Assembly (NCBI GenBank): GCA_004431415.1
Contig: QPMI01000519.1
Span: forward strand, 248,001 to 312,000
Direction: 5' to 3'
DNA from: Cyanophora paradoxa CCMP329
Lineage: Eukaryota > Plantae > Glaucophyta
DNA length: 64,000 nucleotides
Part shown: one piece after another, positions 1-64,000 of the stretch
Numbering within the stretch: position 1 is the stretch's first letter
Layout of the letters: each line of letters opens with the position of its first letter
Made by a program: the position numbers and the translations under genes
The notes under the pieces: model-generated
The model's input: only the letters and a program-made list of their open reading frames with translations
The model's database searches: none
Told to the model about the DNA's origin: nothing

Positions 1-984
1 AATGCCCAGATGTGTGTTGATGCTGGCGTAGCGTGCAGTACCGGTGAGGTTCTTGTTCTCACGGTACGGGATGTGCTGGTGCGTCTTCGGGTCGCGGTAC
101 TTCTTCGCCAGACCGAAGTCGATGATGTAGACCTGGTTAGCCTTCCGCGACACGCCCATAAGGAAGTTGTCCGGCTGCGAGACAGAGAATGTCAGAAGGT
201 AGCGAGCGGAGAAAGCGGAGCAAGGCGCCTAAGCAGCTCTACGAGCCACTCGCTTCCCAACAGCGGGGCGGGCCAGGGCGATGAAGGCGGGGCAAACCTT
301 GATATCCCTGTGAATGAAGCTCTTAGAGTGCACATACTCGACGCGGCTGATCTGCGCCCCAGCGGTCAACGGGATGCAACCGCCGAACCCACCTGGACCC
401 CATGCACCATCTGATCCGCAAGCATGAGCACAGTCTTCAGAGAGAACTTCCGCGAGCAGAAGTTGAAGAGGTCCTCCAGGCTGGGCCCCAGAAGGTCCAT
501 GACCTGCGCAGGGGAAACCCTCATGTGAGGGCTCCGAGGATGCGACAGGAGGGTCCTCTGGCACCATCACATTGTAGTCGCCCTCAACCCCGAACCAGCG
601 GACATTGGGGATGCCGACTGTGAGCGCGGAACGCCACAGCAACACGATCAGCCTAAAAATAAGGCGGGAAGGCAAACGGCGCGCTGACCAGCGCCTCCGA
701 GGATCTTATACAACTTAGACTCATACAGCAGCTGCGGGTGCTTGGTCTTGACAGGTTCCTGCGGGTGGCAAACGAGCATCGGTGAGAGGGTGCTCCCCCA
801 CGGGTCAAAGAGCTCACAAGCTTGATGGCCACTTCCTCGCCAGTTTCAGTGTTGGTGCCAAGATAACTGCGGGACGGTGATCAGCTCAAGGGATGTGCGG
901 CGAGAGGGAGGCTCACATGTCTCCGAAAGAGCCAGAGCCGATCTTGCGGCCGAGGCGGTACTTAGAGCCGACACGCAGCTCCAT
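1..984 (-). CDS. CK1: Casein kinase 1 (CK1 family), spliced, 3' end runs off the window
   Basis: Spliced exons read [80 protein letters not shown]...FIHRDIK...[17 protein letters not shown]. These are hallmark CK1 motifs. ATG at 984, GT-AG intron at 867-916. Confidence 0.97.
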
Positions 985-1210
985 CGTGGCGCCCCTGTGG
1001 TCCCGCTGGCCGCAGAGGCAAAAGAGCTGTGCCCTTGTACCCTTGTACCCCGTCCAAGTTCACCCCCCCCAAGTGTTGGGATTGTCGCGCGCCAAGGCCC
1101 GCGGCCAGCACTCCCTGGCCGTTTTCGGGGCGCTCGCCTCGTTCCAGCGGCCCTGGCCCCCGCACCGCCCGACGTACGCGAGCCGCTTCGGCCTTCTGTA
1201 CCTGGCTACC

Positions 1211-3204
1211 ATGGGCGGAGACGAGGAGGACTACGTCGAGCTGACTCTTGTGGAATGCGATCTCCAGGATGACTACTTTGGTGCGCCCCCCCGCTGCAGA
1301 TCGGAGCGTTATCCGCCGTTCACACGGCGTTGATTCGTGGCATGCGCAGACGTCGGCCTCGTGCGCGACTCTGTTGCGGGCGTCGTTCATGTGGATAGTT
1401 CCTCCAACGAGCCGCGCGCCCCAACGCCGCCCACGCCTGCCGAAAGCGAGGAGCCGAAGGGGCCGGCACCACCGCCGGCGGCTGGCGCAGCGCCGGCGGC
1501 CGTCGAGGCACCTGCGACATTGCCAGAGCAGAATACACGTGGCATTGCTCGCAAGAAGGAGGAGCGGGACCTCTCAGCACCTGTCCGCCGCCTTGCCACC
1601 CGTCGCGCCTCCAACGCATGTCTGAAAGGTTACTTCCTGGCCGTTTCGACCTGCGGGGCGCTGCTCTGCATGTACGTGATATCATCCTGTCTATCGCATA
1701 TTTCATTCCTCTCACCAGGATCGCAGCACGAGCGGTGTGTTCCTCCACCACGTTCTCCCCTCGCAGCGGGCCGATTCGGAGCTGCTGAGCACTCGTTCGG
1801 CCCTGGAGAGCGAGCGGGCCAAGATTCAGATTCTTTCCGATGGTATGCGCGCTTGGGTTCCGTCTCAGCACGCCAGATCCGCGCGCACCGGCGCTAACCG
1901 CGCGTGCAGATTTGTTCGCGGCCAACCTGCGTATCGAGGACCTTGAAAAACGACTAAATCTCGCTCATTTCGGAATCAGCAACCGCGAGGCGACCATCAA
2001 AGAGGTGACGGAGGACTTCACCGCGAAACTGAGCGAGCGCGAAGCGATGATTAATGTCATCACGGACGACTTCGCTGCGAGGCTGAACGAGCGCGAGGCA
2101 GAGGTGCGCATGCGCGCATCGCCCCCGGTTTCTTTTCGCCATCGTGCGCGTAGCTGACCTTCCAGCAGCTGAAGGAGGCGCGCGAGCAGCTGGAGGCGAT
2201 GCGTGAGGAGGCCGCCGCGCGCCCCGCGAGCTGCTTCGCCGCCGCGGATGCGCACGGCGAGCCCGAGGAGGAGCGCTCGAGCGCGTACTCGTTCAACTTC
2301 GGCGCGCGCGCCAAGTCCGACCCCAAGGAGCACCGCGGGGACGAGGCGCCCAAGGCGCGGGGCAAGAAGGAGAAGCAGAAGGAGAAGGACAAGGAAAAGG
2401 CGCGAAAGGAGGAGAAGAAGCACGAAAAGAAAGGCAAGGACAAGGCGGGCAAGGGCGCGTCGTCCTCGTCGTCCTCGTCGTCCTCGCCCTCGTCCTCCTC
2501 CTCGTGGTTCTCGAAGGCGGAGTCCGGGGCGGGCCCGCGCCGCGAGCCCAAGGCGGAGAAGCGCGGGGAGGAGCACGGTCGCGACTCGCGCACCTCGGAA
2601 GAGGCGGGGGACCGCGCCGAGCGCCTCCGGGCGCGCTTCGGCAAGCTGGTGCGCCCCCGCCCGCTTCCGCGAAGCTCGAGCGCCCCGCCCCGCCCTGTCC
2701 CGCGCTGACGGATCCGCCCGTGCGCACGCGGCAGTTCGAGAAGGCGAACGAGTGGGCGGCGAACGCGTCGCGGAGCCCCGCGGCGGAGCGCCTGCGCCGC
2801 GCCGTGGCAGACGCCGACGCGTGGGCCTCGCGCGCCTTCGAGGCGACCGGTCCGGGCCCGCCCAGACCCTGCTTGATTACATAGGCCCCCGACGCGGCCC
2901 GCCTGACGGGCCCCACGCACAGGCCAGAAGCTCGCTGAGGTGGCGAACGACATCCGCGAGAGGGCGGACGGGCTCGGCGCCCACTTCGCCCGCAGCTGCG
3001 AGGCCGACAGCGCCAGCGGTGAGCGGCCGCGACCCCGGCCGACCCTGCCCCCGGATCCATTGAGCGATTGCGCCCTGGAGCCTTCTGATCCGCCCCGCAG
3101 GCAAGCTCGGAAAGGCGGCCTGCGATTTCTTCGACTGGATGCGGGAGGGCCCGGGGGCGCACCCCCGGATGGGCCGCGCCGCCGGCGCCGCCGGCGCCGC
3201 CTAA
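1211..3204 (+). CDS. Hypothetical multi-exon protein with a short hydrophobic segment, coiled coil and Lys/Glu/Ser-rich region
   Basis: ATG at 1211 (MGGDEEDYVELTLVECDLQDDYF). Exons include GYFLAVSTCGALLC, coiled-coil-like REATIKEVTEDFTAKLSEREAMINVITDDFAARLNEREAE and KKEKQKEKDKEK. Last exon KLGKAACDFFDWMREG...AA* with TAA at 3202-3204. No family recognised. Confidence 0.6.
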
Positions 3205-4274
3205 GCGGGCCTCGCCTCGCCTACCCTGCCTCGGTCTTTCCCGCACCGGTACCCCCGTGACGTTCTTTCCTGTACATGTATATACGTACCTTACGCTTCG
3301 GTTTCGAGTTTTCGCTTTCACTTCTCGTCCTCGCTTTCCTGTAATTGTCCGCCGCGCGCCCTCCGGGTGCCTCATGTACCCGGGCCCGCCTGTAAATCTG
3401 TTCCTCGGAGGCCGCGGCCTGATTCTTGAGCCACTAGTACTGGGACATGGGTAGATATAGCTATAAGTAGTGCAGTTTCTGTTAAGCCTTAGGTAGGGCG
3501 ATATCGATGCGCAGCGCAGGACCTCGGGAAATGTCTGCCCGTTGTCATGCATGCCCCTGTAAAGCTATAGTGCGCTGTGCGAAATCGATTGTACAACGGT
3601 AGGCAACTGCAATTCAAATCAAAAACTGCCGCAGTGCAAGCCTTGAAGGAGCTTCGAGGCTCAGCGGCGCCGGCTTGAGGATCCGGAGCAGGGTGCACGT
3701 GGCCATATGCATATGCATGGCCATGGTGCCGGCATGCGCAGGCCCGCCGCGACGGCACTGCGGCACTGCGGCAGACTCAAGACTCCGAGATCCTATGATC
3801 ATGATCTACTGCCAGGCTGATAGCGCTAGCGTAGCTTCCATGGCCAAGGCGCCGGCTCAGCTAAAACAAAGAGCCGCTGCATGCCATGATGAGCCGCGGC
3901 GCTGGCCCGGGGAGGCCAGGCCCTGAGGGGGGGGGGGGGTGGGGGGTGGGGGGTGGGGAGGTGACTGCATCGTGGCGCATTCGAAGCGCCTCGAAGACAA
4001 TGGCAGCAGCAGCACTGCGGCAGCAGTGTTGTGCATACGCTCTGATCATGACGCTCCGCATTCGATTCCACTACACGCACGCACTCGCGAGCACCTAACT
4101 GTGTACATCGACGACCGTAATTGAAACGCTGCATGGAGAATGATACAAGGCGCGCGGGGCGCCAAATACCTAAGCTGCCCTTCCCGCTACCCCGCCCCGA
4201 GCTAGCCCCAGAGTCACATAGCAAAACCGCGCGATGAAAGGGATATGGAAAGGGCCCCTCCCGCCCCGGCTAGG

Positions 4275-6819
4275 CTAGTTGGGGCTGGTCGGCTCGGAGG
4301 GGGGCACGGAGGGGGCGGTCTGGGGCGCGGAGGGGGCGGTGGGAGGGGGGGAGGCGGGGGAGAGGGGCGCCTCGTCCTCCGAGCCGCCGCCGGAGGAGGG
4401 GTCGGGGTCCGAGTCGGCGGGCCCGCAGGCGAGGGCGGCGAGGGGCCCGTCCGCCGGCGCCCGCTTGAAGCTGTTGCGGAGGCGGGCGAAGAGGGAGGTG
4501 ACGGGGTCGGCCTTGGCGGGGGAGGCCGGCTCGCTGGCGGGGCCCGGGGCGGGGGAGCGGCGGCTGCGGCGGCCCCCGACGAAGTCCCGCGAGGAGACGA
4601 CGTCGGCGTCGAGCTTCGAGATGAGCTCCCGGAGGGCCGACTTCACGGGGCTGGGGCGGCCCTTCGCCGCCTCGGGGGTCGGGCCCCGCGACCCGCCCGC
4701 CCCGCCCTCCTCGCCCGAGGCCGCGGTGCCGGCGCCGGCGCCGGCGGCGTTGGCCATGCCCTCGGAGACGGACATGGCGCGGGGCCGGGCCCTGATCGGC
4801 CCGACCAGGACGGGGACCTTGTTCCGCAGGGTGACGCGGAGCTCGCAGGGCACGCGCTGCAGCCACGGCTCCCCGTCCGTCTGCATCGGCAGCGCCTGCT
4901 CCCCCGACACCTTGATCCGGATCTCCTTGCCCTGGCCCAGCCGCAGCGGCGCCCGGATCCGCGCGTGCGAGAGCGCCTGCGCGGCGAAGGAAGCGAAGCG
5001 GTCAGTCCCCGGAGGCGGGGCCACGGGAAGAGGAAGAAGAAGAAGAAGAAAGGGAAGGGGCGGACGAGGTGGAGGGGGCCCTCGAGCGCGACGACCTCGA
5101 GGAGGCCATCGCCAAAGTCCTGCGGCTGCGAGCACGCCGAGTCGGACGCAAGGGCGCGCGGCGTGGCGGGGGGCGGGGCGGGGCGCCCCGCGCACCTTCT
5201 CGCGGTCGCGCCAGAGGGTGAGGCCGTCGGCGTAGGAGTCGATGTTGGAGAGGATGAGCATGCCCATCGGCTGCGGCAGCCGCACGGGCTTCCCGTCGAT
5301 GCTCACCGCCAGCACCTTGCTGAAGTCGAACTTCTCGAAGACGCCCTTCACCCCCTCCATAACGTACCTGAGAAGGAAAGGTTGTTGAAGAAGAGAGAGG
5401 GCCGGGGGCGGGGCGGGAGGGGCGGGGCGGACCAGGCCTTGGTGATGGAGCGGTGGGGGAAAAGGCGCGGCGCCTCTTCCCGCAGCGTGTTTATGTCCAG
5501 CGTCAGCTTCGCGTCGTGCCCTGCGGGGAACCGCCGCCTCGGGAAAAGGAAGGGAGGGAGGGAGGAAAGGAGGGGCGGGGCCCACCGATGCTGAAGCAGT
5601 TGGTGAAGACCTCGCGCGCGCTGGGGAGGGGGTGCGACTCCGCCCCCGGCGGCCCCGGGGCGTTCCCCTCCTCGAAGATATCCACCTGCCACCTGCGCGT
5701 CGCGTCGGCGTCGGCGGCCGCGGCGGGGCCGCCGGGGAGGGCGGGGCCAGCACCTGTCCAGCGTGCCGATCTCTGCGACCTCGATCTTGGGGAGCAGGCT
5801 GAGAAGGTCGCCCGGCGTGGCCGCGTGGCCCCAGCCCAGAGACCGCGCGAGGTCGTTGCCCGTGCCGAAGGGCAGCGGCATGATCTGCACGGCACGCGTC
5901 GGCCGGCGGGCCCGTGGGGCGGCGCGGCCGCGCGCACGTGGTGAGCCACGCCGAGCTCGTCCATGGTGGAGAGCGCCCAGTTCATGCTCCCGTCCCCGCC
6001 CACGACCATCAGGCGCGTCTTCTCGCTGACCGGCAACCTTTTCAACCTGCGCAACCGTTGTTTAGCTAAGGTGCTAGGGGATTCCCCTCGGCGGATAGCG
6101 CTCGCGCCGCACCTTTGGGCCTTCACGGACACCTCCGCAAGCTTGCCGTCGACGCAGGAGCGCGAACGGCCGACCTCCTCCTTCGGGGCTTTGGACGCAT
6201 AGGGTGTTCCCGACGCGCTGCGGGAGCCTTGTTTCGCCGAACGAACGCGCGGCTGATTCTGCTCTCCCGTAGGCGATTCCCTCGTCTCGGAGGGGACCAC
6301 GGCCTGACTGGGGAAGTGGCTCCCCTGAGTCCCCTCGTCTGGAGGCGTTGGAAGGTGCACGACGCCCGGAGTGCCGTCAGGGAGGCTCTCGTAGATCAGG
6401 TCAAAGCCAGAGGACCCCATGAGGTAGATCTGGTGCGCAGTATTATGACGAGCCGTCCCACTCCGGCAAAGCTCGAAGTGGTGCCAACCTGTTTCACGGC
6501 CTTGTAGCGCTTCATGATCTCCACGGCTTCATTCTCATTCCGAGACCCACTCTTTAGATTGACGAGGGCGATAAGCCGCACTTCGCCCGCGTCCCCGGCG
6601 TCTGTGACCCTGTTGGCTCTGGCTCCGCAGCGCGTGGGGGGGCAGATGCGCACCGGCGATCGACATATCTGCAGCCACGGACTTCCTGAGCAGCTCTAGG
6701 CTCGGAACGCGGCGGGCGGGTGGGCTGCAGGTCGCGGGCGCTCCGGCCGTGCTTCGGGCGCCGACGCTGCCGAAGCCGAAATCTTTATCAAGTGCTGGCC
6801 GAAGCTCGCCCTCCAACAT
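4275..6819 (-). CDS. DGK: Diacylglycerol kinase (DAGKc + DAGKa), spliced; start approximate
   Basis: Motifs LIALVNLKSGS, RLMVVGGDGSMNWAL (ATP-binding GGDG), IMPLPFGTGNDLARSLGWG, FTNCFSIG, ILSNIDSYADG and LPMQTDGEPW. Stop at 4275. Confidence 0.93.
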
Positions 6820-7147
6820 AACGAGCCGAGGCCCGAAGGGAGCAACCGGCGAGCTGTTTCGGCGAGGGGGTACAAGGCGAACACCGCTTGAGCCGGCTCT
6901 CTTGCTCTGTTTGGAAGTCTTGCTAAGTCTGGGTGTACCTATCTGCCTGAGATCTGCTGAAACTGAGCAAGCAGTCCCGGCCGAGGCCGGCGCGGCATCA
7001 GACGAAGCAGTTCTCCGGGCTTGGCGACGAGCGCTTTTCCGGCCTCTCTGGCACCGGCCCCGCGCCGCCTCCTGTGGCCCCCGTAGCCGGAGCCCGGCCG
7101 CCGCTCAGCTGCCGGAGGCCAGGCGCGGCCGTGGACTCGTCCCAGCG

Positions 7148-9018
7148 ATGTCGAAAACTTCAGCACGGCTCGCGCAGCTCACCGTTGTCGCGCTGCTGCT
7201 GGCCGCCCTGCTTCCCGCCGCCCACGGCCAAGGCGATCAGATCTCCACGAGTGAGCAAACCTCCGACGTCCGCATCAGCCGCGGTGGATTCAAGTACGTC
7301 CGGCCGATCTGCCGCCCTGTCGGTGCGTCGCTTCCGAGTGGGCCCCGCCGGGCCGATCCTCTGCGGCGCGCGCCGACGCGGTTTCCGACACGGCCGGCGC
7401 CCGCCGCCCCTGCGCAGACTCGGACACGCAGGCGACGTTTTACTGCAAACTCTTCTGGCAGGTGATCTTCGCCCAGTCGAACAGCGCCGGCGCAAGCGCC
7501 CTGCGCCTCTCTGCATTCGGCACCGCCTCCGTCGAGCTCGTGGGCGGCGTCCTCGCCCCGAAGGCCGGCGCCGTGCCCGTTGACTCCTGGACCTCCTCCT
7601 TCAACCCCGAGTGGAACTCCGGCGTGCGCTCTACCCCCCCTTCCCTTCCTCCCCCGCCCCCCTGTCCTCCCTCCCTTTCGACCCACCTTTCCCTCCCCCT
7701 TTCGTTGTACCCCCTTTCCCTTCCCCCCCTTTTTCAGACGATGGGACCGATGGCCCGCGCAGAAAGGGGTGCCGGCGGAGCGCACCATCCGGGCCGCTGT
7801 CCCCGCGGGGACCTTCCCGAAGCTGGACACCCCGTTCCACCTCTTCGCGAAGGTGGACGCCGGCACGTCCGACGCCGAGCTGCCCGTGAGCATCTGGATC
7901 GGAACCGTTGCCAAGGTCCGTTTTGAGCATCGCCCGGACTTGGGTTTCAGGCGGCCGCCGAGCTCTCTGCGCAGCACGCGTTCATGGGGCCGAGCGCCGG
8001 GGGCCTCCTCAAGCGCACCCTCTCGGCGGCGAGCAAGGCGCCGCAGTACCTGGACACGGTCTGCGGGCCCTCCGTGAGCTACGCCGGCGCCGTCGAGGCC
8101 TGCAACCGCGTCGAAGTGTGCGCCGGCCCAGTCCGAGGCGGAGCGGCGGGTGTCGGGGAGCGCTTGCGCCCGGATCTTACGCGGGCGCAGGAGCGTCAAG
8201 TTGGCGGGCGGGGCGCCGGCCCTGGGCGCCGGCGTGCAGCTGAAGGTGACGCTGTACCCCGACTCGGAGGTGGAGAGGAAGAACGGGACGGTCTCGCCCA
8301 AGCCGGGGGCGGAGGGCGGCTCGAAGACGGCGGCCGTGGGGGCGGACGGGAGCTGGCGGCAGTTCGCGGGGCAGTCCCTCCCCGGGGAGACGCCTGTCGG
8401 GGAGGACGCGACGGCCCCGGCGCCCCTCCACGCCTTCCTCGAGTACGTGGGCGACCTCCCCGCCGACGTACCCGTCGAGGTCCGCGTCGCGAGCATCGCC
8501 ACGTACCCCACCGCCGGCCGCTTCGAGTCCACCGAGGTCCGCTCTCTCCCCGGACGCCTCGAAGGGCCCTGGGGGAGGGGCCTGAGGGGCGCCGCAGCTG
8601 GCCTTCGCGAGGCGCACGAACCCCACCGGGCGATCGTTCCCCCAGAACATCTCGGCAGGGGGGTACGGCGGCGTCCCGCCCTGGCTGGTCATCGTCCTTC
8701 TCTTCGTGGTGAGGGGGGTACCGTTGAGACTGAACCCGTACCCCTTTCGGCTCACGCTTGCGCCCGCAGCTGGTGTCGGCTCTGACGGCGATCGCCGTCG
8801 CTATCATTTACTGCTGCAAGGCCCGCAGGCGGCGCGAGCGCCTCGAGAAGGGCGGCGCGGCGGAGTCGTTCGGGGGGTACGGCGACGAGGAGGGGTACGG
8901 GCGCGGCGGCGGGTACGGCGGGGGCGAGGCCGTTGGGGGCCACAGGGCGGAGCTGAGGAGCCAGCACGCGCCGCGCGCGGCGGCCCCCGGCGCCCCAGAA
9001 TACGTCTACACGGCATGA
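7148..9018 (+). CDS. Uncharacterised type-I membrane protein A (signal peptide, ectodomain, one TM, Tyr/Gly-rich tail)
   Basis: Signal peptide MSKTSARLAQLTVVALLLAALLPAAHG. TM segment GGVPPWLVIVLLFV/LVSALTAIAVAIIYCC followed by KARRRR. C-terminus PEYVYTA*. Collinear similarity to the neighbouring minus-strand gene. Confidence 0.8.
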
Positions 9019-9160
9019 CCACCTCCAGCTATGTGCTTGCAGGACACTTTAAAAAAGAAAGGAAGCTTATATGCGAATTCGAAACAGGATCGAGCTCCAG
9101 ATGCAGATCTAATATGTAGCAGATACGTATATGGGAGAAAGAGAGGGGCCGCCGGGGGGC

Positions 9161-11002
9161 CTAGGCGACGTAGCTGCTCGAGTAGCCGCCCGGGTAGGAG
9201 CGGAGGCTCTGCTGCATCCGCTGCTGCCGCTTGCGGACGACGAGGCGGAACACGAAGATCGCCGCCAGCACGCAGACCACCGCTGCGCCCGAAACGCGTC
9301 GGGAGGGGGTGGGGGGTGTGGGGGGGGGGGGGGGGGAGGGGGGAAGCGAGCGGCGGGTGCGCTGCGCCACGAACCGACGAGGAGGACGACGACGAGGACG
9401 ATGGCCCAGACCGGCATGCCCCACGCCTGGATCGAGCTCACTCAGAGGGGGCGACGGATAGAAGGGGGGTACGGCGATGGCTCGCCTTGGCGTCGACGAG
9501 GCCCTTGAGGGTGAAGCGGCGGAGGGGGTCGCTGGTCCTCGCGAGGGCGGCGCACGCGACGTCGAAGGGGGAGGAGGCGGGGGAGGAGCCGGTGGCGGAG
9601 ACGGCGGCGGCGAAGGCGAGCGTCGTGTTGGGCGGCGCGTCGACGGCGAGCACGAGGTAGGGCGCCGTCAGGTTGGTCAGCGAGGTCACGGGGCCGGCCT
9701 GGCCGCCGGCCTGCCCGGGGCGCCCCTGCCCGAAGAGGAAGGAGGCGGGGGCGCCGGGCCCCGCGGGGGCGGCGAGGGCGCTCGAGGCCTCCGCGCCCTC
9801 CTTGGGCTTCCCGTAGGGCCCCATCTGCGACGCCCCGTACAGCAGCGCGCGGACGGTGTACGTCGCGTTCGCCCCCGGCAGCTCCACCGTCCTGCGGGGG
9901 CGGGGGGCGCGGCGTGGGTTCGAGGGGGCCGCGCGCGCGGGAGGACGACCGCGACGCACGCCCGGACGCTGTTGCAGACCTCCGGCCGATCCTGCTCCGC
10001 CAGCAGACCGTAGCACGCGCGCAACTGCCGGGGGGCGGGGGGTACCGCATCAGCGGCCAGAAGGCAGAGGGGAAGTATTCACGTGCCAGGAAGGCTTGCG
10101 AGGGGGTAGTGAGGGACGAGGTGATGGTCTTCGAGGCTGTGCCCGCAAGCTGCCGGGAAGGGAGGGGTAAGCATGCATGCGTCAGCGAGGGGGTGCAAGA
10201 TCAGCGGAGAGCTAAAAGCGTACCCGGAGGACGTAGGCGAGCCAGAAGCTGACGGAGATCGCCGCGTCCGAGCTCGAGGCGGACGAGTCCACCTGCGGGG
10301 GGTACAAATGAGATAAACAGGGGGAGATCGAGCGGGGGAGGGGTACCTTAGAGAAGAGATGGTAGGGGGCGTCGATGGTACCCAGGGTGGACTTTGGAAC
10401 CAGGAGCTGATAGGTCTTGTCCGCCGGGATCCCTTTCTGCTCGGGCGGCGGCCGCTCAGGGCCGGCGGGGCGGGGTAGGTGGGGCGGGCGGGGTCCTACC
10501 CCGCTGTTCCAGTTGGCGTCCCAGGCGGCGCTCCACGCGTCCTCGTAGGAAGCGCCGGGCTTCACGCCGAGGACGGCGCCCGTCCCGTTCGCGCGCTGCA
10601 CGGCCGACTCCGTGTAGACCTCGAGCCGCAGGGCTTGGACGCCGGAACGTCCAGGCTCGTCCCACAGAATCGTCCAGAACGCCTTGCAGACCGTCGCCTG
10701 CAGCGTTGTCACTGCTCCGGATGGCGATGAGAACGCTGCGCGGTCCGGACGCGGGACGGGGTTAGCTGGGGACGAACTGGCGGCAGCGGCGAGTGGCGGA
10801 AGCGGCGAATTGACGCACGCGTGCTCGGCGGCGCGCAGATCGGCCCAATGTAAACGAGATCTCGATTTAACGAGACCGTAACGCCGTTCGAGTCCGGCGT
10901 CGGAGCGTGGACGAAGCCCTCGTACTCGTAAGCCGCCGAAGCCAGCGCGATACCGAGCACGAAGAGATAGGTGAAGCTGGCGGCTCTGCATGTGCACGCC
11001 AT
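9161..11002 (-). CDS. Uncharacterised type-I membrane protein B, paralog of protein A
   Basis: Signal peptide MACTCRAASFTYLFVLGIALASA. Ectodomain blocks YIGPIC, CKAFWTILW, DAWSAAWDANWNSG, KGIPADKT and PYHLFSKVD. TM segment WGMPVWAIVLVVVLL/VSGAAVVCVLAAIFVFRLVV followed by RKRQQR. Ends SYPGGYSSSYVA*. Confidence 0.8.
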
Positions 11003-11290
11003 CGCGGCGGCCGGTAGCGCGGTCGGAGGACGCTCGGCGCTGCCTCCGAGGAAGTACCTAGTGCCTGGCGGCTGCTACAAGTCGTTGGGCGGATAGCTAG
11101 CTTGCGGAGCCGATTCGTGGTTGAACGGAGCGTGCGTCGACGTCCGGGATCCGTTTCGACCAGGAGAGAGCCAACCCTTGCGACGCGTACCCCCGAGAGC
11201 ACCTTCCCCCGGTCCTTCCGGTCCTTCCCGCTTCAGTCAGCCGCGCGTACGACAGCTCAGAGTGGAGTTTGACCTCTCGGCAAAGCAAAA

Positions 11291-14200
11291 ATGCCGCGCG
11301 GGGGGCTCGAGCGCTCGCCGAGCTTCCGCGTGGCGCTCTCCGGTGGCGCGTCCTCGGCCAACCCAATCTTCCACGAGCTGTATGAGGGTGCCCTCGACGG
11401 CACCGATGTCTTGCAATCGAAGCGCGCCGAGGGGCTCGTCCCCGCCACGTACTTCGCCGCGTCCCTCGCCGAGTTCGAGTTTCAGCTCAAGTCCTACCTC
11501 GAGTCGCGCGGCGTCCCCGCCGGCACCAAGGCCGTCCTCCTCGTCGACGGGACGCCCAAGCGTCTCGCCGGCTCCGCTCAGGCGGCCGAGGACTTCGTCA
11601 GGGACGCCCTCGCGGCCGCCGGACTCGCCCCCGCGCCGGCGGCCGTCGACGTGCCGCAGCTCGCCGGGGCCGGGGCCGATGGCGCGCCCTTCCACGCGGA
11701 CGTCTCCGCCGCGAGGGCGCTCGAGCCGATCTTCCGCGACGGCGGCGGCGACGCGGTGTTCGTCGCCGTGGCGCGCCGCGCCGTCGTGGACGTCGTGAAG
11801 GCCGCTGCGGCGGCGGCGCGCTTCGAGGGCCATCTCCTCGCCGTGCCGCCGGCGCTCTCGGGCTCCGCCTACACGAGCGCCTTCTCCTCGCTCGAGGAGG
11901 GCGGCGTCCCGAAGACGTCGCGCACGCGCGCCCCCTCCGCCACCCTCTGGCTCGCCCCCCTCCTCTCCCTCGCCCCGCTCCGCCTCGCCCGTCAGGGGTC
12001 CGTCGGCGCGCGCGCCCGCGCGTTGAGGAAAGTTCGCCCCTTACCCCCCCGCAGATTCGCGGTGGCGAGCGCGTTCGCGCTGGCGGGGGCCGACTGGTAC
12101 CTCGGCTTCAAGCTGCACGTCGTGGAGGGGTACAACGAGGCCGTCCACCGGCTCATGGCCCCCGCGCTCGCCGCCCTCCGCGCCCGCGCCGCGGAGCTCG
12201 GCGCGGCGAGGGAGGGCGAGCCCCTGCCGGCGGGCGTCGCTGCGGCCCTCGCCGCCGCGCTGTCCATGGCGGGGGTGGCCTGCAACGTCGCCTCGACGAC
12301 CACCCCCGGCAGCGGCTTCGAGCACGCCGCCGCGCACGCGCTCTCCTTCCTCCGCACTGCCTCGGGCAGGGCGCCCCCGCCCCACGGCGAGGCCGTCGCC
12401 GTCTGCACCGTCGCCGCCGCCCGCGCCCTCGACTTCCTTCTGGACCTGCCCGGATTCGACCCCGCGCGCTTCCGCTCCCTCGACCGCGAGGCGCGCCCTG
12501 TACCCCCGCGCGGTCCCCCCACCCCCGCCGTCATCCCTTTACCCCCACGCAGGACACGGCGCGGGCTGTGCTGGCGGCGCTGCAGGCGGGGCCGTACGGG
12601 GCGGCGGGGGGCGAGCCTCTCCGCGCCGCCGTCGAGGGCGCCGCGGCGTACCACGGTGCCCCCCGCCCGGGCCGTCCGCCCCCGTCCTCCGTCCCACGCG
12701 GCGCATGCGCAGCGTCGCAGGCGTGGCGGAAGGAGCGGAAGTGGCGGGAGATGCGGCTGGAGGACTTCGTCGGGTTCGCGCGCGAGTGGGGCCCCACCCG
12801 CCGCCGCCTCCGCGAGGCCGCCCCCGCGCCCCGGAGCTCGCCGCCGCCCTCGCCGCCGCCGGCCTCCCCACGGGCCCCGGCGCCTCCCTGGGCGAGGACG
12901 AGCTCGCGTGGGCCCTCCGCTTCGCGCCCTTTGCGCGGCACCGCTTCAACACGGGCAACCTGCTCCGCTGGCTCGGCCACGACCCCGTCGCCGCCTGCGG
13001 GCTATCCCAGGCCGCAGCCGCCGGCGCCGCCCCGCCGGGCCCGCCGCTCTCGCTCTCCATCGCCGCCGCCGTGCCCTCCGTGCGGCTGCCGGCCCCCGCG
13101 GAGGAGGGCGCCGCCGCCTCCCCCTCGCCCCACTTCCGCCTCTTCTACCAGGCACTCGCCTACGAGGGCCCGCCCTGCCCCCCTCCAGGCTCCAGCTTCC
13201 CCCCCCGCTTTTCTGATCTGGTACCCCCCAGACGTGCTGGGGGAGCGCTTCGCGCGGCTGATCCCCGCCCAGTACTACGCGGACAGCCTCGAGTGCGCGT
13301 ACCTCACCCCTGCGTCCCCCGCCATGCAGTACCCCCTGAACTCCCCCCTGCGCAGAGAGTTCGCGGCCCAGGTGCCCCGCCCACGCCGAGCGGCGCTGCA
13401 GCGTGCAAGGCTAGCGATGGGGGGACAGAGAAGGATTGCGGGGGGGACGGCCGCAGTCAGCTAGAGTGGCCCCTCACCACCCCCGCCCGTCTCACCCTGG
13501 CGCCCCGCCAGGTGCGCACCTACGCCGAGCGGCGCGGCTGGGCGGGGCGCCGCTTCGTCATCCTCACCGACGGCATCCGCAAGAAGGTGTCCGCGCCCCC
13601 CTGCGCCTCGCTCTCCTCGCTCTCTCACCGCTCCCCTCCTGCCTCCCCTCGCAGGTGGCTGGGAGCGAGGCGGCGGCGGACGACGCGGTGATGGGGGCGC
13701 TCCGCGCCGCCGGCCTCGACGCCGCTCTCGTGCGAACGTTCCCTGCGCCCAGGAGCCCCTCCCCAGATCTAGAGCTTATAACTAGGCTACCAGCACAGAT
13801 TAGCTTTGATTGCCCCTCTCCTTTCATTTCCTCCCCGTAACCCATCGCCCCTCCTCCCCCCCGCAGGAGGACGTGTGCGGGGTGTGCGGTGTGACGGCGG
13901 CCACTCTTGCGGCCTCCGCGGAGCACCTCCCGAAGCTGCAGGCCCTCGTCGCCCGCGAGCGCGCCTCCGTCCTCCTCTGCTTCTCCAAGGCCCGCCCCGC
14001 CCCCCTTGCAGGCCGAAGCCGTCCCTAAATTAAACCCGACGGATTCGAACCCAGGGCGCCGTCTGCGACCTGATGAAGCACGCCGTCCTCCAGTCCAAGG
14101 TACCCCTCTGCGAGCCGCCGCCCCCTCGCCTCTCTGACCGGCCGCAGCTCGACGTACCCCTCCTCGTCGTGCCCCCCGCCCTCGTGCGCCGTCCCCACTG

Positions 14201-15776
14201 TACCGTCGCTCTTCTTTCGTCTTCTTCCCCAACTTTGTAGTACAGACAGTGACGGCCTTTACGTCCGCTTTTGCCGTGATCGATTTCTCCGGCGCCAAGG
14301 CGTGTACCACCCCTCCCGCCCGGGGAGGGTACGGTTGTGCGCCGTATTCCCGCCTGAGCGCGGCCCGGTACCCCCGCAGCGCACTCTCATGTCCCTCGCC
14401 CCCACCGCCACCTTCTGGCTCGCCCCCGTCCTCCGCGTACGCTGTACCCCGAAATCTGCAGTACCCCTTCATGACGGTGCCTCTCGCCGCGATTCAGATG
14501 GCCCCCGCCTTCGTCAACCGCGCCGGCTTCGGCGACCTGCTCGCCGGCCTCCTCGCCAATGGGGTAACCCCCTCGTTTCTGCCGGTACCCCCTTTGCTGA
14601 CAGATCCCGGTCGCCGGCAGGACTGGTACCTCGGCTTCAAGATGCAGGCGCGGCCTTTTCTCTTCAGCTACCCCCGCCGGACCGCCCGCTCACGGGTACA
14701 CCGCCCCGCAGATGTTCGACGAGTACCACGAGCTGGCGTACCGGCTGATGCGCCCGTTTGTCTCGGAGATGCGGGCGGCGGCGCCGGGATTCGGGGGGGA
14801 GGGGGCGCTGCCGCCCGACGTGTGCGCCTCGACCTCGGCGGCGCTCGCGATGTCGGGGGTCGTGATGTCGCTCGCCTCGGCGACGACGCCCCTCTCGGGC
14901 TTCGAGCACGTCGTCTCCCACGCCCTCGACTTCCTCCGCCTCACCTCCCGCACCCCGCCGGCCCTCCACGGCGCCCAGGTCGCCATGGCCTGCCTCGCCT
15001 CGGCGCGCGCCTTCGACGCCCTCCTCGCCCTCGAGGACCCCGCCGCCCTCGAGCCCCCCGGCGGGCCCGCCCCGGCCCCGGCCTCGGAGGAGGCGGCGCG
15101 GGCGCGGGTCGAGGCGCTCCTCTCCGCCGCGCCGTTCTTCGGGGGCGCGACGGCCGCGCAGGCCCGGCCCCTCGACGACTCCGCCTGCGCCGAGGCGCCC
15201 CCTCTCCCACCTGCATCCCCTCGCTCTCTCACGCCCCTCGAAGGTGGCGGAGAGCGCGGGCCACTTCGCGAAGGAGCACGCGCGCAAGGCCGCCCGCTGG
15301 AACGCCTTCCGATCGTGCGGGCCGCGGGCGCCCGCATCGATACCAGAGAAGGCGCGGGCTGACGAGGCGCCGTCGGCAGGGGCCGGGCGTGGGAGGAGCT
15401 GCGGGCGAGCTGGCCCCACATCCGCGAGCGCCTCGCCGGCATGACCGCGCGCGCCCCCGAGGCGCGCCGTGTACCCCGCCCCGTAACTCGCGCTTCCTGG
15501 TCGCAATTTGATCCGCGGGCGAAGGTGGAGTCACTGCTAAAGGCGGCGGGCCTACCCCTCGGCCCCGACGCCCTCCGCCCCGCCTTCTCCACCGACCAGT
15601 ACGGTGCGGCACGGCACCCCCAAGCGTGATCCGGTTGCCCCCCTCCGGGTTTAATGTGATCGCGGGGGCCAGTCTGGGCGGCGCGGTTCGCGCCGTACAT
15701 CCGGCACCGCTTCTCCATCGGGGACCTGCTGCTGTGGGCCGCCCGCGACCCCGCGTCCACCACCGCCCTCCTCTAG
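11291..15776 (+). CDS. Tandem two-domain sn-glycerol-1-phosphate dehydrogenase (EgsA/AraM)-like protein, DHQS/iron-ADH superfamily
   Basis: Domain 2 spliced: GAVCDLMKHA/LDVPLLVVPPAL/TVTAFTSAFAVIDFSGAK/RTLMSLAP...APAFVNRAGFGDLLAGLLANG/DWYLGFK...TPLSGFEHVVSHALD...LHGAQVA...RFAPYIRHRFSIGDLL. Domain 1 repeats the same blocks (ADWYLGFK, SGFEHAAAHAL, HGEAVAV, RFAPFARHRFNTGNLL). The two are joined in frame with no stop. TAG at 15774-15776. Confidence 0.85.
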
Positions 15777-15853
15777 GCTTCCACGCAAGTCGCGTGCGCT
15801 CCGTAAGAATCGGTAAAGCAATGCTAAGGCACAGGCCAGAGCCTGAGAGCGAG

Positions 15854-17457
15854 CTAAGTGGCCTCCTCCTCCGCCCCGTCCCCAGCTTCCGCCCCCCCGC
15901 CGCCCTCGCCGCCCTCGCCGTCCTCCTCCGCGGCCGCCGGAGCCGACGCCGGAGCCGACGCGTCGTCCGCGGCGGGCGCCGCCGCCGACTCTCCCTCGCC
16001 CCCGGCCGCCTCCGCCTCCGCCCCCGGCTCGGGCTCCGGGTGTGTCGCCTCCTCCGCCCCCGCGGGGGAGGCCGAGGCCCCCTCCGGCGGGGCCGGCGCC
16101 GCGTGCTCCTCCTCGGGGGCCGGCGGGGGCGGGGGCGGGGGCCGGGGCTTGGGGGCCGGCTTGACGAGGACGGCCTCCCCCGACGCGATGGAGCGCACCA
16201 GGCGCCTGCCCCCGCGTCAGCCGGAGAAGAAGAAGAAGGAAGAAGCCTCGGGATGCCCAGGCTTGGGTGGCCAAGGCGGCTTAGGCGCGGCGGCCTTAGG
16301 ACAAGAAGCTCTAGCTCTAGAAAGCCTCGGAGCTGCGGGACTTCGAGCACGGGCGGGCGGGGGCACCGGTAGTCGACGAGGGCGTCGTCGGAGGCCACGC
16401 CGGCGCTCTGCAGCAGGTTGTCCACCTGCGGGGGCGTCGGCGGGGGCCCCGGCTGGAGCCGAAAGCGAGGCGCAGGGCAGCAAAGCGCAGGCGTAGGGGA
16501 GGAGCGGTCGGCGGCCAAGGCCAGGCGTGGCGTGTGCCGGAGCGGGGCCGGCGGGGGAGGGCCTTAGGCTGGGGCGCGGCCAAGGCGAAGTGGACTTAGG
16601 CTGGGGCGCGGCCAAGGCGAAGTCTGAAGCGGAGCGTGGCCCGAAGCGAAGGGTGGCGTATGGCAGGCAGAGCTCAGCCTAGAGTCGAGTCGGAGCGCAG
16701 GGCAAGGCCCAGGCTGGAGCAGAGCCTAGGAGAGCGCGTGCGGGCGAGCCTCGCTGTGGGAGAGCATGTTGGCCAGCTCCGTCAGCGCCCGCCGCAGCTC
16801 CCCCGCCGCGATCAGGCCCGTCTGAGAGAGCGCGCGCGCCGCGCGGCGCGTCAGGGGGAGAAGAGAGGCAGGAAGAGAGAGAGGAGTTTAAAGCGGCGGC
16901 GCACGCGGTCCGTGTCGAAGACCTTGAAGGCGTTGCAGACCTGGTCCAGCTCGGCCTCCGTGACTTGGTGCTCCATCAGCGCCCGGAACTGCGCCCGACG
17001 AGTTCGCAGCTGGCGAGTCAGCGGCGCGCGCTGGCGGGCGGTGGGCCAAGAGGGAAGGGCGCGCCTCGTCCATCTCGATGCCGCCGCTTCGGTTCGTGTC
17101 GGCGCTCGCGACGAGGGCCAGCAGCTGATCGGCAGAGTCGGCGCTGGCCGGCAGGGCAGGCGGCCTGGGCAGGCGAGGCGGCCGCACCTCCTCATCGCGG
17201 GGTTCGATGTTCAGCGCCTGCATGACGAGGCGAAGGTCCCGCGCGCCGATGCTACCCGTGCCCCACTTGTCCAGCAGCTCGAACATCTTTTTTACGGGGT
17301 CATCTTTGGCCGGGTCCTTCGGCTTGTCCGGCTTCTGCGGGGGGTTCAGCACTCGGGCTTCTCAGGGCGATTGAAGGTGAGGCACCTTCTGCACTGGGTT
17401 GGGCGGAAAGTGCGCCCCTTGCGCCCGCTGCGCCGCCTGACCCTGCTTGGGCGGCAT
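15854..17457 (-). CDS. Centrin/calmodulin-like EF-hand protein with Pro/Ala/Glu-rich C-terminal tail
   Basis: Reads MPPKQGQ...KKMFELLDKWGTGSIGARDLRLVMQAL, ADTNRSGGIEMDE/FRALM, AFKVFDTD/TGLIAAGELRRALTEL and VDNLLQSAG...LVDYR. These form four EF-hand-like loops, followed by an acidic tail ending EEEAT*. Confidence 0.85.
16563..16623. repeat. Intronic direct repeat of about 29 bp, two copies
   Basis: cttaggctggggcgcggccaaggcgaagt occurs twice in tandem inside a long intron of the EF-hand gene. Confidence 0.8.
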
Positions 17458-18052
17458 GCTATCTTAGCTATGGGTCCCGTGCGGCGCTCACGGACACGCT
17501 GTTGGTCGATGAAACGTGAATAGAGCTGTTTATGACGGATCTGAGCGATGGCGAACTTTGGGAGCTGATTTTCAAGCACAGCTCGTAGAGCGCAGCTTGT
17601 AGAGCGCCTCTATGAGCAGCTGGGTGGTCTGAGACGCCTCGGGGGGAGGACGGCCCTCTCCGCTGGGTCTGGATCGGGTTCGCGGCGCCGGCGAATGCAA
17701 ATGAGACCTGGCCGGTTTCGAGCCGGTGTCGCTTTGGCGTAGGACCATGAATCCCCGCGAGCTCGATCCCCGGTGCAGCTACAGGTCGCACACGGCGCTT
17801 CGGTACGCTTGACTACGCGCTGAGCGCGCCAGGCACCAACTTTCGCGCAGCTGCAGCGTCGTGGACGGACAGGAGACGTGCAGCGAGCTGCTTCGAGTGC
17901 TCAGGCGATGCCCCGAGGACTCCGACTGGGTGCGAGGACATGATTAATCGCGCAATCGCGCCCGGGCGCGGCGCGCGGGGTTCCTGGCCCGTACCCAGGA
18001 ACCGTCGCCGTGCCGAACACCATCCGGACTTCTGACCGCGTGCGCAATGCAG

Positions 18053-18580
18053 GTGGAGGTGAAGAGAGTCGAGAAAGGCGAAAATACGGAGTCTGAGTTG
18101 CGGTGCGCCCCGAAATCGACTGGCCTTCAGTAGGCCTGCAGCTGCAGTTTGATTCACTTCTCACCGAGCCAGTAGGAAGGCGTTCCATTCCGCAATGTTC
18201 CCGGATGAATCCCGAGGAGTTCGGGAGTCGTTCGACAACCTCGCCAAACTTCTCGGCCTGCCGCCGCTCCCGCTGCCACCAAGCTCCCCACCCGCGCCCG
18301 CGCCGAAGCTTCCGGAGGCCAACACGGCGCGAGAGAAGAAGGAGCAATCGTTCTTCGATCGAGCGCGCAACTACTGGGACAGCTTGGAGCCGAAGCCCCG
18401 CCGCACGGAAGGCGAGCGGCCCTGCGCATGCACCGCGCGCGTCCCGTGCAGCTACAGCTGACTCGGGCCACAGAGCAGCTGCACCAGGAGTGGCAGGAAG
18501 GCCTGAACGAAGTGCTGGGGGACGGGCAGCGGAAGCAGGAGGGCCGCGCCTTCGACAAGAAGGACTACACCGACACGTAG
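18053..18580 (+). CDS. Small hypothetical spliced protein (5' end uncertain)
   Basis: Exons VEVKRVEKGENTES, ...MFPDESRGVRESFDNLAKLLGLPP...QSFFDRARNYWDSLEPKPRRTE and EQLHQEWQEGLNEVLGDGQRKQEGRAFDKKDYTDT* (TAG at 18578-18580). They are bounded by plausible splice sites. Confidence 0.5.
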
Positions 18581-18781
18581 GAACCGCTGAGCCGTAGCGA
18601 CTGATATGTAAGCTCGCTATCTATGCCTGAATCTAAATCCTACACCAGTAGCTAGGCCTGGAACTGTGTCGCCTGTCCTCGATTTTCTGCTTAGCTACCT
18701 CAGATGTACGCTATGTAATACGGTACTCTCTGTACTCTAGCTCTAGCTCTCTACATTCTGGGCGGGCCGCAGGGCGGTAAG

Positions 18782-20501
18782 CTATGCAACCCGCTTGACC
18801 TGCAGGGGTCCAGCTCCGGAGTGGGGCCCGGGCGGGTCGGCCTGCTCGGGCTCGCGATCGGGCGCTGCCCCGCTCTGTCCGCCTCCCCCGCCGCCCCGGC
18901 GCCGGGCCCTGCACGCGGGGCAGGAGCCGCCGTAGGAGGCCCGCCTGTTCGGCGTGTCCGCCCACCTGAGGGAAGCGCTCAGCTAGAGCGGCTCCGATCA
19001 AATTCGAACCCAGAAACTCGAAAGCGCACTCATGGCTGCAGGCGGAGCAGAGCCACCAGGCGAGCATGGTTGAGTTGGCGCGCACGTTCCCCGCCCGCGC
19101 GTCCCCGTTCCGCGTCGGGTGCCATTCCGCCGCCAGCTCCGGCCGTGCCGCCTGCAGCGAGTTCTCCAGGGAGGCCACGCCCCGCCCACCCTGCCGCCCG
19201 CGTCAGCCGCCGGCGCCTGGCGCGGATTTGGCGCGGGGGAGGGAGGGGAATGAAGGCACGTGGCTGGAGCAGTAAGGACACGACTGCGCGCGAGGCGGCG
19301 GGGCAGCCGGTTAGCACAGCGCAGCAACGACCGAAGCCGCGGCTGGCTAGTCGAAAAGCGCACGGGCTCCTTGGACGACGTGCGGTCGCAGATGCGGGCC
19401 TGCCACCTGCAGAGTGTGCGCGTTCAACGGTTAGTCTACCCAAAGGCTTGGTGACCCAAGCTAAGGGGAAAGGCCGCAGGCCACCGTACCTGTGGTTCAG
19501 CGCACACTTCCACCTGCGCAGGAGAAGGCCCATGATCAGCTGAAAGCACTGCGGCAAACCGTTGAGCGTGCGTGGCGCCAGCGAACGAACCACGCGCTGC
19601 GCCCGGAGCCGTACGAGTGGTCCTCGGGCCGCGTCTCGTTGAGCTCGGCGCACCACTGGGCGGCCAGGTCCGGCCGCACGACACTCAGCCGGCGCTCCGC
19701 AAAGGGGGCGTCCCTCGGCGGGTAGCCGGGCCGCGGGGTGCTGCACGGAACGCCAACGCGTCAGAGCCCGTCGGAACGAGGATCGGGAGAGCAGGAAGGG
19801 TCGGCTGTGCACTTGATCTTGGAGCGCTTGCACGAGGGGCACCCGAGCGCGCCCTTGGGCCGCGTCCTGTCACCCGGTCTCGCCATGTAGTGGAACTGGC
19901 AGCAGGAGCACTGAAAGAAGAAGATCTCTTTCGAGCCCGCGCAGACTTCGCCCGCGCGCACGCCGTTGAGGTCCGCCGCCGCGTCGAACTCGCGGGCCAC
20001 ACGCGGGTCGACCTCCTCCAGGGAGCGACCGGGGCGCGGCTTCCTTCGCCGCCGACGGCGCTGATACGTTTCCTCCCACGGCATCCTCAGCTGGCCGTCC
20101 GTACGCGCCTCGGGTGCCTCGAGCTCCCGCCTTCGGTCTGATTCTAGAGGCCCGCGCGCGGCGGCAAAGGGCGACGATGAGGCCGAAGACACTTCCTGAT
20201 GTTTGATTCGGAGCTGCAGGCGGGCCGGAGAGCCTCTCGCGCGCGGCGCAAGCTCTATCAGCGCTGGAGCGCCAGCTCCGGCTGCACGGGCGGCTGCGGT
20301 GCGCGGCGGCCTGGGAGTAGAACCAGCTGACAAAGATAACAGCTCACAGCCGAAGCGAGGGCTCAGTTGTGCACGGCGCCGTCGAAGTTTGCATACACGC
20401 GTGCCACCGATCAAGCTCGTGCCTCGTGGCGGGGCGGTCCACGAAAGACGCCTGCAGGTCGAACCAGCGGGCAGGCCCGCTAAAAACCCCAGGCGCTGCA
20501 T
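18782..20501 (-). CDS. Protein with three zinc-ribbon/treble-clef repeats (DUF4379-like); N-terminus resembles an organelle targeting peptide
   Basis: Repeat 1: SLEEVDPRVAREFD...SKEIFFFQCSCCQFHYMARPGDRT...GCPSC. Repeat 2: SVVRPDLAAQWCAELN...YGSGRSAW/W.C..NHR/WQARICDRT. Repeat 3: NSLQAARPELAAEWHPTRNG...NSTMLAWWLCSACSHE/WADTPNRR...SCPAC. ATG at 20501, TAG at 18782. Confidence 0.85.
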
Positions 20502-20714
20502 GCCTGGAGCTAACACGCGCGCTGGCCGCTGCTATGCAGGCGTACCCCAGTTCGCGGCGCTTTCGCTCCTTCTGGGTCTTCGGGCAGCTTTGTTTACGTA
20601 GCGACTTGCTGTGCAAGCTACGTTTGGATGAACTTTGCGAGCAGGCTAACAGCTGCCCGGCCGAAGGCAATGATCCCACCAGCTGGCCCTCCAAGCTCGA
20701 TCGCGAAGTAAGCA

Positions 20715-20718
20715 TATA
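20715..20718 (+). promoter_or_regulatory. TATA-like element at -28 of U2 copy 1, within a conserved ~60-bp upstream block
   Basis: gcaTATAgg lies 28 nt upstream of the U2 5' end. It is conserved at the same spacing in copy 2 (22138-22141). Confidence 0.55.
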
Positions 20719-20742
20719 GGTCCCGAAAATTTCGAGCAAATC

Positions 20743-20925
20743 ATACCTTCTCGGCCTTTTGGCTAAGATCAAGTGTAGTATCTGTTCTTCAAGGAGTGAT
20801 ATCCTTGACGCTACCAATGGTAGCTCGATATCACGATAATTTCTCTGTGGCGGCGGGATCACCTGGGCTTGCTCAGGCCCTGCCAGGGTTGCTGCGGAAT
20901 CGCACTGCCTCCGCGGCGGCCCACC
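20743..20925 (+). ncRNA. U2: U2 spliceosomal snRNA, copy 1
   Basis: ATACCTTCTCGGCCTTTTGGCTAAGATCAAGTGTAGTATCTGTTCTT is the conserved U2 5' end with the branch-point-pairing GTAGTA. Stem IIa is tcaagg/ccttga, stem IIb is gctacca/tggtagc, and stem-loops III and IV are present. Confidence 0.97.
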
Positions 20926-21594
20926 CTTTCTTCTCATACAAACAAATGAAAAACGAATCCGAAATATAGCTGGAAAAAGCTTGGTCATGACGCGGGCGCA
21001 GTCCATGACGCGGGCGCAGTCCATGCGCATGCCTGTAGCTCCGAAAAACACGGGTTCGATTCCGAAAGAGTCATTTCTGCAATCGCTCGATCAGCTGCGA
21101 CCCAGCCGGCAGCCCATTGAGCGGCGCACTCGCAGTCTCTTCATAGCTTTAGCTATCGTGTGCATCATCTTCGAGCTTCGTCGCCCCCCGCACTTTCTCT
21201 AGCGCAGCTCGGGACGGCAGCGGCTTTTTGCGTGCCAGGTGCGACGCAGCCCTCCGAAAAGTTTCGTTGTGGTCCCTGGAGCGACGTGAGTGGTAATGGC
21301 GCGCGCTGGTGGCCTGCCGCTGCGCGTTCCTGTGCAGGTCGCGCAGCGGCTCCCGGACCTTAGCTTTGTTGGACCGCGAGGGCAATAGAACACGTGCGCC
21401 ACGTTGGAGCATTGCCGCAGAATGCTCTTCCATGTGTCCAGCGGGAGATCGGCCTTTGCTGGAGCCGGCACTCCATTGCCGGCCGCCGAGCGAAGGTGCG
21501 GCGGCCGCGCCCTGCGGGAGTCCTATCACGTGCGTCCTCCCTGCTGCCTCTCCGCTTTTTACAGCCACACTACGCTCCCGCGGGCTGGGTGGCA

Positions 21595-21819
21595 AGCGCG
21601 CCTCGCCGTAACCGAGACCAGGCTGCAGCTGGACTATAGCTACGGCCGAGCCAAGGTGCGGCGGGGCGGGCGCGGGGGCGCCGAGCGCGCTGCCGCGCGC
21701 TATAGACCGATGCTGTCTCCTTCGAAGCGGGCGCTGGCTGCCCGACGCGCCGCGGGCGGCGAGCGCGCCTCGCCGTAACAGAGACCAGCGGGACTACGGC
21801 CGAGCCAAGGTGCAGCGGC
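21595..21819. repeat. Imperfect local direct repeat between the U2 copies
   Basis: agcgcgcctcgccgtaac(c/a)gagacca...ctacggccgagccaaggtgc(g/a)gcgg occurs at about 21595-21665 and about 21762-21819. Confidence 0.75.
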
Positions 21820-22101
21820 CGCCTCGCGATCGGCGAGCGTCTGTCTTTCAGGCCAAGGCCCTGCGCACGGCTGCTCCAAGGCCCCGCACCTCCGGATCCT
21901 ACGTGTCGGCACCACAGTGCACTGCAGCTGCTCCCCCGTGCGGGTCCTGGATCGGAGTCCACTCCCGGAGTCCGAAGCCTCAGGCCTACAGCAGGTCTAG
22001 GCGGCTCCATAGTAACGAACACCTGGCCGCCAGGCTTTTCGGGATCCCCTAGCTCCCGAGGCCAGAACCCACTTGGGTCCCGTGGCCGGCCGCCGGCGCC
22101 G

Positions 22102-22405
22102 CCAGCTTGCCCTCCAAGCTCGATCGCGAAGTAAGCATATAGGTCCCGAAAATTTCGAGCAAATCATACCTTCTCGGCCTTTTGGCTAAGATCAAGTGTA
22201 GTATCTGTTCTTCAAGGAGTGATATCCTTGACGCTACCAATGGTAGCTCGATATCACGATAATTTCTCTGTGGCGGCGGGATCACCTGGGCTTGCTCAGG
22301 CCCTGCCAGGGTTGCTGCGGAATCGCACTGCCTCCGCGGCGGCCCACCCTTTCTTCTCATACAAACAAATGAAAAACGAATCCGAAATATGGCTGGAAAA
22401 AGCTT
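22102..22405 (+). repeat. Duplicated U2 cassette, copy 2
   Basis: Near-identical to 20679-20982. Confidence 0.95.
22166..22348 (+). ncRNA. U2: U2 spliceosomal snRNA, copy 2
   Basis: Sequence identical to copy 1 across the snRNA body. Confidence 0.97.
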
Positions 22406-22745
22406 CGAGCTGGTCATGAGGCGTAGCCCGCGCGGCCTGGCCGCTGAGCCGTCCCATTGAAGCCGCTACGCATGCTAATGCAGCCGGCCTCGGCCTGAGA
22501 GTCGGCCCGCGGCTGCGGGTTACTGAAGGGGATCTGCGTCGAGCTCGAGCTCTGCGCCGGCGCTGCGGCGCCGCAGCTACTAGTAGGCTGCTGACTGCAG
22601 CCGCTAAGCATGCGGGCCCCGGGCCGTGCGCGAAGACCAAGGGCCCGGGGCGAGCAGCGTCGGGGGTAATGGCTCGCCCTGGTGGATTCTAGCTCTAGTG
22701 TAAAAACGAAGCACGCTATGCGAGAGATCTGGAGACAGGGCGCGG

Positions 22746-25600
22746 CTATCGGGCGCTCTTCACGGGAGAGGCGGGGCCCCTGCGGGGCGAGGTGGAGTCG
22801 TGGGTCGGGCCCAGCGCGAGGTACGCCGCCAGGGCGCCGTTCGCGATGAAGCCGAACCCTGCCGTTGTTGCTTAGCAAACGTTGCTCGGCGTCAAATGAA
22901 ATGAACGAGGGGGCGCACAGTTTATGCTGTTGAAGCCCATGTTGGCGTACAGGAAGCCGCCCAGGGAGGGCGCGATGATGCGCAGGCCGCTGTTCGCGGC
23001 CATGTTGAACCCCAGGATCGTCCCGCTGTCGCTCGGGGGTACAGCCTTCGTCTGCGGGGGTACAGGCGTTTAGGGGGAGGGGGAGGGGGGGCGGAGGGCG
23101 TTCGGAGGTGCGGACCAGGGCGCTCGTGATGATGGTCACTGGCGGAATCGGCCCGGCAGAGGGAAGCCGGCGTTAGAAAGGGGCACGCGCACGGAAAAGA
23201 CAACGCGCGCGCGGGGGACGTCGGCCCCGAGCGCAGCGCACCGATGAGCGTCCCGCCGAAGATGCAAGGCAGCATGCAGACGCAGCTGCGGGAGCGCGTC
23301 AGGACGGGGTACGCTGCACACGAAAAAAGGCGCGGGGGCGCACAGGGTGATGATGCCCTCGCAGGCGGACATCGCCACGAAAGAGACGCCCTGGGCGCCG
23401 CGCCGCGTGAGGCGGGTACACGCATCACGGAGACGAAGGACGGGGGTAGCGCACCATGGAGGCGCAAGAGAGGACCATGAGACGGTGCTCGGGGTACCGC
23501 CGCACCAAGGCGCCCACTGTCGCGAGCGAGCGGGAGGCGCTCAGGCCCGTTCCAAAAACCTCCGGGGTCAGCGGCGTGGCGCTCACGTACCCATCGCGCC
23601 CTGCACGATGATCGATACTACGCCTACGTAGGACAGGACGTAGCTGGCGGGGGTACAGCGTAAGCGATGTTGCGGGGAAGGGGTGGCGGGGGGGGCGGGG
23701 CTGGGGGGCGGAGGGGCACCCGTTCTGCTGGGGGTTGAGCTGGAACTGCTCCACCGCGGCGATCGAGAAGATCGTCTGGAACATGGCGAAGGGGAAGCCG
23801 GAGATGGCCTTGACGATGAGGAGGGCGCGAACCTGCCAGGTGCGGGGGGCGGTCAGGGCGGCAACGGGCCCCGGCGGGGTTCGAGCCGGGCGCCTCCTTG
23901 GATTGGAGGAGGCGGGTGAAGCGGCCCAGGCGGAGCGGGGAGGTGGCGGGGGGCGCGCCGGCGGGGGCGGCGGGGGGGCCGAGGGGCGGCTTGGGGGGCG
24001 CGTCGGAGGAGGGGGCGGGGAGGAGGTCGGGGTGGAGGGAGGCGAGGGGGTCGGCGTCGGGGTCGTCCTCCGGGTGGATGCTCACCACCTTGTGCTTCGT
24101 TTGCTGCCGGCGCCCTCGTTGGGGGTTGAAGGGAGGGGCAGGAGCGGGGGGGCACGGGCCGGGCACCTTGGGGATGCCCCAGAAGATGACGGGCACGGTG
24201 AGCAGGGAGACGAGGGCGGCGAGCGCCGCCACGTTCTGCGCCCGCGCCGGCCCCGAGGCGCCCGGCATCAGCCGCCCCCTCGAGCTGAACCCGGCTAGAG
24301 GCCAGGAGCGCAGGAAGCCGAGGGCTCGGGAAGAGCTAAGAGGAGACGAGGAGGGCGGCGTCGCGTCCCCGGCTCCGGCGCGGGCGGGGCGGGGGCGGGC
24401 GGGACAGCATCAAAGGCGGCATCGCATGCTCCGGCTTCCTCCTCCTCGGGGCGCCGGCGCGGGGGCGCCGGCGGTTCCCTCCCTCGCGCCTCGGGGCGGG
24501 GCGGGGCGGGGCGGGGCGGGGCGGGGCGGGGCGGGGACCTGGTTGCCGAAGAACTTGGAGGCGAGGCCGCCCACGAAGGGGCCGAGGACGATCCCCTGCG
24601 CGCCCCCGCCCCCACCCGGGACGTCAGCCCCGCCGCCTCCGCTTCCCCCCGCTTCTAGCCTCTTTGGAAGCTCGCCGGAGAGACCGCTGCTCGGGGCGGG
24701 GCTCGGGCGGGGGCGCACGAGGCCGTAGCTGACGCCGAGGCGCCCGAGGGCCTCCGCGCGGTCGGCCGTCGTCGAGAGGTCCGTGATCACCATCTGCGCG
24801 CCCTGCGGGGGCGCGGCGGGAGGGGTTGGAGGACGAGGTGTGCGGGGGGCGGGGCGGAGCGCGGAGCATTGGAAGCCCGACGAAAGCGAAAGCTCAATTG
24901 GGGACGTTTGGGGGGAAGGAGGCGTGGTCGGGGCGGGAGGAGGGGGCGGGGGGGGGAGGGGGGGGGAGGGGGAGGGGGCGGGGGGGGAGGTGGCCGCGGG
25001 TGGGGCGGGCCGGGGGGCGGGCCGGGCCGGGGCGCGGCACCTGCATGGCGTGCTGGAAGAGCATGGGTACGCGCGAGAGGAAGAGCCACGTGATCGAGTC
25101 CGCCATCGCGAGGAGGGCGTACCCCGCCCCGCTCGCCGCGATCGCGAGCGTCTGAGGCAGGGGGGGCACGGTAGTCAGGAGTACGAGAGACGCCCGCGCG
25201 CTTCGGAGGGCGGCGCGGCCCCACGCACGAGGGCGATGCGGCCGCCGTGCGAGTCTGCGAAGCGGCCGTAGATAGGGCCTGCCAAGGGAGCTTAGCGATC
25301 CGACGCGGGTACGGCCAGGGATCAAGGAGGAGCGGACCACCCGCAAGCTGCGCGAGGCCGAAGGCCGAAGTGAGGTACCCGAACGTCTCCACATCGGCGC
25401 CCAGCGACTTGGACACGAAGGGCAGCGTGTTCTGCGGCCGCGCCGGGGCTCGCAACCGCGCGGCCCGAGCCAGCGAGCAGATGCCGGCGCAGTGCACCTG
25501 CTGGATCCAGAACGCGAGGCTGTACAAGAAGATCACAAAGTGGCAGAACCTGGGCGGGGCAGGGCCGTCAGCGCGGGCGGGAATGATTCGACCCTCCATA
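22746..25600 (-). CDS. MFS transporter (SLC22A18/TetA-like DHA1 group), spliced; start approximate
   Basis: Exons FVIFLYSLAFWIQ/NTLPFVSKSLGADVETFGYLTSAFGLAQLAGGP/GRFADSHGGR (MFS motif A)/WLFLSRVP/VITDLSTTADRAEALGRLGVSYGL/GIVLGPFVGG...SGTILGFNMAANSGLRIIAPSLGGFLY. TAG at 22746. Confidence 0.92.
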
Positions 25601-25783
25601 TGAAGCAGCGCGGGGCTGGCCGCGGCGCTGCTCGTCTAGATATGCAGATTTCGATTGCGTTTCGGCCGATCGATATCGGGGCAATGTAAGAACTCGCTCC
25701 GGCACGCGCTTGCAATTGCTGCCAGCGGCCCTAGGAACCAACGCCGCGAACGCCCCGCGAGCATAGCTAGAGCCGACGTGCAC

Positions 25784-28700
25784 ATGCATCGCACGCACAC
25801 AACAGGGCGGCGCTCGGTGTACATCTTGCCGGGTAGCGACGCGGCCGGCGGCGGCGGCGACGCGCTCCTTTCTTCCCGCTCACCCTTGCGTTTCATCGAT
25901 ATTGATCGTCCACCGCATCACCTCGCGCCGCAGAAGGGAGCCGCACAGCCCGCACCGCCTTCCCGGGTACGCGGCCGAATTTCAAGTGGTTTGGCGCGCT
26001 TTGTCTGGCACGATGAGGGGCGCCGCCAAGGAGGTCGGCATCTGCAAAGAGTGTATGGAGGCCGTGAAGCCCCTGGAAGGTGCTAACGTGCCTCTCGCCG
26101 AGGCGCGCCGCCGACGCTTGACGTTCTCGGCAGACCCGCCATCGAAGAAGGGCAACCCGTCGTATGCCGCTGTAAAATACTTCAGCGACCTGCGCGTGCA
26201 ACCCGGCGAGAATGCGACGGGTGAGAGATGGCGCGCTCGCGGTCAAATTTGAAGGAGCGCTCAGCCCGTCCGCAGAGGAGACGCTGCGCTGCGGGGACTT
26301 CGGGCTCTGGTGGACCGGAGATGAGACGGGTTGCGACCGCACCATCATGAAGGCGCGCGGAACTGGAACGCCGCGCACGCTCAGTCGCGCTGACCTGTGA
26401 CCACTCGGCCGACTCACAGGTGAAGTCGATCGAGATGAAAGTAGATCGCAATCGTAGGAAAGGAGAAAAGCTCCAGAAGCATTTCATGGCATGCGGGAGT
26501 TATTGCTTCACTCGACGGGAAGCCCTACGCGACGCCAGCAAAGACCTTCCTGAGCTCGCAGACGTGCTGCCGGCGCCGTTCTCTCCCGATGACGAGGTTT
26601 TTTACAGCCGCGCATGTGAGCCCTGTATCGCAGCGCTTCTCCCAGCGCTGCCACTGACTTGTGTTTTTAAAGCCGGGGAGATGCCAATTTGCGCGATGGC
26701 GGGAACTGTCACGGGTCCGCCCCTCCCCTCCGCTTGACTTCTTCATGCTGATTCTCGCCGACCGCAGTCCGGGCGGTGCGCCACAATCCGGACGATGCGC
26801 TACGACGGCAGTCCGCTCAGGTCCCGCACGACTACAAGGGCCACCAAGAGCACGAGTGCGCCCCGCAGCTGCTGCCTTTTCCCTCGCAGATCTTGCCCAC
26901 GCTTGGCGCAGGTACATCGTGCGGCGTTCTGTGCAAATGCCCAGAAAGGACAGTGAGGTTTTTAAGGTCATCGGCATTGGATCTCTGACTGAGGATCATT
27001 TGGAGGATCTCGGCCTCTCCTGTGCGCCTCCCCCTCGCTCGCGTTCGTACGCTCCGCCGACGCCCTTGTGCATGTGCAGACCCGACGTCGGTCTCGCTGC
27101 GGCGCCAGAGCCATAAGCAGCACGAGGACTTGTCAGCCCTCGCCGCGGATCTCCAGAAGGACGGGAAACGCCGCCGCGTGTTCACGGTGAGCGCGCGGCG
27201 TCAGCGCAGCGCACCACCGCCGCCGCCCACGCAGCCCGCCTCGCGCCGATGCACCGCGTACGCAGGAACTGGCCGACCACCTTCGGGCCCCGGGCTCCTC
27301 CCCGCCGCCCCCTGCTGCCGCCCCGCGGCGGCGCGAGAAGTTGGAAGCTCCCTCGCCCAACGCCCACGCCGGCGAGGCGCCGCTGGAAGCCGCGGCCGCC
27401 GAGGAGCCGGCGAGGGCCGCCGAGGCCCCCTCCTCGCCCCCGGAGCCCGCGGTGGCGGCGAAGGCGATGGAGGCAGGCCCCTCGTCTCCGCCAAAGGGGG
27501 ACGGCCCTTCCTCCCCGAGCAGCGACGGCGAGGCGAGCCCGGAGCACGTCCACAGCCTCCTCTCGCCGCCCTTCGGCAACACCGGGAGCCCGCCCTCGCC
27601 CCGGGTCCTCCCGCCCAGCCCCGTGCGCCGGATCCGCCGCCCCCGCCCGCTGCCAGGCGCGCCCCTGACGTTCGGTGCAGGTGCCGGGCCCCCAGGAGCT
27701 CTTGGAGCAGGCGGCCGGTGCGGAGGTCGCCGCGGCGCCGGCGGAGAGCCAGGCGGCGCTGCCCCGCCCGCAGCTCGCGGCCGAGGCGCAGGTGACGCAC
27801 GACGAGTGGCCGGAGCCGGCGGTGGCGGCCGACCCGATGGTCGTCGAAGAGCCTGCAGGGTTCCCCGGCCCGCAGGCCAGCAGCGACAGCGGCAGCAGCG
27901 GCGGCGGCACCGGAGGCGCCGCTCAGGGCGAGGCCGAGTCCCCCGCGTCACCGCCCTCCGCGCTGGTGAGCCTCGCCTCCCTCCTCTCACGCGCCGCATC
28001 CTCTAACCTTTAAGTGAATCGCGGCAGGGGGAGTCGCCGGAGTGGCTGAGCCCCGTCGTCGTCATCGACGTGACGCCGGAAATGTCGCCTTCTCTGGCGG
28101 CGGCGCCGGCGCCGTTGGCTGGCGCCGAGGTGGCCCTGCCGGCTCGCCTTGTCGTCACCCTCTTCGGCGCGCCGGCCGCTGAGGCGAGTCCGGCGACCCA
28201 GGCCGCCCCGCCGCCGCCGCCGCTGTCGCTGGCGAGCGCGGTCGATTCGCCCGCGGAGGAGGAGGCGCCCCTTCCGCCTCCGGAGGAACCAGCGGCAGCG
28301 GCAGCCGAGACCGCTCCGGCAGCCGAGGCTGCGGCGTTACCGCTCGTCGAAGCGAGCCCGGTCGACTTGCCGGAGACAGAAGAGCAGCACGTGCGACCAG
28401 CGGGCGAGGCGGCACCGGAGTCCGAGGCGGCGTCGGAGGCCGAGGCGGTGCCGGCAGTCGCGGTCGCACCGGCAGTCGAGGCGGCGCCGGCAGTCGCGGC
28501 CGCACCGGCAGTCGAGGCGGTGCCGGTAGCGGAGGCGGCGCTGCGCTCGCCGGCGCCGGCCGCCGTGGGCCCGCTCGACTCACCGGCCCGCGCGGTTGCG
28601 GCCCTCATCCACCTCGAGCTCTCGCCGGAGGCTCCTCCGGCCCCGGAGGCGCCGCGGACTTCGGAGGTGGCGCCCTCCGCGCCCCAGCTGGCGCCCGCCG

Positions 28701-30726
28701 TGGCGAACCTGATCGAGCTCATCGATGCGGAGGCGGAGGAGATCGGGCTGGCCGCTCCGGAGCGCGTCCCGGCGGCCCCGGCGGCCCAGCCCGAGGGCCC
28801 CTTCCCCCCCTCTGGCGCCCTGGGAGTGTCCGTCTTCGGCTCCTCCTCCCCCGGCGCGGCCCCTTTCGCGCCCCGCCGCGCGCCGTCCCCGTCCCCGGGG
28901 CCCTCCTCCTCCCCGCCCCGCCCCCTTTCCCGTCCGCCCCTCTTCCCCGCGGCTCCGGCCAAGCGCTCGCCGCGCCGGCACATGTCGGGCGACTCGGACG
29001 ACGAGAAGCCGCCGTCGCCCGGCCGCCGCCCGCCGGCGCCCTCCTCCTCGTCTTCCTCCTCCTCGTCCTCCTCCTCCTTCCGCTCCGTGCTCCGGACCGC
29101 GGGGACCGCCAAGCGACGCGGCAGCATCCGCTGGCGCAGCCCGCTCGAGGAGGTGAGCCGCGCTGCGCGGCGCGAGCGCTCCCGCTCGCCCCGCGCGCAT
29201 CACGCCTGAGCGCCCTCCCTCAGGTAAGGGATTACGTGACCAAGGAGGAGGTCAAGCGGCTCGAGCAGGAGGAGGAGGAGGCGGAGGAGCGGGCGAAGAA
29301 GGAGCGGGGCGAGGCGATGCGGCAGGAGGCCGCCCGCCGGCGCGAGGCGGCGAGGCTCAGGAAGGAGGCGGAGGCAAAGGCTGAGGCCGCCGCCGCCGCC
29401 GCCGCCGCTGCCTCCTCCTCGACGGCGTCGATCTTCGCCGGCTCCAGCTCCGCCCCGGCCTCGCCCTCGCGCCTCCCGCTCGCCCCGCGGAACGGCACGC
29501 CGGCCCGGCCGGTCGGGGCCCCCGGCAGCCCCAGCGGGGCCCTCAAGCGCCCCGCGCTGGCCTCTTCGGCCCCGCCCTCGCCGCAGGCCGCCAAGCGTCC
29601 CCGAGCTCTCCCCCCCTCATCCGACAGCGGCGCCGACCGCGCAGCGACGTCCCCTGCTCCGATCCCGGCCGCCGCCGCGAGAGGCTCTCGGCTCCTCTCG
29701 GCCCCGGCAGCGCACGGCAGGGGCCAGGCCGTCGCCCCGTACCCCGCCCCCTGCGAGGCGTCGGACGCGGAGGACTGGGGGCGCGCGTCCCCCCCGAAGC
29801 GGGCGCCGCCGGCCAACTCATCCCGCGCTGCCAGCCGCCCCGCGGGGCCCCCGCCCGCCCTCGGCCGCGCGCCCGGCGGGGGCGGCCGCGCCCCGCGCCC
29901 GCCGCCTGAGCCCGAGCCCTCTGCCCCAGCGGCCCGTGCTCCTTGCCTCGGGCCCGCGTCCCCCCAAGCCCCTGGGGCCCTCACCCGCGTCGTCGCGCGC
30001 CTCGCCGGCCCCCGTGGCCCGCGGCTCGCCGCCCCCGCCCGCCGTCTCCGATGACAACGTCGACGTGCGTCCTGACCGCCTCACCCGCGCGCCCGCCTGA
30101 GGCCCCGCGCAGGACGACGGCGGCTCGCCCGGGCCGCACGGGTCCCCTCCCCTCAACCGCACCCTGCCCCGCATCGGTGCCCTGCTCACACCCCCCCCCC
30201 CCCCCTTCCCGCCTCGGCGCCGCATCCGCGGCTGACGCCCCGCGCGCCGGCCGCGCCGCGAAGCCTTCCTGGTGGAGCGGGGCGCCATCAGAAGGGAGGA
30301 GCGGGCCGTGGTCGAGGCGGCCGTACGCGCGGAGGCGGCCAGCGGGCGGTGGCAGGTCCGGCGGCAGATCAAGGCATGCGTCCCCACCGCCGCCGGCGCC
30401 TGGCCCTTCCGATTGCCGTCTGACGGTCCGCGGCGCAGAACATGGAGGCGACGGCGCTGCGGCTGGCGGCGCAGGGGTGCGACCTCCTCAGGATGTGCGG
30501 CTGCGAGCTCGACGGGGCCGGCCGCAGCTCGAGCCCCAGCGGCAGCGGCCCGAGCTCGAGCTCCAGCAGCGGCGCCGGCGCGAGCTCCGGCAGCCCGCCC
30601 GGCGCGGGTGCCAGCTCGAGCCCCAACGGCGCGGGCCCCAGCTCGAGCAGCGCCGGCGCTAGCTCGGGCCCCTGCGGCGGGAGCCCTCGCGATCGCGCGT
30701 TCGCAGACGAGGTCGAGGACCTGTAG
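25784..30726 (+). CDS. Large spliced protein with an N-terminal BAH-like domain and long Ala/Pro/Glu low-complexity region; start approximate
   Basis: LRCGDFGLWW...IMK/VKSIEMK...MACGSYCFTRRE...DEVFYSR/ICAMAGTVT...YIVRRSV follows the BAH pattern (GD-x-hydrophobic, W/YFxRxE, ELFxS, IxGKCxV, FxxRxxY). It is followed by AAPAVEA repeats and a coiled coil, and ends RAFADEVEDL*. Confidence 0.6.
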
Positions 30727-31569
30727 CCGGAAGGTGCAGCTAGAGAGTCATCTGTGTAGATCCCTTGGATCGAGTCCGCACTCGCACCAACAAATTCGAA
30801 CGCCATGTATACGTAGCTATAGCTAGCGCTAGCGCTTCGCGACATGCGGAAGCCGTATCTGGTATTGGTGTTATCTGATATAGGGATCGGAGATTCGTAG
30901 CAAGCATATGCCGCAGATATGATCACGTGCTACCGCAGACCTTGAGTTCGCTGCGCCGAAACCTGCCGCCTCGGGATCCGAACCGGTACTGATCCCGTCG
31001 GTTAGCGAAGGTGCAGGCCTACGCCTAGCTATAGGCCGTCTAGACCTCGAGCTCGCGTGCGTGCGCTGGATTAGTTGCCTTCCGGCACGCGCAAATCCAG
31101 GAGTCGCTAAGCCCAACTGCCGCTCCTTGAAACTAGGCGCCAGCTGCAGGCAGCGACACAGCGTCGCTTAGCGCACCGCAGTCCACACGAGAGCCATTTG
31201 GGCACGATTCTTGGTCCTTTTTGAGGCAAACTGCGCAGGCTCGTTGGAGGCTCCGACTGTTGTTTGTCAGCCTCTAATCTCGATCTGGCTGACGGCAGGG
31301 CGCCTCGAGCGGTCCGACACGCAGCCGGATCGGTGAGCCTATTCAGACACTTGTCATTGCACCACCGAGCCCGCTGCTCTGGGTCCAGCCATCTTACTGA
31401 TCATGCTTGTGTTCTCGGCCTGGCAACATGCGCAGCCTCCGAGGCTCGACTCCCGCCGAACAGTGCCGGGAGCGAGCTTCTTCGCACGCTGATTTCGCGT
31501 AATCCAGTCCATACAATCGTCGTGCGCGTCGCGCCTCGCCGTCTAGGCGAGGGCCGGGCCGCACCGAAA

Positions 31570-33005
31570 GCATCAACGCTCAGACCCATTGTGCAGCGTC
31601 CACGATGTCGACGACGACGACGACGACGAGGCCCGACGATGGCTGCGCATGCTGCGGCATGACGTCGTACGCCAACGACGAGGTCGTCTATCCCCCGCTC
31701 CCGCAGTGGTGCGCGCCGCGCCGCGTCACCGAAGTGACCGCCGGATCGGGAGGCCCCTAGGGGCTGTCGCTCCTGCGCGGCCCGCTGGCATGACGCGCGG
31801 TGGCTGCGGCAGGTACAACAAACACGTTAAGTACGTGATGTGCGATGGCGGCGGCGACGGCGGCGGCGGCATCCCCGAAGGGAAGTTCACGATCCGCGAG
31901 GTCCGTTCGAGCTCGCATCTCCGGCCCGGCCCCATCGCGGCCGCCACGCCTCCGTCCCGAGCGGCTCGGTGTGCAGGCCGCCAGCGGCAAGTGCCTCTTC
32001 TTCGATTCGACGGCGGAGGCGGACGGGCTCTGGGCCCTCCGCGCTGCCGAGTGCAATTTCGCCGACCGTGCGCCCGCTCGCCCCCTGGCGTGCCCCTCCC
32101 GCCGGCTCCCGTCCGACCGCGTACCCGTCCCGCAGCCGAGCCGAAGTTCCTCTGGTCCTACGCCACGATCGACCCCGAGCACGAGGAGGCCCAGTACCGC
32201 GGCCTCGAGAACAACGTGCCCCCGCCCCTCCCCCGATCGAACATTGTACCCCCCACCCTCGCTGACGCCGGCGCCTCGCCGCGCTGCAGGGCAAGCACGT
32301 GGACCTCCCCGGCGCGTGGGAGGGGTACTACACGGAGGAGCAGGAGCCCCCGGCGCTCATCCGGGGTGGCCCGGAGCAGACGAGCTTCCCCGACCAGGAA
32401 ATTTTGTAAGCGTAGCCTGCCATGCGCAGCCTCGTGCTCCTCTGCCGGCGGCCCGCTGAGACGCGCGCCGGGGGCCTCCTCCTCTCGCGCGCGCCCGGCC
32501 AGGTTCGAGCAGCTCTCGACGGACGAGACGGACGGGGACAAGACGCTCATCTGGATGAGGATGGGCGACACCGTCTGGACGTACGACGGCGACTCCGCGG
32601 CCGTCGAGCACGCCGCCCTGTGCGCTCTGTCGCAACCCTCCCGCCCGCTGCTGCTGCTGCGCCCGATCCGACTCACGGCCCGATCGCGCGCAGCGCCGAC
32701 GGTCCCCCGACGCCGCAGCAGACCTTCGTCGTGTACCCCTCCGGCCGCCTGCCCTCGGCCGAAGCCGTACTCAGCGCCGACGTTCGGCTGGACGATGCGG
32801 CCCAGGAGGCCGAGCAGGACGAGGAGTACGAGATCGAGGAGGGCGCCGCCGAGGTGCGCCCCGGCCGGGCGGCGCCTGCGCCCTTCCGCCCTCCTCGGCG
32901 TTGCAATTGCCTGATGCGCGTTCCTGCCCGCAGGCCGAGGCCGCGGCGGTCGCGGCGGCCGAAGCCGCCGCCGCAGACTCCGTCGAGGCCCTCCCCGTCG
33001 CCTGA
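31570..33005 (+). CDS. Spliced protein with a ricin-B/beta-trefoil-like segment and acidic tail; 5' exons uncertain
   Basis: GKFTIRE/AASGKCLFFD...AECNFAD/AEPKFLWSY resembles the ricin-B subdomain pattern (IxxxxSGKCL...C...QxW). Downstream exons GKHVDLPGAWEGYY and LIWMRMGDTVWTYDG. TGA at 33003-33005. Confidence 0.55.
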
Positions 33006-33493
33006 GCTCCTCAAGCTGCTGAGCGCCTAGCGCGGCTCATTGTAAATTTTTGGTTTATTCGAGCCGCCAGCCGCTTAGCTAGCCTAGTAGCCCACGGTGA
33101 ATTTTTGAAGGCGGTGCATATGCATTGGCCTCGAGGCGCCGGCAAGCAGCCAGCTAGCGCCGCGGCGCTGCAGGGCGTCGCCTGAGCGCCTGGGACCGCA
33201 GCGCTTGTCCTTGCCGAAGCCAGCCCACGATCATGAAGCGCATATGTATATGCCGCTGACGTCGAGTCGACGCTGCAGCTGCGTGCACGTGAAGCTGGGA
33301 GGCGCTTCGAGCTGGCTGTACCCCCAGCTCCCGCCTTGAGTCCAATTGCAAGGCGCGGCGTACGCGTCCACCCGCCGCCCGGCCGCCGCACTCCTGCAGT
33401 GCCAGCCTTTGCGAGCGAGTAGAGAAGTGGGACCGGCGGCGTCCCCGCGTCCGCAACAGCCTAAACCCAGCAGGGAACCAGTTTGCAGCAGCG

Positions 33494-36400
33494 ATGAAGG
33501 CGCTCGGCCGTGCGCTCAAACGCACGCTCACGGGCAAGGTGCCGATGAAGTGCGTCGAACGGCCTGCTTTTTGACACGCACCGCCGAAGCTCCTCCGACC
33601 CACAGCCGCCCGCCCTCCGCCCGTCCCTAACCGAGCACGCGTCGCAGGTACTCGTTCAACATCGTGCTTTCCTTCGGTGAGCGCCTGCGCCCCGCCCTGC
33701 CCGCCGCTCGCCGGACGGCTAACGCCCGCCGCAGCTCAAAACTTCCCGTGAGCGCCGCGCTCTGCGTGAGCGCCGCGCGAGTGCTGCGCTAAAGCCAAGC
33801 GCAGCTCGAGGATCCAAGGAACGATGGTGCAGACCGAGCTGAAGGTCGGCGCGCGCTTTTCGAAAACCAGTCGAGCCGCTGAGCCCCGCACAGCGGGGGA
33901 CGAAGACGCGGGCCAGCGGCCCCGCGTCGATCCAGCAGCGCAACGGGAAGGAAATCGCCGTGTGGGAAGAAACGCTCTCAGTGACGGTCACGATGTGCGC
34001 CCCCCGCGGAGCCTCAACCCGCCCGCCTCGCTTCGCCGCGCCGCGGACCGACGCGGCGGGCAGGTTCAAGGACCAGCGCACGCACCAGTTCACAGAGAAG
34101 GAGGCGAAGATCAGCGTGCTGGCGGTGGAGGGCCCGGCCAAGCAGCGCGTGCTCGGGAGCACGTACCTGAACCTGGCGGAGTTCGTGCTGCCGGGCACGC
34201 AAGAGTTCCGCGAGACGCTCGTGCTCCCGCTCTCGAACTCGGCGAGCAAGCGGCAGCGCAAGTTCTCGCGTGGCGCCCAGAGCGCTCCCCACGACGCGGT
34301 GCTCCTCACGGCCACCATTCAGACATGGTGGCTCCAGGATTACAAGCGGCGGTCTGCCGAGCCGGCCCCCCTCCCCGCGCCCCGCCCGCCGCCGCTCAGC
34401 GGAGGGGGCGCAGGGACGACGCGTCGAGCCACCTCTCGGACCGCACGGGCGTCACCGCCACGACGGCGGGCGCCCTCGGGGCCGACACTGACTTCGGTGC
34501 TCTAGAGCTCGGCTGAGCGCCCGCCAGTCGCTTGAACCGACCCCGCCGGCCGCAGACGACTCGGATGTTGAGGACGCGGCCCCGGAACCCGACCAGGTGC
34601 CCCCTGCTGCCCGGCCCCCGCCGCCTCCTCCCCCCCTCCTTGCGCGGTCGAACCCCCGCTCGCAGTACCGTCGTCAGAACGGGCAGCCGGCCGGCCCGCC
34701 CGCGCCGGCCTGGCAGCAGCCGCCGCCCCAGCCGCAAGCGCCCCTGTGCGTGGGCCCGCCCGCCGGCCCCCTCGCTTTCCTCTTGCCCACGGCCGCGGCG
34801 CAGGGCGCAGCCGCTCATGGGATCAAACCGGCCCTCAATGGAGGGCTCGAGCCGGAGCCGGGGACTCTTCGGCGTGGATCCGGGCCCGGGCCCGGCGCAG
34901 ACGCAGGCGCCGCCACAGTTCCGCCCCCCGCCCCCCGCGGGGCCGCCGCCGCCAGCGCCGCACCTTCAGCAGCACCCGCAGTCCGCGGCGGCGCCGTACC
35001 GGCCCCCGCCGCCGGCCGGCCCGCCTCCGCCGCAGCCGCAGCCGATCCCGCAGCCGATCCAGTCGTCCTACCGGCCCCCGCCGCAGCACGTGATGGGGGG
35101 CCACGCCGCCCCGCCCGCGCCTGCGCCCATCCAGCAGTCGTACCAGCCGCCGGCGCAGCCGTACCAGCCGCCGGGGCCGCCATACCAGCCGTCGGCGCAG
35201 CCATACCAGCCGCCGGGGCCGCCGGCGCCGCAGTTCCACCAGCCGCCGGGACCGCCGCCAGCCGCGAGCTACATGCCGGAGCCCGTCCCGACCCCCCAGA
35301 GCTCCTTCCGGGGCCGCGACCCGGCGCCCGTCTTCCGCCCCATCGGCGCGCCCGCCGGCGCCGTACCCGGCGAGCCGCCGCGCGTACCCGTCGCCCGGTC
35401 GCGCTCGGCCGACCCCGCCGCGTTCGGCAGCCCCGCCGACCGGCACGGGGGCCGATGGGCGCGGGGCCCGGCGCGCCGTTCCTGGGCGCCGGTCCGCCCC
35501 TCACGCCGGCGGGCAGCGGCGGGCGCGTGCGCAGCGCGTATGCCGCGGACGCGCCGGTCGGTTCGGGCCACCGGGGCACCTTCCAGCTGCAGGCGGAGCA
35601 GCCGGCGGCGCCCCTGCAGCAGCCCTCGCGCCCGTCGCTCGACCGCAGCGCCGCCGGCCCCGCCAGCGGGCGCCCCTCGCTCGACCGGTCGGCCTCGGGC
35701 GGGGCCCGACGGGCGGCGCCCCGGGCTCCGGCATCTTCCCCTCCACCTCAGCCCGCTCCTTCGTGCAGGCGCTGGGGCCTTCCCCGGAGGGGCCGCGGGC
35801 CCCGGGCCGGCGCTGGGCCCCACCTCCCTCGCCCCCGCCTTCTCGCACGCGCAGGCCCAGGTCGCCGGCCGGGCCGCCCAGTGGGAGGCGGGGCCGCAGC
35901 AGCGCTCGCTGGCCCCCGCGGGGCCGGCGCCGCCCCTGCGGCGGCCCGAGGGCCCCGGCTCCGACGGGCCGTCCCCCGCCGAGACGCCCCGCAGCGTGGC
36001 CGCGTACGGCCCGGGGCCCGGCATCTCCCCGGCCGCCCTCACCCGCGCCCTCACCGCCGCCCAGCAGGCCAGCCTCCCCCGCTCCCCTCCCTGTATCCCC
36101 CTAACGCCCCGGGCAGGCGGAGGCGGGGCAGCGCGAGGCCGAGCTCCGGCGCCTCCACGACCTCGAGGGGCGCGTCAAGGTCGGGCCCGCTCCCCCCCGC
36201 GCCCGCCTTCGCGAGCGCCGCCGCACGCTCGAGCGCCGCGGGCAACGCAGACGCTGTACCTGGCGAACGTGGAGCTGCAGCGGGAGCGGCAGCAGCTGCA
36301 GGAGGAGAAGGCGGCGATCGCCGCGCAGCTCAAGGCGGCCGAGGAGCGCGCCGCCTGGCTCCACGCCGACCGCGAGCGGCTGAACGAGCAGCTGAACCGG

Positions 36401-37356
36401 GGCGCCGCCAAGGACCAGCACCTGCGCGCCGCTGAGGAGGCCGTCTCCCGCGTCGAGCGGGAGCGCGACCGCATGGCCGGGGAGCTGCGGGCGGCGCGCG
36501 ACACGGCGGGGCGCCAGCGGGCGACCTTCGAGGCCGAGCTGCGCGCCGCCGTCGAGCGCGCCTGGGCCGACAGCACCGAGCAGCACCGCGCCTCCGCCGC
36601 CCGCCTCGCCGACGAGAACGCCGCCCTCCGCGTTCGCGCACCCCCGCCCCGCCTCGCGCGTGCCCCCGGACCGAGGCCGTACCCCCGCAGCGGCGCGTGG
36701 ACGAGCTCGCCGTGCTCGCGTCGGCGCCGCGGAGCCCCATGAAGGTGCCACCGCGTACCCCCCTTCCCGCATGCGCTGCGCGGCGTTTGACGCGGGCGGC
36801 GGGGCAGGCGCCGGCGCCGGCGAACGCGGGGGCGGGGCGGGTGGAGTTCGTGTGCGCGAAGTGCAAGATGGACCCCATGCGGCGCGGCACGTACACGCTC
36901 TCCGACGGGCGCTCCCTCGACGACGTTCGTGGCGCCTCAGATCTGAGACGGGGGAGGGGGTACAGCGCGTGCCTGAGAGTCCGTCCAGGTGGAGGACTTG
37001 ATCGGGGCCAAGCTGGCGCTCGCCGAGGCGCACACGGTGCGCGATGCTGCACCTCTCACCGCACCCTCCCCCTCTCACGGGGGTACAGGACCTGCACGAG
37101 CTGCGGAACGCGATGGCGAAGATGAAGCGCCGGTCCAACGCGCTCGAGGACGAGATCCGCAAGGCCAAGGCACGCTCGCTTCCCTTCTGCCCCTGATTTT
37201 GCCCCGGCCGTCCAATTCCGAGTGTACCCGTGCCCGCAGCTGATCCTGGAGACGCACGTGCCGGGGTACAAGTCCTCGGACGAGGGTCTCTTCAGCGACC
37301 TGGGGAAGTGCCTCCCGCTGCTCTCGCAGCCCCCCGCCGACCTCTTCAAGTCGTAG
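33494..37356 (+). CDS. NT-C2 (EEIG1/EHBP1 N-terminal C2) domain protein with Pro/Gln-rich linker and coiled coil
   Basis: MKALGRALKRTLTGKVPMK/YSFNIVL...AVWEETLSVTVTM/FKDQRTHQFTEKEAKISVLAV...VLGSTYLNLAEFV...LLTATIQTWWL is the NT-C2 signature. It is followed by YQPP repeats, a coiled coil and VEDLIGAKLALAEA. TAG at 37354-37356. Confidence 0.88.
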
Positions 37357-38189
37357 CCGCGCCGGCGCCCGCCTTCCCGGCGCCCGCGGCGCGTCGCGCG
37401 CGGCCCTCTGCGGCTGTGGATCCCTCGAGCTGTGCATGTGGCTGCAGTTCTTTTGAGCTCGAGTTATCCAGCTGTCAGGCTGAGAGCTGAGGGCACTGCG
37501 GGCCTGCGGCACCGGGCCGGGGCCCGGGCCAGCGGCTCGAGACTCCATTCACAATTAAAGCCTTGAAGGCCGCCGGCCGCGGCCGGCCGCGGCCGGGGGA
37601 CGTCGACGCAGCTGCATGCGCATGCGTAGGAGGCCGCATAAGCTTAGCTTCGAGCCTTGTTGGGCTGGCCTGATGCATGGGGCTTGGGCTTGGGCTTGCA
37701 ATTGGGGTACAAGGCTCCGATGAGTTTTTTGAAGTGGTTTTTCGGTAAAATTCCGAACAGACACGCGCAGGCTTGTTGGATCGATCGATCGGCGGCAGGA
37801 GCTTGAGCAGCAGCACTGCGACAGCGCCTGCGGTGGCAGCAGTGCATACGCAGCAGCGCAGCGCTGCATCGGTCGAGCTCGAGGCAGTCCGCGGCCGTAA
37901 AATTGACCCAGGGGCGCGCCATATATACCGTACGCGTCGACGATCCTCGCCGGATCGTCGCCATGGAGCAGCCGGCGTTGCATTCCATCATCGGCGTCAG
38001 GTTCCTGCGCGTGGCCAAGCTCGTTGTCCGCCTCCTGAGGCTCCGCGCCGCGGCCGCGGCCGCCGGCCGCGGTGCCATACGCATCGGCAAGCGTGCGTAC
38101 TCGTACAGTAGGATAGCAGCTGCAAGATCCAAGGCGCCGGCATGCGCAGCCGCGGCCGTACACGTGCCGCCCCGCGCGGTACCGGTCGC

Positions 38190-38715
38190 GCGGGTCCCGG
38201 CCCCGATCTCCGCGTGCATCCGCGCTACCCCGGCGCTCCGCTCGATCGTGCAGAAGATCGCCCTCGCGGGCGGCCTCCCCGAGGAGCGGCGACCTGGTGG
38301 TGCAGGCGTACGAGCGCCGGAGCGGCGAGCTGGCGGCGCGGGAGGCGATCTACCTGCTGCGGCACGAGAACTGCGAGCGCTTCCTCAAGGACGCGGGGCC
38401 CATGCGGGAGCTCGCCGCCCTCGCGGAGGCGATCGACGCGGACGAGGCATCGCAGCGGCACCTCGCGGCGCTGGACGAGATCTGGGCGATGGCCTTCGAG
38501 CGCAACCCCAAGGGCTCCAGCACGTACTACCGCCTCCTCGAGCGGCCCATGTCGATCGCCACCACTGCGGTACGCCCGCTGCCCTTGATCCCCGCACGCG
38601 CACCCATGCGCCTCGCGATCGTCCCCGCCTCGAGCTCATGATCACGCCCCGCCTCACGCCCCGAGCACGCGCAGGTCATGTTTTTGTACCATTAATTAGG
38701 CTCTCAAAATCTTAA
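38190..38715 (+). pseudogene. Frameshifted coding-like fragment of unknown origin
   Basis: Codon-biased PAPISACIRATPALRSIVQKIALAGGLPEE continues only after a frame change near 38290 as DLVVQAYERRSGELAAREAIYLLRHENCERFLKD...TYYRLLERP. No clear start; sits in repeat-like intergenic DNA. Confidence 0.35.
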
Positions 38716-38962
38716 TCCTAAGCGTTTTTCTCTTGATCATGAGCTTAAGGTTGCAATTGTATTAGCTATCATACTATGATAGTATAGGAATAATACATAT
38801 AGCTAGTGCTGCCAGGATGTACAGCCTAGGCCTCGTAGGCCGATGGTTCCGGCTTAAAGAGCCGCTTGCGTGTATACGTATATCATGATCATATGCATGA
38901 TCATCGTAAATGATCGAACCTGCTGATTTCACATGCGCAGCTGCAGTCTTGACGCTAATATA

Positions 38963-41443
38963 TTTTTTTCAGGATAGCCCAATTCTTGGGCGATGATGTT
39001 ATTTTCAGTTAGCTAACCGTTGAACTTCATCGTATGCACTACCGGTTCGGACTGGGCCGAACTCTGGGTCAGCTCATGACCTGTGGCCGGTACACAGGGA
39101 TAGGCGCTTCGACGCTAACTCTAAGCGTTCAGTGTGGCCTTGGGGGAGAGCTTGGGCGGGGTGTCCTTCTTGGGCTCGCGTTGGCGGTACGTAGTCGGTA
39201 GGGGGGGTGGGGGGGTGGGGTGGGGTGGGGGGTAGTACAGGCCTAGGGCGGTTGCACATCCCCCTATCTTTGGGCGTGAGGGCGCGGGGCGGGTGTCCCG
39301 GGGAGCCGGGATGGGGCGAGGTACGTAGGGGAGGGGTGAGCACAGGCTAGGTGGGGGCCCAGCTGGGCCGGGGCTAAGGTGCGGGGCGAGTGGCGGGGGT
39401 GGCCTGATCGGGGTCGTGAGCGCGCGCCTGGCATTGCTTCACAGAGCATACAGGACAGCTGTGAGTCTCGCCCGTGAGGGGAGCAAGGCCTTGAGGCCGC
39501 TCAGGTAAGAAGAAATGACTAAAGGAAAGAAAGAAAGAAAGGGGTGGCCGGGGGCCCCAACTCTAGGAGGGTCCTAGAGAGTCTACGCCGCTGCGTTGTC
39601 CGCCGCCGCGGCGCGGCGGCCGGCGAGCTAGGCCTCTACGGCGGCGGGGCCGCCGATGGCCGCCGTGAGCTCGGTGAGGAGCTTCTGGGTGGCCTGGTAG
39701 TTGGCGAGCGTGATGTTGGCCGGGGCGGGGCCGGGGGCGGGGCCGGGCCCGGGGCGGGCGCGGGGGCGGCGATCGGCGCGGGGGCGGCGGCGGCGGCTGC
39801 CGCGGCAGCGGCGGCGGCGGGGTGGGGCGCGGGGGCAGCCGGGGCGGCGGGGGCGGCGGCGCCGCCCTTGTTCTTCTTGCGCGCGTCGGGCCCGAGGCGC
39901 TCGGCCGCGCGCTGGCGGGACTTAATTTAGCTTGGCTGCGGCTGCGATCTTGGCGGCCTCCTCGTTGGTATACAGCTTCTACATATGCTTATGCATATGA
40001 TCATGAGCTCAATTGCAAGGGCCTGGCGATGCGCTTGCGCGCATGGAGTATATATATATGGGCCGGCTGTCCTGGTTCCCTTGTTTAGAAATTTGCATAA
40101 TGGATGCTTCAGGCCTGTGCACTGGCATGCAAGTTCTAGCTCGAGCGTGAGGAGGGTGCCCAGCTCCCTCGTGCAGTTAAAAGCTTTCGAATTGCTCCCC
40201 TAGGGGGCCAAGGACGTCCCAGAGCAGACGGGGGCCGACTTATTCGTGTGTATATCGATATCGCAGGCGCCCCCCAAGCTCGCCGACCGTATAGGAGGCT
40301 TGCATCGAGGGGGTGTCAAGGGGACCAGTCGTCTCGTGGGAGAGGGACTCGGGACCGGCGGGCATGAGGGGCGGGCGGCGCGGGGCCTGGCAGCGACCGC
40401 CGGGACGACTGGGAAGACTTCGACGGAGCCCGGGGATTCCGGGTCCGATAGTGGGCGAGCGTCATCCGGCTCGGACCCCACGAGGGCGGGTCCCGGCGAG
40501 GCCGGGCCCTGAGGCAGGCGAGCGCCGTCTGGCTCAGACCCCGCGGTGGTAGCTGGGCGAGCGTTTGAGTGCTCATGCGCCCGGGTATGCGTGGGGGTCG
40601 TCGGCTTGCATGCCGGCGCCAGCGGCGCCAGCAGAGGCGGCGTCGCAGCGGGGCGGGGAGCGGGGCGCACCGCCGCGTCTTGGGGCGTTTGCTCCGCGTC
40701 CCGCCAGAGGCCTGCGAGCGTCGCGCACGCGTCACGGAGAGCCAAGTGAGCGGGGGGATGCGGCCCCGTGGTTCTTGAGTGTCGTGCTGGCGCGGGCGGC
40801 CTCGCGCACGGGTCGCTGGCGTCGGCATGCTCTGTGGCAGTACGGGGCCGGCGTCAAAGTTCGTGGAGGAGGGGCGCGGGCGGAGGGCGTGAGCGACGGG
40901 CGCGGGGAGGGTCCCGCATGATCGGCGGCAGCGGAGCCGGGTGCGTTGGCGGAGCCGCGCGTCCGACTGCCGGAGTCGAGTCGAGTTGTGCGTCGTGCGC
41001 TGTAGACGTGAGCTCAGGCGAGCCGCGCATGCGCGGGTGGCAGGCGTTGGCGGGAAGGCGGGCGGAGCGAGGACGGGAGCTTAAATGAGCGTATGTTGGC
41101 TCTAGATGTGGTGTGGCGTCTCTCGGGCGCGCTCGGAGCGGCAGGAGAAGGCGGCGGGGATCGGCCCGTTTAAACACGTTACCGCGGGAGCTGGCGCGAG
41201 TCGCGGCGCCACCAGGGGCGCAACTGCTCTTCTAGATGTCTGTGGTGTCGCTGCGGCTGCCGTTGCCCGCCCGGCTGACCTGCTTTGCGCGTTCGGGCCG
41301 TGCTGGTCGTAGGGCGTCGGCGCCGCGAGTTTTGGGACCGGCCACGTGCAGTGCTAACAGGCACCCGCGTTAGGGAAGCCCCACTGCGCCGGCTTACTCG
41401 CTCGCGGGCCTTCGCGCAATTTTCCGGGGTACCGGAATCTCTC
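38963..41443 (-). mobile_element. Putative non-autonomous non-LTR retroposon insertion (A-tail plus 15-bp target-site duplication)
   Basis: cttgacgctaatata occurs at 38948-38962 and again at 41444-41458. A T7 run (minus-strand A-tail) directly abuts the left copy. The 3' end is hairpin-rich. No RT or endonuclease motifs seen. Confidence 0.65.
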
Positions 41444-41458
41444 CTTGACGCTAATATA

Positions 41459-43101
41459 TATATAATCAGATTTTCTAGATCTCTCCGAGTCTCTGCGTCC
41501 CCGGTCTCTTTGCATCTGCATCCACTTTCCCGGATCCGCTTGCAGGCCCCCTCGCCTCCAGAGCTCGCCATCACTTCGGCCTCCCTCGCCTCCGCTCTCG
41601 ATTCTCCATACCCTTCGAATAGCCGCCTTCTCTCTCCTCCTCCGCCCTCCCTCCCCCCTCGAGCTCCGGGTCCTCGGCCTCTGCCCGCTTCCGAGTGTTG
41701 GCGAGACTGTCCTCTTTTCGGTCTCCCCGTCATTCCGGCTCCCTGCTCCCCTTCGGCGCCTCGGGTCCCATATGCGGGTCCTATCCCGCTTCCTGGCGCT
41801 CGTGAGATTCGCCGCCGGCGCCCTCGTCGGGCCCTTGCGCCCTCGAGCTCGTCTCTCTCTGCGCCGCCCATGGCCATGACCTCCGTGTCATCTGATCCGG
41901 CGCCACCCGACCTTTCTCCAGCTTCGCTGCCCTCTCTTCGGCGCCGGCAGCGATCCCCGTCACCTGCTCGCGGCCCTTCCCCTGCCTCCGACCCTTCCTC
42001 GGCCCCCTCCTCGCCTAGGCCTCTTCCGTCTCGTCGGCCCCCGCCGCATTCCCGTCGGCGGATCTCTCGATCGACCCTGGACTCTCCGCCTGCCACTGTC
42101 TGCGGGGTACCTCCGCCGCCGTGTTCGGCGCCGGCTGTCAGTACTTTGCTCGGTAGCTCCCCCGTCGTGGCTCCTCGGGGGCCTCTTCGTCGTCGTCGTT
42201 CGCTGGGTTCCGGCTCCGGGTCAGATTTCTCGCCGGGCTTACCTTCTCCTGGCTCTGCTCCTGGGCCCTCAGCTCCGGGACCGGCTTCCCCGATCTCCTC
42301 CCGGACTCGTGGTCGTACCCGTCGCCGGCTTGCCGAGCCTGCGGCTCCTTCTACTTCCCCCCGGCGGTTTGCCGGGCCGGACCCTCCGGCCTTTGTTCTT
42401 GATACCGGACTGCCGCCTTTGCCTTCGTCTTCTGCTTCGCTGGTCGCGATCGTATCCCGCCGGCGCCGGCGTACTTCTTCGTCTTCTAGTTTAGTTCGGT
42501 CTGGTTCGGATTCTGATCGTAGTGTTGATGCTAGAGTTAGTTTCAATACTAGCTATAGTCCTCGTGCTCGACCTGTTGTTCGCCGTCGTTTGCAGTTCGA
42601 TTGCCCGCCTCGACCCTGGCCGGCTTTAGTGATTCCTTTGACTGTCCTTTTGCCTGCTCTTGATCCGCCTGCTCCGCCTCCTGTGTCCTCCTCGACCTCG
42701 TGCCGTAGCTCTGCCCTTTCGCATCGTCCTGCTTCGCCTCCGCCTCCATGTCGTCTTGTTGTTCCTCTTACTTGTCTTCTTCCTGTTATTTATCTTTCTC
42801 AATTTTGTCCCCCGCTTCTTAGTGATGTAATTCCTTCTGATATTGATGGTATCTCTAGCTCTGGCTCTTCTTCGTGTCAGTTATCCTCTGTCCCTAGATC
42901 TGCTCGATTTATCGTCTCTTCTCGCTATCGATCTGTCTCGAGCTCTGTGTCTTTCCTTTTTTATTGTCGATTTTGGCTCTTTGTCTTATCTTTCTTCGTG
43001 CTCTTGTCTTAGTTATTTTGCTTTTTTGTCTTTATGCCCCCTGGGCAGCCCCCGCAGTGCTGGTGTCTAGAGACTGTGGCCGGTAATTCACCAAAAAAAA
43101 A
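41459..43101 (+). mobile_element. Putative second retroposon-like element, A-poor and pyrimidine-rich, ending in A9
   Basis: Intronless, strongly strand-biased C/T-rich sequence unlike host genes. Ends ggcagccc...gtgctgg...tgtggccggtaattcacc-AAAAAAAAA (A run 43093-43101). No TSD identified. Confidence 0.45.
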
Positions 43102-43291
43102 CTCTGCAGCTGTGGCATTAAATATTTGCGCATGCAGTGCAGCTGGGCGCCGGGGCCTCGGATGAGCCCCCCAGGGCCTGGCCCCGAGCCTCGGAGGATC
43201 GGACCGGAGTACTCGTGAACTGCTGCTTGCAGTTTGCTTACAAATCACCTCGCGTGGCCTACCGTTATAATTACCGGCTGGGCGGCGGCGG

Positions 43292-44335
43292 CTAGAAAAC
43301 GTAGCGCTCGAGCTCAAGCTCGGCGAGCGGGTCACCCTCGCCCTCCATCTCCATCAGGGCGCCAAGCGCCGGGCTGGCCAGCGCCGTCGGCGTCGCGGCG
43401 GGGCTCGCGAGCGGGAAAGGCGCCGGCGTCGCACCCGCGCAGTCCGGCCGCGGGCTGCTCGGCACGCTGCGCACCGGTACGGTACGGTGGCGGCCAATAA
43501 TTATGATCAAGTGGGGCGCGATGCATTTGAAGGGAAACAATTGATACGTATACTCGCGGTTGATCGTTATATTTAGCGGGCTCTGCGCGCGCCGCGGTAC
43601 TTGGGACCCGGGATCCGCGCGCGAAAATTGATGTTTGCGTCGAAAGCTCAACTTAGCTTAACTTAGTAAGCTTTTAAGGCCAGCGTTAGCGCTACAGTTA
43701 ACGTTCGGACCTGTCGGCAAAGCCCGGGTGCGAGATATCAAACATGCGCTCGGGGAGGACGAAGGGGTTCCAAACACAGCACGGATCTGCGCATGCCGCA
43801 AAATCGTCGGGATCAATATCAGCGCGAGCGCAAAATTCAGATGATTTTCGAAACCATAAGGCACCTCCCAGCTCCCAGCTGCGCGAAATATCGTAAGCCG
43901 AGGCCCAAGATTCATTTCAAAACCTTGTACGCACCCGTTCGAGTAGCCGTCGCCATCCGAATCCTTTTCGCACAGCTCCTTTGTCCACTTGTGACCCGCA
44001 CGCGCGAAATCCTCGCCGAAGACGTTTCGCGGGCCGCCGCCGAGCTTTCGAATTCACGCGCCTCAAAAGAGATTGCGCAACGCGTACGCGTTAAAGGTTG
44101 TTTCGCGCGCTTTCGCGCGCACCGCGTTCTCGTGCCCCACGCCGATCCAGGGAAGGCCGCCGCGCTTCACGAGGATGCCGTTCGGGATCAACGAAAGGTA
44201 CCTGCGCCGACCCGTGCTCGCTCGCGATCGCAAAAGTCGCGTGCGTGGCGGGGCGACGGGCGCGCACATCGGAAACGCGGAGACGTTCAAGAAGACGCTG
44301 AGGAGCAGGATTACCGCAGCGGTTCCGCGAGGCAT
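43292..44335 (-). CDS. Secreted temptin-like protein
   Basis: Signal peptide MPRGTAAVILLLSVFLNVSA. Then FPMYLSLIPNG...PWIGVGHEN/GGGPRNVFGEDFARAGHKWTKELCEKDSDGDGYSNG/WELG/DPCCVW...ISHPG, which is the temptin-family signature. Includes a 14-nt exon at 43865-43878. Last exon ends ERYVF*. Confidence 0.9.
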
Positions 44336-44598
44336 GGCCCGGCTGTTCAACGGTTGATTGTGTTTGTCTAAATTTGAGGGCGCTTCGAATTCCTTCTCTC
44401 CCTCTCCCTCCTATTTTCCTCTTTAGATTTAGTTCTCTCCTTTCAACGGTTATCTGACCCCACTCGCCCCCTGTTTCCCGCCGGCGCCGCCCTCCCCGCC
44501 CTTTCCGAGTCCTCTCTCGTCGACTTCTCCTTCGTCCTATCGTCGCTCGCGCATTTCGCAGAGCGGCGAGGCGCGGGAGGGATCGCGAGGAGGGGGGC

Positions 44599-47448
44599 CT
44601 AGAAGGGCCCGAAGCCGTCCCCCTCTGAGCCGTCGTCGTCGTCGTCGTCGGAGGCCGAGGCGGCCCGCACGGGCGGCCCCACGCCCCCCTCCGCGAACTC
44701 CACCAGCAGCCCGGGCCGCCCCTCCTGCAGCGTGAAACTGCACCCGTCCAGTGAGAAGGGCTGGAGATGGGAGAAGAGGAGAAAGGAGAGTACCGGAGGG
44801 ACTCCTGCTCCGCTTCATCCAGAGCCGCCGCAGCCGCGCCGGCCACCCGCAGCCGCTGCCCGCCGCTTTCATTTCAGCGGCGCGAGAGCAATTGCAAAAG
44901 GGACCCGGCGGGACTAGAGCGCGAGCGCGCGCCTTCAGGGAGGGCATGGCGAGGATCGCGAAGGCGGCCTCTGGGAGGGGTACGGGGCTCGCGACGGCGA
45001 GCCGCTCGAGCCGGGGTACGTCCTGCAGGGACGGGCCCGGGGTATCAATGTGGGATCGGAGACACGGAGGGAGGAATGAAGGGGTACACAGGGGCGCGGC
45101 ACCATCGCGAGGCGCTCGAGGATCGAGCAGGGGATTGGGGGGTGCTCGGGCGCACAGGCAAGCGTGACCCTGGGCGAGCCGGCGTGGGGGGTACAGGAGG
45201 AGCAGAACGGGGCGCGGATGCGGGGCGCTCACGTGCGGAGGGCGCCCCAGGCGGCGAGGGAGGTACCCGCCAGCGCCTCCAGGGCCCCCGGCGTCAGGTC
45301 CAGGTGCACAGCCTGGGAGCAGGGCGATCGGCGATGAGCAGAGAAGACAGGGACGAGAGCAGGCGTGCAAGGGACAAGAGAGCGGCGGGGCGGACCTGGA
45401 GGCTGCGGAGGGAGGGGAGGGTGGCGCAGAGGGCGCGCAGGGCCGCCTCCGAGGGCGCCGGCTGGCTCACCACCACCGCCTTCAGCGTCCCCGCCCCCTG
45501 CGACAGTGCGAGCGCAGCGCTCTGCGGCGCTCCTCCGGGGGTGGGGGTGCAGCAGCGCGGCGCACGGCGGCGAGCGGGCCGACGTCCGTGTCCTCGCAGA
45601 GGTTCACGCTGGCCTGCGGGGGAGGGGGGTACAGCCGAGTCAGGGGGTACGGCGCTCCGGTGTCGGGCGCGGGGCGCGGGCCTGCTCGAGGCGGGGCATG
45701 GAGCGGAGGAACGAGACGCCCTCGAGGTCGCACGCGAACGCGAAGCCTGCGGGGGGTGGGGGGGTGGGTGGGGGGTGGGGGGGGGGGAGGGAGGGAAAGA
45801 GGTCAGCTAGGGGGTAGGGGAGCCGGAGGGGGGTACGGCACTCTTCAGGTTGACGAGCTGCGCGAAGGGCTCCAGGTGGAAGCTGCCCGCCGTCGGCGCG
45901 ACTGGAGGGGCGTTAGGGGGGTATGGGGCCTCGGGGGGAGGGGTACGCGCCCTGGAGTTATCGATGTGTGGGGAGGGGGGCAAGGACGGCGGGGTACGGG
46001 GTAAGGAGGCCTGTCGGGCGCGGGGAAAGGGGAACAAAACGGAGACTCGCCTGCTCGCCCGTCTCCGGCTGCCGGACCGGGTGAGTGAAGCGCAGTCCCC
46101 AGAGAAGTGGGGGGAGGACGGGGGTTACGGCACCTCGAAGAACTCGACGTCGAGCCTCTCGAGCGCCGTGAACTTCGAGAGGGACGCGATCGTTGCGATC
46201 TCCTCCTCCTGGGGGTACGGGGTTGACGGAAGCGGTACGGGGCTCGGGTGGGGTGCGCACGTCGCCGTCGTGGTAGACTGAGAACTGGAGGACGCGGAGG
46301 GTACAGGGGAGGCTAGTGGAGCGCTCCAGGGTCTGCTGCGTTGTCAGAGCCGGGGCGGAACGGGGGCGGTGGGGGTATGTGCGCGCCTGGAGCTGGGCGA
46401 CGGTGAGTGGAAAGTGGACGAGTTCGAGGGTCTGGAGGGCGGGGGACAGGGACAGCAGGCCCAGGGAGGCCTGCGGGGGCATCGGAATGCCGGCCGGGGT
46501 ACGCGGCAGGGAGAGGGGATGAGGCGGCGGGCCTGGAGGAGGGGGGAGCAGAAGGCCTCGGGGTAGTCCGTCAGCCTGGCAGGGGCAAGGGTTGGATTGG
46601 GCAGGGGATGGGGCTGGGGGAGGGTACGGACCGATCATAAGTCGTGCCGAGGTGGAGGTAGCGGAGCAGGGGGAAGTGGCGCAGGACGGGTACGGCGTCC
46701 AGGGGCATGCGGGAGGGCGGGGAATCCAAGGAGAGGTACAGGTGCTCGAGGGAGGGGCGGAATGCGGCGTGCAGGCGCCGGAGGGCGTCGTAGCTCATCC
46801 CGCGCCGCCCGCAGCGGATGCGTACCCCCTGCACGGCCTGGCGCGTCCGGGGCGGGAGGGATGCGAGCCGCGAGACGGCTGCGTCGCTCGGGCGCGGCAG
46901 GGCGAGCCTGCGCGGCGGTCATCGCTTGAGTTCCAGCGCGCACAGCGTCCGGCGCACCGCTCCCAGAGCGGCGGCTCCATCGCGAGCGCGCGGAAGCGCT
47001 GCGAGACGTGCGAGAGGCGGAGCAGCGCCTCGGGGCGCACGAGCACGTCCTCCTCGCGCGCGCCCGCCTCCTCCGCCTCATCCTCAGCGTCGCTATCGCT
47101 GTCGCTGCTCTCGCCGCTCGCGCTGCTGCGGCTGCTGCTCGTGTCGCTCCCGGGCCGCTTCCGCCTCGCGCCGGGGACCGGCCGCGCTGCGTAGAAGAGG
47201 ATGCGGCACACGAGCGGGTCCGGCAGCACATCAAACGGGCTCTCTCCGCCAGCGATCGCCTCCGCTACGCTACCCGGCGCAAGCTGCGGCGCGCTCGGGC
47301 CCTCCGCGTCGCCGGTCAGGAAGCGCCACACGCCCGTCTCTCGTTTGGGAAGTCCAATCGATACTCCGCCTCGCACTCGAATAGTCTGCGGCTCCGCTTG
47401 GCCCCGAGCACGCGCGCGCCGCGCCCGGGCGCCGGGCGGGCCCGTCAT
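44599..47448 (-). CDS. F-box/LRR-like protein, spliced
   Basis: F-box SPFDVLPDPLVCRILFYA...LLRLSHVSQRFRALAMEPPLWE. LRR-like repeats SLEHLYLSL, FPLLRYLHL, PALQTLELVHF, LPSLRSL and PRLERLAV. Last exon FTLQEG...DDDDGSEGDGFGPF*. Confidence 0.85.
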
Positions 47449-47605
47449 GCCACGTATATACGGCACTGTGCTACGTACACCGGTACGCAACGACGCTGCA
47501 GCCGCGATGTGCCAGAGAGTGTACGTGTACCCCCACTCAAAGAAGCTCTGAAGCTGCTCTGAATTCGAAGCTCAGAAGCTGAGAAGCTCAGAACTCGAAC
47601 GCGCA

Positions 47606-49015
47606 ATGGCGTATAGGTGCTTTGCGGCGACGTTTTACCTCATACTCTTGACTGCTGACGCACAACCCTACAGGACGAACGCAAAGTCGATGTAAGCACT
47701 ACGCCCCTTCGCGTCCCGCCGCTCACTCAGCGACCATTTTTTGTCAGGGCGGGGCTTGTTGACGGCCTCGTGCGGGAGGGCATCGTGAAAAGTAGGAAAG
47801 TCGAAGGCGTGCGCTTCCCGTCGCGGCGCCGATCCGGAACCCTCCGGCGCCCCTAATTAGCTTTTCACCCTCGAGCTCGCGCCTCGTGACGCTTGCGAAT
47901 CGCGGCGCGCTGCGCAGACGTGCTGAGAAGGGTCGACCGCGGCGCATATGTCAAGCATCGCCACGAAGCTTATGAGGACCGGCCATCGGGGATCGGGCAC
48001 GACGTCACGATCAGCGCTCCGCGTGCGCCGTTTAGTTTTTTGGAAGCCTGGCGCTCCGATCGCCGGCGCCGGCGCCAGCCTCGCGCTCATGATGCGCGCC
48101 GGCGCCCAGACATGCACGCGTACGCTCTGGAAGCGCTGGAGGGACACCTTCGCCCCAACTCCCGCGCGCTCGACGTCGGCAGGTGCGCCTTCCTGCGGCG
48201 CCGTCCTCCGTTCTGCGCGCGCGCCCGTCGAGGTCCGAGACCTGCCGCTGCAGCGGATCCGGATTCTTGACGGTCTGCATGGCGCTCATGGGGGCCGCCC
48301 GCGTAATCGGCATCGAGTGCGCCCCGCGATTCGCTGGTTTGACCCGATTTAATCCGCGATCTGATCCCTTTCTCCAGGTGCATCCCCGAGCTGGTGAACT
48401 CTAGCACGGCCGCGGTGCGCAGGGACCACCCCGAGCTCCTCGACAAGGGCCGCATCCGCTTCGTCCACGGCAACGGGTACAACGGCTTCCCCGAGGAGGG
48501 GCCGTACGACGCCATCCACGTCGGTGCGCCCTCGTACCCCCCGGGCCTTCCTTCCCCCTTCCCTGAACGCCCGCGAAGGCGCGGCGGCGCACGACGGGCT
48601 CCCGGCGGCCCTCGTCGAGCAGCTCGCCCCAGGAGGCCGTATGATCATCCCAGTGGGCAGCTCCATCACGGGGCAGAGCCTCGTGCAGGTCCGCTGCCGT
48701 AGGGCGCAAGCAACATAGCTTCCGGGGTGCAGTCCCAGAGTGTGACCGGCCGCGCGGCGCCGGCGCCAGGTCGACAAGAGCCACGACGGCCGCATCACAG
48801 AGACCGATCTCATGGGCGTCATGTACGTTCCCCTCTACCCCCACCCCGAGCAGGTGGCGCCCGTACCCCCCTCCCCTCCCTCCCCTCCTGTCTTCTTAAA
48901 TTCGACATCTTCTCTGCTTCGAATTCTGCGCGACAGCGCGCACTGACGTCGACGTCGCAAGGTGCCGTCGGAGAAGACGCGCAAGCCTACCGGTGGGAAG
49001 CTCTCCGAGTACTGA
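47606..49015 (+). CDS. PIMT: Protein-L-isoaspartate O-methyltransferase
   Basis: Exons VDRGAYV...AYEDRPSGIGHDVTISAPH/MHAYALEAL...ALDVGS/GSGFLT...GIE/CIPELV...GNGYNGFPEEGPYDAIHVG/AAA...LVEQLAPGGRMIIPVG...LVQ/VDK...LMGVMYVPL. TGA at 49013-49015. Confidence 0.96.
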
Positions 49016-50679
49016 GGCCCGGCCTTGAGCTTGCAATTGTACAGACGCCCCCCCTGCCCATGGCCACTGCCAGCACATGTACAGTCGATTGATATATCGC
49101 CGCTCCAATTTTGCACTCGATTCCGATCGAAAGTTCTCCAATTTCGCATTCGATTTCGAATTAGCAATATCTCGCTCGCGAACGTGTATTCGTATTTTCG
49201 ATCGTATACGTAATATTAATATATATACTATCTCGCCCTATAGTTTCTTCTAAATGTTTCAATGTAGGAAGGCCCGCGCGCGCCGGCGCCGCGCCTAGGC
49301 CTGGCGCCGGCCGGCCGCCGGCCGAGCTCGAGCTCGCGATCGGAGAGTCGAGCTCGAGGGCCGGGCGCGCGCGCGCGCGCGGCGCGGGGGCGCCGCGCCG
49401 GCCGCGCGCGCGGCCGGCGCCGCGGCCGGTGCTGCAAGCCTGCAACTGGGCTGCCGGGTCGCAATTGCAATTGCAAGTTCCTCGCAACCCGCGGGCCGCG
49501 GCCGCGCACAGCACCGGTCAAATTGGCGGCGCCAGCCGACGCCTGCACGTACCCCCAAATAAACACATGGGTACCGTAGTACACTTGGGAACCAGCTGCT
49601 TGGCCCGCATGCTGAGCCAACGCCCGGCCGGCGCCGGCGCCGCGCGCCGGCCCCGCGCGCGGTTGCGCCGGGCCCCGAATTGCGAATTCGAAATTTAATT
49701 TTAACGGCTTGTTAATTTACAGAATTAAAAATGTTCATGGAAAGTGCTGCAATTTTAATTATATATTCCGAGCATACGTAATACGTAATGTTCAGCGACT
49801 GGGGTACATATTTGATTTCGTTCACGAGCACTTGCGCGCGCCGACGCCGGCGGCGCCGAGTCGGTTATATATCATAGTACATGCATATGTATATATTATT
49901 ATTAACTATTACATATATGTGTTTTTCACTTCGGCTTATATAGACTCGTAGCTACTAGGCTATAGGTTAACGTTGCAAATTGGCAATTGCAATCGCAAAT
50001 TAATTGCAGTACCATCCCGGAGGCCACGCGTGCACGGCCCCGGGAGCCTCGATCGGGAGTCGGGAAGCCGCCGGAGGCGCGCGCTCCTACCTGCATGGTG
50101 CGCATGCTAGGCTGGTAGCGCAGTGCGCATACGCGTACGAGTGTTGACGTCGCTGCTCAGCGGCTGGGCGTTCCGAAGTTCGACGCGTAGACTCATCGAT
50201 ATCGCCAACCCGGCATCAATTCGCCGACGCAGCAGCAGCGCAGGCTTTCAGCTCGTCGTGCGATTGCGCCCGGCGCGGCCTTGCAATTGGCGAGCAGCAG
50301 CTGTCTTGAGTTTCGGGGGACGCCCTGGAGGTCCGGATCTGGGATGGCGCGGCTTGCCCATCGTCCTTAGGGTGCGATCATTCCCAGTCAAGCATCAGCC
50401 GCAGTGCACCCGGCCCCTCGCCCGCAGTGCCCCGCGCCAGCCGCATGCGCAGGGCCCCGGGCCCCGCGGCCGCCACTTGGACGCATGCGCAAACATTGAT
50501 CGGCATACGGCCGCGGGAGGCGATGCATTAGCTTCTAGCCCTGTCTAGATCTTTGAAGGGGAGAAACAGCTCTAGACTCTGAGAGATTGACAGCGGCGAG
50601 CTGACTGCCGCACCCCGAATGCGCAGGTGCTCTTGACTGCAACTGCGGAGGCCTAGGTGAGCTGGACCGGGCCGCGGTG

Positions 50680-53600
50680 ATGGCAGCGGAGCAGCGAGCC
50701 AGCTCTTTTCGTCGCGCCTCGAGCTCGCCGGTGGCGAGCCTTACGCGTCGGCTTTCGCTCGGCCGCTCCGCGCCGCCCGAAGATGGGCCAGAGCGACGTG
50801 TTTCCTACATTTACACGCCGACACCCGAGCCCGCGGCGCCAGCCCCGGCGCCGGCTCGGCTGCAGGCTCTGAGTGGCCCGCCGGCGGCCGCACTCGAGTC
50901 GGATTCGATCAGGCGACGCGCCAGCATTGCGAGCGCGAGCCTGAGCAACCGCCCCGGCGCCCTCAGCACGGGCTTCGCGTCCGCCTTCGGCCCTGCCGCA
51001 GCGATGGCCAACGGTCCGACTGGCGGGAAGGCGTGGCCGCCGCAGCACGTGACAGCGTTTGACCTTGGGGACCCCGACGGAGGCACAGCCGAGGCCCCCG
51101 CGTACGGCGCCGAGGGCCATGACGACGCCGAGAGCGTTTCCGTGCCGGAGCCGCTCGCCAAGTTCGCGTCGCGTGCCGGTGCCGGCTGGTCCTGGCCAAG
51201 GTGACCCCTTGCGAGATTCAGGCCTCCCGGGGTCCGGTCCTATGCCTGGGCTGACGTCGACCCCCGCCCCGCCCCCTCAGGCCTCCCAGCGGCAGGGAAA
51301 GGCGCCCCGGTCCGCCTCCCCGGGCGGACCCCGCAGACTATATATATATATTCGAGCTCCTCACACTGCGCGCGCGCGCGACGCAGAGTCCTCGATAGCG
51401 CTGGATGCCGGGGTCGTCACCGACTCGCCACCCGACGTTGGCATACCGGGATCGCCCCCCGGACCCGACGTTTTGACATTCCGCAACTTCACGCCGGCGC
51501 TGAACGCCCCCGCGCGGGCCTCGCGGGACGGCCGCGATCGCAACCGGGACCCAGCGTCGGGGCCGGCGCGGCGCGCCTCGACCTCGCGCTCGGGGTCGGG
51601 GTCGCGCCGGAGGAAGGGGCGGGCGGGGCGGCGCTCGCTGCGGGACGGCCTGCGCCAGTGGTGGGCCGACGTGCCCCTCAAGCGCAAGCAGCTCTCCGTC
51701 GTCCTCTTCCTCCAGGCCCGCCCCGCCGCCCCCGCCGCCCCCGCCCCCCGCGAGCTCCCCCGCCCCCGCCCCTGAGCCCCAGGCCCGCAGGCGCTCGCGT
51801 TCTGCGCGATGGTCGCCGTCTTCGCGGCGGTCTTCACGACGGCGCACACCTCGCAGCTCGTCGAGCAGGCGCGCAGCGAGATCCTCATGAACGACATGGT
51901 CTACGGTGCGGCCGCGCCACCGGCGTCGCGGCCCCGCTCGCAGCGCGCCGGCTTGCACCCCCTTGGCCTCCCCGCTCGGCCCCTCACCGCGGTCGCGCAG
52001 ACATCAAAGTGAACCAGATGGGTTTCGGCTACGCCGGTGCGCCCCGCGCCGCCTCTCCGGCCCCCGCAAACACCCGTGTCGAATGCTGATCAAATACCGC
52101 TCTGCCTGTTGCCCCTCCGGACCGCAGGGCAAGCGGAAAACGCGGATATTGTTGAGGCGGCGCGGCGGGGCCCCGCAGACGAGAGCGCGGCGGCAGCAGA
52201 GGCGCGGGCGCGGGCGAAAGCAGCGCTGGTGAACGAGATCGTCCGGCGCGAGATCGAGTGCGTCGCCTCTCGCGTTTAAATATGCAGCGCGCGATATTTG
52301 CGAGAGGCGCTATGGTTTCATCAAATAACTAGGTTTGAATTTCGAGCTGGTCTGATCGTGGCACGCCGCCCGTGGCGCCGCGCAGCGTGTCGAGTCTGGT
52401 GACGGCCGACGCGAAGGCGCCCGTCGTCATCGTGAGCAGCTTCCGGGACAGGCGCGGCGAGGCCCTCGGGCCGCGGCTCGCCGCCCTCGTCGCGCGCGCC
52501 ATCCAGCACAACAAACAGGCGCGGCCCGGCCGACATTCGCAACTCTGCTGCGCTCTCGTCGCGAGCCTCGGGGGCGCGCGTGCGCAGGTGCGGGTGACGG
52601 CGCTGGTCTCGAAGGAGGAGCTGGCGGCCGAGGGGGCGCCCATCTCCGAGCGCTGCCCGCCCCACGCCCTCGTCCGGCCCGTCCACCCTCTAAATTCCTC
52701 CCCGCCGAATAAATTCCGACGCCCGCCGCGCCGCGCAGGATCATCGTTACGCCGGCAAGCAGCAGCCCGCGCCCGAAGGCGCGCGCCGCTCGGACATTGA
52801 CGACGGCACGCGCGCGCGCGCATGCGCAGGTCTACGCGAGCGGGGACAAGTTCAAGCCCGTCGGCGTCCTCGTCGCCGCCGACGTCGTGCGCCCCGCCGT
52901 CGACGGAACTCGCTCGAAGTGCGCGCCGCGCCGCGCCGGGTCCGAGCGGCTGCGCAGGTGAACGGCAAGGGCGCCATTGTGCAGACCGCGATGGCCGCAT
53001 TCAAGTCGGGCCACGTCGCCAGTGCGCCCGCAGCGCTTCCTGCGCTCGAGCTCCCGCGCTCTAGGTCTTTGGCGCGCGCCTCAATTTTGCGGCAGTCTAT
53101 CAGCTGCGGACGCCCGGCTGCCCTCTCAACGACTACAGCTGCTACAGCCTCACCGTCGCCATGGGAGGTGCGGCCGCGCCGTCGGCGATGGTCCCAGCGG
53201 CGTGCACGTGCACGTACACCACGCGATCGCGAGCAGCGTCGCGTGGAGCGCGTGGGCGGTGCTGACGGCGCGGCCCTCGTCCCCGCAGAGGGCGACTCGG
53301 TCTTCCAGAGCAGCTCCCCGATCGAGGAGGCGGCGAAGGGCGTCCTCGTCGCCGCCGCCCGCGCCCCCGTCGCCAGCAGCAAGTCGGCCGCTTTCTACGT
53401 GCGCAGCCGCGCCGCTCTCACGCACCGGTTGTTGGCGTCGACGCCTCACGCTGCGAGGAACGGGCGGGGCGCAGGAGGGGAGCAGCGTGGGGGCGACGGT
53501 GACGGGGGAGATCACGGCGCGGGGCCAGGACTACACGGTGGCCGCCAGCTGCATCCTCGACGAGGGCGACAACGTCGTCGCCTTCCAGGCGCGCACACAT

Positions 53601-56600
53601 CCCGCAGCTGCAGTCGACGGCGCCTCTGACCGCCGGCGGCGGCGGCGGGGCGCAGGTGCGGGGGATGTCGCAGGCGCGGGGCCACGAGTTCCTGCGCAAC
53701 GGCATCGTCGTGTGCGCCGCGACGGGCGTCGCCCTCTTCGCCCTCTCCGCGGCCCTCGCGCTCTGGCTCGGGGGCACCATCCTGGAGCCCCTGCGCGCCC
53801 TCTACGAGGCCGTCGAGGACTTCTGGAACGGTGACTCCGAGCCCCCGCCCCCGCTCCTCGAATTCGACCGCACGTATAGACGCGCTTCCTGCCGGCCTCG
53901 CTGCGGTCCGCTGATCGTCGGCGCCGGGGCCGTCGGGGCGGGGGCAGACGAGTCGTCGATCTCATCGCGGCAGACGATGGGGCGGGCGTTCAGCCTGCGG
54001 GCGCAGGGGCGGGACGAGATCGGGCGCCTCACGGGCGCCTTCGGGCGCATGGCCTCCCGCATCAGCGAGGCCCGCCCCGCCCCGCCCGACCCGAGCCGCC
54101 GCCTCCGCCTCCCCGCGCTGGCTGACCGTCGCGCCATCGCTGCCCGCCCCGCGACACGCGCAGGCGTACTCGCGGATGCACGAGTCGCGGGTGAAGGCGG
54201 CCAACGAAGAGTACCGCACGCGCCTCATCATCGAGACCTCCAACGACGGTGCGCCGCGCGCCGCGCCCCCTTCACATTTCCTCCTTTGGCTCCAGCCTTT
54301 GCCGCGTCGCTCGGCCCCGCGAGCCCTGCCGACTCGCTTCCCTATCGCAGCCGTCTTCGTGATCGGGACGGACTGCGTGGTGCGCTGCCCGCCCTCCCCC
54401 GCGCCCCGCTCGCCCCCCGCCCGCCCCCCTCGAGCCGAGCCAAACGCGCCCGTGCGCGGCGGCAGGTGATCTCCTGCAACCACAGCGCCGTCCAAATGTT
54501 CGGGTACACCTCCGACGAGGTGCACGCCCCCCGTCCGACTCGCTCGGCCAGCGCGCCCCGCTCTGAGCAGCGGGGCCCCCAGCTCGTCGGCCAGAACGTG
54601 AACAAGATCATGCCCCCGGAGATCGCCGCCCAGCACGACTCCTACGTCAAGAAGTGAGTCTCGGGCCTTTGATTTCATAGCTGTACTGTAACATCGACAT
54701 TAGCTATCTATCGCGCTGACTGGCCGGATCTCGCGCGCGCGCGCGCAGGCGGGTGACGAGCGGGCGGACGCTGCAGTCGCGGTTCGCGATCGTGCAGGGG
54801 CAGCGGCGCACGGGCGAGGTCTTCCCCCTCGAGCTCTCCATCAGGTGGGCCCCGCAAGGGGGCACGGGCGCGCCCCCGGCCCCCGCTCGAGCCGCCCTCA
54901 CGCGCCCCGCAGCGAGATGAAGATCGGGGACGAGCACCTCTTCGTCGGCATGCTCCGCGGTCCGCGCGCCCTCCCCCGCCCCTGCCCCGCCCCGCCCCGC
55001 CCCGCCCCGCCGCTGTTTTAGCCCGCAGCTCGCTCGTCGCACTCCTCTGGCGTCCGATTCTTCCGCCCGAGCATCGCGAGCGACGTCTGACCTCGCGCCC
55101 CCCCGGCAGACATCACGGAGCGGAAGGAGATGGAGCGGCAGCTCGAGCGGGAGCGCCAGCGCGCCGAGAACCTCCTCAAGAACATGCTGCCCCCCTCGGT
55201 GAGCGAGCGCCGGCGCCGACCTCTTCACCGCGGGCGCTCGCCGCGCTGACGGGCCGCCCCGGGCAGATCGCGGAGCGGCTGAAGGACATGGCGGAGAGGG
55301 AGGCGGCCAAGGCGATGCGCTCCCGCCGCCAGTCCAAGGCCTACGGGCCGGGCTCCCCCATGTGCGCCTCCTCCTCGCCGCCTCTCGTCCCGGGTTGGGG
55401 TGGGGGGAGGCTGCCCGTGCTGACCGGCGCGCGCGTGGGGCGGCAGCGTCGGGAACGCGGCGCTCAACTCGGACGACGAGCTGGAGCCCCTCCCGGGCGC
55501 CCCGGGGCCCTCCTCCCGCCCGGGCCTCCACCGGGGCAGCCTGGACTCGAGCTCGAGCGGGCTGGGGCCGCGGGGCAGCCTGCGGAACATCGACCGGCAG
55601 CTGCTGGAGGGCGCCCTCACCATCGCCGACCGCTGCGACAATGTACCCGTCCTCTTCGCCGACATCGTGCGGGCCGCCTTCCCTTTCCAACCCTGCTCGA
55701 GGCCCGCCGGCCGCCCCCCGCTGAGGGGCCGGGCGCGCCTCCAGGTGAACTTCACGCCCCTCGCGAGCTCGATGGCCCCGGAGCGCCTCGTCCAGCTCCT
55801 CAACAGTGCGCGCGCCCCTGGCTACAGGCGCCTCCCCCGGCGCGGCCCGCTGAGGGGCCGGCCCCGCCCAGCTATCTTCATGGAGTTCGACGGCCTGGTG
55901 GAGCGGTTCGGCCTGGAGAAGATCAAGACGATAGGAGGTGCGGGGGCGAGGGCGGGAGGGGCCCCGCCGCCGCCGCCGCCGCGCCTCGCCCCGACGCGGC
56001 GCTCACCGCGGGGCGCCCCCGCGGCAGACGCGGTGATGATCGCCGGGGGCGTGCCCCCGGAGCTCCCGGGGGCCTTCCAGGCGCCCGAGAGCCGCAACAG
56101 CTCGGGGTCGGCGCGGCGCATGAACCGCGCGCGCCTCGCCTCCGGCGAGAGCGACCTCATCGACGCGCGCGCCGAGCCGCCCATCGTCCGCATGGCGGTG
56201 CCCCCTCTCTGTCCTTCCCTCCCTTGCCTCTCGGCCGAGCGCGCGCGCCGCGCAGCGCCTGGCGATCGCGATGCAGGAGTCGATCGCGCGGTTCAAGGGC
56301 GCCGACGGGCAGTCCTTCCGCATCCGCATCGGCATGCACGTCGGCACCGTCATCGCCGGCGTCATCGGCAAGCGCAAGATCATGTACGACCTCTGGTGCG
56401 CGGCGCCGTCCCCCCGTACCCCCATCCCCTTCCGCCCCCCGGCGCTGCCCGGGTCTCATCGGCCGTCTTCGTAGGGGGGACACCGTCAACATAGCGTCGA
56501 GGTCCGGACCGGCCCCACGGCGCGTCCCTCGGCGCGCGGGGCGGGCACTGATGGGCGGGCGGGCCGGGGGTGCAGGATGGAGTCCTCGGGCGAGCCGGGC

Positions 56601-58984
56601 CGGACGCAGGTCTCCGAGGAGTGCTTCGCCATCCTCAAGGGCAAGTTCGCGTTCGAGGTGCGCCCGTACCCCCCGCCCCACTCGTCCCCCGCCCCGGTCG
56701 CCACCCCCCCGCGCCCCGCGCCGCGCGGCATGGCCCGACGGGGCGGCGGGGCGCAGGACCGGGGCACGATCTTCGTGAAGGGGAAGGGGGAGCTGCACAC
56801 GTACTTCCTGCTGAGCGCGCGGGGCCCCGGGGCCGCCAGCGATCGCCGCCTCCCGGACTTCTCCTCCGTCCTCCGCGCCCCCGAGGACCAGCACCCCATG
56901 CAGATCACCGTCCGCCGCGCCTCCGCCCTCACGGTACCCCCCCCCCCCCCCCCCCCGCCCTTCCCCTGATTGAGCCCCGCTAGGTTGGATCCGAGGCGGA
57001 AGAGGAGGAGAGGGGCAGGGATGCAGAGCGGGAGGGCAGCGTCATCCGGAGCCTCGAGTCGGTCCGCGGGCCCCCATGCCCAACTCGGCGTTCAGCCCCT
57101 TCTCGGAGCTCATCGATACCCTCCTCCACCCCGCAGATCGGCCCCGATCTCGAGGGCGTCGATTTCACGGTGTGGAGGTACCCCCCATCTGCTCTCCCCC
57201 AGCTCGTCCGGACCATGCTCGACCGCCTTGGGGTACGTGCACGCGCTCGCGCTTCCGATCTGATCCCGTACCCCCCTCACACCCGCTTTCGCCGCAGCTC
57301 ATCAGCGCATGCAAGATCAGGACGCAGGAGCTCAGCGCGTTCATAGAGATCGCCCTCTGCTCCTACAGCGAGAAGAACCCGTTCCACGTGCGAGGCCGAT
57401 CAAATCTGAGCGGGCCCCGCGCGGATTCGAACCCGGGCTCTCAGGACGCGTTCCACGCGGCGGACGTGATGCAGTTCGTGTACTGCTGCCTGACGACCGT
57501 CGTGCGGGGCCGGTGCGGCCTTTGCTCCGAGCTAAGCTGGTGGAGCTATAGCTAAGCGGGCGGGCCTCGCCCGGGGTGCAGGGGAAACCGGAGCCCGCGG
57601 AGCCCAGTGCTGATGGGCGCCCCCTCGAGCTCCTCGTCGGGGCCCTCGCCGTCGGCCCCCGGCTCGGCGCGGCGCTCGCAGCAGCCGGCGGCGGCCGTCC
57701 TCCGGGAGCTCGACCACGTCGACATGCTCGCCCTCCTCGTCGCCGCCCTCTGCCACGGTGCCCCCTCCCTCTCCCTTCCTTTTCCCTCCTTCTCCCTCCT
57801 CTCGCTGAGGGCGGGGTGTCTCAGACCTGGAGCACCCGGCGGTGTCGAACGCGTTCCTGGTGCGGACGCGGGCGCCGATGGCGCTGACGTACGCGAACTC
57901 GTCGCCGCTGGAGCGGCACCACGCCTTCCGCTGCCTGGCGCTGCTCGAGCGCAAGGACCTCGACATCGCCGCCGGCCTCCTCCCCGAGCAGCGCGCCCGC
58001 TTCACCCAGGCCCGCCCCCGCCCCCGGCCCCGCGCCCCGCCCCCTCCACCCCGCCCCTAACCCTCCAAGAGCCATTCGCAACTCTTGGCCCGCCCGCCCC
58101 GCGCCGCCTTGGCCTCGCTGACGTGTCGAGCGCCCGCAGCTGGTGCTGGACACGATCCTGGCGACGGACATGACCCTCCACGGCGAGTACATGACCGCCG
58201 TCCGCGCCCGCTTCGCCCCGGTGCGCCCCGAGCCACCCAGCGATCGCGAGCCTAGCCTCGGCTGGCCAGGGCACGCTCCCCAGAGCCCGCGCCCTCCATC
58301 CCCCTCCGCCTCGACTCGAGCCTAGTCTCGCTCGCCCTCCGCGCGGGCCGGCCCGGCGGGCCTGACGGGGGGGGGCAGGGGGAGGGCGGGCACGGGCACG
58401 GGGCGGCGGAGCCTGCGCGCTCCCGCTTCTCCCACCTCGACGACCGCACCCTCCTACTCGGCCTCCTAATCAAGGTACCCCACCCCCCCCCCCCCCCCCC
58501 GAACCGCCGCGGCTCAGCTTATCGTTCCCTTCCGCTTCCGCAGTGCGCCGACCTCGCGAACGGCTCTCGAGGCTTCGAAAACTCTCGCCACTGGGCCGAG
58601 CGCATCCAGCTCGAGTTCTTCGGTGCGCACGTACCCCCCGCCCTCGGATCCCCCCGCCCGATCCCCCGCGGCAGAGCAAGGGGCGCTGGAGGCGGAGCTG
58701 GGGCTTGACGTCACGCCGGGCTTCCTGGACAACGGCGAGCCGGAGCTGCTCAACGCCACCCGCCAGGTACCCCCACGCGAATGGCGGTACCCCCCCTTTC
58801 ATCTGACCCTTCTCCCCCGCAGGTGGGCTTCCTGTCGGCGGTGACGGTGCCGCTCTTCGAGACGCTGGCGGGCCTGGTGCCCGAGGTCGGGAGCGAGTTC
58901 GCCGCCAACGCGCGCGCCAACGTCGCCCGCTGGCGCGAGGCCGCCGACGCCCTCCGCTCCAAGTCCCTCCTCAAGCCCTCCTGA
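50680..58984 (+). CDS. Multidomain receptor: TM-extracellular sensor-TM-HAMP-PAS-adenylyl cyclase (class III)-cyclic nucleotide phosphodiesterase (class I)
   Basis: TM1 about 51690-51850. Sensor DIKVNQMGFGYA/GQAENA...VGVLVAADV/VNGK. TM2 about 53700-53780. HAMP EPLRAL...RDEIGRLTGAFGRM. PAS NHSAVQMFGYTSDE/LVGQNVNKIMP...GEVFPLELSI...FVGMLR/DITERK. Cyclase VLFADI/VNFT...EKIKTIG/DAVM...IRIGMHVG...YDLW/GDTVNIASR/MES...VKGKG. PDE NPFH/DAFHAADV...ALCH/DLEHPAVSN...LERHH...ILATDM...IK/CADLAN...EFF/EQG...Q/VGFL. TGA at 58982-58984. Confidence 0.93.
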
Positions 58985-60298
58985 TCTCGATCATGAGCTT
59001 TGCGGGACAGTCCGAGGCCCATTTATCGTTATTTGCCCAGTTTCGCTGTAAAGAGAATACGTAGCACGTATATGCATGCCCCTGCAGCTGTTCAGTTACC
59101 CTGTTTTATTGCAGGCTTCAATCGCTGTTCATGATCAGCGATCACTCTGTGTCATGTCGTGTACTGCAGACATAGTATTAGTATGCCGCAGTGCACCCCA
59201 TTTTGCGAGCTGTTTGTATTTATGTGTATATATTTAGATCTGTCATAGTATAGTACCGTAGTACTATTTGAGAGTTTAAGATGAGATCAGCTAGGCCTAG
59301 GTACTGGCTTGATTTAGTGATCTAGGGGACCACTCACGATAATAGACCCATTGTCGAAACTCGTTACACGGCCAAAGGGCTCATGTGATGGTCAGGAGTT
59401 CATCGGTTCCATTCTTTATTTATTATAGATTAAGTAATAACTAATTTCGCCCTTCGCATAGTCGATCAATCACCGCTCCCCGATGTATAATCAGTTTCTT
59501 ATCCGTACTGTGTGAATTTTTTTCTTGAGAATTCTTCTTCGTGATTAGCCAGGCCACGATTTTCGCACTCAGCAGTTTCAGATTTGCTTGCTTCGAATTC
59601 GAACTCTGGATTCAATGAGTTCTGTAATCCCTTGTTTGCCAGCTTTGATTAGGCCGTAGACTTCACGTGCTAGTATACTATTCATTACTTCCAGTGTAGC
59701 TTCGATTCCAGGCCGCTGTAGCTGGACATGTCACAGTTCACGTGTAGCCTATAGCTAGTATAGATTGTAATTGGGAACTTGCTGAATATTTTTTTGTGTT
59801 ACGTATACGTCGAAAATCCTGCTGCGGGGGCGAGAGTGCTAGCTAGCGTATATTCTAGATCTAGATCTATGATAGCGCGCTCCGGAGCCTGGCCATGGGA
59901 CCATGTCGCAATTTTGCAATGTGCAGCTGCAGCTGCGGCTGCATGCGCAGCTGCATTTGAATTCGCAGCGCGAGCGACTCGGCGACCGCGCGCGCCGGGG
60001 CGACTAGTACTGGGCCGGCGCCATGCATGCGCGTAGCATATAGTGCGCATACATTTGCGCATGCGAACCCCAGTCAATCGATCAACCTATAGCTATGACC
60101 GATAAGATCTAGAAACTCATGCATATGCGCGCCGCGCGCGCCGGGGCGGGGACATGCGGTGGGGGGATGCAACCCGGCGCAGTCCGGGCGCCGAAGCCGT
60201 TAGCTATAGCATGAGGTGTAGCGCGCCTTACGGCGCGCCGCGCGCGGCCAAGGGGGGTACACCCACCATAGATCCAGGGGTGACCGGGATGAGATAGG

Positions 60299-63200
60299 AT
60301 GGCAGCCACGGCGCGAGAAGAGCCGCAGGGCAGTAGTAGCCCTGCGCTACAACCATCCGCGCCATCTGCGGCGAGCTCGGCGCTCATTCAGCGAGTAGAC
60401 TCCTTGCTCTCCACATTGGTGCCGAACAAGTGGACCGAATACAGCAGATTGCACGTGTTCAACTATGTCAAGTCGATCCTCGTTCGCGTCTTCCCAAACG
60501 TGACGGTGAGCTGCCTGGGTCGCTTTCGTATATGGAGCGCCAAGAGCGCCCGGGCGTGGCGGAGCTTCTGGACCAGTCGATAGGCCGAATCGCCCCGCGC
60601 GGGGCGGGCACGCTAGCCGCGCACCTTGCACGGTCCGCGCACAGGCCTTACGCGGTGCTGCAGGTCCTGCAGTTCGGCTCCGTGCCGCTGAAGACATATC
60701 TGCCTGACGGTGACATCGACGTTGGCTTCTTCGGCCTGCGCCTCGAGGAGGACTGGCCCCTCCGCCTCAAGAGCGCCATCGAGCGTGACGCGGCCAACCA
60801 GCAGAAGCTAGGCCATCCGCTGAAAGATGTAGCGTGCATCTTCGCCGAGGTGTGATTGTTGCCTCCGAGCACGCGGCCCCGGCGCTCCCATTCGCCGCTC
60901 ATGACGATCTCTCCGTTGCCTGAGCTCGCCCGCGCAGGTGAAGGTCGTGAAGTGCATCTTGGGCACGATCATGGTGGACATTAGCTCAAATCAAACGGCC
61001 GGTCTCTGCACTTTGTGCTTCTTCGAGGAGGCGAGCCCACCGTCTGCTGAATCTCGCCACTCGTGCTAACGGTGGCGCGCCGCTTTCCGCTTAGGTCGAC
61101 CGCCTGATTGACAAAGACCACCTGTTTAAGAGGAGCGTCATATTGATCAAGGCGTGGTGCTACTACGAGAGCAGGATACTTGGTTCGCAGATGGGTCTGA
61201 TTTCGACCTACGCGCTGGAGACACTCGTGCTTTACATTTTCAACCGGTTTAACGATTCTTTGCATTATCCTATCGATGTTCGTGCATCGCCCCTCACGTA
61301 GAGCCGCTTGCGGCGGGCAACCTCCGCGGTTGCCGATGCTCGTTTGAACGTGCAGGTCCTCTATCGTTTCTTGGAGGAATTCAGCCAGTTCGATTGGGAG
61401 AAGTACGCGATTTCTATATGGGGCCCGATCGAGATTGGAGCGCTGCGGAACCTGCCTCGTGCGCCGCACCCCACGCCCCTCGCATCTCTTTCCTTCCTTT
61501 TCTGACCGGCGCCCGGGGGCCCGCGCGGCGTCTCAGTGCCGGAGCGGGCGTCGTGGGAGGTTGCGGAAGGCAAGGAGCCGCCGATCACGTCCAAGTTCAT
61601 GACGTACATGCGGAGCATCTACACGGACTCGTTCGAGCGCCTCGGGGCCAACCGCCCGCACTACAAGCGACCGTCCGCGCCCCGCCCCGCCCCGCCCCGC
61701 CGCTCGCGCCGCCGCCGCCGCAGCGCTGACGCCGTGGCGCGCAGGGAGCAGCGGCAGTTCATGCTCAAGCACATGAACGTGGTGGACCCGCTCGTCCCCC
61801 ACAACAACCTCGGGCGCTCCGTATCCTTGTCCAACCTCGCGAGGATACGGAGTGCCCTCGGGCTGGGCCGGCAGCAGCTCGCCTCGGTCCTCGACAAGGC
61901 GGCCCCCGAGGCGGCCGCTGCCCTGGACCAGTTCTTCACGTCGACGCATCGTCGGCTCCGAGGGGACGTCTGGAGCCGCTCGGACCTTGCTGGGATCCAC
62001 CACCTGTGGAACTACGAGCGGTCCATGCTCTACTCGCTCGCGGTCACGGCCTCGGCCGCTCCCGCGCACGCCACCGCGACAGCCGCGGCGGCCGCAGCAG
62101 CAGCAGCGAACGCGCACATCGCTCGCATCCTGGCCGCCGCCTCTGCGGCGCACCTCCCCGCTCTTCTTCACCAACAGCAGGCCGCCGCAGCCGCCTACCT
62201 CCAGGCCTACGGGACTCTCCCCTCTTCCGCCTCCTCCGCCTCCTCCGCGTCCGCCGCCGCTGCCGTCCAGCCGGCCGCCCCCGCGCTCCCTTCCCCGTCC
62301 TCCCGGGGCGCGGCCGAGGCGGCGCGCGCGGCGGTCCTCTCTGCGATCGACGCGGCGGCGGCGGCGGCCTCGGGCGAAGGCGAGGCCTCGGGCAAGGGCG
62401 CTGGGGGCGAGCAGGCGCACCCGCCCGGCGCCGAGCACGCGCACTGGCACGGGCGCAACGGCGCCGTCAAGCCCCATCCGCAGCCGGCCTCCCCGCGGCC
62501 CGCCCGCGCCCTCCCGCGCCCCTGCCCCCTCCGGCCCCGGCTCCCCGGCGGCGCCTCCTCCTCCTCGGGCCGTCGCCCCGCCCCTGCCGGTCGTCCCCGC
62601 CCCGCCCACGGGCCCGCCCCCGCGCCCCCTCCGAGAGCTCTATCCCCGAAGAGCCGCCCATCCTCTTCGGCTCCGTGGACCCCGCCGAGCTCGCGAACGT
62701 CGTACCCCCTCCCTCCCGCCTCCCCGGCCTCCTCCTCCGCCTCCGGGCCTCCTCCGCTCGCCCCCGCCTGCGCCCGGCGCGCCGCGACCCCCCACCTCGC
62801 CCCGACGGCGGCCCCCGCCGCCCGCCCCAGCGCCGGCGCCGGCGGCGGCGCGAGGACCGGCACGTCGTCGCCGGCCTCGCGTGCCTCGGTCACCAGCCCG
62901 GGGCTGCAGGGGAGCTCTTCGGGGGAAGGGCCCCCCGAGGCGCGGCTGCCCCCCGCCGCCCAGCCGAGCGCCCCGTCCCTGTCCATCCACCTCCCCACGC
63001 CGCCTCACACCCCCGTCGTGCCCCTGCCCCGCTCCCCCGCCGCCTACCCCCACGGCTGGGAGGCCGATCCGCTCGCTGCCGCCGCCCGCCTCGCCATAAG
63101 GCACGCCCAGCAGCAGGCGGCGCAGCAGCAGCAGCAGCAGCCGGGGATCGTACCCCTGCAGCAGCCGCACCCCGTGCAGGCGGCGGCCTCCCAGATGCAG

Positions 63201-63889
63201 CAGGGGTACCTGGAGTACGGCCCCTCGGGGGCGGCGTCGCCCATGCCCCTGCCCTCGCCCTCGGCCTCGCCGGCCCCGCTCCCCGCGGCGCCCTCGCCGG
63301 TGCCGGCGCTGGCGCAGCAGCCCCTGGCGCCGCTCCTCTCGTCGATGCTGGAGAACATCCAGGGGCCCTTCACCTCGGCCTCGGGCGGCGCCGAGCGCGC
63401 CGACTACCTCGCCTCCGACCTCAAGGCCCGCCCTCTTCCCGCTCCGATCCGCGCCCCCCGCCGCGCCCCGCTCATCCTCCCTCGCTCGCGCGCGCGCAGG
63501 GGCTCCGCCAGAACGTCGAGCACCTGCAGACGATGTTCGCGCGGCGCGAGGGGCCCCCGACCTCCTCCCCCTCGGGCGGCGGCGGCGGCGGCGGGTACCG
63601 CCACGACCGGAGCATGACGCCCCCGCCCAGCGGCGCCCACGCTGGCTACGGAGGCGGCGGCGGCGGGGGGGGCGGCTACGGACGCGGGGGCGGCAACTAC
63701 TACAGCCCGCAGGGGCAGTACGCCCGCGGCGGGGGCGATCGCTGGGCCTCGCAGGGCGGCGGCTCGCGGGGCGGGCCCCGAGGAGGCCAGTGGGGCGACG
63801 GCGGCGACGCCCAGGGCGGCTACCGCAGGGTGCCGCCCCAGCAGATGCAGCAGCAGCAGCAACAACAACACCAGCAGCAACACCAGCAA

Positions 63890-63934
<45 letters not shown>

Positions 63935-64000
63935 CCGATGCCGCAACCGCTGCAGCCGATGCCCCAACCCGCCGATCAGCAGCAGCCACAGCAGCAACAG
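60299..64000 (+). CDS. Pol-beta-superfamily nucleotidyltransferase with PAP/OAS1 substrate-binding-like domain and long low-complexity tail; runs off the window
   Basis: FGSVPLKTYLPDGDIDV (hG[S]...DxD motif), AEVKVVKC...VDIS, HLFKRSVILIKAWCYYESRILG...GLISTYALETLVLYIF, VLYRFLEEFSQFDWEKY and NVVDPLVPHNNLGRSVS. These match the plant/algal PAP-OAS1-like NTase family. Confidence 0.93.
63838..64000 (+). repeat. CAG/CAA microsatellite encoding polyglutamine
   Basis: Long cagcagcag/caacaa run, in frame with the NTase tail. Confidence 0.9.

Follow-up and report, generated by a model that had tools for sequence, protein, structure and literature searches.

A Cyanophora paradoxa gene joins a cyanobacterial-type double-Cache sensor and a FixL-like PAS domain to an adenylyl-type cyclase and a phosphodiesterase

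Introduction

A real gene of the glaucophyte Cyanophora paradoxa, located at 50680..58984 of the window (the whole 64,000-nucleotide stretch of DNA analysed here), carries on one spliced chain, and from one frame, two transmembrane (TM) helices, a double-Cache ectodomain, a HAMP domain, a FixL-like PAS domain, a class III cyclase and a class I phosphodiesterase (PDE). The sensor is a double Cache of the cyanobacterial chemoreceptor type, the PAS resembles FixL and the gene is a member of a small Cyanophora family, none of which had been recognised in an earlier, sequence-only reading of this DNA. The fusion of a cyclase with a PDE is itself already known from diatoms and liverworts, and the novelty of the Cyanophora gene is on its input side. 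We consider it moderately probable that the product works at the cell surface as a homodimeric receptor whose cAMP signal is local and short-lived. All features described below are on the forward (+) strand.

Gene structure and evidence for one transcript

Exon-by-exon reconstruction gave 43 exons with a total of 4821 nt, corresponding to 1606 codons and a stop, and no internal stop. The 42 introns (50-158 nt) all end in an AG acceptor, while the donor is GT in 35 and GC in 7 of them. The public model tig00020960_g16603.t1 (EukProt EP00741 P017191, hereafter P0022; 1499 aa), which is independent of the present reconstruction, has identical exons save that it starts at 51004, and not at the in-frame ATG of 50680, and that its exon 9 differs slightly. 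The predicted in-frame N-terminal extension at 50680..51003, which is absent from the public model, comprises 108 aa with Phe at position 10 and four RRxS sites of the PKA consensus, compared with 0.30 expected; none of 2000 shuffles reached four or more. This enrichment is confined to the extension, as P0022 itself showed none (p 0.33). In P0022, Pfam identified HAMP (534-595, weak, E 4e-4; 3.5e-5 when the HAMP exon was searched alone), PAS_9 (E 2e-14), Guanylate_cyc (E 2e-53) and PDEase_I (E 4e-56).

The phase-0 GT-AG intron that the sequence-only reading had placed between cyclase and PDE at about 56934-56983, with no stop across the joint, was borne out by the reconstruction and by the length of an RNA contig. 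If retained, it would introduce an in-frame stop after 11 codons. The contig (X16 record 8) aligns at 56823-56928, 57136-57231 and 57297-57387, joining the last cyclase exon to PDE exons, with 82 unaligned letters from the first piece to the second, the length of the spliced form (5+77) and not of the retained form (132); splicing is read here by length arithmetic, the alignment having skipped a poly-C repeat at the joint. In X15, X16 and X17, which come from two studies, the genome match starts at the acceptor, 56983/4. The linker around this intron (56814..57151) has one RRxS site and about 35 residues predicted to be disordered. Two adjacent genes fused only by gene prediction would agree with the fact that none of the RNA contigs covers the entire gene, but a spliced contig crosses the junction, the fusion recurs in three paralogous models, no stop is present and only a 50-nt intron separates the domains; this reading is largely refuted and we leave it almost no weight. 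The earlier claim of one polypeptide with sensor, HAMP, PAS, cyclase and PDE is supported by the RNA contig across the junction and by the matching public model.

The sensor

TM1 (P0022 180-198; 51698..51829) is split by a GC-AG intron and has basic residues on its N-terminal side. It is followed by the ectodomain (P0022 199-513; 51830..53703), a double Cache of the cyanobacterial taxis-receptor family which has an extra Cys pair also found in the paralogue P0175, by TM2 (P0022 514-532; 53704..53760) and by the Pfam-identified HAMP domain, with a lengthened connector (53764..54066). In the structure model of the ectodomain (pLDDT 88), a long helix at the N-terminus is followed by two PAS-like modules, the whole lying between the two TM helices. 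Its top PDB matches were TlpA, LuxQ, PctA and DctB, a fold of the chemoreceptor ligand-binding type, and its closest Atlas clusters are cyanobacterial (TM 0.80-0.83). On its own, the algal ectodomain had no Pfam or NCBIfam match; dCache_3 was matched by 16 of the 24 aligned ectodomain rows. A search of plasmids with the ectodomain gave no match, and a word-indexed search returned two proteins, which says little on its range. Adenylyl cyclases of Entosiphon, a euglenid that has no plastid, carry the same ectodomain, which speaks against the cyanobacterial origin proposed below. The algal ectodomain was placed outside the sampled cyanobacterial set, which had been chosen by motif.

Cyanobacterial PatA-CheY-CheW-MCP taxis receptors (PixJ/PilJ type) and related histidine kinases align with the Cyanophora protein over the full length from TM1 through the ectodomain and TM2 to HAMP, with about 30% identity (over 384 aa for the ectodomain against the taxis receptors). 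Their output, however, consists of an MCP domain or a kinase, in many cases behind GAF domains, whereas that of Cyanophora is the cyclase-PDE pair. A PAS or cyclase domain was found in 0 of 137 cyanobacterial ORFs of the taxis-receptor type, some of them cut by contig ends.

The PAS domain

The solved structure that best matches the PAS domain (54215..55120) is FixL (E 3e-23). Both have the proximal His (His670 in Cyanophora, 54634-54636), which is the haem ligand in FixL haem-PAS oxygen sensors (PMC10765370), and judging from its residues the Cyanophora domain probably binds haem. It differs from FixL by Ala689 (54786-54788) at the place of the distal Arg, which holds bound O2, by Lys at the place of the proximal Arg, and by an output that is a cyclase and not a kinase; the distal Ala is also present in chain 1y28. 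The paralogues P0175 and P0028 keep the distal Arg, and because of its Ala the present PAS probably senses O2 more weakly than those of its paralogues. An Arg two places before Ala689 might replace the distal one.

The cyclase

The signalling helix and cyclase-transducer segment (55121..55287), with its HNOBA tail, has the length and register seen in cyanobacterial PAS-cyclase receptors and aligns gap-free to those of Roseofilum and Allocoleopsis. The cyclase (55628..56813) has the Guanylate_cyc fold with both metal Asp and the transition-state Asn and Arg, and all seven residues considered (D857, K897, D901, D1002, N1009, R1013 and K1048) are of the adenylyl type. The ATP-specifying K897 and D1002 are as in cyanobacterial and animal adenylyl cyclases, whereas the diatom-type fusions have Glu and Gln/Cys; an identity as guanylyl cyclase was rejected. 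The presence of every named catalytic residue supports the earlier prediction of an adenylyl-type cyclase.

Cyanobacterial receptor cyclases with the architecture dCache_1-HAMP-PAS-AC (Roseofilum P0186 and relatives) match Cyanophora in their order from TM1 to the cyclase, with 47% identity in the cyclase and the same PAS-to-cyclase helix, and form the sister group in two quick trees, in which the grouping with cyanobacterial dCache-HAMP-PAS cyclases has moderate support (SH-aLRT 87-91). Nevertheless, they are without a PDE, belong to a different Cache subfamily and carry a pair of PAS domains, neither of them FixL-like. A search with the intron-containing cyclase frame returned weak bacterial cyclases only.

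The phosphodiesterase

The PDE (57158..58888) keeps H1187, H1191, H1268, D1269, E1298, H1300, T1339, D1392, N1395, Q1446 and F1449, so that it has its full set of metal ligands, catalytic His, invariant Gln and Phe clamp, and its model superposes on a solved PDE with a TM-score of 0.92. These residues and the PDEase_I fold support the earlier claim of a class I PDE with intact metal ligands and invariant Gln, as far as can be predicted, whereas its substrate is not safely readable from sequence. Asp1188, directly after the catalytic His, stands where nearly all relatives have Asn, and among the paralogues only this copy has Asp; PDE4 (cAMP) and PDE9 (cGMP) tie as the best solved matches. Both observations would suit a protein that is effectively a receptor adenylyl cyclase, its PDE being weak, cGMP-preferring or only nucleotide-binding and its own product not destroyed, and the Ancoracysta fusion mentioned below, which is without two metal ligands, indicates that such PDEs can decay. 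The complete set of metal ligands, Gln and Phe clamp, together with an Asn at the place of PDE4 Asn321, argues against this reading, as does a Ser at the place of PDE4 Tyr329, which presumably recalls the cAMP-specific PDE7, and we regard it as improbable.

Known fusions and the origin of the family

The statement in the sequence-only reading that this architecture was undescribed proved too strong, as a bifunctional GC/PDE of the diatom Seminavis robusta, with two TM helices N-terminal to cyclase and PDE, was published in 2016 and proposed to be a ligand-gated receptor (PMC4726125). Proteins with a cyclase followed by a PDE also occur in Nitzschia, Ancoracysta and an environmental record. The diatom proteins (Seminavis robusta; Nitzschia P0183) share with Cyanophora the two TM helices, class III cyclase and class I PDE on one chain, but their cyclase residues are of the guanylyl type. 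Pfam lists neither HAMP nor PAS in P0183, the ectodomains of P0183 and Cyanophora do not align, and the catalytic parts have about 25% identity. Cyanophora and Nitzschia are apart in the best trees, although AU tests, with one diatom row, did not reject a joint clade (p 0.54 for the cyclase, 0.46 for the PDE). The independent assembly claimed earlier is likely with respect to the diatom fusion, while a joint origin with Nitzschia is compatible with these tests.

Streptophyte CAPE proteins have the order PDE-TM-AC, with TM helices between the enzymes (PMC5159850, PMC8115329, PMC11032487), and occur in streptophytes with motile sperm (PMC8115329). Their enzyme order is opposite to that of Cyanophora and they are without Cache, HAMP or PAS input; membership of the Cyanophora gene in this family was rejected on the reversed order and on its glaucophyte host. 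Bacterial sensor-HAMP-PAS-GGDEF-EAL hybrids likewise place input modules before the synthase and then the hydrolase of one second messenger. Logic and order are the same, but the messenger is c-di-GMP and not cAMP, and EAL is unrelated to class I PDEs, which makes this likeness an analogy only.

The Cyanophora family includes at least three paralogues, with the same chain kept at 43% identity over 1470 aa. No ortholog was found in another glaucophyte genus, within length limits and fragmentary transcriptomes. The genome paper nowhere mentions cyclase, phosphodiesterase or cAMP (PMC6704402), and no description of the family was found in the literature searched, which left out most subscription journals.

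Proposed working of the receptor

From what is known of these families, a small outside ligand would bind the double-Cache domain, and the signal would run from TM2 through HAMP and PAS and along the signalling helix to the paired cyclases. As every chain carries the complete set of seven catalytic residues, these would work as a homodimer. The probable PAS haem would set the gain via gas or redox state. The PDE, on its flexible linker, would most likely be a largely constitutive, tethered sink for cAMP, restricting how far the messenger spreads and how long it lasts, and PKA feedback on the RRxS sites would perhaps tune this sink; we infer cAMP pulses or a microdomain as the outcome. The receptor would likely serve to steer flagellar motility or some other rapid response; sperm flagella are controlled by CAPE, a comparable fusion in which both enzymes are active (PMC5159850, PMC11032487). 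Cyanobacterial receptors would be the source of the sensor and probably of the cyclase, and the PDE belongs to a eukaryotic family.

The cyclase and PDE folds were predicted with pLDDT above 90, and because the linker is unstructured and pTM is 0.57, no fixed packing of the two enzymes is expected from the model; as it is a monomer built from a mixed alignment, it leaves room for cyclase-PDE contacts in the dimer. Such contacts would underlie a reciprocal switch, in which the input activates one enzyme, cyclase or PDE, while shutting off the other, as is known for some bacterial GGDEF-EAL and RelA/SpoT proteins. Retention of the fusion by four or more genes of Cyanophora, a helix modelled with fair confidence ahead of the PDE core and the ATP that a constitutive futile cycle would presumably waste speak for it, yet the linker is predicted to be disordered and varies in length and sequence among paralogues, and no interface was predicted, so that we judge a switch unlikely, though less so than an ineffective PDE. 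A receptor in the envelope of the cyanelle (plastid) that controls cAMP in the organelle and whose Cache lies, as it did ancestrally, in the retained periplasm would be consistent with the Ser/Ala/Arg-rich longer N-terminus and its Phe at position 10, as cyanelle transit peptides are marked by a Phe in the first 10 residues (PMC4510345). However, the N-terminus of P0175 is acidic with its first Phe at 35, some 285 residues precede TM1, and both a Cys pair gained in the two algal ectodomains, absent from the cyanobacterial ones, and an N-glycosylation sequon in one of them fit the secretory route; we therefore regard this location as very improbable. The surface receptor with a tethered PDE sink is the reading that we retain.

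Significance

Tentatively, and with doubt still prevailing, make-and-break enzymes for cyclic nucleotides may have arisen a third time, independently, in this family, in which a taxis-receptor Cache and a PAS-cyclase unit derived from the endosymbiont received a host class I PDE, the family then expanding, gas sensing coming to differ (Arg or Ala in the haem pocket) and both enzymes being under two-input control. The gene would add to the known cases in which one chain carries both synthase and hydrolase, and its cyclase read-out would make the Cache ligand easy to screen for. It also offers a compact system for asking what a tethered PDE does, shape cAMP locally or switch along with the cyclase, a question that applies equally to CAPE and to the diatom GC/PDE. 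For Cyanophora, an early-branching plastid-bearing alga, the finding would mean that bacterial sensing parts were rewired into eukaryotic cAMP signalling.

Gene structure and transcript evidence

Read exon by exon, the gene at 50680-58984 (+) comprises 43 exons in one reading frame of 1606 codons, in keeping with the sequence-only reading that cyclase and phosphodiesterase (PDE) form a single chain. Each of the 42 introns has an AG acceptor; donors are GT in 35 and GC in seven, a high share of GC. Nearly all of the window is present in 14 DNA runs, and its source may be among them. In the RNA comparison, which covered the gene downstream of 53000, predicted introns were matched by GT-AG joints in four runs of two studies. 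The phase-0 intron proposed at the cyclase-PDE junction (56934-56983, +), which, if retained, would end the frame 11 codons further on, was confirmed: an RNA contig (X16 record 8) aligns to 56823-56928 and then to the PDE exons 57136-57231 and 57297-57387, with 82 letters between the first two pieces, the spliced length, against 132 for the retained form. This is length arithmetic, because the poly-C at the donor was masked and the joint itself left unlisted in the alignment. The acceptor at 56983/4 is the point where the genome match starts in three RNA runs.

A query with one PDE exon returned a 100% match to P0022, the public Cyanophora paradoxa model (EukProt EP00741 P017191, tig00020960_g16603.t1), which is identical to the reconstructed exons apart from its start at 51004 and small differences in exon 9; this record was the query in whole-protein searches. 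An upstream in-frame ATG would add 108 residues (50680-51003), so that the start of P0022 may have been placed too far downstream. The predicted extension holds four RRxS sites against 0.3 expected, and one more lies in the cyclase-PDE linker; these sites hint at possible PKA feedback.

The downstream neighbour (~60500-64000, +) carries a long tail of low complexity and resembles a nucleotidyltransferase of the non-canonical poly(A) polymerase type, on a weak match to NTP_transf_2 (E 0.03); it shows no sign of a link to the cyclase-PDE gene.

Domain organization

In P0022, TM1 (180-198) and TM2 (514-532) flank the ectodomain and are followed by HAMP (534-595), PAS (614-727), a signalling helix, the cyclase (846-1059) and the PDE core (1186-1468). 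The cyclase residues D857, K897, D901, D1002, N1009, R1013 and K1048 follow the adenylyl pattern, and the earlier prediction of an adenylyl- rather than guanylyl-type enzyme holds at this level. The PDE retains its four metal ligands and invariant Gln, as also anticipated, along with the catalytic His, Mg-water residues, Asn and Phe, with roles following PDE4D numbering. Its one unusual residue follows the catalytic His: Asp here, Asn in relatives. AlphaFold gave high-confidence cyclase and PDE folds, separated by ~35 disordered residues and without fixed packing, and the modelled PDE reached a TM-score of ~0.9 against solved class I PDEs.

The best PAS match was FixL (E 3e-23), followed by DosP, and the place of the haem-ligating His (His194/His200, PMC10765370) is taken by His670. 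The distal Arg position is Ala689 in P0022, as in chain 1y28, while the paralogues P0175 and P0028 retain Arg. This Arg is reportedly essential to ligand binding and signalling, according to the title of one study.

The ectodomain is modelled as a double Cache domain. Its four nearest clusters in the Atlas are all cyanobacterial, a result biased in that direction by the cyanobacterial rows used in building the model. A DNA pattern for a nine-residue motif of exon 5, searched against 185,579 prokaryote genomes, matched 56 places, 51 with a cyanobacteria label; the other five were one chance match, one Sericytochromatia genome and three nested in cyanobacterial clades, of which two are near-identical to their neighbours and probably misbinned. 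Receptors that nest in cyanobacterial clades lie on contigs labelled Acetobacteraceae (L007), Tatlockia (L042) and Parcubacteria (L048), and misbinning is the probable reason. The motif-bearing cyanobacterial proteins are MCPs, GAF-MCPs and histidine kinases, and align with P0022 over the full length from TM1 to HAMP at ~30% identity; the one checked for context lies in a PatA-CheY-CheW-MCP operon. None of 137 ORFs of this kind, some of them cut short, showed a PAS or cyclase domain. Adenylyl cyclases of Entosiphon, a euglenid that lacks a plastid, begin with the same ectodomain (profile E 3e-52 and 3e-43), so this domain is not limited to plastid bearers. In Entosiphon sulcatum (P0301/P0178, EukProt EP01012), sensor-HAMP-cyclase occurs twice within one predicted chain.

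Family and origin

Besides this gene, Cyanophora carries at least three that join cyclase and PDE (P0175, complete; P0028; P0023), plus P0024, modelled as PDE only; the family forms one clade in both cyclase and PDE trees (SH-aLRT 99-100). Among the best 120 matches of the cyclase-PDE search, every named bacterial one was cyanobacterial. In two quick cyclase trees, the smaller excluding long branches and near-duplicates, the algal cyclases have a dCache-HAMP-PAS cyclase of Roseofilum as sister (SH-aLRT 87 and 91), and proteobacterial cyclases stand apart. The PAS-to-cyclase helix matches cyanobacterial receptor cyclases in register. The Roseofilum position and this helix favour a putative cyanobacterial source of the cyclase, but with moderate support from a sequence set biased to near matches, and proteobacterial cyclases come close in identity (46% vs 45-51%). 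Named PDE relatives are eukaryotes only, and the nearest row to the Cyanophora PDEs is a CAPE-like protein (SH-aLRT 90). Diatom, Ancoracysta and environmental fusions were placed away from the Cyanophora family, although in AU tests its link with long-branched diatom rows stays unrejected.

Comparison with known fusions

The suggestion that this architecture was undescribed goes too far. Cyclase-PDE fusion is already known: diatom two-TM GC/PDE receptors have the same domain order (PMC4726125), and the streptophyte CAPE proteins the reverse order, with both activities demonstrated (PMC5159850, PMC11032487). For the glaucophyte family, the literature search found no published account. Diatom GC/PDE shares the layout of the Cyanophora chain but differs in nucleotide type and sensor; where the Cyanophora cyclase has adenylyl-type residues, Glu and Gln/Cys stand in the fusions from Nitzschia and the environmental record. 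Membership of CAPE was rejected on domain order.

Further fusions were encountered. P0183 (Nitzschia sp. Nitz4) has two 2TM-GC-PDE units in tandem, possibly because the annotation fused two genes. P0208 (Ancoracysta twista, EukProt EP00164) joins a multi-TM adenylyl cyclase to a predicted pseudo-PDE, a domain missing two metal ligands as well as the invariant Gln. P0228 (ENA ERZ1426818, 18,959-nt contig) is an unbroken 1751-aa frame with a multi-TM guanylyl-type cyclase and a class I PDE, adjoining an aldehyde/alcohol dehydrogenase gene. Among JGI records, P0089 combines cyclase, AAA, PDE and WW domains, and P0122 follows a CAPE-like order of PDE, ion-transport-like TM part and weak cyclase.

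Proposed mechanism

The most likely reading, held with moderate confidence, is a dimeric receptor cyclase whose tethered PDE shortens and localises the signal. A reciprocal switch between cyclase and PDE is considered unlikely; the model shows two well-folded domains joined by a disordered linker. A PDE that is weak or cGMP-preferring is slightly less likely again; the unusual Asp after the catalytic His speaks for it, the otherwise retained catalytic set against it. Location in the cyanelle envelope appears improbable. Two separate genes can be nearly dismissed: although none of the contigs from the four RNA runs spans the whole gene, one of them bridges the junction.

Under the preferred dimeric receptor cyclase, a ligand would bind the Cache domain and the signal would pass through HAMP, PAS and signalling helix to the cyclase dimer, with the haem state of the PAS setting the gain, while the tethered PDE would keep the cAMP signal brief and local.

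What the first reader, a model, noticed from the sequence alone, without database searches (positions are those of the whole stretch)
51650..54070. Input module looks like a cyanobacterial chemoreceptor (MCP) periplasmic domain rewired onto a eukaryotic cyclase
Seen in sequence: WWADVPLKRKQL-TM1...QLVEQARSEILMNDMVY/DIKVNQMGFGYA/GQAENADIVEAA...LVNEIVRREIE...ALVR/IIVTP/VY...VGVLVAADV/VNGKGAIVQTAMAAF...YTVAASCILD...VRG-TM2-HAMP. From memory, not a search, these blocks match in order the N-terminal region of a family of cyanobacterial methyl-accepting chemotaxis/pilus receptors (WFYNLPI.RKQL...QAKSEL...YNIKINQMGFGFRGQSDN...NEI..R.IEYATLV...ALIRYTVTPV...GALVSGDIVNGK). The domain is now split by many spliceosomal introns, including a 16-nt exon at 52739-52754, so it is long-resident in the nucleus and not contamination. 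Inference: an endosymbiotic or horizontal transfer in which the MCP output was replaced by PAS-AC-PDE.
Basis: partly seen in the sequence, partly recalled or inferred. Interest (0 to 1): 0.85.

Follow-up and report, generated by a model that had tools for sequence, protein, structure and literature searches.

The report
Cyanobacterial-type sensor on algal cAMP enzyme
An intron-rich nuclear gene of the alga Cyanophora encodes a membrane receptor whose outside sensing part is otherwise typical of cyanobacterial movement receptors and whose inside both makes and destroys cAMP; a plastid-less euglenid uses the same sensor on a cyclase, so how it reached eukaryotes is still open.

Summary
The window is Cyanophora paradoxa, gene tig00020960_g16603 (library protein P0001, 1499 aa, 43 exons). 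Eleven sensor-region exons match, in order, a cyanobacterial receptor family. The match runs from TM1 to HAMP (31% identity, E 4e-46). The extracytoplasmic part folds as a double-Cache domain (pLDDT 91). Behind it lie a FixL-like PAS, an adenylyl cyclase and a class I PDE, all with catalytic residues in place. Introns, GC3 of 0.94 and a paralogue show long residence.

(1) In cyanobacteria the sensor sits on chemoreceptors (57) but also on histidine kinases (14).
(2) The cyclase is not demonstrably eukaryotic. Its best single-domain matches outside Cyanophora are cyanobacterial-type, and the tree is unresolved.
(3) The plastid-less euglenid Entosiphon carries the same sensor twice, each on HAMP-cyclase. 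Its copies group with Cyanophora's on long branches, not inside cyanobacteria.

Endosymbiotic transfer is therefore possible but not shown. Most likely this is a ligand-gated membrane cAMP pulse generator whose ligand is unknown. I found no description in the literature searched. Verdict: new variant of a known kind.

The parts
51004..58984 (+). whole gene, Cyanophora paradoxa tig00020960_g16603, 43 coding exons, 1499 aa (library protein P0001); the start is uncertain (in-frame ATG also at 50680)
51004..51658 (+). low-complexity cytoplasmic N-terminus (aa 1-165), ending in an Arg/Lys-rich stretch before TM1; no cyanobacterial counterpart
51659..51715 (+). end of exon e1: conserved pre-TM1 motif and start of TM1 (profile positions 2-18)
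51791..51905 (+). exon e2: rest of TM1 (TM1 about aa 176-205) and start of the long Cache stalk helix
52001..52036 (+). exon e3: family signature motif at the end of the stalk helix
52128..52257 (+). exon e4: helices 2-3 of the double-Cache domain
52386..52518 (+). exon e5: membrane-distal module, first strands and helix
52588..52676 (+). exon e6: membrane-distal module
52739..52754 (+). 16-nt micro-exon e7, part of a distal-module strand
52830..52886 (+). exon e8: last distal strand with invariant Asp376
52958..53021 (+). exon e9: start of the membrane-proximal module
53096..53167 (+). exon e10: proximal module with a Cys pair shared with the paralogue and absent from cyanobacteria
53289..53398 (+). 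exon e11: poorly conserved, low-confidence loop and helix of the proximal module
53475..53588 (+). exon e12 (corrected start): last strands of the proximal module
53656..53830 (+). exon e13: VRG motif, TM2 (about aa 509-541) and first HAMP helix
53948..54069 (+). exon e14: second HAMP helix
54215..55120 (+). FixL-like PAS domain (aa 614-727, spliced); proximal His670 kept, distal Arg position is Ala
55124..55281 (+). signalling-helix coiled coil (aa 729-758, spliced)
55628..56813 (+). class III adenylyl cyclase (aa 846-1059, spliced): D857, D901, K897, D1002, N1009, R1013 present
57137..58888 (+). class I cyclic-nucleotide phosphodiesterase (about aa 1126-1468, spliced): H1187, H1191, H1268, D1269, D1392, Q1446 present

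Best explanation
P0001 is a two-pass membrane receptor enzyme that works as a homodimer. Shown: the architecture (cytoplasmic N-terminus, TM1, extracytoplasmic double-Cache domain, TM2, HAMP, FixL-like PAS, coiled coil, adenylyl cyclase, class I PDE), intact catalytic motifs, and homology of TM1-through-HAMP to a cyanobacterial receptor family. Inferred from how Cache-HAMP receptors and class III cyclases work: a small molecule outside the cell binds a Cache pocket; the signal passes through TM2 and HAMP, is modulated by the probably haem-binding PAS, and sets the cyclase dimer on or off; the attached PDE destroys the cAMP, giving a short local pulse at the plasma or flagellar membrane, plausibly steering swimming. 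The gene is a mosaic. The input module came from a cyanobacterial-type gene (MCP, kinase or an unsampled cyclase). In the glaucophyte line it was combined with a PAS-cyclase-PDE cassette that Cyanophora also uses with another N-terminus. The Entosiphon copies probably share a source with the Cyanophora ones. The route (plastid-derived, ordinary HGT, or eukaryote-to-eukaryote) is not resolved.
For: Collinear exon matches. 31% identity over 444 aa including both TMs and HAMP. Family almost confined to cyanobacteria: 113 of 120 motif loci are so labelled; five are 'uncultured bacterium', three of which I placed in the tree, all among cyanobacteria; one is 80-82% identical to cyanobacterial kinases at 41% GC; one is a chance match. 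Double-Cache fold for the Cyanophora and Entosiphon copies. Basic stretch before TM1; Cys gained in all four eukaryotic copies while 102 of 106 cyanobacterial domains have none. Catalytic residues present. Full paralogue P0012, and cassette paralogue P0122 without this sensor. Four columns where all four eukaryotic copies share a residue rare in cyanobacteria, against a control mean of 0.1 and a maximum of 3-4 in 1770 pairs. The eukaryotic copies form one side of a branch, 98/89.
Against: No ligand, activity, localisation or transcript was tested here. The amino-acid-binding motif is absent, and several residues near-invariant in cyanobacteria are changed in the eukaryotic copies (R235A, K325R, Y280V), so ligand binding may have changed or been lost. 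The eukaryotic branches are long and compositionally biased, and they attach to whichever cyanobacterial branch is longest (L005, then L018), so their grouping may be partly artefact. There is no outgroup. Homologue searches were word-limited and returned only a sample of the family. The Entosiphon sequence is from a transcriptome and could belong to a co-cultured eukaryote.
Confidence: 0.7

Rival explanations
1. Origin A: endosymbiotic transfer of an MCP gene from the plastid ancestor, with the MCP tip replaced by host PAS-AC-PDE in glaucophytes. Entosiphon got its copy separately (eaten cyanobacteria or algae) or the transcript is a contaminant.
For: The host has a primary plastid (PMC6704402). 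MCPs are the commonest carriers (57 of 82 classified). P0001 is closer in raw identity to cyanobacteria (mean 31%) than to Entosiphon (25-26%). The long branch fits great age.
Against: No nesting inside cyanobacteria. No red or green algal copy turned up (limited sensitivity). Shared rare residues with Entosiphon. The cyclase looks no more eukaryotic than bacterial.
Confidence: 0.3
2. Origin B: a ready-made sensor-HAMP-cyclase gene from a cyanobacterial-type donor entered eukaryotes once and was passed on, or entered twice from one donor subfamily. Cyanophora later added PAS and PDE; Entosiphon duplicated the unit in tandem. No MCP output was ever replaced in a eukaryote.
For: Both eukaryotes couple the sensor to HAMP and a class III cyclase. 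Cyanobacteria have Cache-HAMP-PAS-cyclases with other Cache families. The AU test does not reject Cyanophora+Entosiphon cyclases as one clade (p 0.385) or Cyanophora+cyanobacteria (p 0.437).
Against: None of about 180 sampled bacterial family members carries a cyclase (37 loci were cut before the output). A metagenome scan for the eukaryote-type motif variant found only a chance match. The two eukaryotes' cyclases do not group in any free tree.
Confidence: 0.4
3. Origin C: the sensor-cyclase is ancient in eukaryotes (before the Archaeplastida-Discoba split) and was lost or has diverged beyond detection in most lineages.
For: Present in two very distant eukaryotic groups, with grouped copies. 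A Cache-domain adenylate cyclase is reported in Naegleria (PMC4822843; its Cache family was not checked here).
Against: Needs very many losses. Only two eukaryotes were found. The bacterial family is confined to one phylum.
Confidence: 0.12
4. Function rival: the Cache domain no longer binds a ligand and serves as a membrane anchor and dimerisation scaffold; the enzyme is set by the PAS (gas or redox) alone.
For: Substitutions at positions near-invariant in cyanobacteria. The PAS is FixL-like with the proximal His. Paralogue P0122 has two PAS and the same output without this sensor.
Against: The full 300-aa fold, the signature motif, R276, R353 and D376 are kept in all four eukaryotic copies. 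P0001 has Ala at the FixL distal-Arg position, which from my own knowledge weakens O2 switching.
Confidence: 0.15

Closest known systems
Cyanobacterial type IV pilus chemoreceptors (annotated PixJ/PilJ-like; patA-cheY-cheW-mcp operons) and His kinases with the same input module
   Same: TM1-dCache-TM2-HAMP homologous over 444 aa, 31% identity; same signature motif and fold.
   Different: No MCP signalling domain and no GAFs; the output is PAS-AC-PDE; split by 12 introns between the pre-TM1 motif and TM2; gained Cys; several conserved residues changed. I found no paper giving a ligand for this cyanobacterial domain.
Bacterial Cache-HAMP-(PAS)-adenylate cyclases (e.g. cyanobacterial proteins P0130-P0133; table in PMC4822843)
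   Same: Same overall logic and domain order; cyclase 47-51% identical.
   Different: Their Cache is dCache_1-type and does not match this sensor profile (only the TM2-HAMP end does); their PAS is only about 27-31% identical; they have no PDE.
CAPE (combined AC with PDE) of streptophytes with motile sperm (PMC8115329, PMC5159850, PMC11032487)
   Same: One membrane protein with a class III AC and a class I PDE; linked to flagellar motility.
   Different: CAPE has the PDE at the N-terminus, the AC at the C-terminus and TMs between them. No Cache, HAMP or PAS is described. The order here is reversed, which points to an independent fusion (inference).
Eukaryotic Cache proteins: alpha2delta/CACHD1 dCache_1AA (PMC8915833); Naegleria Cache-adenylate cyclase (PMC4822843)
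   Same: Cache domains of bacterial origin used as extracellular modules in eukaryotes; the Naegleria case also drives a cyclase.
   Different: No VWA insertion and no amino-acid motif here; weak dCache_3-type rather than dCache_1 family match; the cyanobacterial link and the AC-PDE output are not described for those.
Rhizobial FixL haem-PAS
   Same: Best solved-structure match of the PAS (E 3e-23), proximal His aligned.
   Different: Drives a cyclase, not a kinase; the distal-Arg position is Ala in P0001 but Arg in P0012 and P0122.

Membership tests
Cyanobacterial receptor input module (TM1-dCache-TM2-HAMP family of L001-L120) | Significant sequence homology over the whole module, blocks in order | tested here: met
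   235 bits against the cyanobacterial profile
Cyanobacterial receptor input module (TM1-dCache-TM2-HAMP family of L001-L120) | Phylogenetic nesting inside cyanobacterial sequences | tested here: inconclusive
   The eukaryotic copies form a long separate branch whose attachment shifts with the longest cyanobacterial row; no outgroup
Methyl-accepting chemotaxis protein | MCPsignal domain | tested here: not met
   Pfam and NCBIfam scans of P0001
Double-Cache superfamily | Long N-terminal helix plus two PAS-like modules between two TMs | tested here: met
   AlphaFold pLDDT 90.6; top Foldseek hits TlpA, LuxQ, DctB, Tlp3; same for Entosiphon
Pfam dCache_3 | Score above the curated cut-off | tested here: inconclusive
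   43 of 64 alignment members match at E up to 0.1 (best 1.7e-10), often below the cut-off; P0001 itself has no hit
dCache_1AA amino-acid sensors | YxxxxRxWY...Y...D motif (PMC8915833) | tested here: not met
   No RxWY in the alignment; a terminal Asp (D376) is conserved, and its equivalence to the motif's Asp is my inference
Class III adenylyl cyclase | Two metal Asp, adenine-specifying Lys and Asp, catalytic Asn and Arg | tested here: met
   D857, D901, K897, D1002, N1009, R1013; residue roles from established knowledge
Class III adenylyl cyclase | Measured ATP to cAMP activity | not testable with these tools
   needs an assay
Eukaryotic membrane cyclases (tmAC C1/C2 type) | Two cyclase domains with two 6-TM blocks; grouping with C1 or C2 clades | tested here: not met
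   Single domain, two TMs; Cyanophora cyclases form their own clade. Sampling lacked green-algal cyclases, so a eukaryotic origin is not excluded.
Class I cyclic-nucleotide PDE | PDEase_I domain with metal ligands and invariant Gln | tested here: met
   Pfam 191 bits; aligned with PDE9 and PDE4; one deviation, Asp1188 where Asn is usual
FixL-type haem-PAS | Proximal His | tested here: met
   H670 aligned with the FixL His
FixL-type haem-PAS | Distal Arg for O2 switching | tested here: not met
   Ala at that column; role of the Arg from my own knowledge
CAPE | N-terminal PDE, central TMs, C-terminal AC | tested here: not met
   Order reversed
Endosymbiotically transferred gene | Shared with other Archaeplastida and nested in cyanobacteria | tested here: inconclusive
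   No other archaeplastid found, with limited sensitivity; g16603 not found in the stored, truncated supplements of the genome paper

The most novel reading that the evidence does not exclude
An undescribed family of eukaryotic chemoreceptor-cyclases: a cyanobacterial pilus-receptor ligand domain was captured once, moved between distant flagellates (glaucophyte and euglenid), and now steers cAMP-dependent swimming in response to the same chemical cue that guides cyanobacterial motility. In Cyanophora it has a built-in gas-sensing gate and a built-in off switch.
Probability: 0.3. Interest if true: 0.82.

Novelty: new variant of a known kind. Interest (0 to 1): 0.62.

Why it matters
Chemosensory receptors of free-living algae and flagellates are largely unknown (my own knowledge). 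This gene gives a concrete, soluble 300-aa candidate ligand domain wired straight to cAMP synthesis and breakdown. One ligand screen would address both the algal receptor and a widespread cyanobacterial receptor family for which I found no published ligand. It is also a test case for whether signalling modules, not just metabolic genes, passed from cyanobacteria to eukaryotes. The Entosiphon copy warns that 'cyanobacterial domain in an alga' does not by itself mean plastid origin.

Tried and rejected
Contamination: rejected on 42 introns, GC3 of 0.94 as in the rest of the gene, and paralogues.

Searches that gave nothing useful:
- Pfam on single sensor exons found only HAMP.
- tblastn of the sensor (exon e2, P0001 and P0013 pieces) against plasmids found nothing, so no outgroup was obtained.
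- The PDB sequence search with the family profile gave two irrelevant weak hits.
- P0002 (Acinetobacter repeat protein) is a chance hit.
- L102 and L124 are chance motif matches without the family context. L015, labelled Acetobacteraceae, is most likely a mis-binned cyanobacterial contig.
- No contig record exists for P0001.

ranks eukaryotic two-domain cyclases first only because two domains are summed; I used single-domain scores instead. The mixture-model 'careful' cyclase trees did not finish; quick trees and one finished LG+G4 tree disagree on deep placement. My first control for shared residues was badly designed and was replaced. Ten literature searches found no description of this gene or family in eukaryotes; most subscription journals are not covered.


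Full report
Method note. One reference (window 52387-52674) is a plain genomic open frame holding two exons and the in-frame intron between them. Searching with it returned the library's own annotated protein for this gene (P0001). All whole-protein work used that id. No contig that I took for human came up.

Observation. The region is GC-rich (about 71%) with short introns. Fifteen exons from 51387 to 54248 are open, phase-compatible and bounded by GT-AG or GC-AG; five of the twelve introns inside the TM1-TM2 module are GC-AG. All fifteen peptides occur exactly in P0001, which is EukProt Cyanophora paradoxa tig00020960_g16603.t1. The library model has 43 exons from 51004 to 58984 and extends exon e12 back to 53475. 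Pfam gives HAMP 534-595, PAS 614-727, a coiled coil 729-758, a class III cyclase 846-1059 and PDEase_I 1186-1468. Hydrophobic stretches lie at about 176-205 and 509-541.

The sensor family. Of the loci, 113 are labelled cyanobacterial and five 'uncultured bacterium'; the three of those placed in the tree fall among cyanobacteria. One (L015) is 80-82% identical to cyanobacterial kinases at 41% GC, and one (L102) is a chance match. A profile from 99 of these proteins matches the other exons in order and picks them out of the six-frame translation of the whole window. P0001 aligns with a Thermocoleostomius MCP at 31% over 444 aa, from the pre-TM1 motif through HAMP (E 4e-46). Carriers are 57 MCPs, 14 histidine kinases, 11 other or short proteins and 37 cut by the locus edge; none is a cyclase. 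Of the MCP loci with room upstream, 26 of 39 have cheW in front, and none of 12 kinase loci does. The module is therefore mobile within cyanobacteria; it also occurs on TPR proteins and on a kinase in an IMG/VR viral contig. A second search gave 60 more members, all named ones cyanobacterial.

Fold. AlphaFold on P0001 aa 204-508 gave pLDDT 90.6, with a long first helix and two alpha/beta modules. The top Foldseek matches are double-Cache domains such as TlpA, LuxQ, DctB and Tlp3 (TM 0.4-0.5, 8-15% identity). Of 64 alignment members, 43 match dCache_3 weakly. The amino-acid-binding motif of PMC8915833 is absent. The ligand cannot be predicted from these data. R276, R353 and D376 are kept in all eukaryotic copies and are candidates for mutagenesis.

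Residence. Sensor exons have GC3 of 0.94, like the PDE exons (0.95). A paralogue, g12721 (P0012), has the same architecture at 43% identity. Its neighbour g12720 (P0094) starts at HAMP. g22247 (P0122) has two PAS, cyclase and PDE behind a different N-terminus. So a PAS-cyclase-PDE cassette exists in Cyanophora with and without this sensor.

The output is a mosaic. The PAS is closest to FixL among solved structures (E 3e-23) and keeps the proximal His, but has Ala at the distal-Arg column; plasmid hits are alphaproteobacterial at about 38-43%. The cyclase has all six canonical catalytic and adenine-specifying residues. By single-domain score its best matches outside Cyanophora are cyanobacterial-type Cache-HAMP-PAS-cyclases at 47-51%, which carry a different Cache family. 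Betaproteobacterial cyclases follow at about 45%. In trees the Cyanophora cyclases form their own clade, placed with cyanobacteria and Burkholderiaceae in one quick tree (SH-aLRT 90) and unresolved in others. AU tests reject neither Cyanophora+cyanobacteria (p 0.437) nor Cyanophora+Entosiphon (p 0.385). 'Eukaryotic cyclase' is thus unsupported, though not excluded: no green-algal cyclases were in the set, and long or unidentified rows were left out of the smaller tree. The PDE aligns with PDE9 and PDE4 with metal ligands and the invariant Gln in place.

A second eukaryote. Screening the cyclase hits with the sensor profile revealed P0110/P0209 from Entosiphon sulcatum, a colourless euglenid (phagotrophic and primarily plastid-less from my own knowledge). 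P0209 is a tandem of two TM-sensor-TM-HAMP-cyclase units, scoring 204 and 165 bits, without PAS or PDE. Its first sensor also folds as a double Cache. The tandem design, the low-complexity linker, four to five N-glycosylation sequons and Cys pairs per domain fit a eukaryotic secretory-pathway protein, but a co-cultured eukaryote cannot be excluded. In the sensor tree the four eukaryotic copies form one side of a branch (98/89). They share four residues rare in cyanobacteria, against a control mean of 0.1 and a maximum of 3-4. The branches are long and attach beside whichever cyanobacterial row is longest, so neither nesting nor a donor lineage is shown. A metagenome scan for the eukaryote-type motif variant found no real locus, which argues against an abundant unsampled donor carrying that variant.

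Mechanism. Shown: parts, order, fold, catalytic motifs. Inferred: N-in/C-in topology from the basic stretch before TM1 and the homology; an extracytoplasmic oxidising location from Cys gained in all eukaryotic copies; no glaucophyte-type transit peptide by inspection; ligand binding relayed through TM2-HAMP-PAS-coiled coil to a homodimeric cyclase; PDE shaping a local cAMP pulse. A role in swimming is by analogy with CAPE, which controls sperm motility in Marchantia (PMC11032487, abstract).

Comparison and novelty. Cache-HAMP-cyclases are known in bacteria, and a Cache-cyclase is reported in Naegleria (PMC4822843). AC-PDE fusions are known as CAPE, in the opposite order. The Cyanophora genome paper does not mention cyclases, and the stored parts of its supplements do not list this gene. 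I found no description of this sensor family in eukaryotes or of this domain combination. It works like a bacterial receptor cyclase with an added off switch; it is not an MCP and not a CAPE.

Verdict. Real and interesting. New variant of a known kind, interest 0.62.

Noticed in passing
P0110 / P0209 (Entosiphon sulcatum, EukProt): Tandem two-unit receptor cyclase with the same cyanobacterial-type sensor in a plastid-less euglenid; worth its own study.
   Followed up: partly
window 50677-51204 and 51339-51351: An in-frame ATG at 50680 would add 108 aa to the library model, and a TA-repeat run lies in the intron before exon e1; the true 5' end of the gene is uncertain.
   Followed up: no
window 51716-54163: High share of GC-AG introns (6 of the 14 checked between e1 and e15).
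   Followed up: partly
P0094 (tig00000178_g12720): Neighbour and close duplicate of P0012 whose model starts at HAMP; it may have unannotated sensor exons.
   Followed up: no
P0122 (tig00021534_g22247): Two FixL-like PAS domains plus cyclase and PDE; a candidate O2-regulated cAMP enzyme in a glaucophyte, distal Arg kept.
   Followed up: partly
window 57387-57447: PDE motif reads FHD where YHN/FHN is usual; the change sits at an exon junction.
   Followed up: no
window 60300-64000: Downstream gene with a nucleotidyltransferase-like GS...DxD stretch near 60700-60760; two short pieces gave no Pfam hit.
   Followed up: partly
L015: Contig in a MAG labelled Acetobacteraceae encodes a kinase 80-82% identical to cyanobacterial ones at 41% GC: likely mis-binned.
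   Followed up: yes
L132:2824-5103: A histidine kinase with this sensor lies in a 79-kb IMG/VR viral contig, next to replication-initiator-like genes and a transposase-like ORF.
   Followed up: partly
L121:4690-6315, L122:5018-6655: Divergent sensor-HAMP-TPR proteins with no enzymatic output, next to a DUF8082 gene, on cyanobacteria-like contigs.
   Followed up: partly
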